The notes: generated by a model not told the origin, from the letters alone. DNA of 64,000 bases from an uncultured Collinsella sp. (GCA_900544115.1 UQTW01000004.1:18302-82301); one strand, 5' to 3'; shown: positions 1 to 64,000, counted from the first letter of the stretch. Program-made: numbers and translations.

Positions 1-114
1 TTTGCAAGAAGGTGCCCCGTGGCGGTAGTGCCGTTCAAGGGTCAAAGTGTCCAATTTGAGCGCGCGAAAGCGTCAGGCCCCGGAGCGCTTTCGATATGCC
101 GGGCAGTCTGGCCG

Positions 115-1146
115 CTAGCGCAACATATGCGCGACCAGCTCGGCACGAGTTCCGATGCCAAGCTTTGCGTATACGCCGGATAGGCGGTTTTTGACGGTGC
201 CCAGCGATACTCCCATATGGCGTGCGATTTCGGCGTTGGTCCACCCACGACAGGCGAGCATGGCCATGGTGAATTCCGTGGTCGTTAGATCGTCGGCCAC
301 GTCCTCGCCCGAATCGGGGTTGTGGATGCGCCGCCAGCCGTAGCTGAATCGATACGTGATCTCGATGATGCGAGCGAAATCGTCAGGGTATTGCGATTTT
401 AGGCATGCCTCGATGAGTCCCTGCAAAAGGCCATGGTGTTCGCCGATGAGTTCGATAAGGCCGTCGGGGCGCGCAATGTCCCAAGCGGCGCCAAAATGCG
501 CTTTTGCGGCGTCGACGTCTTTGAGACTCATGCAGGCCATGGAAGCCGACAGGTGCAGGAACAGCTCCGAGATGGGATAACTTCCCTGTTTCATGATCAG
601 GGCGTTTTCCGCCATGCCCAGGCTGCGGCCGTATTCGCCGCGCAGATACAACGCGTGCGCCATCACGTAGCTGGCGAACAGGCGCAGGCCTTCGGGCAGA
701 TGCGCCGCAAGTGGATAAAACTCTTCGGCAGAATACGGGGAAGGCAAGTGCAACAGGACGCTCGCGGCGGAGGCGAACAGGATATGCGTGGCGTGGACGG
801 CAGACGATTCCTCGTCAGTTGGCGTATCGAGGATGCCCGCAAGGCAACGACGGGCATCGGTGATACGGTTGAGCGACAGACTGGCATATCCGCAGATAAG
901 GCATGCGGAATAGCGCAGCGCGGGGTCGGTGGCGTCAAGATAGGGGCGTGCTGTCTCGGCGGCGAGTGTGGCCTGTCCGCGAAAGTACAGCGCTTCCGCC
1001 GTGGCGATGGTGCGTGAATCGGGGTCGGAAATGCCTGCAACCGCAGCGTCAATCTGCCCCGGCACAAAGGCGGTGCACATCAACGGCATGGGAATGCGCG
1101 GGTAGCCATCGCAGTCCATCTTCCATCTCCCAACAGCTGGCAACAT
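115..1146 (-). CDS. LuxR-family transcriptional regulator with a C-terminal helix-turn-helix
   Basis: C-terminal ...TEFTMAMLACRGWTNAEIARHMGVSLGTVKNRLSGVYAKLG is a LuxR/GerE-type HTH. The long N-terminal ligand/TPR-like region is typical of Eggerthellaceae LuxR regulators. Confidence 0.7.
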   Translation of the reverse strand: MLPAVGRWKMDCDGYPRIPMPLMCTAFVPGQIDAAVAGISDPDSRTIATAEALYFRGQATLAAETARPYLDATDPALRYSACLICGYASLSLNRITDARRCLAGILDTPTDEESSAVHATHILFASAASVLLHLPSPYSAEEFYPLAAHLPEGLRLFASYVMAHALYLRGEYGRSLGMAENALIMKQGSYPISELFLHLSASMACMSLKDVDAAKAHFGAAWDIARPDGLIELIGEHHGLLQGLIEACLKSQYPDDFARIIEITYRFSYGWRRIHNPDSGEDVADDLTTTEFTMAMLACRGWTNAEIARHMGVSLGTVKNRLSGVYAKLGIGTRAELVAHMLR

Positions 1147-1416
1147 TAGCAGCCATTTTACCCCTGTTGATCGGGACTGGAATTTGTGGTTATCGCCTAC
1201 GATTATGCCGAACGTATAAAGGAAGAGTCTATTGGCGATGCTCCCAAGGTGGCTACCGAAGCCTAGCTGACCTCGACATTAGGAAAAATTGCCACCCCTG
1301 CAAAAAGCTCCGTCGCAGCGATGGGAAACGAACCTCGCTCTGCATATAATGAGGTCATATGACGGTGCGTTTGCATACGTGTAGCGCATTCCCATCGAAC
1401 CGAAAAGGAGCTTTGC

Positions 1417-2397
1417 ATGGATCCCAACAAGCGTCCCGACGACATGGTGCGTATCACCACTCCCGAACTCGCTCAGGCGTTCATCGAAGAGCAGGTTGCT
1501 GCAATCCGTGAGCAGATCGGCAACAAGAAGGTCCTGCTGGCCCTTTCCGGCGGCGTTGACAGTTCTGTCGTCGCGGCGCTGCTGATCAAGGCCATCGGCA
1601 AGCAGCTCATCTGCGTGCACGTGAACCACGGCCTTATGCGCAAGGGCGAGAGCGAGCAGGTCGTCGACGTGTTCAAGAACCAGATGGACGCCAACCTGGT
1701 TTACGTGGACGCTACCGACCGCTTCCTCGATAAGCTCGTCGACGTCGACGAGCCCGAGGCCAAGCGCAAGATCATCGGCGCCGAGTTTATCCGCGTGTTC
1801 GAGGAGGAGGCCCGCAAGGTCGGTGACGAGGTCAGTTTCCTCGCCCAGGGCACCATCTACCCCGACATCCTGGAGTCCCAGGATGGCGTGAAGGCTCACC
1901 ACAACGTTGGCGGCCTGCCCGAGGACCTGCAGTTTGAGCTCTGCGAGCCCGTTAAGCTGCTGTACAAGGACGAGGTGCGCGTCGTGGGCCGCGAGCTCGG
2001 CCTGCCCGAGAACATGGTTGAGCGTCAGCCGTTCCCCGGTCCTGGCCTGGGCGTCCGCTGCCTTGGCGCCATCACCCGCGACCGTCTCGAGGCGCTGCGC
2101 GAGGCCGATGCCATCGTGCGCGAAGAGATCGACAAGGCCGGCCTGACCATCTGGCAGTACTTTGCCGTAGTGCCCGATTTCCGCGCTACCGGTGTGCGCG
2201 AGGGCAAGCGCGCCTACGACTGGCCCTGCATTATTCGCTGCATCAACACCGTCGACGTCATGACCGCCGAGGTGCCCGAGCTCGATTGGGCGCTGCTCAA
2301 GCGCATTACCGCTCGCGTGACCGCCGAGGTCCCCGGTATTTGCCGCGTTTGCTACGACCTCACGCCGAAGCCCGTTGGCACGGTCGAGTGGGAGTAA
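1417..2397 (+). CDS. guaA: GMP synthase, ATP-pyrophosphatase subunit. Only the GuaA C-terminal half is present; there is no glutamine amidotransferase domain.
   Basis: PP-loop LSGGVDSS, ...HHNVGGLP..., [11 protein letters not shown] and the terminal ...KPVGTVEWE align along the whole length with the GuaA C-terminal domain. The ORF begins in the interdomain region. Confidence 0.85.
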
Positions 2398-2432
2398 GCT
2401 AACTCAGCTGGTAGGCGACGAGAACTAGCAGA

Positions 2433-2461
2433 TGTGACAAAGGGACAGTCCCTTTGTCACA
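2433..2461. repeat. 29-bp perfect palindrome TGTGACAAAGGGACAGTCCCTTTGTCACA, copy 1 of 8
   Basis: Exact inverted repeat read directly from the sequence. It lies 36 bp after the guaA-subunit stop. Confidence 0.9.
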
Positions 2462-2478
2462 TCCTCGATATTATGTGA

Positions 2479-2520
2479 GGGATGGTACGCCACGCGGCGT
2501 GCCATCCCGTTCGTTATTTT
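2479..2520. terminator. Bidirectional intrinsic terminator: a GC hairpin plus T-run that forms the second half of an ~85-bp composite element
   Basis: Stem gggatggtacgcc/ggcgtgccatccc followed by gttcgttatttt. The stop of the convergent histidine-kinase gene (2514-2516) lies inside the T-run. Confidence 0.6.
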
Positions 2521-3662
2521 AATGAGCCGAGTGCGCGAGTGGGAAGGGTCACGAGCATGGTCGTTCCGCGCTCCGAGCTCTCTTCGACCTCGATGGAGCC
2601 GCCGTGGAGTGCGGCAATCTCCCAGACCAGTGCAAGCCCCAGCCCCACGCCGCCATATGCCCTGCTGCGCGATTTGTCGACGCGAAAGAAGGGCTGGAAG
2701 ATGCTCGTCTGGTATTGCTCGGGAATGCCCGGCCCCTGGTCGCGCACGCGTAGCAGCACGCGGTCGCCTTCGGCGCAGGCGTTGATTTGCACGGTCGAGT
2801 TGGGCGCGCTGTAACGTATGGCGTTTTCGGCCAAGTTGAACAGCAGCCGATAGATTAGCGTATCGCTGCCGATCGTTTGCGCGTCGCCCTCACTTGTAAG
2901 CGTGATGTCTTTTTGCTCGGCAAGGGGCGCCAGGTCCGTGAGTACTTCTTCGATCATCGGCGCCAGGTCAATCGCATCGTTGCAAGGGACACTGCGCAGC
3001 TCGCTCATCTCGAGCAGGGTCTTTGTCATGTGCGTCATCCGCTCGGTCTGCTCCTGCAGCAGCCCGAGCAGGCTCGCTGTATCGGCGTCGACGTCGGGGT
3101 GCTCGGCGCAAAACAGCTCAACCTGGGCCTGCATGAGCGCAAGTGGCGTGCGCAGCTCGTGCGCCGCATTGCCCGTAAACTGTCTTTGTGCGGAAAATCC
3201 CTCGTCAAGGCGGGCAATCATGTCGTTAAACGACGCGCTGCAGCGCCTGAGTTCAGAGGGCACGTCCTCGCTGATTTTTGTGTCGGCGAGGTTGTCGGGC
3301 CGCACGCTCTCGACTTGCGTCGCAAAGGAGCGCAACGGCTGCAACGCATGCCCGCTCACAAAGTAGGCCAGGACGCCTCCGAGCAGCGTCACCGCCGCAG
3401 TTATATACCAGCTCGTCGCGCCAAACGATTCTTGGGCGTCGTTCACGACGATGGTCAGCGCGTCGTCGAGCTCTTTGTTTGTCGGGTCAAATGAGCTGGG
3501 CGAGGCCGCCTCCACCTTGCTGTGCGCCGACGCTTCTGCACCAATCGAGTCCATGTAGCGCATGCCGGAGTAGCCAACCAGGCAATTCATAAGTACGCAG
3601 GTTGAACATATCAGCAGTGCCGTCATCAACGTGATGCGCCACTGCAGCGACAGCCGCTTCAT
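2514..3662 (-). CDS. Two-component sensor histidine kinase
   Basis: N-terminal transmembrane segments, H-box ...AHELRTPL..., HATPase motifs (DQGPGIP, GGVGLGLA). Confidence 0.85.
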   Translation of the reverse strand: MKRLSLQWRITLMTALLICSTCVLMNCLVGYSGMRYMDSIGAEASAHSKVEAASPSSFDPTNKELDDALTIVVNDAQESFGATSWYITAAVTLLGGVLAYFVSGHALQPLRSFATQVESVRPDNLADTKISEDVPSELRRCSASFNDMIARLDEGFSAQRQFTGNAAHELRTPLALMQAQVELFCAEHPDVDADTASLLGLLQEQTERMTHMTKTLLEMSELRSVPCNDAIDLAPMIEEVLTDLAPLAEQKDITLTSEGDAQTIGSDTLIYRLLFNLAENAIRYSAPNSTVQINACAEGDRVLLRVRDQGPGIPEQYQTSIFQPFFRVDKSRSRAYGGVGLGLALVWEIAALHGGSIEVEESSERGTTMLVTLPTRALGSLK

Positions 3663-4333
3663 TTGCCGTCCTCCATAACGTAGCCTTCGCCGATTCGGTT
3701 GCGGATGGGGTCGTGCCCCAACGCACCGCGCAGCTTTTTGCGCAGCGACGAGATATGCACGCGGGTCGCGTTGCTAAAGCTGTTGACGCTGCTGTCCCAT
3801 ACATGCTCGATAAGCTCTTCCTGGCTCACCGGCCGCCCCTGGTTAAGCATCAGGTATTCCAAGATGCCGGTCTCCTTGCGCGTGAGGGATAGGGTCTCGC
3901 CGCCCACGGAGGCGAGGCGCGCCTTGGTGTCAAAGCTCAACAATCCACAGACTAGAACAACGTCGTTTTGCGTAAAGCGCCTGAGCGTGAGACTGCGTAT
4001 ACGTGCCGCCAGCTCGTCAAGATGGAACGGCTTGGTGAGGTAGTCGTTGGCGCCCGCATCGAGCCCCGCTACCTTGTCGGAGACCTCGCCACGTGCCGAG
4101 AGCACAAGCACCTTGGTCTCACAATCAGTTGTCCTGAGTTGCCTGAGCACGGTCATGCCGTCGACATGGGGGAGATTGAGGTCGAGCACGACAAGATCAA
4201 AGGTCTCGACATCGAGCAGATCGAGGGCCTGCTGCCCGTCGTAGCAGCAGTCGACGCTATAGGCCAAGTTGCGCAGGCTGCGTGCGATCGCATCGCACAG
4301 CGCCCGCTCGTCCTCGATGACCAAGATGCGCAT
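3659..4333 (-). CDS. OmpR-family response regulator
   Basis: MRILVIEDERALCDAI... receiver domain with the phospho-acceptor D, and a C-terminal winged-helix. It overlaps the kinase gene by 4 bp, indicating an operon. Confidence 0.85.
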   Translation of the reverse strand: MRILVIEDERALCDAIARSLRNLAYSVDCCYDGQQALDLLDVETFDLVVLDLNLPHVDGMTVLRQLRTTDCETKVLVLSARGEVSDKVAGLDAGANDYLTKPFHLDELAARIRSLTLRRFTQNDVVLVCGLLSFDTKARLASVGGETLSLTRKETGILEYLMLNQGRPVSQEELIEHVWDSSVNSFSNATRVHISSLRKKLRGALGHDPIRNRIGEGYVMEDGK

Positions 4334-4483
4334 AACGTTCTCCTTGCATAATCATTCACGCTTAACACGGATTTTATAGTCGGTATGGTCCAATGGGTCG
4401 CGAAACGAAAGGAGTGGTCAGATTGTTCAAAGCGATTAAGCCTGTGGCGCAGGTGGCTTTGCTGATCGTTGGGGTAGCCATGG

Positions 4484-5473
4484 TTGGCTTTGGAATTATG
4501 CGCGGCGAGGCAGATGCCGTGCTGGCCAAGGCAATCAGGCTGTGCTTGGAGTGTATCGGAATTGGATAAAAGAAAAAACACTGCATCGCATCTTTTAGCG
4601 CGATTTCGTGGATTGATTCAGGCGGCGGCGACGCTTGCGACCAATATTCACCTGCCTAACTTTGCCAAGGGCGGCATCTACCAGGGAGCGGGCAAAGCCG
4701 TCTGCGTGCCGGGCCTCAACTGCTACTCGTGTCCAGCGGCCTCGGGTGCGTGCCCCATCGGGTCGTTTCAGTCGGTGGTGGGCTCGTCTAAGTTTAGCTT
4801 CTCGTATTACGTCACCGGAACGCTCATTCTGATCGGCGTGCTGCTGGGACGTTTTGTATGCGGCTTTTTGTGCCCGTTTGGATGGCTACAAGAGCTTTTG
4901 CATAAGATTCCCAGCAAAAAGCTCTCCACGAAAAAGCTCAAGCCGCTCACGTACATCAAGTATGCCGTGCTGCTGTTTGCCGTGGTGCTGCTGCCCGTCT
5001 TGGTGGTTAACGATGTGGGTATGGGCGACCCGTTCTTTTGCAAGTACATCTGCCCGCAAGGTGTGCTCGAGGGCGCGATTCCGCTGTCCATCATGAACGT
5101 GGGAATCCGCTCCGCGCTGGGAAAGCTCTTTTCCTGGAAGCTCGCGATCCTCATTGTGGTTGCGGTGCTGAGCGTGCTGTTCTATCGCCCCTTCTGCAAA
5201 TGGATTTGCCCCCTCGGCGCATTTTATGCGCTCATGAACAAGGTGTCTTTGCTGGGGATCCAGGTTGACCAGTGCAAATGCGTCTCGTGCGGCAAGTGCG
5301 CCAAGGTGTGTCAAATGGACGTGGACGTTACGCGTACGCCCGACCATGCCGAGTGCATTCGTTGCGGCAAATGCGTGGGCGCGTGCCCCGTCGATGCTAT
5401 TAGCTTTCGCTATGGGCTGGGTGTGACGGGCGACAAACCCGCGCAGTCCACGCAAGCCTGCGAAAACAAATAG
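4484..5473 (+). CDS. NapH/MauN-like polyferredoxin membrane protein with 4Fe-4S clusters
   Basis: Repeated CxxCxxCxxxCP motifs (CKYICPQG, CKWICPLG, CVSCGKCAKVC, CIRCGKCVGACP) plus transmembrane segments. The track start is a TTG, so the true start is probably further downstream. Confidence 0.6.
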   Translation: MALELCAARQMPCWPRQSGCAWSVSELDKRKNTASHLLARFRGLIQAAATLATNIHLPNFAKGGIYQGAGKAVCVPGLNCYSCPAASGACPIGSFQSVVGSSKFSFSYYVTGTLILIGVLLGRFVCGFLCPFGWLQELLHKIPSKKLSTKKLKPLTYIKYAVLLFAVVLLPVLVVNDVGMGDPFFCKYICPQGVLEGAIPLSIMNVGIRSALGKLFSWKLAILIVVAVLSVLFYRPFCKWICPLGAFYALMNKVSLLGIQVDQCKCVSCGKCAKVCQMDVDVTRTPDHAECIRCGKCVGACPVDAISFRYGLGVTGDKPAQSTQACENK

Positions 5474-5508
5474 GTACCTATATATGTTTCGATATAAACG
5501 GAGGAACC

Positions 5509-6471
5509 ATGAAACTGTCAAAAATTGCAGCTCTGTTGATGCTGCCCGTGCTGGCGCTGACTCTCGCGGCGTGCTCTGCCCCCAAGGGCGACGCGAAGGG
5601 TGCTACGAGCGGCGATGCGCAGATTGCCGAGCTCATAGCGCAAAAGCCGTCGAGTGCCGAGGAGGCGGCCGAGCTGTACCAGCAGCTGCTGCAAAAGGAA
5701 AACGAGATCTTTGCGAGCGATAACGCCCTATGGGAAAAGGTGTTCCTTGCGGCCAACAAAGACACTCCCATGATTGAGGACGGCAAGAACTACGGTGACT
5801 TCTTGCTCGATACCATCGAGGGCGCCAAGGATCAGTTTGCGGCTGACGAGCTTAAGACGCTTAAGGCCGGCGCGCAGCAGGTCAAGGAGATCGAGGACAA
5901 GCTCATGGCGCTGGAGAAGGAGTTCCCCGGATGCGGCAGCACGCCCGGCGAGGGGGAGAGCGTCGATGCCTCGACCGCAGGCATGACTAACGGCGAGAGC
6001 GGGGAGACGAAGTTCCCCAGCTTTAAGGGCAAGGACTTGGACGGCAACGATGTAAACAGCGACGAGCTGTTCTCCAAGAACAAGGTCACCGTCATGAACT
6101 TCTGGTTTACCACCTGCAAGCCGTGCGTGGGAGAGCTGGGCGATCTGGAGAAGCTCAACAAGGAGCTTGCCGAGAAGGGCGGCCAGGTCGTGGGCGTTAA
6201 TTCCTTTACGCTCGATGGCAACAAAGACGAGGTGGCCGATGCCAAGGACGTGCTTTCCAAGAAGGGCGTGACGTATAAGAACATCTGGTTTAAGTCGGAC
6301 AGCGAGGCCGGAAAGTTCACCTCCAACCTGTACTCGTTCCCGACCACCTACGTGATCGACCAGAACGGTAACATTGTGGGAGAGCCGATCATGGGCGGCA
6401 TCAACTCCGCTGAGCAGCGCGAGGCGCTCAACAAACTGATCGATCAGGCACTCGCGAAGAGCGAACAGTAA
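5509..6471 (+). CDS. TlpA/ResA-like thioredoxin-fold lipoprotein (thiol:disulfide oxidoreductase)
   Basis: Lipoprotein signal MKLSKIAALLMLPVLALTLAAC, and a C-terminal redoxin fold with the active site WFTTCKPCVGE. Confidence 0.7.
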   Translation: MKLSKIAALLMLPVLALTLAACSAPKGDAKGATSGDAQIAELIAQKPSSAEEAAELYQQLLQKENEIFASDNALWEKVFLAANKDTPMIEDGKNYGDFLLDTIEGAKDQFAADELKTLKAGAQQVKEIEDKLMALEKEFPGCGSTPGEGESVDASTAGMTNGESGETKFPSFKGKDLDGNDVNSDELFSKNKVTVMNFWFTTCKPCVGELGDLEKLNKELAEKGGQVVGVNSFTLDGNKDEVADAKDVLSKKGVTYKNIWFKSDSEAGKFTSNLYSFPTTYVIDQNGNIVGEPIMGGINSAEQREALNKLIDQALAKSEQ

Positions 6472-6496
6472 GTCCGTGGGACAGACAACTGAAGGG

Positions 6497-6528
6497 GAGT
6501 CGCTGGAAACAGCGACTCTTTTTTCTGC
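6497..6528 (+). terminator. Intrinsic terminator after the TlpA-like gene
   Basis: Hairpin gagtcgctg-gaaa-cagcgactc followed by ttttttct. Confidence 0.6.
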
Positions 6529-6542
6529 TTCGGGGTAGCATC

Positions 6543-6695
6543 ATGGGTATACGTCGAAAGGGCACGCAGCTTTTCGTGCATTGCCCGAGCGGTGCGCGAA
6601 GCAACCAAGCTGTGAGTTTTCTTAAGCGTTCTGGGTATGGCAGTGTCAAGAATATCGGCGGCATAAGCGGCTACACGGGAAAGGTGGTGCGTTAG
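6543..6695 (+). pseudogene. Truncated single-domain rhodanese, 50 aa. It is absent from the ORF track because it is below the 60-aa cutoff.
   Basis: MGIRRKGTQLFVHCPSGARSNQAVSFLKRSGYGSVKNIGGISGYTGKVVR carries the rhodanese active-site loop CxxGxR, but the N-terminal half of the fold is missing. The stop is 3 nt before the CoADR start. Confidence 0.4.
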
Positions 6696-6697
6696 CT

Positions 6698-8389
6698 ATG
6701 AAGGTGGTTATCGTTGGAGGCGTCGCGGGCGGCGCATCGGCGGCGGCACGTTTGCGCAGACTCGACGAGCAGGCCCAAATTGTCATCTTTGAGCGCACGG
6801 GTTTTGTATCGTATGCCAATTGTGGGCTTCCGTACTACATTGGCGGCGTGATAGAAGAAGAGAGCGCATTGACGCTGCAGTCTCCCAAGGGCTTTTGGGA
6901 TCGCTTTCGCATTGCGGTCAAGACGAGTCACGAGGTGTTTGCCATCCATCCCGATTCGCATACGGTCGAGGTTCGCAATATGCTGACGGGCGAGGAATTT
7001 GTCGAGACGTATGACAAGCTCATCCTGTCGCCGGGTGCAAAGCCGATCCGCCCTGCGTTGCCGGGCATCGACTCGGATAAAATCTTTAGCCTACGCACCG
7101 TTGAGGACACGCTGCGTATTCACAGCTATGTTCGAGAGCGGCGACCGAGCAGTGCCGTCGTGATCGGCGGCGGCTTCATTGGCGTCGAGACGGCGGAGAA
7201 TCTGTGCGAGCTGGGGCTCCAGGTGACCCTTCTGCAGCGTCCCGTCCAGCTTATGAACAACCTGGATTACGACATGGCGACCCTTTTGCATACCGAGGTG
7301 CGTGAGCACGGTATCGATCTGCGCCTCAAGGCCGATGTGACAGGTTTTGAGGAAGTTGATGGCCGCGTTGTCACCCATGTTGCGGGCGATGACCCTATCG
7401 GAGCCGATATGGTGCTGCTTGCCATTGGCGTGGCACCTGAGAGCCATCTGGCGCAAGAGGCGGGGCTCGAACTGGGCGTCAAGGGGGCTATTGTGGTCAA
7501 CGACCGCATGGAGACCTCTGCTGCCGACGTGTATGCCGTGGGCGATGCCGTGCAGGTCACGCATCAGGTGACCGGCGAGGACGCGGTCATTTCGCTCGCC
7601 GGCCCCGCCAACAAGCAGGGGCGTGTCGTCGCCGATGTCATAGCCGGCATGGACAGCTGCTACCTCGGATCGTTGGGCTCATCGGTTATCAAGGTATTCG
7701 ACTTGACGGCGGCAAGCACGGGACTATCCGAAAAGGCGACACACGCGGCGGGAATTGACTGCGACAGCGTGGTCCTGTCGCCCGGTTCGCATGCGGGTTA
7801 TTATCCGGGTGCAACGCCCATGACCATGAAGGTTGTCTTCGAGAAGCAGGGATTGCGCCTGCTGGGTGCGCAAATCGTGGGCATCGATGGTGTGGACAAG
7901 CGTATCGACGTTCTGGCGACTGCCATCCAGGCAGGCATGCGCGGCGATAGGCTTAAGGATTTGGACCTAGCATACGCGCCGCCGTATTCATCGGCGAAGG
8001 ATCCCGTCAATATGGCGGGCTTTATGATCGAGAACCTCAATCGCGGCATACTGGCGCAGTGGCATTGGGAGGATGAGCCCAACTTGCCACGCGATGGCAG
8101 CGTGCAGCTGCTCGATGTTCGTACGGAAGGGGAGTATGAGCGCGGGCATATCGATGGTTTCGTAAACATTCCCGTCGATGATCTGCGCAATCGCCTGAGC
8201 GAGCTCGACCGGGCCAAGCCGGTCTACGTGATTTGCCAGAGCGGCATTCGCAGCTACATTGCTTGCCGCATTTTGGCGCAGCATGGCTTTGAGTGCTTTA
8301 ACTTCTCGGGCGGCTATCGCTTCTTTGCAGCCGTGACTGAGGCTCGCCGCGGCAGCGCTAACGTTATGCCGTGCGGGCTCGAAAAGTAG
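6698..8389 (+). CDS. cdr: CoA-disulfide reductase fused to a C-terminal rhodanese domain (CoADR-RHD)
   Basis: MKVVIVGGVAGGASAAARL Rossmann fold, redox-active Cys in SYANCGLPY, and a C-terminal rhodanese loop VYVICQSGIRS. Confidence 0.8.
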   Translation: MKVVIVGGVAGGASAAARLRRLDEQAQIVIFERTGFVSYANCGLPYYIGGVIEEESALTLQSPKGFWDRFRIAVKTSHEVFAIHPDSHTVEVRNMLTGEEFVETYDKLILSPGAKPIRPALPGIDSDKIFSLRTVEDTLRIHSYVRERRPSSAVVIGGGFIGVETAENLCELGLQVTLLQRPVQLMNNLDYDMATLLHTEVREHGIDLRLKADVTGFEEVDGRVVTHVAGDDPIGADMVLLAIGVAPESHLAQEAGLELGVKGAIVVNDRMETSAADVYAVGDAVQVTHQVTGEDAVISLAGPANKQGRVVADVIAGMDSCYLGSLGSSVIKVFDLTAASTGLSEKATHAAGIDCDSVVLSPGSHAGYYPGATPMTMKVVFEKQGLRLLGAQIVGIDGVDKRIDVLATAIQAGMRGDRLKDLDLAYAPPYSSAKDPVNMAGFMIENLNRGILAQWHWEDEPNLPRDGSVQLLDVRTEGEYERGHIDGFVNIPVDDLRNRLSELDRAKPVYVICQSGIRSYIACRILAQHGFECFNFSGGYRFFAAVTEARRGSANVMPCGLEK

Positions 8390-8402
8390 CGCGCATTGGA
8401 AT

Positions 8403-8431
8403 GTGACAAAGTGACAGCCTCTTTGTCGCAT
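8403..8431. repeat. Degenerate copy of the 29-bp palindrome (tgtgacaaagtgacagcctctttgtcgca), copy 2
   Basis: Read directly from the sequence. It lies 14 bp after the cdr stop and carries the same downstream extension as copy 1. Confidence 0.8.
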
Positions 8432-8447
8432 CGGGGATGTTATATGC

Positions 8448-8488
8448 GGGATGGTGCGCCATGCGGCGTGCTGTCCCGTTCGTTTTTT
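8448..8488 (+). terminator. Intrinsic terminator, second half of the composite element
   Basis: gggatggtgcgcc/ggcgtgctgtccc pairs as plus-strand RNA once G:U wobbles are allowed, which amounts to compensatory change relative to copy 1. It is followed by ttttttgg. Confidence 0.6.
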
Positions 8489-8601
8489 GGCGCGGTTCGT
8501 TACATTCCTCACTGGTATCGGCCAAAAATGAGGATAGAGTAGGACAAACGCGCCGAACGTGAACGGCGGGGGAGCGGGCGAGCGCGCCCGCGCGAGAGAG
8601 G

Positions 8602-11600
8602 TTGCCGTCCATGCTGGATCTCAGAGTTATTTGCAAAAGGTACGTTACGCAGTCGTTTACGCAGGTAGCGCTCGACAGCGTAAGCCTGTCTTTTCGCGAT
8701 AACGAGTTCGTAGCCATTCTGGGTCCCTCGGGTTCGGGTAAAACTACGATGCTCAACGTCATCGGTGGACTCGATCATTTCGATTCGGGCGATCTGCTGA
8801 TCGACGGCATCTCGACCAAGGACTTCAACGACCGCGATTGGGATGCCTATCGCAATAATCGCATCGGCTTTGTGTTCCAGAGCTATAACCTCATTCCGCA
8901 TCAGAGCATTTTGGAAAACGTGGAGTTGGCGCTTACGCTCACGGGCGTGGGGCATGCCGAGCGCCGCCAACGTGCGCGCAAGGCGCTCGAGGCAGTCGGT
9001 CTGGGCGAGCACGTTGACAAGCGCCCGAGCCAGCTTTCGGGCGGGCAGATGCAGCGCGTGGCCATTGCCCGCGCCCTGATCAATGACCCCGAGATTGTGC
9101 TGGCTGACGAGCCGACCGGCGCCTTGGATTCAACGACGTCCGTCCAGGTCATGGATTTGCTCAAGGACGTTGCGCGCGACCGTCTGGTCATTATGGTCAC
9201 GCACAATCCCGAGCTGGCGTACAAGTACGCCACGCGCATTGTCAACCTGGCGGACGGCAAGGTCACCGACGATTCAGATCCCTTTGATGCTGCCGAGGCC
9301 GCGCGTCGCGAGGCCAAGCCCACGCGCAAAACCTCGATGAGCTTTGTGACGGCGCTTGGGCTTTCTGCCCGAAATCTCATGACCAAGAAGGGCCGCACGG
9401 CCATGACGGCCTTTGCAGGTTCGATTGGCATTATCGGCATTGCGGCGATCCTGGCGCTCTCCAACGGCGTAAACGACTACATCAAAAAGGTCGAGGAGGA
9501 CACGCTCTCGAGCTACCCGCTGACGATTTCCAAACAAGATTATGACCTGTCGTCCATGATGGGCGGGCATGGGGCTACGGATGATGAGGTGTCCGAGGGC
9601 GAGGACTCGTCCGATGGCGCTACCGGCGGCAAGGCTCAGGGGACCGATAAGATCCCTGTGGTCACGGCCGTAAAGGACATGTTCGCAAGTGTTAAATCTA
9701 ACGATATGACGAGCTTTAAGGCATGGCTTGACGACGGCGGCAACGGTATCGACAAAGAGGTCAACGCTATTCAGTATGGTTACGGCGTGACGCCGGTTGT
9801 CTATCGTTCGAGTAAGGGCGACGAGAAGCCCGTTCGCCTTGTTCCCAACGCTATGACCGAGGCCATGAGCGGAGGCGCGAGCTCGGCGGCAACGGTGAGC
9901 ATGGAATCCATGGGAACGTCGGTCTTTAACGAGATGATTGACGACCAGAGCCTGCTCGACAGCCAGTACGATGTCGTTGCCGGCCATTGGCCTACGTCCG
10001 CCAACGAGGCCGTGATGGTGCTTTCGAGCCGCGGAACGGTGGGCGACTACACGCTCTACAGTATCGGCGCGCTGGATATCGATGAGCTCAACGACCTGGT
10101 TAACAGTGCCATGACGGCCGACGGCAAGGTCAAGACGCCCAAGACCGGCAGCGACTTTACCTACGACGATGCACTGTCCACGACGTTTAAGGTGTTGTCG
10201 CCGGCCGATGCCTATCGCAAAAACGAAGAGACCGGCATGTGGACTGACATGTCTGGCGACGCCGACTTTATGAAAGCCAAGGTTGCCGACGGTATTGACG
10301 TGCGCATTGTGGGCGTGGTGCGACCCAACGAGACGGCAAACGCGAGCGCATTGTCCCCGGGCATTGTCTATACGCATGCGCTGACTCGCCAGCTTATGGA
10401 GCGTGCTGCCGATTCGCAGATTGTGCAGGAGCAGCTTGCCCACCCCGAGACGGATGTCTTTACGGGCAAAACCTTCGACGAGCTGCAGGGCGAAGCCAAG
10501 CAGGGCGTGGATTTGGGCAGTATGTTCAGCGTAGACGAGGCGGCACTGAAGAGCGCGTTCTCGTTCGATGCATCTGCGCTCTCGGGTGTTGCCGGCGGTA
10601 TGGACCTTTCTGGTCTCGATTTGTCCGGGTTGGACATTGACCTTTCGGGTGTTGGGCGAGACATCGATTTCAGCGACATCATGGCCAAGGCGCCGGTCCC
10701 GGATTTCTCGGGCATCTTTGACGGTCTGGAACTCACACCCGAGCAAATGCAGCAGGTGGGAGCGCTAGCCAACCAGCTGTTTGAGGGCTTTATGCGCTCT
10801 GATCAGTTTAAGGCGCTGTCGCCCGAAGATCTTAAGGACGCGTCAAAGCTCGCTGCCGCATTCTCAGCGTACCTTGAGAATGATGTCGCAGCCCAGCAAT
10901 ACCTGGCTCAGCTCAGGGCGCTCGGCGGCGATGCCCTGGCCGAGCGTCTGCAGCAGGTGATGGGCGACTATGTGCAAAAGCAGCTGGCTCCGTATTTGCA
11001 GCAGTCTATGGATCAGGTGATGAAGGCGGTCAGCGAGCAGATTGCGACGACGGTATCAACCCAGCTCAAGGCGGGTGCGGCAGGGCTCATGGACCAAATG
11101 GCGACGCAGATGTCTTCGAGTTTTGCCAACTTGGCGAGCACCATGCGCGTGGATGCGAACGCCTTTGCTCGCGCTATCCACTTTAACATGGACGCTGAGG
11201 ACCTGAGTTCGCTCATGATGAGCTATGCCAAGGCGTCGAAGCTCACCTACGACAACAACCTGACCACACTGGGCTATGCGGACGAGGCCGACCCCATCTC
11301 GGTCAAGATTTTCCCGCGCGACTTTGAGGCCAAGGAGCGCGTGCTTGAACACATCGATGCGTACAACAAGCAGGTCAAAGCCGCCGGCCACGACGAACAG
11401 GCCATCTCGTACACCGACTACATGGGCATCATCATGGGCTCGGTGACCGACATCGTGAACACCATCAGCTTGGTGCTCATCGCATTCGTGAGCATCAGTC
11501 TGGTGGTGAGCTCCATCATGATCGGCATCATCACCTACATCAGCGTGCTGGAGCGCAAAAAGGAGATCGGTATCCTGCGCGCGATCGGCGCGTCGAAGCG

Positions 11601-11865
11601 CAACGTGGCCAACGTGTTCAATGCCGAAACCTTTATCGAGGGTCTCATTGCCGGCGTCTTTGCCGTTACCGTCGTGGTGCTCGTAAGCTTTCCTGTTAAT
11701 GCTTGGGCGCTTGCTGCCAAGCAGGTCCCCAACCTGATGAGCCTGCCCGTGCAGGATGCGTTGATACTCATTGCGATATCGGTGCTGCTGACGGTCGTCG
11801 CCGGCCTACTGCCGGCCCGCAGCGCATCTAAGAAAGACCCCGTAGAAGCCCTACGCTCCGAATAA
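8602..11865 (+). CDS. Fused ABC transporter ATPase and FtsX-type permease with MacB-like architecture
   Basis: N-terminal Walker [10 protein letters not shown], signature LSGGQMQRV, and Walker B. There is one transmembrane segment, a large extracytoplasmic domain, and a C-terminal FtsX-like 3-TM bundle. Confidence 0.8.
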
Positions 11866-11894
11866 TGTGACAAAGGGACAGCCCCTTTGTCACA
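11866..11894. repeat. 29-bp palindrome copy 3 (tgtgacaaagggacagcccctttgtcaca)
   Basis: It directly abuts the TAA stop of the ABC gene (11863-11865). Confidence 0.9.
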
Positions 11895-11908
11895 TTTCTC
11901 TCCTGCGC

Positions 11909-13042
11909 CTAGCTTGTTTTGCCCATCAGCGTGATGCGGATGGCTGGATGGGTATACTCGTCAAACTCGTCCTCGGGTTCCGTATCAAACGAGTAATACG
12001 CTTTGACGGGGCCGTCGCTCGTCCTGATAGAGATTCTCTCGTAGAGCGAGCCGTTCAAAAAAGCCTGCCTAAACTCTTCAGGGAGCTTCTGCGGTGCTAG
12101 GAGCTCGGGACTTGCGGTCTTGACGTCTATGGTTTGGACGACAGAGGAAAGCTCGTCAAGGTCGAGCTCGATACGGGCGAGATTGTCCTCGAGGTTCGCA
12201 TCGGGGTCGACCTCTGCCGCGTAGCTCACTTCCGCGAGCGTTCCCTTGTTGTCAAAATCCAGGTACGTATAGGTCTTTTGGGCATCGGAGTCGCCGTCGT
12301 GCAGATAGCCTCGGACGTGATAGCCGTAATCTTGGTATCGCTCGTAGGGGTCATCGGCGGATACGTACTCGCATGAGGGTTCCAGCGCCTTGCGGGCGAT
12401 GGCGATCTGCTCGGCTGCAGCCGCGGCGTTCTCCTGCATCTCGATGTTTCCCTGCGCCAGCTGCGGGATATAGGCGCCGCACACGATTGCGAGGGGCAGC
12501 GCCACAAGCGCGACGATCCACTTTTTTGCACGGGGGATAGGCACGCCACAGGCCTCTGCCGCGGCCTTTGCGTTGGCGAAGCTCTCGGCAAGCACATCTG
12601 CCGCGGTGGCGACGGCGCCTACGGCAGCGGCGACCTCTGCCGCGCCGCCCAGGTTGCGCGCGGTCTCGTTGTCACTGTTCCTGAGCAGGCGCGCGGCGGC
12701 CTGCGTGCCAACAACGCCTGCGATCTGTGCCGAGCGGTCTTTCTCGCTCTGCTCGACGGCGAGCCGGTACTGCATTTCCTTCCACTGCTTGCCACGCATG
12801 CCAAAGCGCGGGGCGAGAGCGCAGTAGCAGAATATAACGAGCTCGATGGCGGTGAGCACCAAGGCGGTCATCATGCCTGTCTCTTGGAAGCCTTCGTGAT
12901 GGAAGACGATGTCGTCGACCATTTCGAAAGGAATGATCGATAAGGGCAGCACGAATGCCATGGCAAGCGCCGCGCCGGCAACCTTGGGGCAGATGCAGTA
13001 TCGCTGGATGCGCTTGCGTTCTTGTTCGGAGAGTGCTGCCAT
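11909..13042 (-). CDS. Hypothetical membrane-anchored protein
   Basis: Two or three transmembrane segments plus an Ala-rich and acidic extracytoplasmic region. No recognisable domain. It is flanked by palindrome copies 3 and 4. Confidence 0.45.
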   Translation of the reverse strand: MAALSEQERKRIQRYCICPKVAGAALAMAFVLPLSIIPFEMVDDIVFHHEGFQETGMMTALVLTAIELVIFCYCALAPRFGMRGKQWKEMQYRLAVEQSEKDRSAQIAGVVGTQAAARLLRNSDNETARNLGGAAEVAAAVGAVATAADVLAESFANAKAAAEACGVPIPRAKKWIVALVALPLAIVCGAYIPQLAQGNIEMQENAAAAAEQIAIARKALEPSCEYVSADDPYERYQDYGYHVRGYLHDGDSDAQKTYTYLDFDNKGTLAEVSYAAEVDPDANLEDNLARIELDLDELSSVVQTIDVKTASPELLAPQKLPEEFRQAFLNGSLYERISIRTSDGPVKAYYSFDTEPEDEFDEYTHPAIRITLMGKTS

Positions 13043-13250
13043 GGCGGGTCCTTGGTGTCGTGGCGGTCGTTGTGGCGCGATGCCGTCATATGTGACTCAG
13101 TATAGAGAATCCCGCCATCGATGAGCGCATGGTCATACGGCAAAAGTGCCACGGCAGCCCTGGTTTAGAGCGGCTGCTCCTGTGCCCACGCGATGATGCC
13201 GCCCGATACGTATGTGTGCCAAAATAAACAGCCGAATGATGATTTGCAAA

Positions 13251-13279
13251 TGTGACAAAGGGACAGTCCCTTTGTCACA
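13251..13279. repeat. 29-bp palindrome copy 4 (exact)
   Basis: It sits in the 5' region 16 bp upstream of dus and is followed by the conserved gatgtgag motif. Confidence 0.9.
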
Positions 13280-13294
13280 TTGATGTGAGAATGG

Positions 13295-14254
13295 ATGTCG
13301 ATGTATTTATCGCTGGCCCCTATGGAGGGGATTACCGGGCATGTGTTCCGTCGCGTGCACGCGGAGTGTTTTGGCGCACTCGATTGTTATTACACGCCGT
13401 TTTTGCCGCCGCCACGGGTAGGCAACCGCTTTGGCGGCAAAGCGTTTAAAGAGGTCGATCCCGCCAATAACCAGGGGCTTAACGTAGTGCCTCAGCTGAT
13501 GTCCAAGAATGCGGATGAGTTTGTGTGGGCGGCGCAGGTGCTCGCCGACATGGGTTATCACGAGGTCAATCTCAACCTTGGCTGCCCCTCGGGCACGGTT
13601 GTCGCCAAGGGGAAGGGCTCGGGCTTTCTGCGCAATCTGGATGAGCTCGAGGTGTTCTTGAGCGACGTGTGCGAACGCTCGCCGTTGCCGGTGTCGGTCA
13701 AGACCAGGCTGGGATTGGAGAACGACGACGAATACGAGCGCGTGCTCGATCTGTATTGCCGCATGCCGCTGGCAGAGCTGATTGTGCACCCGCGCGTGCA
13801 AAAGGACCGCTATACGGGCTCGCCGCGCAAAGAGTTTTACGGTGAGACGCTGAAGCGGGCGCCGTTTCCGGTGGCCTATAACGGCGACATCTTTGATCTT
13901 GAGGACATGGATGCGCTGGTGGAGGCCTATCCCGGAACGCGTCACGTCATGTTGGGGCGCGGCTTGCTTGCGAACCCCGCGCTGGCTCGCATGGTTAAGG
14001 GCGGTCCTACTGCCACGGCAACTGAACTGCAGCGCTTCCACGACACGCTGTTTGCGGCCTATGCAGAAGAGATCGGCGGTAACGCGGTCTTTCGCATGAA
14101 GGAGTGGTGGTTCTACGCCAAGTGCGCCTTCGCCGATCCCGCGACCGTTCACAAACTCGTACGCAAGACCAAAAAGGTCGATGAATACCGTGCCGCTGTC
14201 GACCGTGTCTTTCGCGAGCAGCAGCTTGCGCCCATCGCCCGCTTTTGTGGCTAA
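13295..14254 (+). CDS. dus: tRNA-dihydrouridine synthase
   Basis: APMEGITGHVFRR..., LNLGCPSG, TIM-barrel Dus-family motifs. Confidence 0.8.
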   Translation: MSMYLSLAPMEGITGHVFRRVHAECFGALDCYYTPFLPPPRVGNRFGGKAFKEVDPANNQGLNVVPQLMSKNADEFVWAAQVLADMGYHEVNLNLGCPSGTVVAKGKGSGFLRNLDELEVFLSDVCERSPLPVSVKTRLGLENDDEYERVLDLYCRMPLAELIVHPRVQKDRYTGSPRKEFYGETLKRAPFPVAYNGDIFDLEDMDALVEAYPGTRHVMLGRGLLANPALARMVKGGPTATATELQRFHDTLFAAYAEEIGGNAVFRMKEWWFYAKCAFADPATVHKLVRKTKKVDEYRAAVDRVFREQQLAPIARFCG

Positions 14255-14385
14255 ATGATCCCTTGGGGACGGAGAAGAACGGATCGCCTGTGCCGGACCC
14301 ATGCAAAAAACTGTACGCCAGCATCCAAGGATGTCGAATAATATCGTTTTTGGATGCTGACGTACATGTTTGGTTCGGCAGGGGA

Positions 14386-14652
14386 CTAGGCAATCATTGC
14401 ATCGAGTGTAATGAGTTCCCTGAGTCGCTCCGTGCGCGTTTGCCCATGGCGCTTTGCCTTTGCGTCAAATGCTTCAAGAACCGATTCGCCCACACGTGCC
14501 GATAAAACAACGCTTGGTTCATCGGAAATCGGCGGCCTTCCCAACTTGACGGTGTGGCCCTTCGGCCACTCATCTTTTTCGTATGCCGCTGCGGCTTTTT
14601 CTAGCTCACCGGGAGCAAACCCCATCATCTTTTCGAGCTGTTTAGCGTCCAT
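14386..14652 (-). CDS. BrnA-like ribbon-helix-helix antitoxin
   Basis: MDAKQLEKMM...VVLSARVGESVLEAFDAKAKRHGQTRTERLRELI resembles the BrnA C-terminus. It starts 8 bp downstream of the toxin gene, and the track ORF is extended 5' beyond this start. Confidence 0.55.
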   Translation of the reverse strand: MDAKQLEKMMGFAPGELEKAAAAYEKDEWPKGHTVKLGRPPISDEPSVVLSARVGESVLEAFDAKAKRHGQTRTERLRELITLDAMIA

Positions 14653-14660
14653 AGCGCCTC

Positions 14661-14927
14661 CTATCGATCGATTCCGATTTCCCTGAGCACCTTGCGCGTA
14701 GGAGGGACAAGGGCGTGGTAAATGATGTAACCATCTCGGTCGGGGCAACATCGAGCAATGAGCTCCATGAGGCGGTTTTTTCCATCAAGTCCAACGAGAA
14801 CGTAATCGATGCCTCCATTTTCAAGATCACGCCTAAACCATGCGAAAGCGGAGTTCCAAGCGCAGGTAATATCCGTCTCTGTCAGCCCATGTTTGAGGGC
14901 ATGGGGGTGGATTGCGATGAGCTCCAT
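14661..14927 (-). CDS. BrnT-like (DUF497) ribonuclease toxin
   Basis: ...HALKHGLTETDI...LVGLDGKNRLMELIARCCPDRDGYIIYHALVPPTRK is BrnT/RelE-like. Toxin-first gene order matches brnTA. Confidence 0.55.
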   Translation of the reverse strand: MELIAIHPHALKHGLTETDITCAWNSAFAWFRRDLENGGIDYVLVGLDGKNRLMELIARCCPDRDGYIIYHALVPPTRKVLREIGIDR

Positions 14928-14984
14928 AGGGACCTCTCTTTATGTATACAGTTTTGTAGACAAAAATACAAGCAGTTAATATGG

Positions 14985-16271
14985 TTAAGCAGCCTGTTTT
15001 GGTTGGACTGTTGGTTGCATAGTTGGCACGAGAGGCTCTACCGCTTCTTCATTTCTTAGTTCGGTATGCGAGCGGCCGTTGAACTCCCAGAGGGGAGTGT
15101 TCTCATAGATTATCGAGATGAGTTTGGAGACCTTGTTTATCTTCGCTTGTTCATAAAAATCGGGCCGTACGACGATCAATAGAAATTCGGCATCTTCGTT
15201 AATTTGTTGCACTGTCGGCATGCCGTTGAGACCAATAGAGCGCAAGAGCTTTGCCATAATGAAATCGAATTCGTCCTCTCTTGCGTGAAGGCTCGCGGCA
15301 CTCAGCTTGGAATCCTTCAAGATATCCAGTTTGAGATTGTTAAGAAACCGTGTGTAGGTGGCATATCCGCAGACAACGTCCTCATAATCGAGTTTTTTGA
15401 TTGGATGCTGTTTATGAGCAGCGAATATGGCCGCCCTCCTGCTCTGAACACGTCGCTCGCGTAACGAACGCATTTCCTCGGTGTACTCGCTATGGCGTTT
15501 ATATTTTCGATAAGAATATCCGTAGTCGTCGTAGTAATAAGGGTTGTTTTCGACTGTGTCATCAAGTTCCGGCGTTATGAGGTACAGCTCTCCGTCTCTG
15601 GATAACATACAGGGGTTGTCGATGCGCCCCGACTCGTCTCTGATTTTCCAAATGGTTTCATTTACTTCGAATATCGAGACTGGTTTGGGAGCGCAAGAAT
15701 TGTAAAGCTCAACAAACTTCTCAAGCGAGATGATTCCGCAAGCATCTGTATAAGCGCGTGCAAAGCGCCAAACTTCCTGGTTCGCTATGAGCTCGCGGAA
15801 TTCCCTGTTGCTTGGAGCATCTTGTGGGCTTTGGTATCTGGCGTGAAGCGCGACGCGTGATGAGGACCATCTGTTGTCGGCCGCGACGTTCATGAGCTCC
15901 AGACGCAGGTACTCGTTTGTAATGCGAGCGAGTGACTCATAGTGAGTTAGGCCAAGCTCTGATCTAGGTGGCACGTCTTTGGGAACGGCGCGAGCGAACT
16001 TAATGCAGCGTGTGAGATAGGATTGTCCTAAGCGGGGACCATAATGCTTGTGTAGATGGCCGCCGACAGGGGAGAGCAATCCTTTGAGGTTGGTAACGGG
16101 GTATCCGGCGGTCTCTTGTTCGAGGCGGCGCCCGATGAGCAATGCCCCCTCAAGCGAAGTTTCATGATCGATACCCTTTTGATTAAGGCTCTTGGCTTCA
16201 ACGATTCCGCTGATATCTGAGCAGGCGCTCGAAACGATGTCGGACGTAAAGGTTGGAATCTTTTTTGCCAT
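14985..16271 (-). CDS. Hypothetical protein, 428 aa, with no recognisable domain
   Basis: Long intact ORF in a locally AT-richer segment with no overlapping alternative frame. Confidence 0.5.
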   Translation of the reverse strand: MAKKIPTFTSDIVSSACSDISGIVEAKSLNQKGIDHETSLEGALLIGRRLEQETAGYPVTNLKGLLSPVGGHLHKHYGPRLGQSYLTRCIKFARAVPKDVPPRSELGLTHYESLARITNEYLRLELMNVAADNRWSSSRVALHARYQSPQDAPSNREFRELIANQEVWRFARAYTDACGIISLEKFVELYNSCAPKPVSIFEVNETIWKIRDESGRIDNPCMLSRDGELYLITPELDDTVENNPYYYDDYGYSYRKYKRHSEYTEEMRSLRERRVQSRRAAIFAAHKQHPIKKLDYEDVVCGYATYTRFLNNLKLDILKDSKLSAASLHAREDEFDFIMAKLLRSIGLNGMPTVQQINEDAEFLLIVVRPDFYEQAKINKVSKLISIIYENTPLWEFNGRSHTELRNEEAVEPLVPTMQPTVQPKQAA

Positions 16272-16556
16272 AACGATGCACTCCTGTGTGACTCACGGAT
16301 AACGGAAACGTTTGGTTGTGAGTGCCGTTCTTTGATGGCGACGGCGAACAGGAGCGCAGCCTGTCTGAGATGGGCGAGTGCGGTAACCACCGATCTTACT
16401 TACCGAGCTCGCTCCAGCGTGTCATTGGGGACCTCCGCAGGAGCTCTCGACTCGTCTCATGCCTTGAGGCGAGTATAGCATAAAAGCAAACGTATGTTCT
16501 ATAAATTTGAGAAGCTGAATTCCTACCTACTCATTTAAGTACGTCCCCAATGAGTG

Positions 16557-16802
16557 CTAGAGGAGGTTTTTCTGTGTCCAGGTGATGATGTCGCTCGACT
16601 CGTAGAGCGGTTTGCCGTCAATGAACAGGCAGGGAACCTGGCGTTTTCCGCCGACGGCGATGAGCGTCTGCTCGGCATCGGGGTCAGTCGAGATATTGCG
16701 TTCGGGAATGGTCACGCCGTTATCGGCCAAAAAGCGCTTGACCTTTATGCAATACGGGCAGCCAGTCATAACGTAGAGCGCGAGTTCATGATCAGTAGCC
16801 AT
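16557..16802 (-). CDS. Glutaredoxin-like protein (NrdH/Grx family)
   Basis: MATDHELALYVMTGCPYCIKVKRFL... has the CPYC active site in a thioredoxin fold. The track ORF is a long 5' artefactual extension. Confidence 0.7.
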   Translation of the reverse strand: MATDHELALYVMTGCPYCIKVKRFLADNGVTIPERNISTDPDAEQTLIAVGGKRQVPCLFIDGKPLYESSDIITWTQKNLL

Positions 16803-16854
16803 GGTGTCTCCAATCGGTTGCGGTTTTGATTGAAATACCCAAAGCCGCCGCAAT

Positions 16855-17682
16855 CTATGCGCGGGCCAGCGACGACTCGATGGCCTGTACCAGAAACGCC
16901 GTAGCTCCGGTGCCGCAGGGCTTGTCGTAGTAGTCAACAAACCGCTGATCGGCAAGATAGCCGTGGGCGAGGCCCAGGTATGCTTCGTCTTGGGGTTCGT
17001 GTCCCCAGTTAAGGCCAATCCATCGACGGTGCATTGCGACAAGCTTGCGCGCCTCGCTTCCATCCGGTTCGCCGTCGCCCATGGCGATCGAGAGCTGGCC
17101 CAGAATAGCGCGTTCAAGTTCCTTCATGTCGTTCCATGTCTCGGGGTCCATGTCCAGCAGTGCCTCGTTTGCTGCATCGACGGCCTCGTCGCCATAGCGC
17201 GCCCGCGCCTCGGCACCGTAGCGCTCCTCGTTTTCCTGCACGGTGCGCCAGCGCTCCAATTGCGGCAGCACGGCGCCCATGAGAGAGACGGCTTCGTCGA
17301 GCGACATACCGGTGTTTTGTGCCAGGCGCGGGGCGCAATCCTCAATCATGGCCTCCATCGTGGTCTCGTAGGTGTACTTGCCGTGGTCGTAGCACCACTT
17401 GCAGTAATGGTCGGTCGTTGCGCCGTGAGCATCGGTGCCGCAGTCGTCGGGCGTGAGTATCATGCCGCAGCTCTGGCAATAGTGCTCGGGCATTTCGAGC
17501 AGGTGGGACAGCGGTTCTCCGGTTATGGCGGCAATGAGCTTCATCATGTCGATGCCCGGCGTGACTTCGCCGCGTTCCCAACGGCTGACGGCTTGGCGTG
17601 TGACGAAGAGCTTGGCGGCGAGTTGCTCTTGGGTGAGATTGTTGTCGCGGCGGATGGCGATGAGCTTTTCTGCAAAGGCCAT
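16855..17682 (-). CDS. XRE-family helix-turn-helix regulator with a zinc-ribbon and a TipAS-like C-terminal domain
   Basis: LTQEQLAAKLFVTRQAVSRWERGE HTH, a CxxC...CxxC segment, and a C-terminal TipAS-like segment (...LVAMHRRWIG...YLADQRFVDYYDK). Confidence 0.65.
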   Translation of the reverse strand: MAFAEKLIAIRRDNNLTQEQLAAKLFVTRQAVSRWERGEVTPGIDMMKLIAAITGEPLSHLLEMPEHYCQSCGMILTPDDCGTDAHGATTDHYCKWCYDHGKYTYETTMEAMIEDCAPRLAQNTGMSLDEAVSLMGAVLPQLERWRTVQENEERYGAEARARYGDEAVDAANEALLDMDPETWNDMKELERAILGQLSIAMGDGEPDGSEARKLVAMHRRWIGLNWGHEPQDEAYLGLAHGYLADQRFVDYYDKPCGTGATAFLVQAIESSLARA

Positions 17683-17813
17683 GACGGCTCCTTTCTGCTG
17701 TTTGTTGCTTTAAGCATACGCGGCGGCCGGCACCCTTCCAAGCAACCGTTGGTTGCACGACGGGGACCGCGGCGAAGAATTGCGCGCAACACCCCACGCC
17801 TCCATGCCGTACA

Positions 17814-18560
17814 ATGACCGGCATGGAACCTATTGCACACATACATACCGACCTGCCGCAGAAGTTCGGCATCCCACGCAACAGCTTTTTGGCGCCCCAT
17901 CTGCAGGGACGCATCGTCTTTGAGCCGGAATTTGCCTCCAACGCTGCAGTTGAGGGTCTGGACTCCTTCTCTCACCTATGGCTGCTCTGGCGCTTCGAAA
18001 ACGGAACGCCCGGCGGCACGGCTAAGGACATAGCCGCCGATGCCAAAACGCAGGACAGGTCCGGCACCAACGCAAAATGGTCGAAAACCGTGCGCCCACC
18101 GCGTCTGGGTGGAGCCGAACGCGTGGGCGTGTTTGCCACGCGCAGTCCGTTTCGCCCTAATCCCATCGGGCTCACCTGCGTCAAGCTTGATCGTGTCGAG
18201 CTCACCGACGATGGTCCCATCATCCATGTGCTGGGGGCCGACCTGCGCGACGGTACGCCCATCTACGACATTAAGCCTTACATTCCGTTTGCGGACTGTC
18301 ACCCGGATGCGACGGGCGGCTGGATTGAGGACGCGCCATGGCAAGAGCTCGATGTCGAGCTCCCGCAAGCGCTGCGGGACATGGTCCCGGACACAAAGCT
18401 CCCCGGCTTGATCGAGGTGCTCCGCCAAGATCCGCGCCGTGCGGGCAGCAAACACGAGCCAAACCGCGTTTACCATTTGGCTTACGCTGGGCTTGACATA
18501 TCGTTTACGGTCGACGGAACCAGGTTGACGATAACCGCCATCAACGACGCGCGAGACTAA
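17814..18560 (+). CDS. trmO: tRNA (adenine37-N6)-methyltransferase TrmO/TsaA (YaeB family)
   Basis: IAHIHTDLPQKFGIPRN..., RSPFRPNPIGLT are YaeB-family motifs. Confidence 0.75.
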   Translation: MTGMEPIAHIHTDLPQKFGIPRNSFLAPHLQGRIVFEPEFASNAAVEGLDSFSHLWLLWRFENGTPGGTAKDIAADAKTQDRSGTNAKWSKTVRPPRLGGAERVGVFATRSPFRPNPIGLTCVKLDRVELTDDGPIIHVLGADLRDGTPIYDIKPYIPFADCHPDATGGWIEDAPWQELDVELPQALRDMVPDTKLPGLIEVLRQDPRRAGSKHEPNRVYHLAYAGLDISFTVDGTRLTITAINDARD

Positions 18561-18672
18561 CCAGCCATTCGTCCGCACCCGTCAAATTAAGCGCCAAACT
18601 CCGCTCCAAAACCGCCCACGCTGGTGGACAATAACGCCTACCGAAACAATCCGCTTTGCACGGGAGCTCAGC

Positions 18673-19884
18673 ATGAAATACGACTTTACCTCGCTTATCG
18701 ACCGCCACGGTATGGACGCCATCGCCGTTGACTCCTGGGGAGAAATTCCCGACATGGCTCCGAACGCACCCGACGAGGGCTTCGACCGCATCCCCATGTG
18801 GGTGGCGGATATGAATTTTGCCACGGTGCCCACGGTTCAGGAACACATCATTCAGCGCGCCCAGCATCCCATGTTTGGCTATTTCAATCCGCGTGACGAG
18901 TACTTCGACCGCATCATCGAATGGCAAAGCCGTCGCAACGGCGTTGAGGGCTTGGCGCCGGAGCATATCGGCTACGAAAACGGCGTGCTGGGCGGTGTCG
19001 TGTCGACGCTGCGCGCATATGTCCAGCCGGGCGATGCGGTACTGGTCCACAGTCCCACCTACATCGGCTTTACCAAGTCTATCGAAGCCGCGGGCTATCG
19101 CATTGTCCACAGCCCGCTTAAGCTCGACGATCGGGGCGTGTGGCGCATGGACTTTGAGGACATGGAGCGAAAGCTCGCCCAAAACCACATCCATGCCGCG
19201 GTGTTCTGCTCGCCGCACAATCCCTGCGGCCGCGTATGGGGGCGCGACGAGATCGAACGTGCCATGGACATCTATCGCCAGCACGATTGCGTGGTGATCT
19301 CGGATGAGATTTGGTCCGATATCATCCTGCCGGGTCACAAGCATATCCCGACGCAGTCGGTGAGCGAGGATGCCCGCATGCGCACGGTTGCCCTCTATGC
19401 GCCCAGCAAGACGTTTAACCTGGCGGGCCTGGTCGGCAGCTACCACATCATCTATAACGAGACGCTGCGCGACCGCGTGTGCGCCGTGTCCAACAAGACG
19501 CACTACAACGAGATGAACGTCCTCTCCATGCATGCGCTTATCGGTGCCTACCAGCCGCAAGGCTACGAGTGGGTTGATGAGCTCAATGAGGTCATCGAGG
19601 GCAACGTCGACTACTTCTGCAATTACGTGGACAAGCATTTTGCGGGCGTGTCCTATTCGCGTCCGCAGGGCACCTACATGGTGTTTCTGGACTGCACCGA
19701 GTGGTGCCGCGAGCATGGCCGCGATATTCAGTGGCTGCTCGACGAGGGCGCTCGTGTGGGCGTGGGGTATCAGGACGGCCGCCCGTTCCACGGGCCCTGC
19801 CACATTCGCGTGAATCTGGCACTGCCCCTTTCGCGGGTAAAGGAGGCGTGTGAGCGCCTGGACCGCTACGTTTTTGGGGTATAG
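18673..19884 (+). CDS. PatB/MalY-type PLP-dependent C-S lyase (class I/II aminotransferase)
   Basis: MKYDFTSLIDRHG...WVADMNF..., with SKTFNLAG carrying the PLP lysine. Confidence 0.8.
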   Translation: MKYDFTSLIDRHGMDAIAVDSWGEIPDMAPNAPDEGFDRIPMWVADMNFATVPTVQEHIIQRAQHPMFGYFNPRDEYFDRIIEWQSRRNGVEGLAPEHIGYENGVLGGVVSTLRAYVQPGDAVLVHSPTYIGFTKSIEAAGYRIVHSPLKLDDRGVWRMDFEDMERKLAQNHIHAAVFCSPHNPCGRVWGRDEIERAMDIYRQHDCVVISDEIWSDIILPGHKHIPTQSVSEDARMRTVALYAPSKTFNLAGLVGSYHIIYNETLRDRVCAVSNKTHYNEMNVLSMHALIGAYQPQGYEWVDELNEVIEGNVDYFCNYVDKHFAGVSYSRPQGTYMVFLDCTEWCREHGRDIQWLLDEGARVGVGYQDGRPFHGPCHIRVNLALPLSRVKEACERLDRYVFGV

Positions 19885-19906
19885 GGGGGCGCTCGATTCG
19901 AGTGCT

Positions 19907-19975
19907 GCCCCATGCGCCCACGCCGTCAAAATGCGTGGGCGCATGGGGCGCAGAGGGTAGCGAGCGCGTTTTTCG
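19907..19975. terminator. Bidirectional terminator region between convergent genes
   Basis: 16-bp stem ccccatgcgcccacgc/gcgtgggcgcatgggg, followed by a second short hairpin and ttttt. Confidence 0.5.
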
Positions 19976-19981
19976 CATTCG

Positions 19982-20461
19982 CTACTTTTCCTGAATCTGC
20001 TTGCCGCAAAGATGCTCAATTGAAATCTCGTAGAGTTGGACGCCCTTGATGTCTTTGGCGATTTCTTCCTCGACTTCTTCGGCAGAAGGGTAGTACTTAA
20101 GCGCGAGCTGGCGGACTTTGTCCTCGATAAACGCAGGCGCTTCATCTACCAGGCGGCAACGGCCAAAGACCACAGTGCTCATGACGTAAGGAGCCCAGTC
20201 GCCGTCCTTGTACCACTCGTTGCCGTAAACGGTAAAGCAGACTTTATCGTCACGCCTGAGCGAATCGACCTTGTGGCCGGCCTTGGCGCCATGGAAATAA
20301 ATCTTGTCGTGCTCGGCGTCAAAGAAGTAGTTGACGGGAATGGCATAGGGGTAGCCATCATCGCCGTTGACGGCAAAGACGCCGCGCTTACAGGTGGCGA
20401 GCAACTCGCGCGCTTCCTCGTCAGTGATGGCGCGTTTCTTTCGACGTAAGGGCCTAAACAT
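19982..20461 (-). CDS. Pyridoxamine 5'-phosphate oxidase-like flavin-binding protein (Nim/PNPOx family)
   Basis: Split-barrel FMN-binding fold consensus ...GYPYAIPVNYFFD...IYFHGA... Confidence 0.65.
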   Translation of the reverse strand: MFRPLRRKKRAITDEEARELLATCKRGVFAVNGDDGYPYAIPVNYFFDAEHDKIYFHGAKAGHKVDSLRRDDKVCFTVYGNEWYKDGDWAPYVMSTVVFGRCRLVDEAPAFIEDKVRQLALKYYPSAEEVEEEIAKDIKGVQLYEISIEHLCGKQIQEK

Positions 20462-20503
20462 CGTTGGCTTCCTTTCTGGCTGTGCATGGTGGTTAAACGC
20501 AAA

Positions 20504-23341
20504 CTATAGCGAAACAGTTCCGTTTTTCTTGATGCGGGCGAGTATGTTTTTGAGCTTGTTAAAGTCGAGCGGTTTGGGCAGATGGGCGTTCATACCGGCA
20601 TCGTGTGCCGCCTTGGCGTCCTCGTTGAAGGCGTTGGCAGTGAGCGCGATGATGGGGATGTCGGCTGCATCGGCCTTTTCGCTCAGACGAATCGCGCGGG
20701 TTGCCTCGTAGCCATCCATGCCCGGCATCATGATGTCCATCAGGATCGCATCGAAGCTGCCGGCGGGACGACTAACGTATAGGTCGACTGCTTTGTTGCC
20801 GTCGGCGGCGCGCGTTACGACGATGCCTTCGCTTTCGAGTAGAGCCTGGGCAATTTCGGCATTGAGCTCGTTGTCTTCTGCCAAAAGGACGTTCATGCCG
20901 GCAAGCGAGCAACTGTATGTCTGCTTGGACGCACGTTCTTTTGCCTGAGGGTTCTTGTCGATATCGAGCGGTATCTGGACGTTGAACGTGCTTCCCGCGC
21001 CAACCTCACTCGAAATCTCAATCGTGCCGCCCATCATATCGATGAGCGATTTGACGATAGACATGCCAATGCCGGTTCCTTGGAACTTGCTACGCGCATC
21101 GTCGCCTTCCTGGGCAAACGGCTCGTAAATGTGCGTCAAAAACTCGGGCGTCATACCAATGCCGGTATCCGAGACGCTAAAGCAAAACACGGCGTGCTCG
21201 TCGTCGACCGGTTTGATGGTCGATGAGAACGTGACGGTGCCTCCGTGCTTGTTGTACTTGATGCTGTTGTCGAGCAGGTTGACAAGGATCTGCCGAATAT
21301 GGGTGGGGCTGCCGATCATATATTGGTCGACAGCGTAGGGCTCGCTGGTATCGAGCATGGTTATGCCACGGTCTGATGCGCGGAGCTTGCACAGTACGAG
21401 CGCATTGTCGCACAGCTCTTTAAGGTTGAATGATTCGTGCTCGAGCGTCACTTTGCGCTCCTCGATCCTGCCCATCTCGAGGATGTCGTTAATCAGTGAC
21501 AGCAGGTGATTGGCGGCAACGCGCGCCTTGGCGCGGCTTTCGCGGGCGACCTGCATGTCGCCTTCTCTCAATTCCTCAATTTCGATAAGACCCAGGATGC
21601 CGTTGAGCGGCGTGCGGATGTCGTGGCTCATGCGCGTGAGGAAAGCGGTTTTGGCGGCGTTGGCGGCATCGGCTTTCTGCCGTTCCTCCTGTGCGCGGTA
21701 AAGCGACCAGACAAGGATGACGATGCCGGTGAGCAAAATGCAGATGACGACTGCCGCAATGACGATGCGGTTGCGGTAGAGAAGTCGGAACGCATCCGAT
21801 TCTTGCGCCGAGTACGATGTGGGGAAATAGCTGTTTGCAGAGAGCGATTCACCTGCATTGACGATGCCCTTATTGATGATTCCCAGCAGCTCGGGCTTGC
21901 CGCGCGAAATTAAACACGATAGTTGCGCCGTGTTGGTGAGTTCCTGTGTTTCGAAATCCTCGATGTCGTAGATGTCGCGGAGAGTTTCCAGGCGCGTGCT
22001 GGGGACAATGATGCAACGTGCCTTCCCCTCATTGAGGGCTTTGAGCACCTCGCCGTCATTCGAATACTCGGTTACCGTTGCGTTCGGAAAGAGACTTTCG
22101 AGCTCAAAACGGTTAACGATTGTGCTCTTTGTACAAGCGATGTTCTTAAGGTCGCTGTTCAGGTTTTTGCCACTGTGAATGGCGGTCAGCGAAACCGTTC
22201 CCATCGAGTTTGACTGGATGACCCCTGTCTGCTCGGCGAGCCAGTAGTCGCGAAACAACGGCAGGGCGACATCGATGGTTCCGTTGGAAAGGGCTTTGAT
22301 CATTTGCTTGTTGTTCGAGAGTGCGATTGTTTTGACCGTAATGTCAAACTTGTCGTGCAACGTCGTTGCAAGCGAGGCGAGCGACCCTTCCATCTCGCCG
22401 TCGTCATTTTGCGTACAGTAGGGAAGTTGGTTTTTAAGATAGCCGAGCGTGATGGTATTGCCGTTTTCTTTGAGCCAGGTGGTCTCGGTGCCGGTGAGCG
22501 ATGACGAGCCACTGTTTTGGGTCGAGTAACTCGTTTTGACTTCCTCGTTATAGCGCGGGTTATCGCGGGCGATGGTCGTCATGGCGGCGTTGATGTCGTT
22601 CATCAGGTCAGGGCGGCTTTTGGGAACGGCAAAATAGTAGTCGCTCGAGCCTACGTAGAACATGGGTGACGCATCGGGCGACGAAATGGTGTCGTTCATG
22701 ATGACGGCGTCGACCTCGCCGTCTGCAAGCGCCTCAAAGAGGGCGCTGCCGGTGTCGATTTCTTTATAGGTGCAGGTAACGTCTTCGTTGGCGAGCCACT
22801 GCTGGCCGACGATAGTTTGCATAACGCCAGAGTTGCAGCCGATGGTGAGGCCTTGGAGCGCCTGGGGGTCACCCTTGGCCAGATCGTCGCGGTCGGGCCT
22901 GGCGTAGATGTAGTAGCGCTCGGTGCCCTCGGGGTTCGAGGAAAAGAGCAGCTTCTGCTCGCGTTCTGCCGAATACGAGATGTTGGGCATGAGGTCGATT
23001 TCGCCTGCTTCGAGCATGTCCATAAGCTCGGAGAAGGTGCCGCTAACGTATTCGTATTGCCAGCCCTTTGTGTAATACGAGAGGGTCTGGAGGTACTCGT
23101 AGCCCCATCCCGAAAGTCGCTCGCCCGGCATGCCTTCCTGGAAGCCTTTGTTGTTGACGAGCCAGCCAACGCGGACTGTCTTGACCTGCTGGTCGGAGTC
23201 GGCGGCAAAGGCGGGGGCGGGCATGACGGCGCTCAGTATGGCGAGCGCGGCAAGCGCGACGGCCAGGGTGCGATATAGAGCCAAGCGAAGGACGGCGGAA
23301 GGTTTCACATGAAATCCTATCGAGTTGAGACAATTTCGCAT
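20504..23341 (-). CDS. Hybrid sensor histidine kinase/response regulator with two periplasmic solute-binding (SBP_bac_3-like) domains
   Basis: Signal/TM, two SBP-like modules, a TM segment, HisKA (SHDIRTPLN), HATPase (DTGIGM, GTGIGMS), and a C-terminal REC (VLLAEDNELN...D). Confidence 0.85.
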   Translation of the reverse strand: MRNCLNSIGFHVKPSAVLRLALYRTLAVALAALAILSAVMPAPAFAADSDQQVKTVRVGWLVNNKGFQEGMPGERLSGWGYEYLQTLSYYTKGWQYEYVSGTFSELMDMLEAGEIDLMPNISYSAEREQKLLFSSNPEGTERYYIYARPDRDDLAKGDPQALQGLTIGCNSGVMQTIVGQQWLANEDVTCTYKEIDTGSALFEALADGEVDAVIMNDTISSPDASPMFYVGSSDYYFAVPKSRPDLMNDINAAMTTIARDNPRYNEEVKTSYSTQNSGSSSLTGTETTWLKENGNTITLGYLKNQLPYCTQNDDGEMEGSLASLATTLHDKFDITVKTIALSNNKQMIKALSNGTIDVALPLFRDYWLAEQTGVIQSNSMGTVSLTAIHSGKNLNSDLKNIACTKSTIVNRFELESLFPNATVTEYSNDGEVLKALNEGKARCIIVPSTRLETLRDIYDIEDFETQELTNTAQLSCLISRGKPELLGIINKGIVNAGESLSANSYFPTSYSAQESDAFRLLYRNRIVIAAVVICILLTGIVILVWSLYRAQEERQKADAANAAKTAFLTRMSHDIRTPLNGILGLIEIEELREGDMQVARESRAKARVAANHLLSLINDILEMGRIEERKVTLEHESFNLKELCDNALVLCKLRASDRGITMLDTSEPYAVDQYMIGSPTHIRQILVNLLDNSIKYNKHGGTVTFSSTIKPVDDEHAVFCFSVSDTGIGMTPEFLTHIYEPFAQEGDDARSKFQGTGIGMSIVKSLIDMMGGTIEISSEVGAGSTFNVQIPLDIDKNPQAKERASKQTYSCSLAGMNVLLAEDNELNAEIAQALLESEGIVVTRAADGNKAVDLYVSRPAGSFDAILMDIMMPGMDGYEATRAIRLSEKADAADIPIIALTANAFNEDAKAAHDAGMNAHLPKPLDFNKLKNILARIKKNGTVSL

Positions 23342-23394
23342 AAGGATACCAGCTCAGCCTGCCCATTCAGCCGCCGCACCGCTAAACGGTCACT

Positions 23395-23454
23395 CCCGGC
23401 AGTTGGGGACAGTCCCTTTCTGCCGGCAGAAAGGGAACGTCCCCAACTGCCGGG
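23395..23454. repeat. 60-bp near-perfect palindrome in a divergent promoter region
   Basis: cccggcagttggggacagtccctttctgccgg | ccggcagaaagggaacgtccccaactgccggg. It shares the core gggacagtcccttt with the 29-bp family. Confidence 0.85.
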
Positions 23455-23506
23455 TGTGGGACAATAACGAGCGAATGTGATTGGGCGTCTGGGAAAAGGG
23501 GTCGCG

Positions 23507-23932
23507 ATGAACAAGTTGAGGACGCTTGCCGACGTGTTGCGCCAGGCTGGCTTTGCACGCATCACGGGCCTGTTTCTCGTCTTCTATCTGCTGTGCTCGA
23601 CAGCCGTCTGGCTGTCCGAGCCCACGACCCTTACGTTTGGCGACGGCCTCTGGTTTAGCTTTGAGACCGTATCGACCATCGGCTTTGGCGATATCCCGGC
23701 CGAGACGCCGGTTGCCCGCGCTATCACTGTCGTTTTGAGCGTCATCAGCATCTTCTACATCGCCATGCTCACGGGCGTGGCGGTGAACTACTGCAATACG
23801 CTCATCAAGATGCGCCAAAAGGACACCATGGCGCGCTTTATGGACGATCTTGAGCATTTGGAAGAGCTCGATCGTGACGAGCTTGCCGACCTATCGCGCC
23901 GTGTGCGTGAATATCGCCGACGCCAACGCTAG
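23507..23932 (+). CDS. Two-TM potassium channel protein
   Basis: Selectivity filter TVSTIGFGD between two transmembrane helices. ATG at 23507 has the RBS aaagggg upstream; the track uses an upstream GTG. Confidence 0.75.
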   Translation: MNKLRTLADVLRQAGFARITGLFLVFYLLCSTAVWLSEPTTLTFGDGLWFSFETVSTIGFGDIPAETPVARAITVVLSVISIFYIAMLTGVAVNYCNTLIKMRQKDTMARFMDDLEHLEELDRDELADLSRRVREYRRRQR

Positions 23933-23968
23933 AACGGGCGCCGCGCGTCACGATGAGGGGGACTAAAT

Positions 23969-24502
23969 ATGAATATCACGGTATACCTGGGCGCCAGCGT
24001 TGGTAACGACCCAGCATTTTTGCCTGCGGTGCAAGAGCTAGGCAACTGGATTGGCTCCAACGGGCACGCGCTGGTATACGGCGGGTCCAAATCGGGCCTG
24101 ATGGGTGCGCTCGCCGATAGCGTACTCGATGCCGGTGGACACGTGACGGGCGTGGAGCCGAGCTTTTTTATCGAGGCCGAGTTTCAGCACGATGGCATCG
24201 ACGACCTCATCGTGACGAGCGACATGGCCGAGCGCAAGGCCAAGATGATTGAGCTCGGTGACGCGTTCATCGCCTTTCCCGGTGGGACGGGTACGCTCGA
24301 GGAGATTGCCGAGGTCATGTCCGCCGTGTCGTTGGGGCATCTCGATGCGACGTGCATCCTGTACAACCTCGGGGGCTACTACAACGATCTCAAGGCGCTG
24401 CTCGGACACATGATTGATAAAGGGCTTTCGAGTCCGAGGCGCCAGCAAGGCATTTACTTTGCCGACGATTTGCGCGAGATTGCCTCGATTATTAACGGAT
24501 AA
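23969..24502 (+). CDS. LOG-family cytokinin riboside 5'-monophosphate phosphoribohydrolase-like protein
   Basis: VYGGSKSGLMG and PGGTGTLEE motifs (TIGR00730 family). Confidence 0.75.
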   Translation: MNITVYLGASVGNDPAFLPAVQELGNWIGSNGHALVYGGSKSGLMGALADSVLDAGGHVTGVEPSFFIEAEFQHDGIDDLIVTSDMAERKAKMIELGDAFIAFPGGTGTLEEIAEVMSAVSLGHLDATCILYNLGGYYNDLKALLGHMIDKGLSSPRRQQGIYFADDLREIASIING

Positions 24503-24627
24503 GTCTTGAGCCTGCCCCACTATGACTCCCAATGGTGTCGTTTGCGGCGCAGACGGTTGGCTCGTTCGGGCAACGCTCGCTCTACAATAAAACGTATCTT
24601 TGTCGATTTTGACCACGGGAGGTCCCG

Positions 24628-25926
24628 ATGGACAACCTTGCAAAACCCAAAAACCGTGCGCTGTTTTTAGTGAGCGTGGCCGTGACCGGTGCGTTTGCGG
24701 GCGCCGCGGTCTGGCTGTTTTTCTTTGCGATGGAGCACGGTATCGACTATCTATGGACCGAGATCCCTCATATGCTGGGCGTCGCTTCGCCCGAGCTCGC
24801 GAGCGGTCCGTTCGGTTTTTTGCCGTACCCGTTTTTCGTCTGCCTGCTGGGCGGCCTGCTGATCGGTCTGTACGAAAAGATGACGGGCACCAAGACTGAT
24901 GACCTCAACCAGGTGATGGCCAAGGTTAAGCAAGACGGTCGCTACCCGTACGACAACCTCGGCAAGCTTTCGCTTGCGGCATTGCTGCCGCTGCTGTTTG
25001 GCGGAAGCATTGGACCGGAGGCCGGCCTGACCGGCGTTATCGCGGGTCTGTGCAGCTGGGTCGGCGACCGCATGCGTCGCTTTGACGCCGAGTTTAGGCA
25101 GCTCACGCTGCTGGGTACCCAAGCTGCCCTAACGGCGCTCTTCACCGCTCCCATCTTTGGCTTTGTGGCGCCGCTCGCCGGTAGCGCCGATGGTCGGGGC
25201 GCTGGCGAGGACTCCGCGTCCGACGAGATCACCATCAAGCTGCCCAAGGCGCAAAAGACCGTGGTCTACGGCATCGCGATTGCCGGCGGCCTGGGCACCT
25301 ATCTGCTGCTCGGCCAGCTTATGGGTGGCGGCATGGGCATGCCGAGGTTCGAGGCTGCCGAGGTGGGCAACCTGGAACTTGTCTGGCTCATTCCGCTGGC
25401 GTTGGTCGGCACCGTATGCGGTTGGCTGTACTTTGTCTCCGAGCATGCAAGTGAGGCGCTGTCCCATGCAATAGGGGAGCGCCCCGTCGTCAAGGCCATG
25501 CTGGCTGGTCTGGCGCTCGCCATCTGCGGCACAGTTCTGCCTTATACCATGTTTGCCGGTGAGACCCAGGCCGACGTACTTATGGAGACCTACCTCACCA
25601 TCCCCGCCGGTGTGCTCATCGCGACCGGTCTTGTCAAGGCCATGCTGACCCCCGCCCTCATCAATATGGGCTGGCGTGGCGGCCACTTCTTCCCGGTTAT
25701 CTTTTCGGGCGTGAGCTTGGGCTACGGCTTCGCTATCCTTACCGGCGCCGATCCGGTCTTTTGCGTCGCCGTCTGCACGGCCTCGACGATGGGCGCCGTT
25801 ATGCGTCAGCCGGTCATGGTTGTGGGCTTGCTGCTCATGTGTTTCCCGCTCAAGGGTATCGTCTGCATGATCATCGCCGCCGTTATCGCCGCTGGCATTC
25901 CGCTGCCCAAGCCGCTGCGCAAGTAG
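24628..25926 (+). CDS. Polytopic membrane protein, possibly a ClC-like channel/transporter
   Basis: About 10 TM segments. GGSIGPEAG and GGHFFPV resemble the ClC GxEGP and GxFxP motifs, but GSGIP is absent. Confidence 0.4.
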   Translation: MDNLAKPKNRALFLVSVAVTGAFAGAAVWLFFFAMEHGIDYLWTEIPHMLGVASPELASGPFGFLPYPFFVCLLGGLLIGLYEKMTGTKTDDLNQVMAKVKQDGRYPYDNLGKLSLAALLPLLFGGSIGPEAGLTGVIAGLCSWVGDRMRRFDAEFRQLTLLGTQAALTALFTAPIFGFVAPLAGSADGRGAGEDSASDEITIKLPKAQKTVVYGIAIAGGLGTYLLLGQLMGGGMGMPRFEAAEVGNLELVWLIPLALVGTVCGWLYFVSEHASEALSHAIGERPVVKAMLAGLALAICGTVLPYTMFAGETQADVLMETYLTIPAGVLIATGLVKAMLTPALINMGWRGGHFFPVIFSGVSLGYGFAILTGADPVFCVAVCTASTMGAVMRQPVMVVGLLLMCFPLKGIVCMIIAAVIAAGIPLPKPLRK

Positions 25927-26108
25927 CACGGCGGCGCACGGTCAATACAAACATCTCAAGCCCGGTGTGAGGGTGTTCAACTTGAGCTTGTGCCCTTTGA
26001 CGGGTCGTTATTTTCAAAATGCTGCTGTAATCCACGACACGGGTTGAGCGCCTTCCCAATAATGGGCCACGCCGATCTGTGGCGCATGTCCGATGATACC
26101 GCGCCTGC

Positions 26109-26807
26109 CTACAGGTCGCGTGCTCGATAGACCTTGGTACTGATGGCGCAACTCAGTGCAAAGAGCACGAGGGCCAGTACGGCAATTCCTGCGCACAGGC
26201 AGCCGAGGACGGCGGGATCGGGATTTGCTCCGGCAATCGACATAAGCCAGTTGCTAATGGGGTTGGAGGAGCTCAGCGTGGCCATGGCAAAGCACCCGAG
26301 CAGGGCAAACAGGCCAACGGATAGGCGCAGCGCCTCCATGTGTCCAAGGCGAAAGAACGGCGGCTGCGCCAAAAACACCATCATGAGGGAGATGAGCATC
26401 GATGCTGCCGAGGCTATTGCGATCTCAAAGACCGTCTGTCCCGTCGAAGGAATGCCCGCGCTGTTGAAGAGCGGGATGGCGACGATACTCAAAAGCGTAG
26501 CTGCACATGCCATGGCGGCGGAGAAGACAATAACGCTCAGGTAGCGGGCACAAATAATGTCTTTGCGCGAGAAGGGCAGCGTTGCCCGATAACGCTCCCA
26601 TCCGTTTTGATTGTCGAAGCCGGCCAGCGAGCTCATGACCATGATGGGTGACATGGCGCTGACCGCGCAGGCGCCGGCGCTCATGCCGGAATCGCCGTCC
26701 GATGCGTTGGCAAGGGTCAGCACGACGAATATGAACAAGCCGACACCCGCAATGCTCGGGACAAGTGAGCGAACGATGGCGAGCTCGGACATAAAGGCGC
26801 GTTTCAT
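26109..26807 (-). CDS. ABC-2 type transporter permease
   Basis: Six transmembrane segments. It overlaps the upstream ATPase gene by 4 bp. Confidence 0.65.
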   Translation of the reverse strand: MKRAFMSELAIVRSLVPSIAGVGLFIFVVLTLANASDGDSGMSAGACAVSAMSPIMVMSSLAGFDNQNGWERYRATLPFSRKDIICARYLSVIVFSAAMACAATLLSIVAIPLFNSAGIPSTGQTVFEIAIASAASMLISLMMVFLAQPPFFRLGHMEALRLSVGLFALLGCFAMATLSSSNPISNWLMSIAGANPDPAVLGCLCAGIAVLALVLFALSCAISTKVYRARDL

Positions 26808-27685
26808 TTCGAAGCCCCTTTCAGCGTGAGGCGCAGATAGTCATCAATGGTTGCCCGGTCGCAGGGAATCTCGGGAAAGGCCTCGAGCGCCTCGCGACGG
26901 TTGGGCACGAGCACGTCCACGCTATAGGCGTGGTGGGCGGCGCGAGCGCCTTCGACGCAAGCCATAAGCTCGGCGGCCTGTGCTTGGGTGCAGTGGGCGA
27001 TGCCGGCGCGGTCGGTAATGTCCTCGCGCGGCAGGTCAAACACAATCGAACCGTTATCGATGCAGATGACGCGGTCGGCGGCGCGATCGAGGTCGGACGT
27101 AATGTGGCTCGAGAGCAGCACACTGTGCTGGCCGTCGGCGACAAAGGCGAGCAGCTCATCGAGCAGCTCCTCGCGCGCCATGGGATCGAGGCCCGCAGTG
27201 GCTTCGTCCAAAACGAGCAGCTTGGCATTGTGGCTGAGCGCGCAGGCGAGCTGCAGCTTCATGCCCATGCCGCGGGAGAGGTCTTTTACCTTGGCTTTGG
27301 GATCAAGGCCAAATCGGTCGATAAATCTGGCGAATGTTTCGCGACTCCATGTGGGGTACGCCGGGCCTACGAGCGTCTCGATCTGGCCCACCTTGAGCGT
27401 GGAGGGGAAAGGACACGTGTCCAGGACAAGACCGACGCGGGAGCGCAGGTGACGCTGTGCCTCGCCGGGCGCGTTGGCGTCGCAGTGCTGTCCAAACAGA
27501 TGCACCTCGCCGGCATCGAGCTTTATAAGCCCGAGCGCGGCGCGAATGGTCGTTGTCTTGCCGGCGCCGTTTGCGCCCACAAAGCCGACAATCTGGCCGG
27601 GCTCCACGGTGAGTGTGACATCGCGTAGCGAAAAGCGGTCGCTTACGCGGCGTGAAACGCCTTTGAGTTCTAGCAAGTTTTGCAT
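26804..27685 (-). CDS. ABC transporter ATP-binding protein
   Basis: MQNLLELKGVSRR..., Walker A GANGAGKTT, signature LSRGMGMKLQ, Walker B LLVLDEAT. The track ORF runs on into the GntR gene in another frame, which is an artefact. Confidence 0.8.
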   Translation of the reverse strand: MQNLLELKGVSRRVSDRFSLRDVTLTVEPGQIVGFVGANGAGKTTTIRAALGLIKLDAGEVHLFGQHCDANAPGEAQRHLRSRVGLVLDTCPFPSTLKVGQIETLVGPAYPTWSRETFARFIDRFGLDPKAKVKDLSRGMGMKLQLACALSHNAKLLVLDEATAGLDPMAREELLDELLAFVADGQHSVLLSSHITSDLDRAADRVICIDNGSIVFDLPREDITDRAGIAHCTQAQAAELMACVEGARAAHHAYSVDVLVPNRREALEAFPEIPCDRATIDDYLRLTLKGASK

Positions 27686-27708
27686 GGTATAGCCTTTCTT
27701 GCAGATGG

Positions 27709-28089
27709 CTACTGCATGGTCTCGGGGGCTACAAGGTCGAGCATCTCGTGCAATTTGTCGCGCGTGACGCCCAGGGTTTCGGCCTGCGTAGCGGCCTGCG
27801 CAAGCAACTCTTCGATATGGCAGAGCTGGTTTTCGCGCAAGAGTTCCTGGTTTCCCTCGGCGACAAAGCAGCCCTTGCCCTGCACGGTGCAGATAAAACC
27901 GAGTTGCTCCAGGTCGGCATAGGCGCGCTTGGTGGTGATGACGCTCACGCCCAGGTCGCTCGCCAGCGCGCGGATACTGGGGAGCTTGGCTCCCGCAGCG
28001 AGTGAGCCCGAAAGGATCTGGGCTTTGACCTGCGAGGTTATCTGCTCGTAGATGGGCTTGTCGCTCGAATTGGATAGGATGATGTCCAC
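27709..28089 (-). CDS. GntR-family (YtrA-like) transcriptional regulator
   Basis: 126 aa. The N-terminal wHTH ...PSIRALASDLGVSVITTKRAYADLE... is typical of short YtrA-type GntR regulators that control adjacent ABC operons. Confidence 0.8.
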   Translation of the reverse strand: MDIILSNSSDKPIYEQITSQVKAQILSGSLAAGAKLPSIRALASDLGVSVITTKRAYADLEQLGFICTVQGKGCFVAEGNQELLRENQLCHIEELLAQAATQAETLGVTRDKLHEMLDLVAPETMQ

Positions 28090-28116
28090 AGCGGCTCCTT
28101 AGCTGTTGGGCTACAC

Positions 28117-28160
28117 GTGTATATAACCGGTAAGCACAGTATATATACACTATGCACAGT
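28117..28160. promoter_or_regulatory. Inverted repeat GTGTATATA-N16-TATATACAC with flanking gcacagt direct repeats, in the GntR promoter region
   Basis: Read directly from the sequence: it includes a TATATA -10-like core 28 bp upstream of the GntR start. It is a candidate promoter/operator. Confidence 0.4.
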
Positions 28161-28200
28161 TGCGCAAGAGGGAAATATGGGCTCGTCTGTCCCTCCGTTC

Positions 28201-28513
28201 GTTTATCTCGATCCGTAACATCTGAAGTCAATTTTGGCGGCTAGATGTTACAGATCGAGACAGCCTCGATCTTCCTGCTGGTTTATCTCAATCTGTAACA
28301 CTTAGGCCTGATTTTGATGGCTAGATGTTACAGATTGAGACATTGGCTGCCCGCCTGCCAGTTTGTCTCGATCTGTAACAGGTAGAGGCTCAAAACCCGT
28401 CTTTCTGTTACAGATTGAGACGGAGATTGAGACGGTGTTGGTCTTCCCAACCGTTTATCTCGATCTGTAACATCTGGAGCCGATTTTGGCGGCTAGATGT
28501 TACAGATTGAGAC
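28201..28513. repeat. Tandem array of four 61-bp hairpin units at 80-bp period. CRISPR-like layout but not a CRISPR.
   Basis: Units at 28201-28261, 28281-28341, 28361-28421 and 28453-28513. Each is GTTTATCTCGATCTGTAACA-(25 nt)-TGTTACAGATTGAGAC with 16-bp inverted arms. Spacers are 19, 19 and 31 bp. Confidence 0.85.
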
Positions 28514-28623
28514 GATCCTTGAGGCAGCTGCCCGGTGCACAGCGAGCTCGGCTAATGAATTTGTCCTGATAGGTGCCCTGCTGCAGCATTTCGCGGCTAC
28601 AATAGTACGGTTACAACGACGTA

Positions 28624-30264
<1,641 letters not shown>

Positions 30265-30420
30265 CGCGTCGGTGCGGTGGCCTTGCGGGGCTGCCGCGCC
30301 GTTTGCTTGCCTGCGGCTGCGTGAGCGGCTATCATACCCACCGTTGCCTCAAGACCGGGGCGGCCGAGCAGTTCGGGTCCGATATCCTGCTCGTTAAACC
30401 TAAAACCAAAGGAGTACATA

Positions 30421-31143
30421 ATGATCAAGAAGGTCATGGAGGACTACAAGGTCCTGTTGCGGAGCATTCCCGCGGCAACGGTTTCGCTGTTTTTCGTGAG
30501 CGTCATCATGATGAACCTGCTGGCCAACAAAGAGCTCATCAGCCTGCCGTATCTGGCACTCGACTGCGGCTTTGTGGTGAGCTGGGTTTCGTTTTTGTGC
30601 CAGGACATGATCTGCAAGCGCTTTGGCGCCAAGGCATCCATCAAAATCTCTATCCTCGCGCTGCTGGTCAACCTGGCCGTGAGCCTGTGCTTTTGGGCAT
30701 GTTCGCTCACGCCCGGCATGTGGGGCGCCTACTACGACACGGGCATGATTGAGGTCAACACCGCCCTTAACGCCACCATCGGCGGCACCTGGTACGTGGT
30801 GCTGGGCTCTTCGCTGGCAATGCTCGTTTCTGCCGTGGTTAACTCCACGCTCAACCAGTCGCTCGGCCGTATGCTCAAGAAGAATAACTTTGCGAGCTTT
30901 GCCTTCCGTTCCTATGTGTCCACGGGTGTTGGCCAGTTTATCGACAACCTGGTCTTTGCCATTGTGGTGAGCCACACGTTCTTTGGTTGGACCTGGGTGC
31001 AGGTCCTTATGTGCTCGCTGACCGGCGCTGTTGCCGAGCTGCTGTGCGAGGTCTTCCTGAGCCCCGTGGGCTACAAGGTCGTGCGCGGCTGGGAGCGCGA
31101 GAATGTGGGCTCCGAGTACCTCGAGCGCCACGCAACCGCCTAA
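30421..31143 (+). CDS. YhhQ/Vut-family queuosine-precursor transporter
   Basis: A 240-aa protein with 6-TM YhhQ-like topology and N-terminus. Confidence 0.55.
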   Translation: MIKKVMEDYKVLLRSIPAATVSLFFVSVIMMNLLANKELISLPYLALDCGFVVSWVSFLCQDMICKRFGAKASIKISILALLVNLAVSLCFWACSLTPGMWGAYYDTGMIEVNTALNATIGGTWYVVLGSSLAMLVSAVVNSTLNQSLGRMLKKNNFASFAFRSYVSTGVGQFIDNLVFAIVVSHTFFGWTWVQVLMCSLTGAVAELLCEVFLSPVGYKVVRGWERENVGSEYLERHATA

Positions 31144-31152
31144 GGAGCAAGT

Positions 31153-31833
31153 ATGCGGGTTTTGATCACGGGCGCTTCGGGCGGTATCGGAGCCGCGTGC
31201 GTGCAGCGCTTTTTGGACGAGGGCCACGAGGTCGTGGGCTTCGATCTGCTGCCGGCGGCGATCGAACACGAGCGCTACCGCCATCTGATCGTTGATGTCC
31301 GCGAGCCGGACTCGTTTCCAAGCGACCTTGAGCCTCAGGTAATCGTGAACGTTGCCGGTACGCAGGATTCGGCCGACGACATCGCCGCCAACCTGTGTGG
31401 CACCATCAACGTGACCGAGCGCTACGCCTTTGTGGGGGAGGGGCTCGCCGCCAAGCCTGCGCCGGCTATCAAATCCGTGGTCAATGTGGGGTCGGCGAGC
31501 GGGCATACGGGATCGGAGTTTCCCGCCTATGCCGCCAGCAAGGGCGGCGTAATCGCCTACACCAAGAACCTTGCAAACCGCTTGGCACCGCAGGCCATCG
31601 CCAACAGTGTGGACCCGGGCGGCGTTATAACGCCGCTCAACCGTTGCGTGATGGAAGACGAACACCTGTGGAGCCAGATTATGGAGCTCACGCCGCTTAA
31701 ACGCTGGGCCACCGCCCAGGAGATCGCCGAGTGGATCTACTTTGTGGGCGTGACCAACCGGTTTATGACCGGGCAGAGCCTGCTGATCGATGGCGGCGAG
31801 GCCGGCCGCACACAATTTATTTGGCCCGAATAG
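31153..31833 (+). CDS. Short-chain dehydrogenase/reductase
   Basis: MRVLITGASGGIGAA is the Rossmann TGxxxGxG motif, and YAASKGG is the catalytic YxxxK. Confidence 0.75.
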   Translation: MRVLITGASGGIGAACVQRFLDEGHEVVGFDLLPAAIEHERYRHLIVDVREPDSFPSDLEPQVIVNVAGTQDSADDIAANLCGTINVTERYAFVGEGLAAKPAPAIKSVVNVGSASGHTGSEFPAYAASKGGVIAYTKNLANRLAPQAIANSVDPGGVITPLNRCVMEDEHLWSQIMELTPLKRWATAQEIAEWIYFVGVTNRFMTGQSLLIDGGEAGRTQFIWPE

Positions 31834-31836
31834 GAA

Positions 31837-31871
31837 ACGCGCCCGATGGAAAGCTGTCGGGCGCGTTTTTG
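31837..31871 (+). terminator. Intrinsic terminator
   Basis: aacgcgcccga-tggaaagctg-tcgggcgcgtt followed by ttttgatg. Confidence 0.6.
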
Positions 31872-31883
31872 ATGTATCGATTT

Positions 31884-32609
31884 TTAGCCGAGGCAAGTCC
31901 AGTTGACGGGGGTCGAGCCGTGCTGTTCGAGTAGCCGATTGGCTGCCGAGAAGGGACGCGACCCCATAAAAGCGGGGAGTTCTGCCGTGGCACGGTTGGC
32001 CGAAAGCGGCGAAGGGTGCGTAGAGGCCAGGCAGAACTTGCCGGTTGCCTTGCCCGCGCCGGTCGCGGCGAGCTTGCCTTCGACCATCTGCTGGGCAAAG
32101 CGGCCCCATGCCAAAAAGACTACCGGTTGGGGCAGCTGGCAGCAGCGTTCGATAATGTAGTCGGTGAGCGTGCTCCAGCCCAGTTTGGCGTGCGAGTTCG
32201 CGGCATGCTCGCGCACGGTGAGCGTCGTGTTGAGGAGCAGGACACCCTGTTGTGCCCAGGGGGTTAGATCTCCCGTGGCGGGAATGGGGCAACCCAGATC
32301 GGCTTTGAGTTCCTTATAGATGTTGCGCAGGCTCGGCGGCAACTTGGTTTGCGTCGCAGGCACCGAGAACGACAGACCCATGGCCTGGTTGGGCCCGTGA
32401 TAGGGGTCTTGGCCCAAGATGACAACCTTCACCTGGTCGGCCGGTGTGTAGGCGAGGGCATTGAGGATGTCGTCTTGTGCCGGGTAGATGGTCTGCTCAG
32501 CACGCAGAAGGGCGATACGCTCGAGCAGCTGGTTCGTGGTGTCACGTACCGGCTGCGGCGCATCGCCCAACCAAGTTGCTATGTTGCGGTCGCGAGTTAC
32601 AGCGTCCAT
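31884..32609 (-). CDS. ung: Uracil-DNA glycosylase, family 1
   Basis: GQDPYHGPNQAMGLSFSV is the water-activating loop, and HPSPLSA is the family-1 motif. Confidence 0.9.
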   Translation of the reverse strand: MDAVTRDRNIATWLGDAPQPVRDTTNQLLERIALLRAEQTIYPAQDDILNALAYTPADQVKVVILGQDPYHGPNQAMGLSFSVPATQTKLPPSLRNIYKELKADLGCPIPATGDLTPWAQQGVLLLNTTLTVREHAANSHAKLGWSTLTDYIIERCCQLPQPVVFLAWGRFAQQMVEGKLAATGAGKATGKFCLASTHPSPLSANRATAELPAFMGSRPFSAANRLLEQHGSTPVNWTCLG

Positions 32610-32696
32610 GGAACTCCTTTAGGGCAGATGCTCTGTTGGCATCTATTGTAAAGGCGTCCAGAGACCTTTATGACGCGGCTGCATGAGGAGTGGGGC

Positions 32697-33599
32697 CTAC
32701 GAGACGTGCTCGGGCGCTCCTGCCATGCGAGCCTGTCCATGTGCGCGAAGGCGTGGAAGTTCGACGGTTGCCACCATGACGCCGGTGAGGATGAGGGCGG
32801 CGCCAAAGAAGGCGATGGGGCTCAGGACCTCGCCGACCAGGAAGAACGAGAAGACAGCGGAGCAGACCGGCTCGAGCGAGAAGGCAAAGCCGGTGGTCTC
32901 GACGGGCACGTGGGGCTGCACGAGCGTCTGGGTGATAAAGCCGTAGGCAGAGCAGATGAGTGCGAGCGCGACGACAACGACGATTTCGCTGGGCGTGCTG
33001 GGAAGCGTGAAGCCGCCAAAGGTGAATGCCGCGACGCCCGAGAACAAACCGCCAAAGCCCAGCTGCCAAACGCCCAGAGCCAGCGGGTCGACTTCTTCGA
33101 CAAAGCGCTTGGCCACGATAATGTGGCTGGCATAGATAAAGGCCGAGAGCAGCATGATGATCGCACCGGGATTCAGGCTGGTAAAGTCGGCGCCCGAGAG
33201 CAGCAGCATGCCGCAGGTGACGATGGCGGTGCCGACGAGCACTTTGCGCTCGGGGGCGCGACGCAGTAGGGCGGCGTTGGCAAACGGCACGATCACGACC
33301 GTCAGGCTCTGCAAAAAGCCGGCGGTGGAGGCGGAGGTGAGGCTGGAGCCCAGGCACATGCAGGTGAGCTCGGTTGCCATGATGGCGCCGATGATGGCGG
33401 CACGGACCATAAGGTCGCGGTTGATGTGGAAAGCGCGCTTGTGGAAGAGCAACAGACAGGCCACAAAGGCGATGATGCAGCGCAGTGCAACGATACTCGT
33501 GGCGTTCATGCTGTCCATGCCGATCTTCATGAGGGGGTACGAAAAGCCCCATGCGACGGGAACGGAAAAAGAGAGCGCGATTGCTTTTTTGCGATCCAT
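32697..33599 (-). CDS. EamA/DMT-family transporter
   Basis: Ten transmembrane segments in two EamA repeats. Confidence 0.7.
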   Translation of the reverse strand: MDRKKAIALSFSVPVAWGFSYPLMKIGMDSMNATSIVALRCIIAFVACLLLFHKRAFHINRDLMVRAAIIGAIMATELTCMCLGSSLTSASTAGFLQSLTVVIVPFANAALLRRAPERKVLVGTAIVTCGMLLLSGADFTSLNPGAIIMLLSAFIYASHIIVAKRFVEEVDPLALGVWQLGFGGLFSGVAAFTFGGFTLPSTPSEIVVVVALALICSAYGFITQTLVQPHVPVETTGFAFSLEPVCSAVFSFFLVGEVLSPIAFFGAALILTGVMVATVELPRLRAHGQARMAGAPEHVS

Positions 33600-33757
33600 G
33601 GGACTCCTTTTGTTACAGAACGGTTTCGCAAAAAGGATTCTGCTCCCAGATATGGATGTAGTAAAGCGAATGTATCTTCAGTATGATTAAGAAAAGCTAA
33701 TGTGAACAGAAAAGGCCCTGGCAAAACGCTTTACGGCTACATCGGTGTGGAGGCACG

Positions 33758-34657
33758 ATGGCATCGCGGTATCAGATTGTATGTATGGTGGTCGATTGCG
33801 GCAGCCTGAAACGTGCGGCCGACGAGCTGGGCTATAAGCAAAGCGCGGTGAGCCAGGCCGTCAAGGCACTCGAGCGCGAGCTGGGCACCACGATTATCGA
33901 GCGCGGCAAGCAGGGCGTCTCACTGACGCGCGACGGCAAACAGTATCTGCCGTATCTACGCCAGATCGTAACGGCCGAGGCCGAGCTTGAGGGTAAGCGC
34001 CAGGAGTTGTTGGGGCTTTCGTCGACCGACATTCGCATTGCGACGTTTACCAACGTGAGCCGTACCGTGCTGCCGCGCGTGATCCGCGACTTTGGGGCTC
34101 TGCATCCGGGCGTGCACTTTACCCTCAAGCAGGGCGATTACACGCGCAACGCCCAGTGGGTGCACGATGGCGTGGTCGATTTTTGCTTTACGGCGCGCGG
34201 ATTTACCACGGGGCTCGAGAAGCGCGTGGTCTATCACGATGAGTTGGTGGCGCTGCTGCCGGCCGCCCATCCGCTGGCGGCAAAGGAAAAGGTGACGCTC
34301 GCCGACCTGGCGCCCGAACCGTTTGTGCTGCTGGATGAGGGCGAGCAGAGCCTGGTGCTCGATGCATTCACGGCGCACGGGCTGTCGCCGCATGTGACGA
34401 GTGAGGTTACCGACGACTACACCATTATGGCGATGGTGGAGGAGGGCCTGGGCGTGAGCATGCTCTACCGTCGTACGGTCGAGGGCATGCAGGCCGATAT
34501 CCGCGTGCGTCCTATCGTGCACGCTCCCTCGCGTGACGTTGTGGCAGCGTGGCGCAGCTGGGATACCATGCCGATCGCCACAAGGCGCTTTATCGACTAC
34601 ATGAGCTCGCATATCGTGAGCCAGCTGCCGATGCGCCACCTTGTTGGATGTGTCTAG
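33758..34657 (+). CDS. LysR-family transcriptional regulator
   Basis: N-terminal HTH ...SLKRAADELGYKQSAVSQAVKALEREL... and a LysR substrate-binding domain. Confidence 0.8.
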   Translation: MASRYQIVCMVVDCGSLKRAADELGYKQSAVSQAVKALERELGTTIIERGKQGVSLTRDGKQYLPYLRQIVTAEAELEGKRQELLGLSSTDIRIATFTNVSRTVLPRVIRDFGALHPGVHFTLKQGDYTRNAQWVHDGVVDFCFTARGFTTGLEKRVVYHDELVALLPAAHPLAAKEKVTLADLAPEPFVLLDEGEQSLVLDAFTAHGLSPHVTSEVTDDYTIMAMVEEGLGVSMLYRRTVEGMQADIRVRPIVHAPSRDVVAAWRSWDTMPIATRRFIDYMSSHIVSQLPMRHLVGCV

Positions 34658-36036
34658 CGCGCCCCGGTCTTGGCTTGCGCCAGACGGTAGGTGCGTGCCG
34701 GGTGGCAGAGCAATACCGCCACGACCATAAAGAACGCTGTGGTGCCCAGGCTGATGGGGTAGACCATCATGATGTTCGCAAAGGTGCGGAAGTGGGGGAA
34801 CACGCAGAATACCCAGTAGAAGCGAATACCGCAGACGCAGATCATGGTGATGAGGGCGGGCATGAGCGAGATGCCAAAGCCGCGTAGGTAACCGGACATG
34901 TTCTCGTAGAACATGCTAAAGGCGTACGCCGGGAAGATCGAACACACGCGGATATAGCCGATCGAGACGATGTTGGGGTCGCTGTTGAACAGCGCCAGGA
35001 TCTCACGCCCCAGACCGACGATGATGACGATGGTGGTGAGTGCAACGATGCCGCCTTCGACCAGGCAGACCTTGAGCGTCTTGGTGCAGCGGTCGATCTG
35101 GCGGGCACCGTGGTTTTGCCCCACAAAGGTGGTGCAGGCCTGGCTAAAGCTGTTGAGCAGGTTGTAGCACACGTACTCCAGGCTCATGGCGGCGCTGGAT
35201 GCTGCCATGACCTCGGTGCCCAGGCTGTTGATGGCGGACTGGATGATGATGTTGGCGACGGCAAAGACAGCGCTTTGGATGCCGGCGGGCAGTCCGATTT
35301 TGACGATGCGCTTGAGGGCGACGGGGTCTAAGCCTAAGTCGCGTGGGGTGACGCGGACGACGGAGTCGGTCTTGAGCAGGCGGATAAAGAGTGTAGCGGC
35401 GCTGACGGTGTAGGCGATGGCGGTGGCGATGGCGACGCCCGCGACGCCCCAGTGGAGTACGGGGACAAAGATGAGGTCCAGGCCAATGTTGAGGACGGTG
35501 GACACGGCAAGCGCCTGCAGCGGCATGCGGGTGATGCCGACGGAGCGGAAGATCGCGGCCTCAAAGTTGTAGAGCAAGATTGAGGGCAGGCTGAGCAAAA
35601 AGACGCGCAGGTAGAGCGAGGCGAGCGGCATGGTTTCGGCGGGAACGTTGAGCGCGGCGAGCATGGGCTCGGCAAAGATCTCGCCCAGAGCGATGACGAC
35701 AAAGCCCACGAGCGCCATTAAAATCGAGGTATGGACGGCGCGTTTGACCATGTTCTGATCGTTGCGGCCGATAGCGTTGGCGATGACCACGTTGGAGCCA
35801 AGCGACATGCCAATAAACAGGTTGAGCATAAGACTGGTAAGCGGAACATTGGAGCCGACCGCCGCCATGGCGAGGGTTCCCTGGTCGCCCGAGAAATTAC
35901 CGATGATGACCGTGGCGATGAGATTCGATAGCTGCTCCAAGATGCTCGTGGCGGCCACGGGGAAGGCGAACAGGGGAATATTTCGCCACAGCGAGCCGGT
36001 GATCATGTCAATGTGCTTAGATGCGGTATCAGCCAT
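34654..36036 (-). CDS. MATE-family efflux transporter
   Basis: 12 transmembrane segments with a MATE N-terminus. It overlaps the LysR stop by 4 bp in convergent orientation. Confidence 0.8.
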   Translation of the reverse strand: MADTASKHIDMITGSLWRNIPLFAFPVAATSILEQLSNLIATVIIGNFSGDQGTLAMAAVGSNVPLTSLMLNLFIGMSLGSNVVIANAIGRNDQNMVKRAVHTSILMALVGFVVIALGEIFAEPMLAALNVPAETMPLASLYLRVFLLSLPSILLYNFEAAIFRSVGITRMPLQALAVSTVLNIGLDLIFVPVLHWGVAGVAIATAIAYTVSAATLFIRLLKTDSVVRVTPRDLGLDPVALKRIVKIGLPAGIQSAVFAVANIIIQSAINSLGTEVMAASSAAMSLEYVCYNLLNSFSQACTTFVGQNHGARQIDRCTKTLKVCLVEGGIVALTTIVIIVGLGREILALFNSDPNIVSIGYIRVCSIFPAYAFSMFYENMSGYLRGFGISLMPALITMICVCGIRFYWVFCVFPHFRTFANIMMVYPISLGTTAFFMVVAVLLCHPARTYRLAQAKTGAR

Positions 36037-36100
36037 ACGCTCTCAATCTCTAATATGCTCTTTCGTGCTTATTTGCGCAGATGATGATACTCCTAATCGA

Positions 36101-36158
36101 CTAGTCATTGGGGACGTTCTTAAACGACTAATCATTTAAGAACGTCCCCAATGACTAG
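36101..36158. repeat. 58-bp perfect palindrome with 24-bp arms, in the MATE/rlmA divergent promoter region
   Basis: CTAGTCATTGGGGACGTTCTTAAA-cgactaatca-TTTAAGAACGTCCCCAATGACTAG, read directly from the sequence. Confidence 0.9.
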
Positions 36159-36214
36159 GTGTGGAAGGCGTGCGACAATGGTGGGCGTTGTGTAGTCCGC
36201 GCTAAGGAGTTGCC

Positions 36215-37030
36215 ATGTTGTTGTGTCCCGTTTGCCATGAGCCGTTGGCGGACAATGAGCGCGGTGCTGCATGCGCGGGCGGACACCGGTTTGACCGTGC
36301 GCGCGAGGGCTATCTGTACTTACTGCGCTCGTCCAAGAGCGGCGACTCCATGGGTGATCCCAAGTCGCAGGCGCGCAGCCGTCGTGACTTTCTGAACCGT
36401 GGATACTACGCGCCGTTGCGCGATGCGATGGTCGAGCTGGTGCGCAAGCAGGTGTCTGGGTGTGCTGCGTCTACGAATGGCCCCATGACGCTGCTCGACA
36501 TTTGCTGCGGGGAAGGCTACTACACCAGCGCCATGGGCGCGGTGCCGGGCGTGGATGCTTACGGTTTCGACCTGGGCAAAGAGATGGTGCGCCTGGCCGC
36601 CAAGCGCGGCGATGCGACCTACTTTGTGGCCAACATGAAGGATATCCCCGTGGCCGATGGCACCTTCGATATGGTGACCGAACTCTTTGCTCCCTTTAAC
36701 GAGCGCGAATTTGCCCGCGTGCTGGCGCCAGAGGGCTCGTTCTATACCGTGGTGCCGGGTGCCCGTCACCTCTTTGGGCTCAAGGAAGTGCTCTACGATA
36801 CGCCATATCTCAACGATGAGAAGCTGCCGAAGACCACCGAGCTCGAGTTAGTCGGAACGCAGCGGGTATCTGCGAATATTACGCTCCAGACCCAGGCCGA
36901 CATCGAGGCGGTGTTCCAGATGACGCCGTACTACTACCGCACGCGCCCTGCCGACAAAGAGCGCCTGGCAAACTTGGACACGCTCCAGACCGATATCGAC
37001 TTCATCATCGCCGAGTACCGCCACAGCTAA
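36215..37030 (+). CDS. rlmA: 23S rRNA (guanine745-N1)-methyltransferase
   Basis: N-terminal zinc knuckle MLLCPVCHEPL...CAGGHRFD, and DICCGEGYYT is the SAM motif. It aligns closely with E. coli RlmA. Confidence 0.85.
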   Translation: MLLCPVCHEPLADNERGAACAGGHRFDRAREGYLYLLRSSKSGDSMGDPKSQARSRRDFLNRGYYAPLRDAMVELVRKQVSGCAASTNGPMTLLDICCGEGYYTSAMGAVPGVDAYGFDLGKEMVRLAAKRGDATYFVANMKDIPVADGTFDMVTELFAPFNEREFARVLAPEGSFYTVVPGARHLFGLKEVLYDTPYLNDEKLPKTTELELVGTQRVSANITLQTQADIEAVFQMTPYYYRTRPADKERLANLDTLQTDIDFIIAEYRHS

Positions 37031-37033
37031 CAA

Positions 37034-37071
37034 CCTGCCAAAAAGGGACAGGTTTATTTTGGCAGGTTTTA
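37034..37071 (+). terminator. Intrinsic terminator after rlmA
   Basis: cctgccaaaaagggacaggtttattttggcagg followed by ttttat. Confidence 0.55.
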
Positions 37072-37084
37072 TCTGGGCAAATGC

Positions 37085-37123
37085 AAAGGGCCGACCGCGG
37101 AGATGCGCGATCGGCCCTTTTTA
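37085..37123. terminator. Bidirectional intrinsic terminator
   Basis: aaaGGGCCGAccgcggagatgcgcgaTCGGCCCttttt, an A-run/T-run flanked GC stem. Confidence 0.65.
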
Positions 37124-37158
37124 GTTGCTTGGCTGCAGAGGTTATGAGAAGCGAGCGC

Positions 37159-37560
37159 TTACAGGCGGTCCTTGTTCTCGGCCTTAACGGCGTGCGCCTG
37201 CTGAACAAAGAACAGGTCGTACACCACGATGACAAAGGCGACGATATTGACGGAGCTGCCGCCGAGCGCGGGAAGCGTGAGCGCGGCCTGGACGAGCGTG
37301 GCGATTGCGGCGACGATGCCGAGCTTAAAAGCGCCATCCACCTGCGAAGGCTTGTTGGCGCCCTTGATGCCCGCAACGCCCGCGGCGAGATCGATGAGGC
37401 CCTTGGCGACCAGCGCGACCGCGGCGAGCATGGCGTTCGACCCGTACGTGGAATCGAGGTTGCCGGTCGCGATGCCGGCGATTCCAATGACGAGACTGGC
37501 GATGCCCAGAACAAAATAAATCAGGGCAAGGATTTTGAGTGTCTTGCGAGCGGCGCTCAT
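37159..37560 (-). CDS. Small hypothetical membrane protein with four TM segments
   Basis: MSAARKTLKILALIYFVLGIASLVIGIAG... is Gly/Ala-rich. The start was chosen at the internal ATG. Confidence 0.5.
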   Translation of the reverse strand: MSAARKTLKILALIYFVLGIASLVIGIAGIATGNLDSTYGSNAMLAAVALVAKGLIDLAAGVAGIKGANKPSQVDGAFKLGIVAAIATLVQAALTLPALGGSSVNIVAFVIVVYDLFFVQQAHAVKAENKDRL

Positions 37561-37995
37561 AGCTGGTCCTTTCGATGCGGGCGCGGAGAATCTGTCGCAC
37601 CCAGGTTGCGGCACATATCGTGAAGCACATTGTAGTTCAACGGGGCGATACATGCGTTTGAAAGCGTCTCTTGCCTGTACGGTTCAACCTTTCAAAAAGG
37701 AAAGCTGGGCGTAAGCCAAATCGATGGCAGCGTATGCGCGGCGCTGCGATGATGGGGCCATGGTAAGAGCTGGACCGAAGGAGGAGCCATGATGTACGGA
37801 GCAGGGCAAGTGCGTGAGCCGCGGTCGCTGGGAAGGCGCATGGGTGATTCTGTGATCGCTGCCGTGTGCACGGGATTGATGGCGGTGCTTTGCATTGCGA
37901 TGCTGTGGGCCATGTCGCATGTGGGACAATAGCGGACGGTTGGGTGCCGACATAAACGGCACTCACGTATTCGTTTTGCTTGTTAAGGAGTACCC

Positions 37996-38700
37996 ATGGG
38001 CGTCGTCGATCCCTTTTCTGTTGCTCGGGCCGCGGGGCTTGAGCTGATCGGGAAGTCCGAGGGCCTCACGCTCACCGACGGCACGATGGAGCTGCGCGCC
38101 GATTTCACCCGCATGCTTCCGCGGCTTAAACAGGGCCGTTTGCAGCAAGAGCTACTGGTGAAGGCTGCGCGCACAAAAGGCATCGAGCGGCCATGGGCGA
38201 TTGATGCCACGGCGGGCTTTGGCGAGGATTCGCTGCTGCTGGCGGCCGCGGGCTTTACCGTCGATCTGTATGAGCAGGATTGCGTGATCGCGGCGCTCCT
38301 CAAGGATGCCCTGGATCGCGTGGCAGATGATCCGGCGCTTGCGGCTGCCGTGGCTCGCATGCGCCTTCATGCGGGCGAGGACAGCATTGCCGGCCTTCGC
38401 CATACAGCTGAGTTGATCGGGCGGGGCGAGCTCGCGGCTCCCGACGTGGTGTATCTGGACCCCATGTTTCCCGAGCGCACCAAAAGTGCGGCGGTCAAAA
38501 AGAAGTTCCAACTCTTGCACCATCTGGAACGGCCATGTACCGACGAGGAGACGCTGGTCGAAGCTGCGCTTGCGGTGCACCCGCGCAAGGTCGTTATCAA
38601 GCGACCGGTGAAGGGGCCGCTGCTTGCCGGCGTTAAGCCGAGCTATCAGCTTGCGGGCAAGGCCGTTCGTTACGATGTTTTGGTGCCGCCGCGCCCGTAG
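37996..38700 (+). CDS. rsmJ: Class I SAM-dependent methyltransferase, RsmJ (YhiQ)-like 16S rRNA m2G1516 methyltransferase
   Basis: DATAGFGEDSLLLAAAGFTV and VVYLDPMFPER are RsmJ-family motifs. Confidence 0.6.
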   Translation: MGVVDPFSVARAAGLELIGKSEGLTLTDGTMELRADFTRMLPRLKQGRLQQELLVKAARTKGIERPWAIDATAGFGEDSLLLAAAGFTVDLYEQDCVIAALLKDALDRVADDPALAAAVARMRLHAGEDSIAGLRHTAELIGRGELAAPDVVYLDPMFPERTKSAAVKKKFQLLHHLERPCTDEETLVEAALAVHPRKVVIKRPVKGPLLAGVKPSYQLAGKAVRYDVLVPPRP

Positions 38701-38748
38701 CTTGTGCACGATGGCTGGCGCTTCGCCAGCGCCGTGCCGATGCGGGGT

Positions 38749-39066
38749 CTATTTCCAAGGGTGCGACGTCAGGTGCCAGCCGCCGCAGTATTCGCATTTG
38801 TAGCAGGACAGGCCGCGCCGTCCGCGGTTTTCGCAGTCGGCCATAACGGCCTCTGCCTCGGCGCGCGTGTCGTAACGGTTTTTGCGTTCGCACGACTTGT
38901 AGCGCCAGGCTTCATCGCGCTCGGCGTCTAGTGCGTCGCGGCGCTCGTCCTCGCGCGCAAACAGGTCGCCCATATCGCCGCCGGTGGCAGCGCCCAAAAA
39001 CTCGCTTTTGGCTTTTGACCAGGCGGCTCGCTTTTTGCTCCCCATCTGCTTCGCGCTCCTCTCCAA
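38749..39066 (-). CDS. Hypothetical zinc-ribbon protein
   Basis: C-terminal CxxC...CxxC (SCERK...CYKCEYCGGWH). Confidence 0.4.
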   Translation of the reverse strand: MERSAKQMGSKKRAAWSKAKSEFLGAATGGDMGDLFAREDERRDALDAERDEAWRYKSCERKNRYDTRAEAEAVMADCENRGRRGLSCYKCEYCGGWHLTSHPWK

Positions 39067-39119
39067 ACGTTGGTATCATTGCTCAATCAAAGTGATACCA
39101 ATAAACGTGAGGTCGCCGC

Positions 39120-39611
39120 GTGATGATCAGAAAAACCCTCGATACCGACATTCCCGCCGTCATGGCTATCTATGACGCGGCCCGCGCCTTTATGCGCGCG
39201 CATGGCAACGCCACGCAGTGGCCCGAGGGCACGCCTTCGGCCGAGCAGCTGGCTGCCGATATTGCCGCTGGTGGCAGTTACGTGTGCGAAGTCGACGGCC
39301 GCGTGGTGGCGACGTTTGCCTTTTTACCGGGTCCGGACGAGTGCTATGACGTGATTGAGGACGGTCAATGGCGCAGCGACACTCCGTATGCCGTGCTGCA
39401 TCGCGTGGCATCCGACGGCACCGTGCACGGTATCGCGGCGGCGATGTTTGCCTTTGCCAAGGAATGCGCCGACCATCTGCGTATTGACACGCACGAGGAC
39501 AACTTGCCCATGCAGGGCGCCATCGCCAAGGCGGGGTTCGAGCGTGTCGGTATCGTCTATGTGTCCGACGGCACGGCGCGTGTCGCGTTTGATTGGCTGC
39601 GCGAGGCGTAG
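39120..39611 (+). CDS. GNAT-family N-acetyltransferase
   Basis: 163 aa with a GNAT fold and an acetyl-CoA motif region HEDNLPMQGAIAKAGFERVG. Confidence 0.7.
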   Translation: MMIRKTLDTDIPAVMAIYDAARAFMRAHGNATQWPEGTPSAEQLAADIAAGGSYVCEVDGRVVATFAFLPGPDECYDVIEDGQWRSDTPYAVLHRVASDGTVHGIAAAMFAFAKECADHLRIDTHEDNLPMQGAIAKAGFERVGIVYVSDGTARVAFDWLREA

Positions 39612-39643
39612 GAGCCAAGGCACGTATCATCACCCAGCTCAAA

Positions 39644-39673
39644 TAAAAAATGGCCCCGAGTGGGGCCATTTTT
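39644..39673. terminator. Bidirectional intrinsic terminator
   Basis: aaaaaatGGCCCCgagtGGGGCCattttt. Confidence 0.8.
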
Positions 39674-39917
39674 GGTAAAACGCGTCGTTGTGGGACTCGC
39701 ATTGTTACCGCCCCAGATGAACCCGGGCAGACAAAAAGGGGAGGTGCCGGCTTTCGCAAGGCGCGAACCTACGAAAATCGCCGCGCGGCAACGCGGGGCG
39801 ATGAGCTCGGTCGGGGGATAGGGCCCGCTTCGCCCGCCGGCCCGTAAATTGTATCATCCAGTGTGGAACGAGAGCGCCCGTTGCCGCGTGCGATGGGCTT
39901 GCAATAAGAGGAGAGCC

Positions 39918-41921
39918 ATGTCGAAGCAAGCGGTCGTTGGAATCTTGGCGCATGTCGATGCCGGCAAGACCACGCTGGCCGAGGCCATGTTGTTCAACGC
40001 GGGTCGCATTCGCAAGCGCGGCCGCGTGGACGATGGCGATTCGCATCTGGACACTAACACGATCGAGCGCGAGCGCGGCATTACGATCTTCTCGTCGCAG
40101 GCCGTGCTCGACCATGGCGATACCCACGTCATGCTCGTTGATGCGCCGGGGCATGTCGATTTTTCTGCCGAGGCGGAGCGCACATTGCGCGCACTCGACT
40201 ACGCGATTTTGGTTGTGGGCGCCAACGACGGCGTACAAGGGCACACCGAAACCCTGTGGCGCCTGCTTGCGCGCTATGACATTCCGACGTTCATCTATAT
40301 CAACAAAATCGATTTGGAGAATCCCGGCCGCGATGTTTTGCTGGCACAACTTGGGCAACGTCTTTCCGAAGGTTGCCTGGATGCCAACGAACTGTTGGCG
40401 GGCGGCGCCGTTCAGGAGGACGCTGCTGCGTTGGACGAGGCGGCGCTCGAGGAGTTTCTTGAGGCGGGCGAACTTTCTGTTGCAACGCTGTCACGCATGG
40501 TTGCCGAGCGCAAGCTCTTTCCCTGCTTTGCCGGCTCGGCGCTCAAGGACCAAGGCGTGGACGAGCTGCTGGACGGCATATGCGCGCTGATGCGTGAACG
40601 GGCATGGCTTCCGGAGTTTGCCGCGCGCGTCTATCGTGTCAGCCGCGGGGATCGTGGCGAGCGCTTGGCTTGGGTTAAAGTGACCGGCGGCACGCTGCGT
40701 GCCAAGCAGATGATTAACGGACGTTCCGGCGCCGAGGCATGGGAGCAAAAGATCGACCAGGTGCGCATCTATAACGGCGAGAAATACGAGCTTGCCCAGG
40801 AAGTTGCCGCTGGCGGCATCTGCACCGTGACGGGTCTTGCGCACGTTCGCCCGGGTGATGCCCTGGGCGCGGAGCCCGCGGGCGATACGCCCGTCATTGC
40901 GCCGGTCCTCACCTATACGGTGCTTCCGGGCGAACACGATGTCCACGCGGTGTTCAAAGCGCTGACTGAGTTGGCGGACGAAGATCCCATGCTCGGCGTA
41001 AGCTGGAATACGCATCTTGAACAAATACATCTGCAGCTCATGGGAGCGGTGCAACTCGAGGTCGTGCAGCGGGTGTTGGCCGATCGTTTTGGCCTTGCGG
41101 TCGAGTTTGAGCCCGGCGGCATCCTCTATAAGGAGACCATTTCGCAGCCGGTCGAGGGCGTGGGTCACTTTGAGCCACTGCGCCACTATGCCGAGGTGCA
41201 TCTGCGCCTGGAGCCGTTGCCGGCGGGCTCGGGCGTACAGTTTGGCACCGTGACCTCGACCGACGAGCTCGATCTTAACTGGCAGCGTCTGGCGCTCACC
41301 AACGCCATGGAGCGCGATCATCTGGGCGTGCTGACCGGCTCGCCCATCACCGATGTGTGCATTACGCTCACAGGTGGCCGCGCGCATGCCAAACACACCG
41401 AGGGCGGCGATTTTCGCCAGGCCACGTATCGCGCGATTCGCCAGGGGCTCATGCGGGCACGTGAGGCCGGCGCGGCGGTGCTGTTGGAGCCGTGGTACCA
41501 CTTTGAGCTCGAGGTGCCGGGGGAGTGCGTGGGCCGGGCGCTCTCGGATGCCACGCGCATGGGTGCCGAGTACGAGCCGCCGACGATGGCGGGCGACCGA
41601 GCGAAGCTTGTGGGTCGCGTGCCGGCATCCGAGGTGCAGGATTACGCGCTGGAGGTGGCTGCCTACACGAGTGGTCGCGGGCATCTGTACCTGGAGTTTG
41701 CCGGCTATGCGCCTTGTCATGATGCCGAGCGCGTCATCGAGGCGGTGGCCTATGAGCCCGAGGCCGATCTGCCCAACACGCCCGACTCGGTCTTTTGCTC
41801 TCACGGCGCCGGTTACACGGTCAAATGGTACGACGTACCCGCCGCGGCACACGTAAAGATCGATCCCGCCGCCTTCCGTCCCTGGCGAGCAGCAGACGCT
41901 GAGTTTTTCGGCCACATGTGA
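39918..41921 (+). CDS. Ribosomal-protection-type translational GTPase (TetM/TetO/TetW/OtrA family)
   Basis: AVVGILAHVDAGKTTLAEAML, DAPGHVDF, NKIDL. The domain IV/V region ...LPAGSGVQFGTVTS... aligns with Tet(W)/Tet(M) and is divergent from canonical EF-G. RBS aagaggagag precedes the ATG at 39918. Confidence 0.65.
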   Translation: MSKQAVVGILAHVDAGKTTLAEAMLFNAGRIRKRGRVDDGDSHLDTNTIERERGITIFSSQAVLDHGDTHVMLVDAPGHVDFSAEAERTLRALDYAILVVGANDGVQGHTETLWRLLARYDIPTFIYINKIDLENPGRDVLLAQLGQRLSEGCLDANELLAGGAVQEDAAALDEAALEEFLEAGELSVATLSRMVAERKLFPCFAGSALKDQGVDELLDGICALMRERAWLPEFAARVYRVSRGDRGERLAWVKVTGGTLRAKQMINGRSGAEAWEQKIDQVRIYNGEKYELAQEVAAGGICTVTGLAHVRPGDALGAEPAGDTPVIAPVLTYTVLPGEHDVHAVFKALTELADEDPMLGVSWNTHLEQIHLQLMGAVQLEVVQRVLADRFGLAVEFEPGGILYKETISQPVEGVGHFEPLRHYAEVHLRLEPLPAGSGVQFGTVTSTDELDLNWQRLALTNAMERDHLGVLTGSPITDVCITLTGGRAHAKHTEGGDFRQATYRAIRQGLMRAREAGAAVLLEPWYHFELEVPGECVGRALSDATRMGAEYEPPTMAGDRAKLVGRVPASEVQDYALEVAAYTSGRGHLYLEFAGYAPCHDAERVIEAVAYEPEADLPNTPDSVFCSHGAGYTVKWYDVPAAAHVKIDPAAFRPWRAADAEFFGHM

Positions 41922-41945
41922 CAAGGGGACAGCCCCTTTGTCACC
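41917..41945. repeat. 29-bp palindrome copy 5 (tgtgacaaggggacagcccctttgtcacc)
   Basis: The TGA stop of the preceding gene (41919-41921) is the TGA inside the palindrome. Confidence 0.85.
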
Positions 41946-42014
41946 CGCTGTTGGTATAACTCGGTGTAAGTTGGTATAACTATAGGCAGGGTTTGCCAAT
42001 CCGAGGAGGCCGAC

Positions 42015-43133
42015 ATGAATCCAAATCCCTTTAAGCCAACGGCAGGCAAGCGGCCTCCGATACTCATCGGTCGCGAGTCGGTCATCGAAGATTTCGAGGA
42101 AGGGCTCGATAACGGCGCCGGAGCGCCGGGTAGGCTCATGCTCATTACGGGAAACCGCGGCTGCGGCAAGACGGTTCTCCTGCGGGAGCTGCAACGTCTA
42201 GCCAATGAGCGTGGATGGGCGGTTGTCTCCGATTCCGCTTCGCTTGGCCTATGCGACCGCTTGGCCGATGCGCTTCGCTCGAATAGGCCGGTTGTGACGT
42301 CAATGGAGTTCGGTCCGTCGTTTGGCCGGATGTCGGTCGAGGCGGCGCGAGCAAAGGGCGAGACGTTGCGAGGGCTGGTCAACGAGCGCCTCAAGAAACT
42401 CGGGCCGGGAAAGGGCTTGCTGTTTGCGATTGATGAGGCCCAATCTGCGTCTATCGAGGAACTGGCGGCGCTGGCCGTTCTCTATCAGCAAGTGCTCGGA
42501 GATCAAGATGCTACAGGCTTGTCCGATAGCGACCAGCGCGGTCTTGCGCTGGTGTTCGCCGGCTTACCCAGTATGGTTGATGACTTGCTCGAAGAGCCGA
42601 GCGTGACGTTTTTGCGGCGTGCTCAGCAGCGTACGCTGGGGGCGATTTCTTTGCCCAAAGTGCGCGATTCGTATATCCAGACGGTCAAAGACGCTGGTCT
42701 TTACGTTGATGCGGAGACGGCGGACCTTGCGGCGCGCAAGAGCATGGGGCATCCCTATATGGTTCAGCTGGTGGGCTATTACATGTGGCGGTCTGCTGTC
42801 CGGCGTGGCTCGCAGGTCATTGAAGAGCGCGATGTTGAGGCTGGGCACGCGGATGCCGTCTCCGAGTTCTACGAAGCGGTTGACGCGCCCCTGTATTACG
42901 GGCTGCGCAGTCCACAGCGCCTATTTATCGAGGCCATGGCAGTTGACGGGGGCAAGCCGACGCGCATGGCGGACATCATTGAGCGCTGCGACCGCACCCA
43001 AAGCTGGGCGAGTAAATATCGCGCAAGCCTGATTCGCGAGCGCGTCATCGAGGCTGCCGGATACGGCCTCGTCCGGTTTACCGTGCCCATGCTGGGCGAG
43101 TACATCCGCGAACGCGTTTTATGGCACGAGTAA
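42015..43133 (+). CDS. AAA+ ATPase (Arch_ATPase/AAA_16-like) with a C-terminal winged-helix, paralog A
   Basis: NPF...IGRE motif, Walker A GNRGCGKT, Walker B LLFAIDEAQ. It shares VTFLRRAQQ, LVGY and a C-terminal region with 46271-47371. Confidence 0.65.
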   Translation: MNPNPFKPTAGKRPPILIGRESVIEDFEEGLDNGAGAPGRLMLITGNRGCGKTVLLRELQRLANERGWAVVSDSASLGLCDRLADALRSNRPVVTSMEFGPSFGRMSVEAARAKGETLRGLVNERLKKLGPGKGLLFAIDEAQSASIEELAALAVLYQQVLGDQDATGLSDSDQRGLALVFAGLPSMVDDLLEEPSVTFLRRAQQRTLGAISLPKVRDSYIQTVKDAGLYVDAETADLAARKSMGHPYMVQLVGYYMWRSAVRRGSQVIEERDVEAGHADAVSEFYEAVDAPLYYGLRSPQRLFIEAMAVDGGKPTRMADIIERCDRTQSWASKYRASLIRERVIEAAGYGLVRFTVPMLGEYIRERVLWHE

Positions 43134-43161
43134 TGTGAAGAGGGACGGTCCCTTTGTCACA
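43134..43161. repeat. Palindrome copy 6, degenerate (tgtgaagagggacggtccctttgtcaca)
   Basis: It abuts the TAA stop at 43131-43133 and is followed by gatagatgtgagg, just upstream of the GNAT start. Confidence 0.8.
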
Positions 43162-43183
43162 TCGATAGATGTGAGGTCAAAAC

Positions 43184-43738
43184 ATGGTGATTCAAACTGA
43201 GCGATTGACGCTTCGTCCGTGGCGCGAGACGGATGCGGCGATCCTGTTTACATATGCGAGCGACCCGGACGTGGGACCGGCTGCGGGCTGGCCGCCCCAT
43301 CGAAGCATTGAGGAGAGCAGGGAGATCATTCGGACAGTTTTTGCGGCACCCCATACCTTTGCCGTTTGCCTGGCTGCGACGGATGAGCCCGTGGGTAGCA
43401 TCGGTCTCATGCCGTCTCGCTGCGAGTCAAACCGTCGAGATGACGGTCTCGAACTCGAAGTGGGCTATTGGATCGCCAAGCCATTCTGGGGCCGAGGCTT
43501 TGCTCCCGAAGCGGTACGAGCCATGCAGCGCTATGCGTTCGAAACGCTTGGCTGCAAGGCGCTTTGGTGCGGATACTACGAGGGCAATAACAAGTCATTA
43601 CGCGTTCAGCAAAAGTGCGGGTTCGCGCCGCATCACGTTGAGCGCGACGTGCCCTGCGAGCTTATGGGCGATGTACGTACCGAGTACTTTACGTATTTGA
43701 CCCGCGAAGACTGGCGCGGGCGGGCAGAAGGGGAGTGA
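43184..43738 (+). CDS. GNAT-family N-acetyltransferase (RimJ/RimL-like)
   Basis: MVIQTERLTLRPWRETDAA... and ...WGRGFAPEAVRAMQRYAFE. Its stop overlaps the start of the next gene. Confidence 0.7.
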   Translation: MVIQTERLTLRPWRETDAAILFTYASDPDVGPAAGWPPHRSIEESREIIRTVFAAPHTFAVCLAATDEPVGSIGLMPSRCESNRRDDGLELEVGYWIAKPFWGRGFAPEAVRAMQRYAFETLGCKALWCGYYEGNNKSLRVQQKCGFAPHHVERDVPCELMGDVRTEYFTYLTREDWRGRAEGE

Positions 43739-46230
43739 TGACGGTGTCGCAACAACCAAGTGCTATCGAGGTGCGTGGCGCGCGCGTCCATAACCTCAAG
43801 GACATCGATATCGATATTCCGCTGGGAAAACTCGTAGGTATTGCCGGCGTGTCGGGTTCGGGCAAGAGTTCGCTGGCGTTGGGAGTTCTTTATGCCGAGG
43901 GCTCGCGCCGCTATCTGGAGGCGCTCAGCACCTATACCCGCCGTCGTCTGACGCAGGCCGAGCACGCCCAGGTGGACGAGGTGCTGCACGTGCCGGCGGC
44001 GCTCGCATTGCATCAGCGTCCGAGCGTGCCGGGCGTGCGTTCCACCTTTGGCACCATGACCGAGCTCAACAATAGCCTGCGCTTGCTTTTTAGTCGCTGT
44101 GCCCATCACGTGTGCCCGCATTGCGGGGCGCGCGTGGAGCCGAGCCTTAACGTGGCTGCGGGCCTGTCGCTCACGTGTCCGACATGCGGCCGCGAGTTCT
44201 ACGCGCCGAGTGCCGAGGATTTGGCTTTCAATAGCGGCGGCGCGTGTCCTACCTGCGGCGGCACCGGTGTCATGCGCGAAGTGGACGAGGCGAGTCTGGT
44301 GCCCGACGAGTCAAAGACTATCAACGAGGGCGCGGTGCTTCCTTGGGGCACGCTCATGTGGGATTTGATGAAGCAGGTGGCAGGCGAGATGGGCGTGCGC
44401 ACCGATGTGCCGTTTAGCCAGCTCACGCCTCAAGAGCGCGATATCGTGTTCCACGGCCCGGCGGTTAAGAAGCACATTCTCTACGTTCCCAAAAACGGCG
44501 AGGGCGCCACGCCGCTCGACTTTACCTATTACAACGCCGTCTATACCGTTGAGAATGCGCTCGCCAAGGTTAAGGACGATAAGGGGCTTAAGCGTGTGGC
44601 TCGCTTTTTGCGCGAGGGACCATGCCGTGACTGCGCCGGCACGCGTCTCTCCGAGGCTGCGCGCCAGCCCCAGGTGCGCGGTATCAATCTGGCTCAGGCC
44701 GCGGCCATGACGCTTGGTGATGCGATCGAGTGGGTGCGCGGGGTGCCCGCATCCTTGCCGGCCGAGATGCGGCCCATGGCGACGGATATCTGCGATTCGT
44801 TTTTGAGCACGGCTCGTCGTCTGGTCGACCTGGGTCTCGATTACCTTTCGCTCGATCGCGCCGGTGCCACGCTCTCCACGGGTGAGCGCCAGCGCGTGCA
44901 ACTCGCCCGCGTGGTGCGCAACCGATCGACAGGCGTGCTCTATGTGCTGGACGAGCCCTCAATTGGCTTGCATCCTGCCAATGTCGACGGCTTGGTGGGC
45001 GTAATGCGCGACCTGGTGGATGACGGCAATACCGTGGTTGTTGTCGACCACGATACACGTGTGCTGGTGGAGGCTGATTATCTGGTCGAGATGGGCCCCG
45101 TTGCCGGAGCAGGCGGCGGCAGTGTAATCGCCGCGGGCACGGTGGACGAGGTCGAGCAATCGCAGGACAGCCGTATCGCGCCGTTTTTGCGCGCCGAGCC
45201 CAAGCGCTTGCGTCCGCAGGTGACTGACGACGAAATGTTCGACCAGGGCCATATCCGCATGGCGACCGATACCATCCATACCGTCAAGCCGCTCGAAGTC
45301 GATATTCCGCGCGGTCGCTTGGTCGCGGTTACGGGTGTTTCGGGTTCGGGCAAGACGACGTTGGTGCTCGAGACGCTCATCCCGGCGCTTAAGGCGCAGG
45401 CAGCTGACGAGCGCTTGCCGGGGCACGTGTGTTGGGTCGATGCCGAGGGCATTGGCCGCGCAAACCTGATTGACGCCACGCCCATCGGTGCCAACGTGCG
45501 CTCGACGGTAGCGACTTATGCCGACATCCATGATGAGCTGCGCCGCGCCTTCGCCCGCACGCCCGAGGCAAAGGCAGCCGGCTACAAGGCGGGTGCCTTT
45601 AGCTACAATACCGGCGCCTTGCGCTGCCCTACGTGTGATGGCACGGGCTCGATATCGCTCGACGTGCAGTTTTTGCCCGATGTCGAAATCGTCTGCCCGG
45701 CATGTCGCGGCTCACGTTATGCAGACGCGGCTTCGCATATCCATCGCGAGGGCAAGGACGGGAGTCTGCTTACGTTGCCGCAGCTCATGGACATGAGTGT
45801 GGACGAGGCCATCGACGCCACGGTGGGGCTCAAGAAAGTTCAGACGCGCTTGCAGACCTTGCACGACCTTGGCTTGGGCTATCTTACGCTCGGTGAGCCC
45901 ACACCGGCGCTTTCGGGCGGCGAGGCGCAGCGCCTTAAGCTCGCGAGCGAGATGGGCCGCGTGCAGGATGATGCCGTATTCGTATTTGACGAGCCCACGA
46001 TCGGCCTGCATCCGCTCGATGTTCAGGTGCTGTTGAACGTGTTTGACGGCCTCGTTGCCAAGGGCGCCACGGTTATCGTGATCGAGCACGACCTCGACCT
46101 TATCTGTAACGCCGATTACGTGATCGACATGGGCCCGGGCGGTGGTGATGCGGGCGGGCAAATCGTCTGCGCCGGCACGCCAGGCGACATCGCAGCCTGC
46201 TCCGCAAGCATCACCGGCCGCTACCTATAG
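43735..46230 (+). CDS. Short UvrA-like ABC ATPase (UvrA2 paralog), 831 aa
   Basis: Two ABC modules (GVSGSGKSS, GVSGSGKTT) with zinc-finger Cys clusters. It is about 110 aa shorter than canonical UvrA, consistent with loss of the UvrB-binding and insertion domains. Confidence 0.75.
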   Translation: MMTVSQQPSAIEVRGARVHNLKDIDIDIPLGKLVGIAGVSGSGKSSLALGVLYAEGSRRYLEALSTYTRRRLTQAEHAQVDEVLHVPAALALHQRPSVPGVRSTFGTMTELNNSLRLLFSRCAHHVCPHCGARVEPSLNVAAGLSLTCPTCGREFYAPSAEDLAFNSGGACPTCGGTGVMREVDEASLVPDESKTINEGAVLPWGTLMWDLMKQVAGEMGVRTDVPFSQLTPQERDIVFHGPAVKKHILYVPKNGEGATPLDFTYYNAVYTVENALAKVKDDKGLKRVARFLREGPCRDCAGTRLSEAARQPQVRGINLAQAAAMTLGDAIEWVRGVPASLPAEMRPMATDICDSFLSTARRLVDLGLDYLSLDRAGATLSTGERQRVQLARVVRNRSTGVLYVLDEPSIGLHPANVDGLVGVMRDLVDDGNTVVVVDHDTRVLVEADYLVEMGPVAGAGGGSVIAAGTVDEVEQSQDSRIAPFLRAEPKRLRPQVTDDEMFDQGHIRMATDTIHTVKPLEVDIPRGRLVAVTGVSGSGKTTLVLETLIPALKAQAADERLPGHVCWVDAEGIGRANLIDATPIGANVRSTVATYADIHDELRRAFARTPEAKAAGYKAGAFSYNTGALRCPTCDGTGSISLDVQFLPDVEIVCPACRGSRYADAASHIHREGKDGSLLTLPQLMDMSVDEAIDATVGLKKVQTRLQTLHDLGLGYLTLGEPTPALSGGEAQRLKLASEMGRVQDDAVFVFDEPTIGLHPLDVQVLLNVFDGLVAKGATVIVIEHDLDLICNADYVIDMGPGGGDAGGQIVCAGTPGDIAACSASITGRYL

Positions 46231-46234
46231 GCGA

Positions 46235-46263
46235 TGTGACAAAGGGACTGCCCCTTTGTCACA
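46235..46263. repeat. 29-bp palindrome copy 7 (tgtgacaaagggactgcccctttgtcaca)
   Basis: It lies 4 bp after the UvrA-like stop. Confidence 0.9.
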
Positions 46264-46270
46264 TTGACTT

Positions 46271-47371
46271 CTATTTCACGCATTGAGCGGCGAGATAGTC
46301 GCGGAAGAATGGCAATTCAAAAGCGACGATTCCGCGCCCACGTTCCCCAATGATGCCGGCGTCTATCATGCGGCGTCGGTAGCGGGAGACCTGCTGCGGC
46401 GAACGCTTAAGGCGCTCGACAAGGTCGGCGGTGGTGGACTCTTCCTCGTCATCGAGCATGGCGATGAGGAATCGCTTGTCTTCTGCAGTGAGTTCCCGAT
46501 AGGTTGCCGCGAGAATTCGGTCGTCCATCTCGTCGCGCGCGATTTTGATTCCCAGGTCAAAGTCGCGTGACGAGATTTCCTTCGAATCGCTTGTGAGATC
46601 CCAGGCACGGTAGCCTACGAGTTGCAATAGGAAGGGAAAACCAGAGATCGAGCGAACGGCTCTATCGATTCCCTCAGCATCTGCCAGGCGATCGTTTTCC
46701 TGAATTGTGCGAATCAAGGCTTCGCGCACGTCATAGTCGGCAATGCGACCCAGATGATATTGTTGGGCGCGGCGAAGAAACGAGACCGTCTTGTGGTTTA
46801 GTAGCGTCGATACGTTGTTGGGAAGTCCCGCCATGAGCAGGGCGACGCGTTTTCCATCGGTCACAAAGTGCTGATACGACGCTGCGAGCTGAATCATCTC
46901 GTCGAGTGTCGGGTCCACCTCGTCAACCGTAACGAGCAGACCGGTGCCAGCCTCGTTGAGCTGGTCGATGATGTCGCTCATGCGATAACGCCAGGTTGAG
47001 GCATCGTGAACGCGATTGACCTCGATGCTGCCGAGCGGTGCAATTCCGAGACCGGTGACTTCGAAGTTGTTAGACGGGTCGATAAGATGGCCGGCAGCAC
47101 GTTTCGCCCCGAACTCGATTTCCTCAAGCATTCCCGGGAGCGCGGTTGTCTTTACGGCAATCCAGCCGTGGGATTCCGCCCTTGTCGCGAGCGACGACAT
47201 GAGAGCGGTTTTACCGGTTCCACGTGCGCCTGAGAAGATCGAGGTCAATTCTGGGCGCCTGCGCTGGCTCAAGAAGGCACGGTCCAAATCCCGAATAATC
47301 TGTTGTCTGCCAGCGAGATGGGCAGGAACCTCGCCAAAGCTAGGGGTAAACGGGTTCTCGAGATATTCCAC
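46271..47371 (-). CDS. AAA+ ATPase (Arch_ATPase/AAA_16-like), paralog B
   Basis: NPF motif, Walker A GARGTGKT, Walker B LLVTVDEVD, VSFLRRAQQ. It is a paralog of 42015-43133. Confidence 0.65.
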   Translation of the reverse strand: MEYLENPFTPSFGEVPAHLAGRQQIIRDLDRAFLSQRRRPELTSIFSGARGTGKTALMSSLATRAESHGWIAVKTTALPGMLEEIEFGAKRAAGHLIDPSNNFEVTGLGIAPLGSIEVNRVHDASTWRYRMSDIIDQLNEAGTGLLVTVDEVDPTLDEMIQLAASYQHFVTDGKRVALLMAGLPNNVSTLLNHKTVSFLRRAQQYHLGRIADYDVREALIRTIQENDRLADAEGIDRAVRSISGFPFLLQLVGYRAWDLTSDSKEISSRDFDLGIKIARDEMDDRILAATYRELTAEDKRFLIAMLDDEEESTTADLVERLKRSPQQVSRYRRRMIDAGIIGERGRGIVAFELPFFRDYLAAQCVK

Positions 47372-47491
47372 AAAGCTCTCCTTTCACAGCGCCGTTTAAC
47401 TTCATTTTACTTTAGTTAATTCTGATTAAAAGTGAGGGCTTTTTATCTAGAGCATCAATTAGGCGTGTGCGCCATCGGCGCGGCGCTTGAA

Positions 47492-47520
47492 TGTGACAAA
47501 GGGACAGTTCCTTTGTCACA
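47492..47520. repeat. 29-bp palindrome copy 8 (tgtgacaaagggacagttcctttgtcaca)
   Basis: The trmL stop codon (reverse complement of 47516-47518) is the TGA inside the palindrome's right arm. Confidence 0.9.
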
Positions 47521-48115
47521 TTCCCGGAAAGCCTGTTTGGCGCAGGGCTTCGTAGAGGACGATGGCGGCGCTGTTGGAGAGGTTGAGGGCGCTGATGCGG
47601 TAGTCGTCCGGGTTGACGAAGTTGCCGCAGATGTCCTTTTGAAGGATAGCCTCGTGGCTGTCCTCGGTATGTCCGAGCGATTCCTCGTGGGCTTCCCAAG
47701 CCTCGGCGTTATCGAGCGAGTCGCAATCGCGCAGCATAGGGATGCGCTCGCAGCGCTCGGGCGCCGCGGCGAGCAGTGGCTCGGGAATGCCCGAGCTCTC
47801 GCTGCCAAAGACCAAGTAGTCGCCGTCGTGGTAGGTACTCTGCGCATAGGTGCGGCGTGCCTTTTTGGTCAGCAGATGTAGGCGCTCGTCGGCAGGGGAG
47901 AGACCGTTGCGTGCAAGGAAATCCTCCCAGCCGGCATAGGTCGTCACGTCCAAGTTTTGCCAGTAGCCCAGGCCGGCGCGACGTACCGTTTTGTCGTCGA
48001 GCGAGAAGCCCAGCGGCTCCACCAGATGCAGGCGGGCGCCGGTGACCACGCAGGTACGGCCGATATTGCCCGTATTGGCCGGAATCTCGGGCGCATACAG
48101 CACAATGTTGAACAT
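47516..48115 (-). CDS. trmL: tRNA (cytidine/uridine34-2'-O)-methyltransferase TrmL (SpoU family) with an internal acidic insertion
   Basis: MFNIVLYAPEIPANTGNIGRTCVVTGARLHLVEPLGF and the C-terminal ...LNLSNSAAIVLYEALRQ align with E. coli TrmL. The start coordinate is accurate to about 1 nt, and the track ORF is extended 5'. Confidence 0.8.
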   Translation of the reverse strand: MFNIVLYAPEIPANTGNIGRTCVVTGARLHLVEPLGFSLDDKTVRRAGLGYWQNLDVTTYAGWEDFLARNGLSPADERLHLLTKKARRTYAQSTYHDGDYLVFGSESSGIPEPLLAAAPERCERIPMLRDCDSLDNAEAWEAHEESLGHTEDSHEAILQKDICGNFVNPDDYRISALNLSNSAAIVLYEALRQTGFPGM

Positions 48116-48132
48116 GAATCTCCTTGGCTCAG

Positions 48133-48169
48133 AACGAAAAACCACCACGAAGAGCACCTTCGTGGTGGT
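48133..48169 (-). terminator. Intrinsic terminator, or attenuator-like hairpin, immediately upstream of the trmL RBS
   Basis: Minus-strand stem accaccacgaag-gtgctc-ttcgtggtggt followed by ttttcgtt. The RBS aaggag and trmL ATG come about 10 nt later. Confidence 0.55.
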
Positions 48170-48210
48170 TTGGCGGTTACATAGGCGGAAAAATGCCCGC
48201 TTGGATAAAC

Positions 48211-49362
48211 CTAGGCGCGGTGCCAGTCGGTCAGGCAGGCATCGAGGGAGGCGATGAGCGCATCCTTGTCCATGTGACGGCCGATGATGCACAGGCTCGT
48301 CATGCGGTCGCCCGTCTCGTCGTCCCAAATCTGCATGATCTCGGGGTTCTCGTCGATGATCTTCTGCTTCTCGCCCTCGGGCGCCGAATCGACAAACAGG
48401 CCGTTCTCCATCAGGCGCATCTGGTGGCCGGCCTGCTCAAACATGTAGCACATGTCCGGATCGCCGGTCTGCCACAGCGGACCCTTGACGCGGATGACCT
48501 CGTCGGGCCACTCCTGCTCAACAAAATTGGTGAACTTCTGCAGGTCAAACGGCTTGCGGCGCGAGTACACAAAGGTCTCGATGTCGTACTCGAGCACCTC
48601 GGGGTCGTCGTGCTCCTCGGGATGCTCCATGGCCTCGATCCAGGCGGCGGAGTTGTAGGCGCGCATAAAGTCGAAGCGGTCGGTGTCGAGCAGCTCCTCC
48701 ATGGGGACCTCGCCGTTTTGGGCCTCGACAATCACGGCGTCCTTCTGCAGGCTGCGCACAATGGCCTTGAGCTCGGCAATCTGCTCAGGCGTGACGGTAT
48801 CGGTCTTGTTGAGGATCAGCGTGGAGCAAAACTCGATCTGCTGGATGAGCAGGCTCTCGATGTCGTCCTCGTCGATATCCTCGGCTAGCAGGTCGCGACC
48901 GCCGTTGAACTCGTCGTACATGCGGGCGCAGTCGACCACGGCCACGATGTTGTCGAGCGCGAGCTTGGGCTCGCCGCCCACCTTGGCCTCGTCGCAGAAG
49001 CTCGAGATGGTGTAGGCGATGGGGATGGGCTCGCAAATACCCGAGGCCTCGATGATGATGTAGTCGAACTTGCCCGAATCGGCGATGCCCTGCAGCTGGT
49101 TGGCCAGATCGTCCGAAAGCGTGCAGCAGATGCAGCCGTTGGTGAGCGGGATGAGGTCGTCGGTCTCGGAAAGGCCGCCGTCGGCGATAAGGCTGGCGTC
49201 GACGTTGATCTCGCCGATATCGTTGACGATCACGGCGGCGCGGATGCCGCCGTCGTTAGCGAGGATGTGGTTGAGCAGCGTGGTCTTGCCGGCACCGAGG
49301 TATCCGGTAAGCATGATGATCTTCACGGGTCTGTTGGGCATGTGCCCTCCTTTGTTAGACAT
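48211..49362 (-). CDS. CobW/G3E-family GTPase, zinc metallochaperone-like (COG0523)
   Basis: Walker A GYLGAGKTT, a GCICCT metal-binding motif, and a C-terminal CobW_C domain. Confidence 0.8.
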   Translation of the reverse strand: MSNKGGHMPNRPVKIIMLTGYLGAGKTTLLNHILANDGGIRAAVIVNDIGEINVDASLIADGGLSETDDLIPLTNGCICCTLSDDLANQLQGIADSGKFDYIIIEASGICEPIPIAYTISSFCDEAKVGGEPKLALDNIVAVVDCARMYDEFNGGRDLLAEDIDEDDIESLLIQQIEFCSTLILNKTDTVTPEQIAELKAIVRSLQKDAVIVEAQNGEVPMEELLDTDRFDFMRAYNSAAWIEAMEHPEEHDDPEVLEYDIETFVYSRRKPFDLQKFTNFVEQEWPDEVIRVKGPLWQTGDPDMCYMFEQAGHQMRLMENGLFVDSAPEGEKQKIIDENPEIMQIWDDETGDRMTSLCIIGRHMDKDALIASLDACLTDWHRA

Positions 49363-49427
49363 GGCTTACAGTTAAATCTTATGCCAAACGCCTGCTCTTA
49401 TACCCACGCGCCGGCAAATAACACAGG

Positions 49428-49769
49428 CTACTCCCAGGCTCCCCACACATCGGGGCAATAACCGACGGTGGCCTTCTTGCCGTTGCGCACGATGGGCTCG
49501 GCCAGAACCTGCTGGTTCTCGAGCAGCTTATCAAAGCGCTGGCTGGGGGTGAGGTGCTGGATGAGTGCGAGCGTCTCCTCGTCCTTGGCTTTGGGGTTGA
49601 GCAGCTTGTCGATGCCGCCGACCGCCTGCATCACGCTCGTGAGCTCGCCCTTGCTCATCTCCCTTTCCTTAAGGTCGATAAACTGCACCTTAATGCGTCG
49701 CTCCTTAAAATAGCGCTGGGCCTTCTTGGTATCGAAGGACTTCTTAGTCCCGAAAATTTGAATATTCAT
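49428..49769 (-). CDS. ArsC/Spx/YffB-family thioredoxin-fold protein
   Basis: MNIQIFGTKKSFDTKKAQRYF has the family fold and the length fits, but it lacks the N-terminal catalytic Cys and is therefore YffB-like. Confidence 0.55.
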   Translation of the reverse strand: MNIQIFGTKKSFDTKKAQRYFKERRIKVQFIDLKEREMSKGELTSVMQAVGGIDKLLNPKAKDEETLALIQHLTPSQRFDKLLENQQVLAEPIVRNGKKATVGYCPDVWGAWE

Positions 49770-49786
49770 ATCTATGTTCCGCCGTT

Positions 49787-50410
49787 CTACCTGATGAAGT
49801 TGGTCCTAGCGCGATCGGCCTGGGGGGCTTCGATGCCGGCGGCCTTTCCCGCCTCGATGCAACGTAGGAGCCAGGCCATGTTTTTGCCGATGTTTCGCAT
49901 GGTGGCAAGGCCTTCGGCGTCCTGGGCGGCCTCGCCCGGCATGGCGCCAAAGACGTTGTTCCAGTAGGTGGATGCCACCACGGGCATCTGGTTGATGGTG
50001 AAGTATTTGTTGAGCACATCGAAGGTGGTCGACGTGCCACCGCGACGGGCAACGGCGACAGCGGCGCCCGGCTTGTGCGCAAAGGCCTTGCTGCCAGCAT
50101 AGAATGCACGGTCGAGGGCAGAGAGGATGCGTCCGCTGGGATGCGCGTAGTAGACGGGCGAACCAAAGACAAAGCCGTCTGCCTGCTCGGCAGCGGCAAT
50201 CAGCTCGTTGACCATATCGTCGTCAAAGGTGCAGCGGCAATCGAGCTTGCCGCACTGGCCGCACCCGATGCAATCGCGAATAGGCTTGGCGCCCAGCTGA
50301 AACACCTGCGTCTCAATGCCCTCTGCGTTGAGCTGCTCGGCAATCTCGGCGAGTGCGCGGTCGGTGTTGCCGTTTGCCTTGGGGCTGCCATTGACCAAAA
50401 GAACCTTCAT
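49787..50410 (-). CDS. NADPH-dependent FMN reductase / iron-sulfur flavoprotein (flavodoxin-like)
   Basis: MKVLLVNGSPKANGNT plus a Cys cluster CIGCGQCGKLDCRC. The track ORF carries a 54-aa 5' extension. Confidence 0.75.
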   Translation of the reverse strand: MKVLLVNGSPKANGNTDRALAEIAEQLNAEGIETQVFQLGAKPIRDCIGCGQCGKLDCRCTFDDDMVNELIAAAEQADGFVFGSPVYYAHPSGRILSALDRAFYAGSKAFAHKPGAAVAVARRGGTSTTFDVLNKYFTINQMPVVASTYWNNVFGAMPGEAAQDAEGLATMRNIGKNMAWLLRCIEAGKAAGIEAPQADRARTNFIR

Positions 50411-50793
50411 CACAAACTCCCTCTGCTGTCGGTGACTTCTGCGGAGGATTATCGCACGAGCGGGCAGATGGCGTGGGGCGCGATTCCAGCGACCGCCCAT
50501 CATGCGCCCCGTCTCGATCGGTAGCTTCATCCGAGTGTTTCTCGGGGCCGGGAAGCCGGCCCCGAGGGCCAACGGCGGGCTCGCTCACCAGGTACGAGAG
50601 GGACACGGTCCAGAGTATGTTGGAGCTCGGGGCCTCATGCAAGCCGATTGTGAGGAGTCTGGGCAGGTCGCCTTCGATGGCGAACTCTGAGGTCTTAGAA
50701 GGCGGGCTGCTGCGGCGGCTATGGTTTATACTAAGGCGGTTGCTATCGAGTAATTCATACTTGGTTTGATTCGATTGTGAATGCGTAACTAGG

Positions 50794-51135
50794 ATGGAAA
50801 GCAAAGGAAACTCTATGGAAACAGAGGATGCTGTTTGCTTGATGACTTCGATTGCCTTGATTGTCCTTTCAATCCAATACCGAAGAGGAAGATGGCTCTG
50901 CTCAATTGCTGGATATGATGTCACAAAAAGGGAGAGCGAGATTGATATACGCCCCTACGCAAAGCTGATTTCTTCTGTGACGTTATGGATGGGGCTGCTG
51001 TTTTTCTTGTGGGCGGTAGAGGGCTGGGTACGCGATTGGAATACCAGCGTTTTTGAAGTTTTGGTTCTACTTCTGTTCAGCTTGGCCTCTTTGTCGTTCG
51101 TGCGGCTCGTTAGGTTTGTGTTTATGAGGCGATAG
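50794..51135 (+). CDS. Small membrane protein (DUF3784-like), 113 aa, in a low-GC patch
   Basis: Three hydrophobic segments, with a ...IAGYDVTKRE... motif resembling DUF3784. The local GC is far below the window average. Confidence 0.4.
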   Translation: MESKGNSMETEDAVCLMTSIALIVLSIQYRRGRWLCSIAGYDVTKRESEIDIRPYAKLISSVTLWMGLLFFLWAVEGWVRDWNTSVFEVLVLLLFSLASLSFVRLVRFVFMRR

Positions 51136-51422
51136 CCAGCGGAAGTGGCTGGACGACAAAATGGACCAATGCAGCCAATTGTCAATAGAATTTGATAGGC
51201 TTGGCTTAACAGATTTACTCGAGGGCATATCCGTGGCGGGGGATAGGTTCTATCTTGTTGAGCACTTATTTGCATCAGGCAAAGTAAACCAAGAGTATCG
51301 AAACGGTGCCCCCGGGCCCGCTAGGGACTGCGGGGGGGGGCGTTCGGCTAACTGCGGGTACGGCCTATTTGCCCAATGTGTTCGCCCGAGATCGGAAATT
51401 AACCATCATGCGCCCCATAACG

Positions 51423-53003
51423 CTAGTCCAGCTTGGTGCCCGGTACCTGTGGCGCCTCTTTAATCAACGCATTAAGTTCGTTCAAAATGGAAACGGGCTG
51501 TCGGTCGACGGCGTCCAGATGAAGCGTCGCCACGCGAAGGGGCGGCTGATATTCAAATGAGCCGAGGAGCACGGGCGATCCCAAGAACCGTTCGATTTCG
51601 TCTGCAACCGCGTCGGTCTCTTCGGGATCAAGCTCGTCAAAGAGCGCCACGAACATCGGTCCGGTCGAGCGGAACAGACGACCCTTGCCGCGCGAGCAAT
51701 CCATGAGGCAGGCGGCGCTTTCTGCCAAAACGCGGTCGCCTGCATCAAAGCCAAAGCGGGCATTGACCTTGGCGATTTCGTCGATTTTAATGGCGATCAA
51801 GCCCGCGTTTCGTGCCACGCGACGCATCTCGCCAATGGCGTTGACCAGGGCGTGGATATCGCCCAGACCGGTCACGGAATCGGTCGTATCTGCCAAGCTT
51901 CGGTTGGTGACAATGCCCACATACATGTTGGGCTCGGTATCGGTGCCGTCCAGGCGGTAACCTGTGCAGTCGCAAAGCGCGTATTTTCCGGCGGTATTCA
52001 TGACGCGATACTGCATGCAGTGGAAGTGCCACGTGCCGTTTACCACCATATCGAGCTCGGCACGTACGTTGTCGCGGTCCTCGGGGTGAACACGGGCAAG
52101 CCATATATCGAGCGAGTTGTAGGGATGCTGGGAGGGTAGGTCAAAATCGCGCACGGCATTAACCGACCATTGCGATTCGCCGGTGTCGAGGTTAATGATG
52201 AACGGATAGCGTGTCTCGGAGCTCATGGAGATCGCTTGGAACACTCGGTCGTTGCAGGGGGGGGGTTGTTCGGTGACCGGGCGTTGCGGCGCATCGCCTT
52301 CTTCCGGTTGTTGCACACGGTACATGAGCTTGTAGCGATACATTTTGCGGTCGGCGTCCTTTGTCATCTGGCGACGCGTATCGCCTGCAAGCGGGTCGAC
52401 GCGCGAGCAGCCAAAGCTAAAGCTGGCGATCATGGGCGCCTTGTCGCCTGATGTTGCCTCGATAAGATTGGCACGCGTCCGCTCCAGGCGCTGCTCGAGT
52501 TCGGCTTCGTCTGTCGTGGGGGATATAAGTACAAATTCGTCTCCACCGATACGGAACAGCAACTCATCGTGCTCCATTGTCTCGGTGAGTGCGCGGCAGA
52601 TGCTCAGGATGTAGCGATTGCCCTCGGTGTGGCCAAACTTATCGTTGCAATGCTTAAGGCGGTCGATATCGATATAGGCACAGGTGAAGGGGGTGCCTTT
52701 GCGCCAGAGCTGATCGACATGGCGGTCGAGTCCGCCACGGTTGCCAAGATTGGTGAGCGAGTCGATATAGGCGCCGCGCTCAAGCAGCTCGCGTTCTTGC
52801 TGCAGGATGGCAAATGTCTTCTGTAGCTGCTCGCCGATGGCGCACAGCTCCGGGGGCAGCGCGGCAACATCGAGCTCGGCGGTTGAGGTCCCGTTCGCAA
52901 GTCGCTGAAGATGAGCGATGATTGATTGCTCGCCCAGGCGATACGACTCGTTCATGATGGATTGCCTCCTTGGATGGAACAATGGTTTGTATCTTACTCC
53001 CAA
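51423..53003 (-). CDS. Signal-transduction protein with GGDEF, PAS-like and degenerate GGDEF domains (diguanylate cyclase)
   Basis: GNRGGLDRH...RIGGDEFVLI is an intact GGDEF with its I-site region. The C-terminal second GGDEF-like domain lacks GGDEF. It contains a C9 run, and its N-terminal domain is paralogous to 53032-55854. Confidence 0.75.
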   Translation of the reverse strand: MGVRYKPLFHPRRQSIMNESYRLGEQSIIAHLQRLANGTSTAELDVAALPPELCAIGEQLQKTFAILQQERELLERGAYIDSLTNLGNRGGLDRHVDQLWRKGTPFTCAYIDIDRLKHCNDKFGHTEGNRYILSICRALTETMEHDELLFRIGGDEFVLISPTTDEAELEQRLERTRANLIEATSGDKAPMIASFSFGCSRVDPLAGDTRRQMTKDADRKMYRYKLMYRVQQPEEGDAPQRPVTEQPPPCNDRVFQAISMSSETRYPFIINLDTGESQWSVNAVRDFDLPSQHPYNSLDIWLARVHPEDRDNVRAELDMVVNGTWHFHCMQYRVMNTAGKYALCDCTGYRLDGTDTEPNMYVGIVTNRSLADTTDSVTGLGDIHALVNAIGEMRRVARNAGLIAIKIDEIAKVNARFGFDAGDRVLAESAACLMDCSRGKGRLFRSTGPMFVALFDELDPEETDAVADEIERFLGSPVLLGSFEYQPPLRVATLHLDAVDRQPVSILNELNALIKEAPQVPGTKLD

Positions 53004-53031
53004 TTCGGTTTAGATTGGGGTATTAGTTAGC

Positions 53032-55854
53032 TCATGGGAACAAGCGCTCCCTCGACGGTGGCGTTTGCGCACGAGCGTATTGGTTGCTGTCGCCACCATC
53101 GAGCAATGCCTCAAAATCCTCCGCCTGCATGGGACGGTAGTAGAGGAAGCCCTGAGCGTAGCGGGCGCCCATTTGGCGTAGCATGTCTGCCTGCTCATTT
53201 GTCTCGATGCCTTCGATCACAACGGGCAGATGGAGCGACTGTGCCATCTCGAGCATTGATGAAATGATTTGCACACTACGGCCTTGATCGCCGTCGACGG
53301 GCACAAACGTGCGGTCGAGCTTGATGACGTCGACGTTGACGTTCTTGAGCATCGCGAGCGTGGACTGGCCGGTGCCAAAATCGTCCATGTAGGTCGAGAA
53401 GCCGCGGTTGTGCAGGTCGGCCGTCAGCTTATCCACAGCTTCGGACTCTCCCGTATAAGCCGTCTCGGTGATCTCGATGCGCATGAGCTCGGGCGGCAGA
53501 TTGTATTGGTCGGCGAGTGCCCCCATATGCTCGGCAACGTCGCAGGCAAGGATATCCACGCGCGACACGTTGAGCGAGATCGGAACCACGCGAAGCCCTC
53601 GATCGATGCGCCCGCGCAGCCACGAGGCAACGCCCTGCCAAACGTATTTGTCGAGCGTCACCACAAAACCGCTTTCCTCGAGAGCGGGGATAAAGGTGAC
53701 GGGTGAAATGAGGGAGCCGTCCTTGTCAATCCAGCGCGTGAGCGCTTCGGCGCCAGTGATCTCGCCGGTTTCCATGTCGACCTGGGGCTGCAGGTAGTAG
53801 GTAATGCGGCCGTTTGAGAGCGCATACTGGAATTCGGTCAGCGTGCGGTGGAACGAGATTTCGCGCTCGTACTCCTCGGGGCGGAAAATGGCAATGCGTT
53901 CCTTAAAGTCGTTTTTTGCGCGCCGATTGGTAAACATGGCCTTGGCCTGCGCATCGATGGTGATTTTCTCGTTGGAGTCGATGGGGTAGACGCCCATGGA
54001 CGGCCAGAATCCCACGCCGTCATCATACTTGGCCACGGCCTGGCGAACGCGGCTATAGATCTGATGGACGGTGTCGTGTTCAAAGGGGATGAGTATGCAA
54101 AAGTCGTCTTGGCCCCAGTACCCTGCGACGCCCATGTTGGCATTCTCGATGTCCTTGAGGACCGTGCCCACATCGGCGAGCATGCGGTCGCCCTCGGCCT
54201 GTCCGTGCCATTCGTTGAACAGTCGCATGTGTCCCATATCGACGGTGGCGATACACCAGGCGCCGTTGCGCCTTGTCTCGAGAAATTCGTTGGCGCGGCG
54301 CATAAACTCGCTGGGTCGATAGAGACCCGTGAGCGAATCGATGCGTTCGGCGATGGCGCTTTTGCGCTCCACCTCGGGTATGGGGAGGCTGTCGTTGGGA
54401 ACAAGCCCGCCGGCCGTGCGAATGCGACGGTCGAGTTCGCCTAAAACGGCGGCCGTTTGATTGGTCAGGTGCTCGTAAAAGGCCGGAACGACAAGACAGA
54501 CGGGGGTAATGGTGTCGTCCGCGATTCGAACGGGAGCGAAAACGGCCTCTTTGAGATGTTGGATCAGTTGCTCGAATGCTTCGTGATCCAAATTGTTGCT
54601 AAGCACGACGAACTGGGCGTTGCGTGAGCGGAAGACGCGACTCCTGCCGCGAGTAATCGACAGCATGCGGCCTGCGTATTCGGCGAGCATGTTGTCGACG
54701 GCCTCGGCCCCGTAGAGCTCGTTGAGCTTTGCCGTGCCGCGAACGCGCACTGCTATAAGCCCCGTCTTGCAATGGTCGCGACGGCAGGCATCGATAGCGT
54801 TGATCAGCGTGCGCTGCATTCCGAGGCCCGTGGCGGCGTCGACGGTCTCGGCAAGCGAGTGGTTGACGAGCTCGCCGACATAGAGCGAGGGGACATTTCC
54901 GTCGCCGTCGATACGAAACCCGCGAGCACGGCCGAGGATGTAGTCGCCGGCGGCATTGCGCACGCGGTACTGCATGACGTGGCGATGTTTGGAGCCGTCA
55001 TAGATTTGGTCGATGTCGTTGGTATAGGCCTCAAGGTCATCGGGATGGACACGCGTTTTCCAGTAATCGTGGCAGTTGTCTATATGCTCCGAAGGAAGAC
55101 CAAGATCGCGCAAGGCGCCTTGTGACCAAAGGGTTCGATGTTTGTCCAAGTTCTCGATAAAGAAATATCGGCCTTCGTTGAGCATCGAAAGGGCGTCGAA
55201 AATGCGATCGCTTATTTCGAAGTCGTCGGTGTGGGCTTGTGCGATATTGCGTCGATCAAGGTGCACGGCATGACGTAGCTTGTAGTCGTACATGCGATGG
55301 TCGGCATCGTTCGTCAAGCGATTGGGGGCTTCGCCCAGGGCGGGGTCGGCGTGTGCCACTCCGTAGCTAAACGAGTGAGGCATCTTGGAAGCGTTGTTTT
55401 CGAGCAGTACCGTTCGGCAGTGTTCCAGACGTTCGGCAAGGTCGTCCTCGGTCGCAATCGTAGATAGGATGGCGAACTCGTCGCCCCCCAGACGAAATGC
55501 CGCCTCGTCCACCTTCATATACAGTTTGAGATAGAGGCTCACCTGCAAGATATAGCGGTTGCCCTCGTCATGTCCAAAGATGTCGTTGCAGTGCTTAAGG
55601 TTATCGATGTCGATAAACGCCATGGTCACGGGCAGTTCCTGCTCCCAGAGTTCCTCTAAGGAACGGGTAAAGCCGCCGCGGTTGCCAAGTCCGGTGAGCT
55701 CGTCGGTAAAGGCGGTCCTGATCAGATCGTCCTGACGCTCCAGAAGGTCACGGATGGTCTTTTCGAGCGTTTCGGTATTATTGCTGGCGTTATCCATACT
55801 GTAAGCGGCTTTCTGAGGTCGGGGCGGATTGCGTCGGGCGAGCTCGTTGTGCAC
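53032..55854 (-). CDS. Multidomain c-di-GMP turnover protein: GGDEF, PAS-like, degenerate GGDEF, GGDEF, EAL
   Basis: RLGGDEFAILS and CILIPFEHD are GGDEF-family cores. The EAL domain has ...GAEALTRW... and the C-terminal ...QGFLYYRPM. The likely start is the internal ATG near 55797 (MDNASNN). Confidence 0.8.
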   Translation of the reverse strand: MHNELARRNPPRPQKAAYSMDNASNNTETLEKTIRDLLERQDDLIRTAFTDELTGLGNRGGFTRSLEELWEQELPVTMAFIDIDNLKHCNDIFGHDEGNRYILQVSLYLKLYMKVDEAAFRLGGDEFAILSTIATEDDLAERLEHCRTVLLENNASKMPHSFSYGVAHADPALGEAPNRLTNDADHRMYDYKLRHAVHLDRRNIAQAHTDDFEISDRIFDALSMLNEGRYFFIENLDKHRTLWSQGALRDLGLPSEHIDNCHDYWKTRVHPDDLEAYTNDIDQIYDGSKHRHVMQYRVRNAAGDYILGRARGFRIDGDGNVPSLYVGELVNHSLAETVDAATGLGMQRTLINAIDACRRDHCKTGLIAVRVRGTAKLNELYGAEAVDNMLAEYAGRMLSITRGRSRVFRSRNAQFVVLSNNLDHEAFEQLIQHLKEAVFAPVRIADDTITPVCLVVPAFYEHLTNQTAAVLGELDRRIRTAGGLVPNDSLPIPEVERKSAIAERIDSLTGLYRPSEFMRRANEFLETRRNGAWCIATVDMGHMRLFNEWHGQAEGDRMLADVGTVLKDIENANMGVAGYWGQDDFCILIPFEHDTVHQIYSRVRQAVAKYDDGVGFWPSMGVYPIDSNEKITIDAQAKAMFTNRRAKNDFKERIAIFRPEEYEREISFHRTLTEFQYALSNGRITYYLQPQVDMETGEITGAEALTRWIDKDGSLISPVTFIPALEESGFVVTLDKYVWQGVASWLRGRIDRGLRVVPISLNVSRVDILACDVAEHMGALADQYNLPPELMRIEITETAYTGESEAVDKLTADLHNRGFSTYMDDFGTGQSTLAMLKNVNVDVIKLDRTFVPVDGDQGRSVQIISSMLEMAQSLHLPVVIEGIETNEQADMLRQMGARYAQGFLYYRPMQAEDFEALLDGGDSNQYARAQTPPSRERLFP

Positions 55855-56116
55855 ATGCGTTGCTGCTCAACGTCTTGCGTGTTTCCAAGCCCCCGCCTTG
55901 CTGCGTCGTTGGGTTTATTTGTCGGTTCGTGCTCTCGGCTGATAACTACTGAGTAGTATAAACAAGTGTATGGAATTATGTAGGGGTGCCCATGTTGCGG
56001 GCGGCCATTATTCGCCAAACGGTAACGCGACGATGTTCGATGAAAATGCGACTGAGACGATATTTGTTGATGGGTATACTTGTTCCGTTTTAAAACGCAG
56101 GAACGGAGATGGTCGC

Positions 56117-56986
56117 ATGGCACAGTCAAATATGACGCGCACGGTGGGGCTGGCGCTCGAGGGAGGCGGCTACCGCGGTATGTATACGGCGGGCGTGCTC
56201 GACGTTTGGATGGAGCACGGTTTGACCTGCGACCATATGGTGGGCGTCTCGGCGGGCGCGGCATTTGGCTACAACCTTAAATCGCGCCAGATCGGCCGCG
56301 CCATTCGCTATAACAAGGCCTATTGCGCCGACAAACGCTATGCGAGCGTGACCAGCTGGCTGCGAACCGGCGATATGTTCAATGCCGATTTTGCCTATCA
56401 CGAGGTGCCCATCGAGCTCGATCCCATCGACCTGGAGGCGTATCGCGCCTGCCCCATGCGGTTTACGTGCGTGTGTACCGATATCGAGACGGGCAAGGCC
56501 GTCTACCACGACCTGCCCTATGGCGACGAGCGGGATATCGAGTGGATCCGGGCATCGTCGGCGATTCCCGTGGCGACGCGTCCCGTTGCTATTGACGGGC
56601 ATAAGTATCTGGATGGTGGCGTGGCCGATTCTATTCCCAGTGCATGGCTGTTTGCGCAGGGGTATGACCGCAATATCGTGGTGCTCACGCAGCCGGCGGG
56701 CTTTGTGAAGCAGCCCAACAGCGTGATGCCCATGCTGCGTCGCGTGTTCCGTCACTATCCGGAGTTTGTCGCAGCGCTTGAGCATCGGCATGAGGTCTAC
56801 AATGCCACGCTCGATGACCTGGCACGTCGCGAGGCTGCCGGCGAGATCTTTGTGGTGCGGCCGAGCGAATCGGTGAAGGTGCCGTCGCTGTGTCGCGAGC
56901 CCGATGAGCTCGAGCGCATCTACCAGATTGGTCGCCGCGATGCGGAGGCGACCTTGCCGGCGTTGGAATCGTATCTGGCGGGGTAG
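56117..56986 (+). CDS. Patatin-like phospholipase
   Basis: GGGYRGMYTAG is the oxyanion GGGxRG motif, GVSAGA is the GxSxG nucleophile, and DGG is the catalytic Asp motif. RBS ggagatgg precedes the ATG at 56117. Confidence 0.8.
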   Translation: MAQSNMTRTVGLALEGGGYRGMYTAGVLDVWMEHGLTCDHMVGVSAGAAFGYNLKSRQIGRAIRYNKAYCADKRYASVTSWLRTGDMFNADFAYHEVPIELDPIDLEAYRACPMRFTCVCTDIETGKAVYHDLPYGDERDIEWIRASSAIPVATRPVAIDGHKYLDGGVADSIPSAWLFAQGYDRNIVVLTQPAGFVKQPNSVMPMLRRVFRHYPEFVAALEHRHEVYNATLDDLARREAAGEIFVVRPSESVKVPSLCREPDELERIYQIGRRDAEATLPALESYLAG

Positions 56987-57008
56987 GGCAAGCTGCCGTG
57001 GACTCGGC

Positions 57009-57116
57009 GGAAAGCGCGTCCCAGAATGAGCGTTCAGACTGGGATGCGGTTTCCCGTTAAGCCTCTATATGGAAAGCGCATCCCAGAATGGACGTCCAAA
57101 CTGGGATGCGCTTTCC
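57009..57116. repeat. Two tandem homologous 46-nt hairpins between convergent genes
   Basis: ggaaagcgcgtcccag-(14)-ctgggatgcggtttcc at 57009-57054 and ggaaagcgcatcccag-(14)-ctgggatgcgctttcc at 57071-57116. There is no T-run, so they are REP-like rather than a classic terminator. Confidence 0.7.
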
Positions 57117-57160
57117 GCTGTCGAAGGTATGAGGCTGCGGAGCAGCTGCTCGGCATAGGC

Positions 57161-57856
57161 CTATGCCTGCTGCCAGGTGTCGACGAGTTCCTTGGCAGCG
57201 GCGTAGGGGTCGTCGGCACTGCAGACGGCGCTCACCACAAAGAAGCCGTCGACGCCGGTGGCCTTGAGCTGCGGCAGGTCGGCCATCTTTACGCCGCCGC
57301 CCACCACGATGGGCACGGGACTTGCCGCGTGGAGTGCGGTCAGGTCCTCAAAGCTCTTGGTGATGATGGAGCCGTCGGCTGCGCGTCCGCAATCGCGCTT
57401 GGTCTCGGTCTCGTGGAGCGGGCCGATGCCCAGGTAGTCGACCAGACTCATGTCGGCGGTCTTGACGTACTCGAGCATCTCCTCGCAGCGGGCCGAAAGG
57501 CCCACGATGGCATCGGGGCCCAGCAGCTTGCGACAGACCTCGACGGGAATATCGCTCTGACCCACGTGCACGCCGTCGACAGCAATACCCTGCTCGCGCG
57601 CGGCAAGTACACAATCCAGACGGTCGTCGATCAACAGGGCGACCTGTCCGGTCTTGCCGGCCTGTGCGATAGCCTTTGCGGCGGCGCCCGTCAGCGCGAT
57701 GATCTCGCGAGCGCTTGCCACCTTAGAGCGCACCTGGATGCAGGTAAAGCCGGCGTCGAGCGCCTGTGCCACCACATCGCCCACGGGGCGTCCGAGGGTG
57801 TTTTCGGGGCCGAGTACCAGATAAGCCGAGATATCAAGGTTGTCGCGGATGCTCAT
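57161..57856 (-). CDS. thiE: Thiamine-phosphate synthase
   Basis: LVLGPEN..., IQVRSK, GVHVGQSD, YLGIGP, VVGGGV are conserved ThiE motifs. Confidence 0.85.
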   Translation of the reverse strand: MSIRDNLDISAYLVLGPENTLGRPVGDVVAQALDAGFTCIQVRSKVASAREIIALTGAAAKAIAQAGKTGQVALLIDDRLDCVLAAREQGIAVDGVHVGQSDIPVEVCRKLLGPDAIVGLSARCEEMLEYVKTADMSLVDYLGIGPLHETETKRDCGRAADGSIITKSFEDLTALHAASPVPIVVGGGVKMADLPQLKATGVDGFFVVSAVCSADDPYAAAKELVDTWQQA

Positions 57857-58194
57857 CGTGCTTCCTCCTGCTTTTTGATCTGCGCTTCCATGCGCTCGAG
57901 TTTGCCGGTCATGGTGTCGGTAAATCCGGGTCGAATATCGGCTTTGAGCACGACTTCGGTACGGATGCCCTTGCTCGCCAACACAAAGGTCGCGTCGCGC
58001 ACGACCTGCATGACCTCATCCCAGTCGCCCTCGATCTCGGTGAACATCGAGGTGGTGCGGTTGGGAAGGCCGCTCTCGCGAATGACGCGTACGACCTCGG
58101 CGACCTCGGCGGATAGCTCGTCGCCGGTGCCGCACGGGGCGATGGCCACGGCGACGAGCGTGTTCATACCGGCATTGGTTGCGGGCTCGGACAT
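57853..58194 (-). CDS. YkoF/MTH1187-family thiamine/HMP-binding protein
   Basis: A 113-aa ACT-like duplicated fold. It sits in a thi operon and overlaps thiE by 4 bp. Confidence 0.55.
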   Translation of the reverse strand: MSEPATNAGMNTLVAVAIAPCGTGDELSAEVAEVVRVIRESGLPNRTTSMFTEIEGDWDEVMQVVRDATFVLASKGIRTEVVLKADIRPGFTDTMTGKLERMEAQIKKQEEAR

Positions 58195-58197
58195 GGC

Positions 58198-59044
58198 TTA
58201 TGCCTCCTCGAGCTCGAGTTGGTTGTTGGCAATGTCCTGGGCGGTCGCGCGGTAGAGCTCGTCGATAAAGGCGACCTTAAAGCTTGCCGGGGCATCGGCG
58301 ACAGCGGCGGCACGCGTGCCGGCAACGTTGTAGACGGCGGCACCGCAGATGGCCGCCGTAAACGGGTCGGTGGCGCAGGCGTACACGGCCAGCACGCCGC
58401 CCTGTGAGCAACCACAGCCGGTGATCTTGGACATGAGTGGGCTGCCGCCGTGGGACTTGGCCACGGTCGTGCCGTCGGTGATCAGGTCGACTTCACCCGA
58501 GACCACTACGGCGCCGCCGGTGTAGCGAGCGAGCGCCACGGCGGCATCGCGGGCAGCGTCGACCGTGTCGGTGGTATCGACACCGCGCACGCGGCTCAGA
58601 TCGGCCGCCTCACCCTCAAGACCCCACAGGCCGGCGAGCGCGATGATCTCGGAGGCGTTGCCGCGCACGATGGCGGGCTTGTACTGCTTGAGTTCGCTTA
58701 CCAACTGGGTGCGCAGGCTACCGATGCCCAGGCCAACCGGATCGAGCACCCAGGGCTTGCCGGCGTCGTGTGCCGCCTTGGCCGCGCGGGGAATCGTCTG
58801 CTCGTAGATGGGGAAGAGCGTACCCATATTGAGATAGATGGCGCCGCCGCCGGCAACGAGTGCCTCGCCCTCGTCGGGCAGATAGACCATGGCGGCCGAT
58901 CCGCCCACGGCGAGCTGTGCGTTGGCGACAAAGTCAATCGTCACCGTGTTGGTGATGGAGCCTGCCATCGGATTGGTGGCGCGAATCTCCCCCACGGCCT
59001 TGATCACATGTTGCTTAAGCTGTTCCGAATCAATCACTGCACAT
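58198..59044 (-). CDS. thiM: Hydroxyethylthiazole kinase
   Basis: ...TNTVTIDFVANAQLAVGGSAAMV... and ...KITGCGCSQGGVLAVY... are ThiM motifs. The start ATG at 59044 is preceded by the RBS aaggagg, and the track ORF extends across the riboswitch terminator. Confidence 0.85.
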
Positions 59045-59056
59045 GCCTCCTTGGCA

Positions 59057-59090
59057 TAGAAAAGGGGCGCTGTGCATAGACAGCGCCCCT
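59057..59090 (-). terminator. Riboswitch expression-platform terminator
   Basis: Minus-strand hairpin ggggcgctgtctatgcacagcgcccc followed by ttttcta, between the aptamer and the thiM RBS. Confidence 0.7.
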
Positions 59091-59103
59091 GTAAAGGCGG
59101 CAT

Positions 59104-59192
59104 GCTCCCTACGCCAGCATTAACTGACAGGTTCAAAGGATTGGGTCCATTGCCCTCTCAGCCTTGTGGTTTGCACCGCCGGCACTCCCGCA
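59104..59192 (-). ncRNA. TPP (THI-box) riboswitch
   Basis: Minus strand reads ...cggcggtgcaaaccacaaggCTGAGAgggcaatggACCCaatcCTTTGAACCTGtcagTTAATgCTGGCGTAGGGAg, which matches the THI element consensus. Confidence 0.85.
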
Positions 59193-59259
59193 TCGAATCT
59201 GTTGTTCCCTATACTAGCGCATCGGTACAATAGATGGGGCAGAGACGAATGGGGGTCCT

Positions 59260-60168
59260 ATGATCAAACTTGTGCTGACCGATATGGACGATACGCTGAT
59301 TCCAGCCGGGCATGACGGCGCCAGCGACTACGCCATTGAGGGTATTCATGCCATGCAGGCGACGGGTCTGCACTTTGGGCCGGTTTCGGGTCGTCAGCCG
59401 TCCGCGATGGGCTGGATGTTCAAAAACCGTTCCGAGTGTTTTTCGACCGGTGCGTTCTGTAACGGCCAGGTGATGTTTGTCGACGGCGAAGTAGTCGCTT
59501 CGCGCGCAATCGACAACGATGCTCTGATGCGTTTGGCCGACTATCTGGAGCAAGAGACCGACGATACATTTCTAAAAGTCTACAGCCTGGGCGATGACTT
59601 TTGGGGCAACGATGCCTATTGCGTGACGAGCAATCCTGAGCGCGTTCGTCGCGCCATGGAGTCGGGCGGCAACGCGTGGCTCAAAGGCGAAGAGGCTCCG
59701 TGCCGTCCCGTCGTCGATGACGCGCCGGTGTTTAAGGCGAATATCTGGAGCACCCGTTCGCGTGAGGAGCTCGCGGAGCTACGCGAGAACGCTGCCGTTG
59801 AGGTGCCGGAACTCTCGCTTGTGTTTCCCAACAACCGAGTGCGCCTGTTTGACATCCTTCCTGCTGATTGGGACAAGGGCTGCGCTGCGTTAGAGCTGGC
59901 GCGCGCTTTGGGCCTGACGCCCGACGAGGTGGCCGTATTCGGCGATTCCGATAACGATCTGCCCATGATCGATGCCGTTCCCAACTCCGTTGCAGTCGCC
60001 AATGCCAACGAGGCCGTCACGGCTGCCGCGCGCTGGCATATCGGCGCTGCGGCAGATGATGCGGTTGCCGGGGCTCTGCATCAGATTGCCGCCTGCGCCG
60101 CGACGGGGGAGATGCCGTCGTTTATGCGCCTGCCGGGTACTGCCGACGCGAATCTCACGAACAGCTAA
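59260..60168 (+). CDS. HAD-superfamily hydrolase (Cof-like, subfamily IIB)
   Basis: MIKLVLTDMDDTL is HAD motif I DxDxT. The C-terminal GDSDNDLPM is motif IV. Confidence 0.75.
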   Translation: MIKLVLTDMDDTLIPAGHDGASDYAIEGIHAMQATGLHFGPVSGRQPSAMGWMFKNRSECFSTGAFCNGQVMFVDGEVVASRAIDNDALMRLADYLEQETDDTFLKVYSLGDDFWGNDAYCVTSNPERVRRAMESGGNAWLKGEEAPCRPVVDDAPVFKANIWSTRSREELAELRENAAVEVPELSLVFPNNRVRLFDILPADWDKGCAALELARALGLTPDEVAVFGDSDNDLPMIDAVPNSVAVANANEAVTAAARWHIGAAADDAVAGALHQIAACAATGEMPSFMRLPGTADANLTNS

Positions 60169-60178
60169 GGAGACAGCC

Positions 60179-61075
60179 ATGAAGCTCCAGCAGCTCAGAT
60201 ATGTCGTCAAAGTTGCCGAATGCGGCAGCATTACCGAGGCCTCGCGCCGGCTCTTTGTGTCGCAGCCTTCGATTACCGCATCGATCCGCGATCTCGAAAA
60301 CGAGATGGGTGTGCACATCTTTGAGCGCACCAACAAGGGTGTCATTGTGTCCGAGGAAGGCGAGACCTTCTTGGGCTATGCGCGCCAGGTACTCGACCAG
60401 GCCGACCTGCTCGAGGGCAAGTACAAGGGCGCATCCGAGCAGGTGCCGCACTTTAGTGTGAGCTGCCAGCATTATTCCTTTGCCGTCAACGCGTTTGTCG
60501 ACGTGATCCGCGAGTTTGATGCCGCGCGTTACGACTTCACCCTGCGCGAGGAGCAGACTCACGAGATTATCGAGGATGTCGCGCATATGAAAAGCGAACT
60601 GGGCATCCTGTACTTATCCGAGCATAACCGCGAGGTCATCGAGCGCATGCTGGTGGCCAACGAGCTCGTGTTCGAAGGACTCTTCTGCGCCACGCCGCAT
60701 GTCTTCGTCTGCGCCGACCATCCGCTGGCGGACCGCTCCAGCGTGACGCTCGAGGACTTGGAAGACTACCCGTTTTTGTCCTACGAGCAGGGCAGCTATA
60801 ACTCGTTTTACTATTCCGAGGAACTGACCTCGACGTTTGAGCGCCACAAGAATATCCGCGTGCGCGACCGTGCGACGTTGTTCAATTTGGCCATGGGCCT
60901 CAACGGCTACACGGTGTGCTCGGGCGTGATTAGCCACGAACTCAACGGCCCCGGCATTATCTCGATTCCGCTCGATGTGGATGAGTACATGGAGATCGGC
61001 ATCATCACGCGCAAGAACACGACGCTTACGCGCTACGGTCAAGCCTATATCGACGCGATCCGTCAGCATATCTAG
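60179..61075 (+). CDS. LysR-family transcriptional regulator
   Basis: MKLQQLRYVVKVAECGSITEASRRLFVSQPSITASIRDLE is a LysR HTH. RBS aaggagacagcc precedes the start. The track ORF is extended 5'. Confidence 0.8.
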   Translation: MKLQQLRYVVKVAECGSITEASRRLFVSQPSITASIRDLENEMGVHIFERTNKGVIVSEEGETFLGYARQVLDQADLLEGKYKGASEQVPHFSVSCQHYSFAVNAFVDVIREFDAARYDFTLREEQTHEIIEDVAHMKSELGILYLSEHNREVIERMLVANELVFEGLFCATPHVFVCADHPLADRSSVTLEDLEDYPFLSYEQGSYNSFYYSEELTSTFERHKNIRVRDRATLFNLAMGLNGYTVCSGVISHELNGPGIISIPLDVDEYMEIGIITRKNTTLTRYGQAYIDAIRQHI

Positions 61076-61230
61076 ACTGCTGCGTCCTGTACAGGTCAAA
61101 TCTCTTCATGGCAGTCCCAACTGATATAGGAAGCATCTATATCAAACTGTTATAAACGTATATTTTACGATGGCTATATGAGCGCTCATACTCTGTCCCA
61201 GTAAAGCAACCAATGCAAAGGGAGATATCT

Positions 61231-62364
61231 ATGAGCACTTCGATTCAACCGAACGCGCCGTTTCGTGCCGATATCGTCGGCAGTTTTCTTCGTCCGCAGG
61301 CCGTAAAGGATGCCCGCGCTGCCTATGCGGCAGGCACGCTTGATGCCGAGGGGCTTAAGGCCGTCGAGGATGAGGCTATTCGCGACCTGGTGGACAAGCA
61401 AAAGGCCGCTGGCCTGCAGGTGATTACCGATGGCGAGTTTCGTCGCAGTTACTGGCACCTCGACTTTATGTGGGGGCTCAACGGCATTGAACGCCGCACC
61501 TCGCGTACGGGCTATATGTTCCACGACGAGGAGACCACGGCTGACACCGCCGTGGTGACCGGCCCCATCAGCGGCGAGAACCACCCCTTCGTCGAGCACT
61601 TTAAGTTTGTCAAGGCACTCGAGGGGGAGGGTCAGGTTGCGCGTCAGACCATTCCGGCGCCGATCCAGACGTTCTCGGAGGTTACGCTCGACCGCTGCGA
61701 TGGCCAGCAGGAGAGCCTGCGCGCTGTCTATAAGACCGATGAGGAACTTGCCGACGCAATTGCAGCCGCTTATCGCACGGTGATCGCCGACCTGTACGCA
61801 GCGGGTTGCCGCAACATCCAGTTTGATGACTGCACCTGGGGCATCTATTGCGATACCGACTTTGTGTCCAAGACTGGCATGAGCCCGGTTGACCTGCAAA
61901 GGGTGAGCGAGCTGGGCGTGGCGCTCAACAACGCCGCCATCGAGGACAAGCCCGACGACCTCGTCATTAACACGCACGTGTGCCGCGGCAACTACCACTC
62001 TACCTATGCTTTCGAGGGCGGCTATGACCCCATCGCGCCGTACCTGTTTGCACATGAGGATGTCGACGCATTCTACCTGGAGTTCGATACGCCGCGCGCC
62101 GGCGGTTTTGAGCCGCTCAGCTACGTTGCCCCGGGCAAGAAGGTCGTGCTGGGCTTGGTGACCACCAAGGCCGCAGAGCTCGAGAACGAGGATGTTATCG
62201 TCGAGCGCATCCGCGAAGCCGCAAAGTACGTGCCGCTCGAGAACCTGTATCTGTCTCCCCAGTGCGGCTTTGCCAGCTGCGAGATTGGCAACAAGCTGAC
62301 CGAGGACGAGCAGTGGGCAAAGATCGCCCTGGTCAAACGCATCGCCGAGCGCATTTGGAAATAG
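61231..62364 (+). CDS. Cobalamin-independent methionine synthase-like protein (MetE C-terminal domain family)
   Basis: ...IVGSFLRP... and HVCRGNY form the zinc-binding His/Cys pattern of the MetE catalytic domain. RBS aagggag precedes the ATG at 61231. Confidence 0.75.
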   Translation: MSTSIQPNAPFRADIVGSFLRPQAVKDARAAYAAGTLDAEGLKAVEDEAIRDLVDKQKAAGLQVITDGEFRRSYWHLDFMWGLNGIERRTSRTGYMFHDEETTADTAVVTGPISGENHPFVEHFKFVKALEGEGQVARQTIPAPIQTFSEVTLDRCDGQQESLRAVYKTDEELADAIAAAYRTVIADLYAAGCRNIQFDDCTWGIYCDTDFVSKTGMSPVDLQRVSELGVALNNAAIEDKPDDLVINTHVCRGNYHSTYAFEGGYDPIAPYLFAHEDVDAFYLEFDTPRAGGFEPLSYVAPGKKVVLGLVTTKAAELENEDVIVERIREAAKYVPLENLYLSPQCGFASCEIGNKLTEDEQWAKIALVKRIAERIWK

Positions 62365-62486
62365 CGCTAGCGTTTGCAGGTGGCGGCGCGTGCGAGACGT
62401 GGCGTATCGCGTACAATGGTTCGGATCGTATCGTTCGGGCAGGTTATCCGATATGCCTGATCGCCCCTCCATTCGAAAGGACTTCC

Positions 62487-63821
62487 ATGTCCCAGTCTTC
62501 GACACCCGCCGTCACCGATGCCATCTACGATGCATCGTCGCTCGGCCGCCCGCGCATGTTTTTGCTCGGCCTGCAGCACATGTTTGCCATGTTTGGTGCC
62601 ACGGTGCTGGTGCCCGTGCTCACCGGTCTCTCGGTTTCGGCAACGCTTTTGTTTGCCGGCTTGGGCACGCTGCTGTTCCATTTCCTGTCGCGCGGTAAGG
62701 TCCCCGCATTCTTGGGCTCATCGTTTGCCTTTATTGCCGGTTATGCTGCCATTGCACCCAACGGCGAGGCCGAGCTATTGCCTTACGCTTGTCTGGGCGT
62801 TGCCTGCGCCGGATTGCTCTATCCGGTGCTCGCGGCGCTCTTCCGTGCGTTTGGCGCCAAGCGCGTCATGCGCTTCTTCCCGCCGGTGGTGACGGGCCCC
62901 ATCGTCATTTCCATCGGCCTGATCTTGGCAAGCTCTGCCATCGCCAACTGCCAGACCAATTGGCTTGTTGCCGTTGTCGCTGTGGCGGTGATCGTCATCT
63001 GCAACATCTGGGGCCGTGGCATGGTCAAGATCGTGCCGATTCTGCTGGGCGTTGTGGTGAGCTATGCCGTTGCGACTGCGCTCGGCGAGGTTGATTTCTC
63101 GGGCGTCGCAGCCGCTCCCTGGGTTGGCTTGCCCGTCGTGTGGGATAACACCGTGTTTGCACTCTTTGGGCCGCAGTTCGATAGCGGTCTTGCCACGACG
63201 GCCATCATCACCATTATGCCGCTGGCATTTGCGACCATGATCGAGCATATCGGTGATATCTCGGCTATCGGCTCCACTTGCGAGCGTAACTACATCGCCG
63301 ATCCCGGTCTGCATCGCACGCTGCTCGGCGATGGTCTCGCCACGATCCTGGCTTCGCTCTTTGGCGCTCCGGCCAACACCACGTATGGCGAGAACACCGG
63401 CGTGCTCGCTCTGACGCGCGTGTTCGACCCGCGCGTGATTCGCATTGCCGCGTGCTGCGCCATCGTGCTTTCCTTCTGCCCCAAGTTCGCTGCCGTGATC
63501 GCCGCCATGCCGCCATGCGTTATCGGCGGCGTGTCGCTCGTACTCTACGGCATGATCAGTGCCGTAGGCGTGCGCAACCTCATTGAGAACCAGGTCGATT
63601 TCCAGAACAACCGCAACGTGCTGGTGGCCGCTCTTGTGCTCGTGCTTTCGCTCGGCATCGCGTACAGCACCGCCGGCGCCATCGTGTTGGAGCTGGGCGG
63701 CGTGACGATTTCGCTTTCGGGTCTTGCCGTGGGTTCGCTGGTGGGTATCGTGCTCAATGCGATTCTGCCGGGTAATGACTTTGAGTTTGATGTCTCGGAA
63801 CTCGAAGGGTCTGCCGAATAG
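62487..63821 (+). CDS. NCS2-family nucleobase permease (uracil/xanthine permease-like)
   Basis: ...LGLQHMFAMFGATVLVP... is the NCS2 signature, with about 12 transmembrane segments. The internal ATG at 62487 has the RBS gaaagga; the track ORF is extended 5'. Confidence 0.8.
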   Translation: MSQSSTPAVTDAIYDASSLGRPRMFLLGLQHMFAMFGATVLVPVLTGLSVSATLLFAGLGTLLFHFLSRGKVPAFLGSSFAFIAGYAAIAPNGEAELLPYACLGVACAGLLYPVLAALFRAFGAKRVMRFFPPVVTGPIVISIGLILASSAIANCQTNWLVAVVAVAVIVICNIWGRGMVKIVPILLGVVVSYAVATALGEVDFSGVAAAPWVGLPVVWDNTVFALFGPQFDSGLATTAIITIMPLAFATMIEHIGDISAIGSTCERNYIADPGLHRTLLGDGLATILASLFGAPANTTYGENTGVLALTRVFDPRVIRIAACCAIVLSFCPKFAAVIAAMPPCVIGGVSLVLYGMISAVGVRNLIENQVDFQNNRNVLVAALVLVLSLGIAYSTAGAIVLELGGVTISLSGLAVGSLVGIVLNAILPGNDFEFDVSELEGSAE

Positions 63822-63841
63822 CAGCTGTGTCCAACTCAGTT

Positions 63842-63883
63842 AAAAAGCCGGCCATGCGTCCGATGCGCATGGCCGGCTTTTTA
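63842..63883. terminator. Bidirectional intrinsic terminator
   Basis: aaaaAGCCGGCCATGCGtccgatGCGCATGGCCGGCTtttt. Confidence 0.8.
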
Positions 63884-64000
63884 GTGCGCAAGAACCCAGT
63901 GGATGCCACGCGCCATGCGCAGGTCGGTTTGGGCAAAGTGGTTGCCGGGGTTGAGTTCCAGTGTTGTGAGGATGCCGCGCTCAACGAGCAACGTTTCCAT
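63884..64000 (-). CDS. 3' end of a minus-strand gene that continues beyond the window; function unknown
   Basis: Open frame ...LLVERGILTTLELNPGNHFAQTDLRMARGIHWVLAH ends in a stop at 63881-63883, immediately followed by the terminator. Confidence 0.3.

Follow-up and report, generated by a model that had tools for sequence, protein, structure and literature searches.

We find that the 58-bp palindrome lying between the divergent genes for a MATE exporter and the rRNA methyltransferase RlmA, in a DNA stretch of 64,000 nucleotides from an uncultured Collinsella sp. of the aerofaciens group (the whole of which is here called the window), is probably made up of two units, joined head to head, of a short interspersed palindromic repeat akin to the REP, BIME and REPIN elements. 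An alignment of its matches revealed that the repeated entity is, rather than the 58-mer, a unit of ~31 nt, CTAG-TCATTGGGGACGTTCTTAAATGA-CTAG, whose ends are complementary to each other. The family appears to be specific to the genus Collinsella and seems to be undescribed; no description of Collinsella repeats was found in the literature searched.

The sequence at 36101-36158 reads CTAGTCATTGGGGACGTTCTTAAA-CGACTAATCA-TTTAAGAACGTCCCCAATGACTAG, with ten central bases between reverse-complement arms, and matches in full the perfect palindrome with 24-bp arms reported in the preliminary description; a repeat finder takes the arms to 27 nt at 96% complementarity with a single mismatch. It resolves into two units, of which the right one is inverted and offset from the left by 27 nt, the standard phase for the repeat family (Table 1). 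In the left unit the stem TAGTCATT/..GACTA encloses the conserved loop GGGGACGTTCTTA, and the 4-nt overlap between the two units is CTAA in the window and CTAG in most strains. Folding of the 58-bp palindrome gave -44.3 kcal/mol as RNA (z -10.1 relative to shuffles) and -26.7 kcal/mol as single-stranded DNA (z -14.5), and the latter value suggests that the formation of a cruciform or hairpin, one of the possibilities raised at the outset, is feasible. The spacer between the divergent MATE and rlmA genes, inside which the palindrome lies, is 178 bp long in the window. On the far side of the exporter, a LysR-family gene (33758-34657, + strand) converges with the MatE gene (34654-36036, - strand), and the stop codons of these two overlap in one CTAG (34654-34657).

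Each unit consists of a 7-9-bp stem around a conserved loop of 13-17 nt, TTGGGGACGTTCYTT, which is common to three sub-families, A1, A2 and B, whose stems are different in sequence and yet internally compensating. A1, the major form, has the flanking columns TAG...CTA; A2, the type found at 16.5 kb, has CAC...GTG flanks that go with an A at loop position 13; and B, uncovered by searching with the core GGGGACGTTC alone, has the stems CCGGCAC...GTGCCGG or CCGGCAG...CTGCCGG. The outer four nucleotides of the stem form a self-complementary tetranucleotide, namely CTAG in A units and CCGG in B units. While the stems vary by sub-family, positions 5-10 of the core hardly vary at all (198-199 of 200). 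When 132 distinct units are aligned without gaps, 75.6% of the cells in the 9-bp helix are paired, as against 62.5% in column shuffles and 22-50% in controls with slid partners, and in eight of the nine stem pairs both partners have undergone changes; the score for covariation, 0.441 versus 0.225, is reached by none of 500 shuffles, the signal coming from three or four sub-family lineages. The wobble departures from pairing are split between G.T (55) and A.C (56) with neither strand favoured, which argues for symmetry at the level of DNA rather than for a strand-specific RNA. Single units are weak single-stranded DNA hairpins (-0.9 to -3.7 kcal/mol), and a direct reading of the sequence finds stop codons in five of the six frames of the unit. 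The 31-nt unit is thus a short imperfect palindrome with stem-loop capacity, in the range of 20-40 nt that is characteristic of REPs.

Because the shared outer tetranucleotide is self-complementary, neighbouring units are spaced at exactly 27 nt, and a unit followed by its inverse yields a long perfect hairpin such as that at 36101-36158. Unit pairs at exactly this distance in the Collinsella loci among the matches listed are inverted as '+-' in 29 cases, direct in 13 and '-+' in none; hence the head-to-head '+-' doublet, the type seen in the window, is the commonest arrangement. This predominance is REP-like, yet the direct pairs are not rare. The 58-bp palindrome itself is one of 50 distinct doublet sequences of its type in the Collinsella DNA that was examined. 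Units are also found singly, in direct tandem and in mosaics, always in the 27-nt phase, and there are in addition inverted unit pairs 127-154 nt apart. The arms were previously suggested to be the terminal inverted repeats of one MITE-like element, a reading that does not hold, since each arm corresponds to one entire unit, and such units are also encountered on their own, as direct tandems and within phased mosaics.

To survey the remaining copies in the window, a covariance model (R1) built from the repeat units was run over its entire length, recovering five strong units: the two at 36101-36158, one at 16527-16557 and two at 23396-23453. The last two constitute a B-type doublet, whose units share CCGG where A units share CTAG; both halves match R1 (35.1 and 25.7 bits) in the 27-nt phase, bearing out the earlier remark that the 60-bp palindrome at 23395 has a core in common with that at 36101. 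The unit at 16527-16557, which is of type A2, directly adjoins the CTAG (16557-16560) containing the stop codon of the glutaredoxin gene. The region 16418-16560 had been described as a second copy in two separated arms. The right arm is real: TCATTGGGGACGTACTTAAATGA at 16531-16553 on the - strand is one mismatch away from the palindrome's arm and belongs to this A2 unit (R1 36.3 bits, E 1.6e-8). The purported left-arm fragment at 16422, by contrast, is an 11-nt match (TCATTGGGGAC, R1 E 0.39) with no demonstrable arm, and the sequence around it, at 16418-16454, could be what is left of a truncated unit or could match by chance. The region 16418-16560 holds a single intact A2 unit beside a 2.2-kb low-GC island, with the marginal fragment inside that island, rather than a copy divided by an insertion. 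Two Collinsella contigs differ at the glutaredoxin site: L035 has two direct A2 units followed by the downstream sequence of the window, and L031 has neither the A2 unit nor the island. L031 also carries an intact A doublet (374-431) at the position matching the decayed relic at 14256.

Table 1. Repeat units of the window and the two genes flanking the palindrome. R1 is the covariance model of the repeat unit
Feature	Coordinates	Strand	Evidence and remarks
A1 doublet (58-bp palindrome)	36101..36158	.	24 perfect arm pairs; 27/29 positions complementary
Left A1 unit, CTAGTCATTGGGGACGTTCTTAAACGACTAA	36101..36131	+	R1 42.1 bits, E 2.4e-10
Right A1 unit, inverted	36128..36158	-	R1 40.9 bits, E 5.8e-10
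Single A2 unit, CACTCATTGGGGACGTACTTAAATGAGTAG	16527..16557	-	R1 36.3 bits, E 1.6e-8
Marginal fragment, TCATTGGGGAC followed by unrelated sequence	16418..16454	+	R1 12.3 bits, E 0.39; one-mismatch 13-mer match
Decayed doublet relic, cccTTGGGGACGgagaAGAACGg	14256..14286	+	R1 16.5 bits, E 0.021
B-type doublet, left unit, CCGGCAGTTGGGGACAGTCCCTTTCTGCCGG	23396..23426	+	Stem CCGGCAG/CTGCCGG; R1 25.7 bits, E 2.9e-5
B-type doublet, right unit	23423..23453	-	R1 35.1 bits, E 3.6e-8; 27 nt from left unit
MatE-family exporter	34654..36036	-	ORF; Pfam PF01554 MatE on the identical gene in contigs L001-L007; start codon 64 nt from doublet
RlmA-type rRNA methyltransferase	36215..37030	+	ORF; Pfam PF21302 Zn_ribbon_RlmA and methyltransferase domains; start codon 56 nt from doublet

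The island just mentioned (~14378-16577) stands out in base composition, its 14001-16000 bin having 51% G+C as against ~59% for the whole window. It contains the 428-aa ORF as well as an overlapping pair of small genes (14386-14927) that we take to be a putative BrnT/BrnA-type toxin-antitoxin pair, and it is missing from the orthologous region of L031 and present in L035 and L115. Its position directly against the A2 unit suggests that the repeat may serve as a target for insertions.

Given the recurrence of the unit within the window, we scanned a species-representative genome collection with the 19 specified bases common to three arms of the window (TCATTGGGGACGTNCTTAAA) and found this arm pattern in at least 120 DNA stretches, nearly all labelled Collinsella or Coriobacteriaceae. 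The loci among the matches listed, comprising 864 kb, contain 201 units within five mismatches of the consensus. Across the Collinsella genomes at least 44 distinct genomic sites carry the unit, and copy content differs between strains; the palindrome is therefore clearly neither single-copy nor without homologues, which the preliminary description had named as the findings that would weaken the idea of a mobile element. A 900-kb record of C. aerofaciens shows 18 places for the repeat in BLAST, and in its first 328 kb, an unselected stretch, R1 finds 12 units in five clusters, all between annotated genes. The repeat is accordingly moderately frequent, at roughly one cluster per 50 kb, and extrapolation yields a copy number of roughly 40-100 units per genome. 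Its copies resemble those of REPs in being numerous, dispersed and overwhelmingly extragenic: in the loci among the matches listed, 129 of the 138 clusters lie outside called ORFs. The spacers holding clusters are convergent in 26 cases, tandem in 44 and divergent in 21, which is about proportional and betrays no preference. In 24 of the 201 units the flanking TAG serves to terminate an ORF of 150 codons or more, and both orientations relative to the arriving gene occur (42 vs 25).

Several of the records examined appear to bear labels at odds with their content. Three contigs labelled Sodaliphilus (L022), Acutalibacteraceae (L036) and Methanobrevibacter smithii (L078) carry the Collinsella repeat, and the flanks in the M. 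smithii bin are those of the Collinsella locus L024; these are probably Collinsella contigs mis-binned into other metagenome-assembled genomes. Likewise, the 900-kb C. aerofaciens record, NZ_OY725717.1 (L209-L215), listed in PLSDB as 'plasmid 6' of C. aerofaciens TSDC17.2-1.1 (899,693 bp), carries recA, rho and genes for ribosomal proteins, tRNA ligases and a BREX-1 system, and has the appearance of part of a chromosome wrongly labelled a plasmid. A phage or plasmid origin of the repeat was considered and rejected: searches of phage collections returned one viral contig and no phage, and the sole 'plasmid' match is this chromosome-like record.

The MATE-rlmA spacer offered an opportunity to follow the repeat at a single site. 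It is identical in seven contigs with identical RlmA, and differs from this in 80 metagenomic loci with RlmA 96-99% identical. We combined these 80 loci with three from the genome scan that cover the spacer and with sequence of the window itself into a set of 83 loci with RlmA at least 96% identical, among which there are 65 different spacer sequences between flanks that are always conserved. The commonest allele holds the doublet (178 bp), which in a 196-bp version carries an additional partial duplication of 18 bp; shorter alleles have one unit in either orientation (150-151 bp, or 163 bp in L071). Other alleles have a B module, accompanied by one A unit (203 and 216 bp), by the doublet (235 and 243 bp) or, at 191 bp, by no more than the final 8 nt of an A unit, and a larger mosaic measures 271 bp. 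No empty site was encountered among the 83 loci. On a neighbour-joining tree of the flanking coding sequence these architectures are interleaved, implying repeated change or movement by recombination, and the number and type of modules thus turn over quickly between close strains. The single-unit alleles appear to be derivable from the doublet by deletion between direct repeats of 6-9 bp that stem from the unit stems themselves (CTAGTCATT...CTAGTCATT, GACTAG...GACTAG). Among the 40 strains with the 178-bp allele, only six have mismatch-free 24-bp arms, and the substitutions in the arms are all uncompensated, which indicates that the long hairpin is not upheld by compensation. In these strains the third codon positions of rlmA have a nucleotide diversity of 0.160 and the centre of the palindrome one of 0.121; the values for the flanks are 0.055 and 0.032, and the arms have the lowest, 0.023. 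This low diversity of the arms points to constraint or homogenisation rather than neutral junk.

One way to account for such constraint is that the repeats are a binding-site array for a host DNA-binding protein, such as a global regulator, a nucleoid-associated protein or a topoisomerase. The protein would then recognise the dyad-like core GGGGAC|GTTCC, of which the doublet would present two inverted copies, 27 bp apart, within a divergent promoter; BIMEs in E. coli have been reported to bind host proteins of this kind. Consistent with this, positions 5-10 of the core are almost unchanged (198-199 of 200) despite the varying stems, the arms are far less diverse than the third codon positions of rlmA (0.023 vs 0.160), the lack of strand bias would allow double-stranded recognition and about 23% of the clusters lie in divergent spacers. 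However, at one and the same promoter the number, type and orientation of modules vary freely among near-identical strains, and some alleles lack an intact A unit altogether, an example being the 191-bp allele, where only a B module and the terminal 8 nt of a unit are left. Moreover, many copies sit at the 3' ends of genes, right on the stop codons, the neighbouring genes have no common functional theme, and relics such as that at 14256 decay. We therefore regard a binding-site array as unlikely.

Alternatively, the palindrome might be a minimal MITE derived from a DDE insertion sequence, for instance of the IS630/Tc1 type inserting at CTAG and duplicating TA, with the 24-bp arms as transposase-binding terminal repeats joined almost end to end and the 150-180-bp '+...-' composites as longer relatives. 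IS630 targets CTAG, the tetranucleotide that bounds the A units and is rare in this genome (34 observed vs ~124 expected), and inverted unit pairs 127-154 nt apart do exist. Against this, the bounding tetranucleotide varies by sub-family (CAC..GTG or CCGG) and pairs within the stem, which argues against an element made of terminal repeats and a target-site duplication; the flanking CTAG is no such duplication but the outer end of the unit's own stem. Nor would single arms, direct tandems and strict 27-nt tiling be expected of such an element. Among the loci examined there is no element with TAGTCATTGGGGACGTTCTTAAA-type ends bearing a transposase: the DNA between distant inverted units in 120 repeat-carrying loci among the matches listed holds housekeeping genes only, and in the C. 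aerofaciens record the ends of the transposase genes, IS30 and IS1249 among them, are unrelated to the unit. A search with pairs of flanks for empty sites likewise recovered only microhomology deletions in mosaics and no clean insertion footprint; orthologous loci differ by apparent microhomology deletions and small duplications, and no filled and empty pair with a duplicated target, nor any empty site with a single CTAG or TA, turned up among the loci compared. Taken together, these observations make a MITE quite improbable. As to CTAG itself, its under-representation in the window is ~3.6-fold (34 vs 124 +/- 11 in dinucleotide shuffles), and three of the 34 occurrences lie in repeat units. 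The idea that GGGAC is an avoided restriction site enriched in the repeats was set aside, its depletion being mild (89 vs 118 +/- 11).

A role at the level of RNA, whether as a 3'-UTR stabiliser, a terminator hairpin, or a small RNA or leader in the neighbouring transcripts, might be suggested by the very stable RNA fold of the doublet (-44 kcal/mol) and by the many units immediately 3' of stop codons, and REPs in E. coli do stabilise upstream mRNA. However, MATE and rlmA are both transcribed away from the element, which places the palindrome at 36101 outside any 3' UTR. There is no T-tract, and consensus scans found no terminator-like or consensus promoter sites in 35950-36300 or 16250-16650. 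Searches of the whole window against Rfam gave no match at the gathering thresholds; a permissive search of 35950-36300 recovered only generic hairpin matches at 10-19 bits, well under thresholds of 49-90 and hence taken to be chance hairpins, and no match to the Collinsella-1 RNA motif of Rfam. The arriving gene can meet a unit in either orientation (42 vs 25), and G.T and A.C departures are equal across the strands. Accordingly, an RNA-level element is very unlikely, and the proposal of a structured bidirectional-promoter RNA finds no support in the Rfam results or in the wobbles, which are equally frequent on both strands.

Finally, a dedicated operator for a local regulator of the exporter and/or rlmA, such as the product of the adjacent LysR-type gene, is hardly credible despite the central place of the palindrome in a 178-bp divergent spacer and the proximity of that gene (33758-34657), given that the unit recurs at no fewer than 44 unrelated sites, that the module content of the spacer is not conserved among strains (RlmA at least 96% identical) that keep both genes and the LysR gene, and that the latter is convergent with the exporter rather than divergent from it. 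A sequence present at dozens of unrelated loci, in a promoter that tolerates any module content, is no locus-specific operator; the palindrome most likely sits in the promoter region of the divergent MATE and rlmA genes as a passenger, not as a control site made for them, and annotating it as an operator for either the efflux pump or rlmA is not warranted. One end of the unit may nevertheless have acquired a local use. Its last 8 nt (ATGACTAG) are kept in nearly all spacer alleles, 17 nt upstream of TGC-GACAAT, and the -35-like ATGACT together with TGn-GACAAT upstream of rlmA agrees with the consensus at 8 of 12 positions. This retention suggests that the end of the unit may have been co-opted as a weak -35 box (ATGACT) for rlmA.

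Returning to the reading as a REP/BIME/REPIN-like repeat, a comparison with known systems reveals both shared and distinctive features. The REPs and BIMEs of Enterobacteriaceae and Pseudomonas, which include the GTAG and CGTC super-families, are likewise imperfect palindromes of 20-40 nt that are extragenic, present in tens to hundreds of copies, often situated at gene ends, predominantly dimerised head-to-head and found in strain-variable mosaics with other motifs. Di Nocera et al. 2013 (PMC3733652) reported that head-to-head REP dimers predominate while direct (head-to-tail) ones are negligible, and described a CGTC super-family devoid of a dedicated transposase; for the Collinsella repeat, too, no RAYT/IS200-type transposase was found in the ~2 Mb of DNA searched. 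The same work also lists families of stem-loop repeats that have no terminal tags, in Mycobacterium tuberculosis and Deinococcus radiodurans, and its text makes no mention of Actinobacteria. The Collinsella repeat differs from REPs in having paired ends (CTAG, CCGG or CAC..GTG) in place of the unpaired GTAG or CGTC tag, in tiling in a strict 27-nt phase via the common self-complementary tetranucleotide, and in its host, an actinomycete of the class Coriobacteriia. Furthermore, conservation in the Collinsella unit resides in the long loop (13-17 nt) and variation in the stems, the opposite of classical REPs, with their conserved stem and tag and variable loop.

As in the REPINs of Pseudomonas fluorescens, the inverted doublet forming one long hairpin is the commonest form, and the single units seen at the site of the doublet in some strains could be decay products, although any comparison of singlets and doublets in this regard carries an ascertainment bias, the census loci having been retrieved by exact match to one unit. 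REPINs have a spacer between their units, whereas those of the Collinsella doublet overlap, and they are mobilised by RAYT, while the ~2 Mb of Collinsella DNA searched yielded neither a RAYT nor a Y1 transposase. Specifically, phmmer searches (including --max) with an E. coli RAYT sequence, checked against PDB 4ER8, and with an IS608-like TnpA returned nothing better than E 0.5 for a RAYT/IS200 transposase in 10,161 six-frame ORFs from ~1.2 Mb, and the 900-kb C. aerofaciens record was not among the matches of a tblastn search with RAYT at E up to 10. MITEs, such as the Correia elements of Neisseria and those derived from IS630, are similarly small and non-coding, with inverted-repeat ends, a location in intergenic and promoter regions and presence/absence variation, but the Collinsella repeat has neither a target-site duplication nor a related autonomous insertion sequence in the DNA examined, and each of its 'arms' is free-standing. 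The BOX elements of pneumococci are modular, with few module types in variable number per locus and no known mobilising enzyme. The Collinsella repeat shares the modularity and the variable number, though the sequences are unrelated and its modules all have one core motif and one 27-nt phase.

These features suggest a scheme in which a non-coding hairpin element would have given rise to the copies by spreading through duplication, acting as single-stranded or cruciform DNA that a putative protein might recognise via the conserved loop. Units would then be gained and lost locally when slippage or microhomology deletion takes place between the short repeats within them. As a more specific form of this, we consider it conceivable, though of low probability, that Collinsella harbours an active hairpin-repeat system that is neither RAYT-dependent nor IS-derived, wherein a putative protein, such as an HUH-type nickase or another ssDNA-specific factor, recognises the 13-17-nt loop on interchangeable stems and copies or maintains the 27-nt-phased units. 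Such a system would explain both the spread to dozens of loci and the strong conservation of the arms, and would represent a new repeat-protein partnership; we know of none described in the phylum to which Collinsella belongs.

As a REP/BIME-like family, the repeat would extend these elements to Coriobacteriia with an inverted logic of conserved loop and interchangeable stems, and would make the spread and host use of tag-less palindromic repeats testable in a new lineage. Since Collinsella is a common and very diverse genus of the human gut, the strain-variable module count offers a marker for strain typing. It is likely, too, that the repeat causes breaks in assemblies, mis-binning and false calls of horizontal-transfer breakpoints.

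The window contains further palindromes. A second, more abundant family, AATGTGACAAAGGGAC-N-GTCCCTTTGTCACATT, has 15 half-site matches as against 0.17 expected, at 2431-2463, 11864-11896, 13249-13281, 41915-41947, 43136-43163, 46229-46269 and 47489-47523. It contains GGGAC/GTCCC, and both copies that were inspected lie just past a gene end, one of them with a T-rich tail; the family looks like a common terminator-type hairpin. The segment 28206-28513 comprises about four imperfect hairpin repeats of ~57 nt each, TCTCGATCTGTAACA...TGTTACAGATTGAGA, with a CTAG in each. Lastly, 57007-57118 holds nested palindromes, GGAAAGCGCATCCCAG...CTGGGATGCGCTTTCC, with 48-nt arms of 81% complementarity enclosing an inner 23-nt palindrome.
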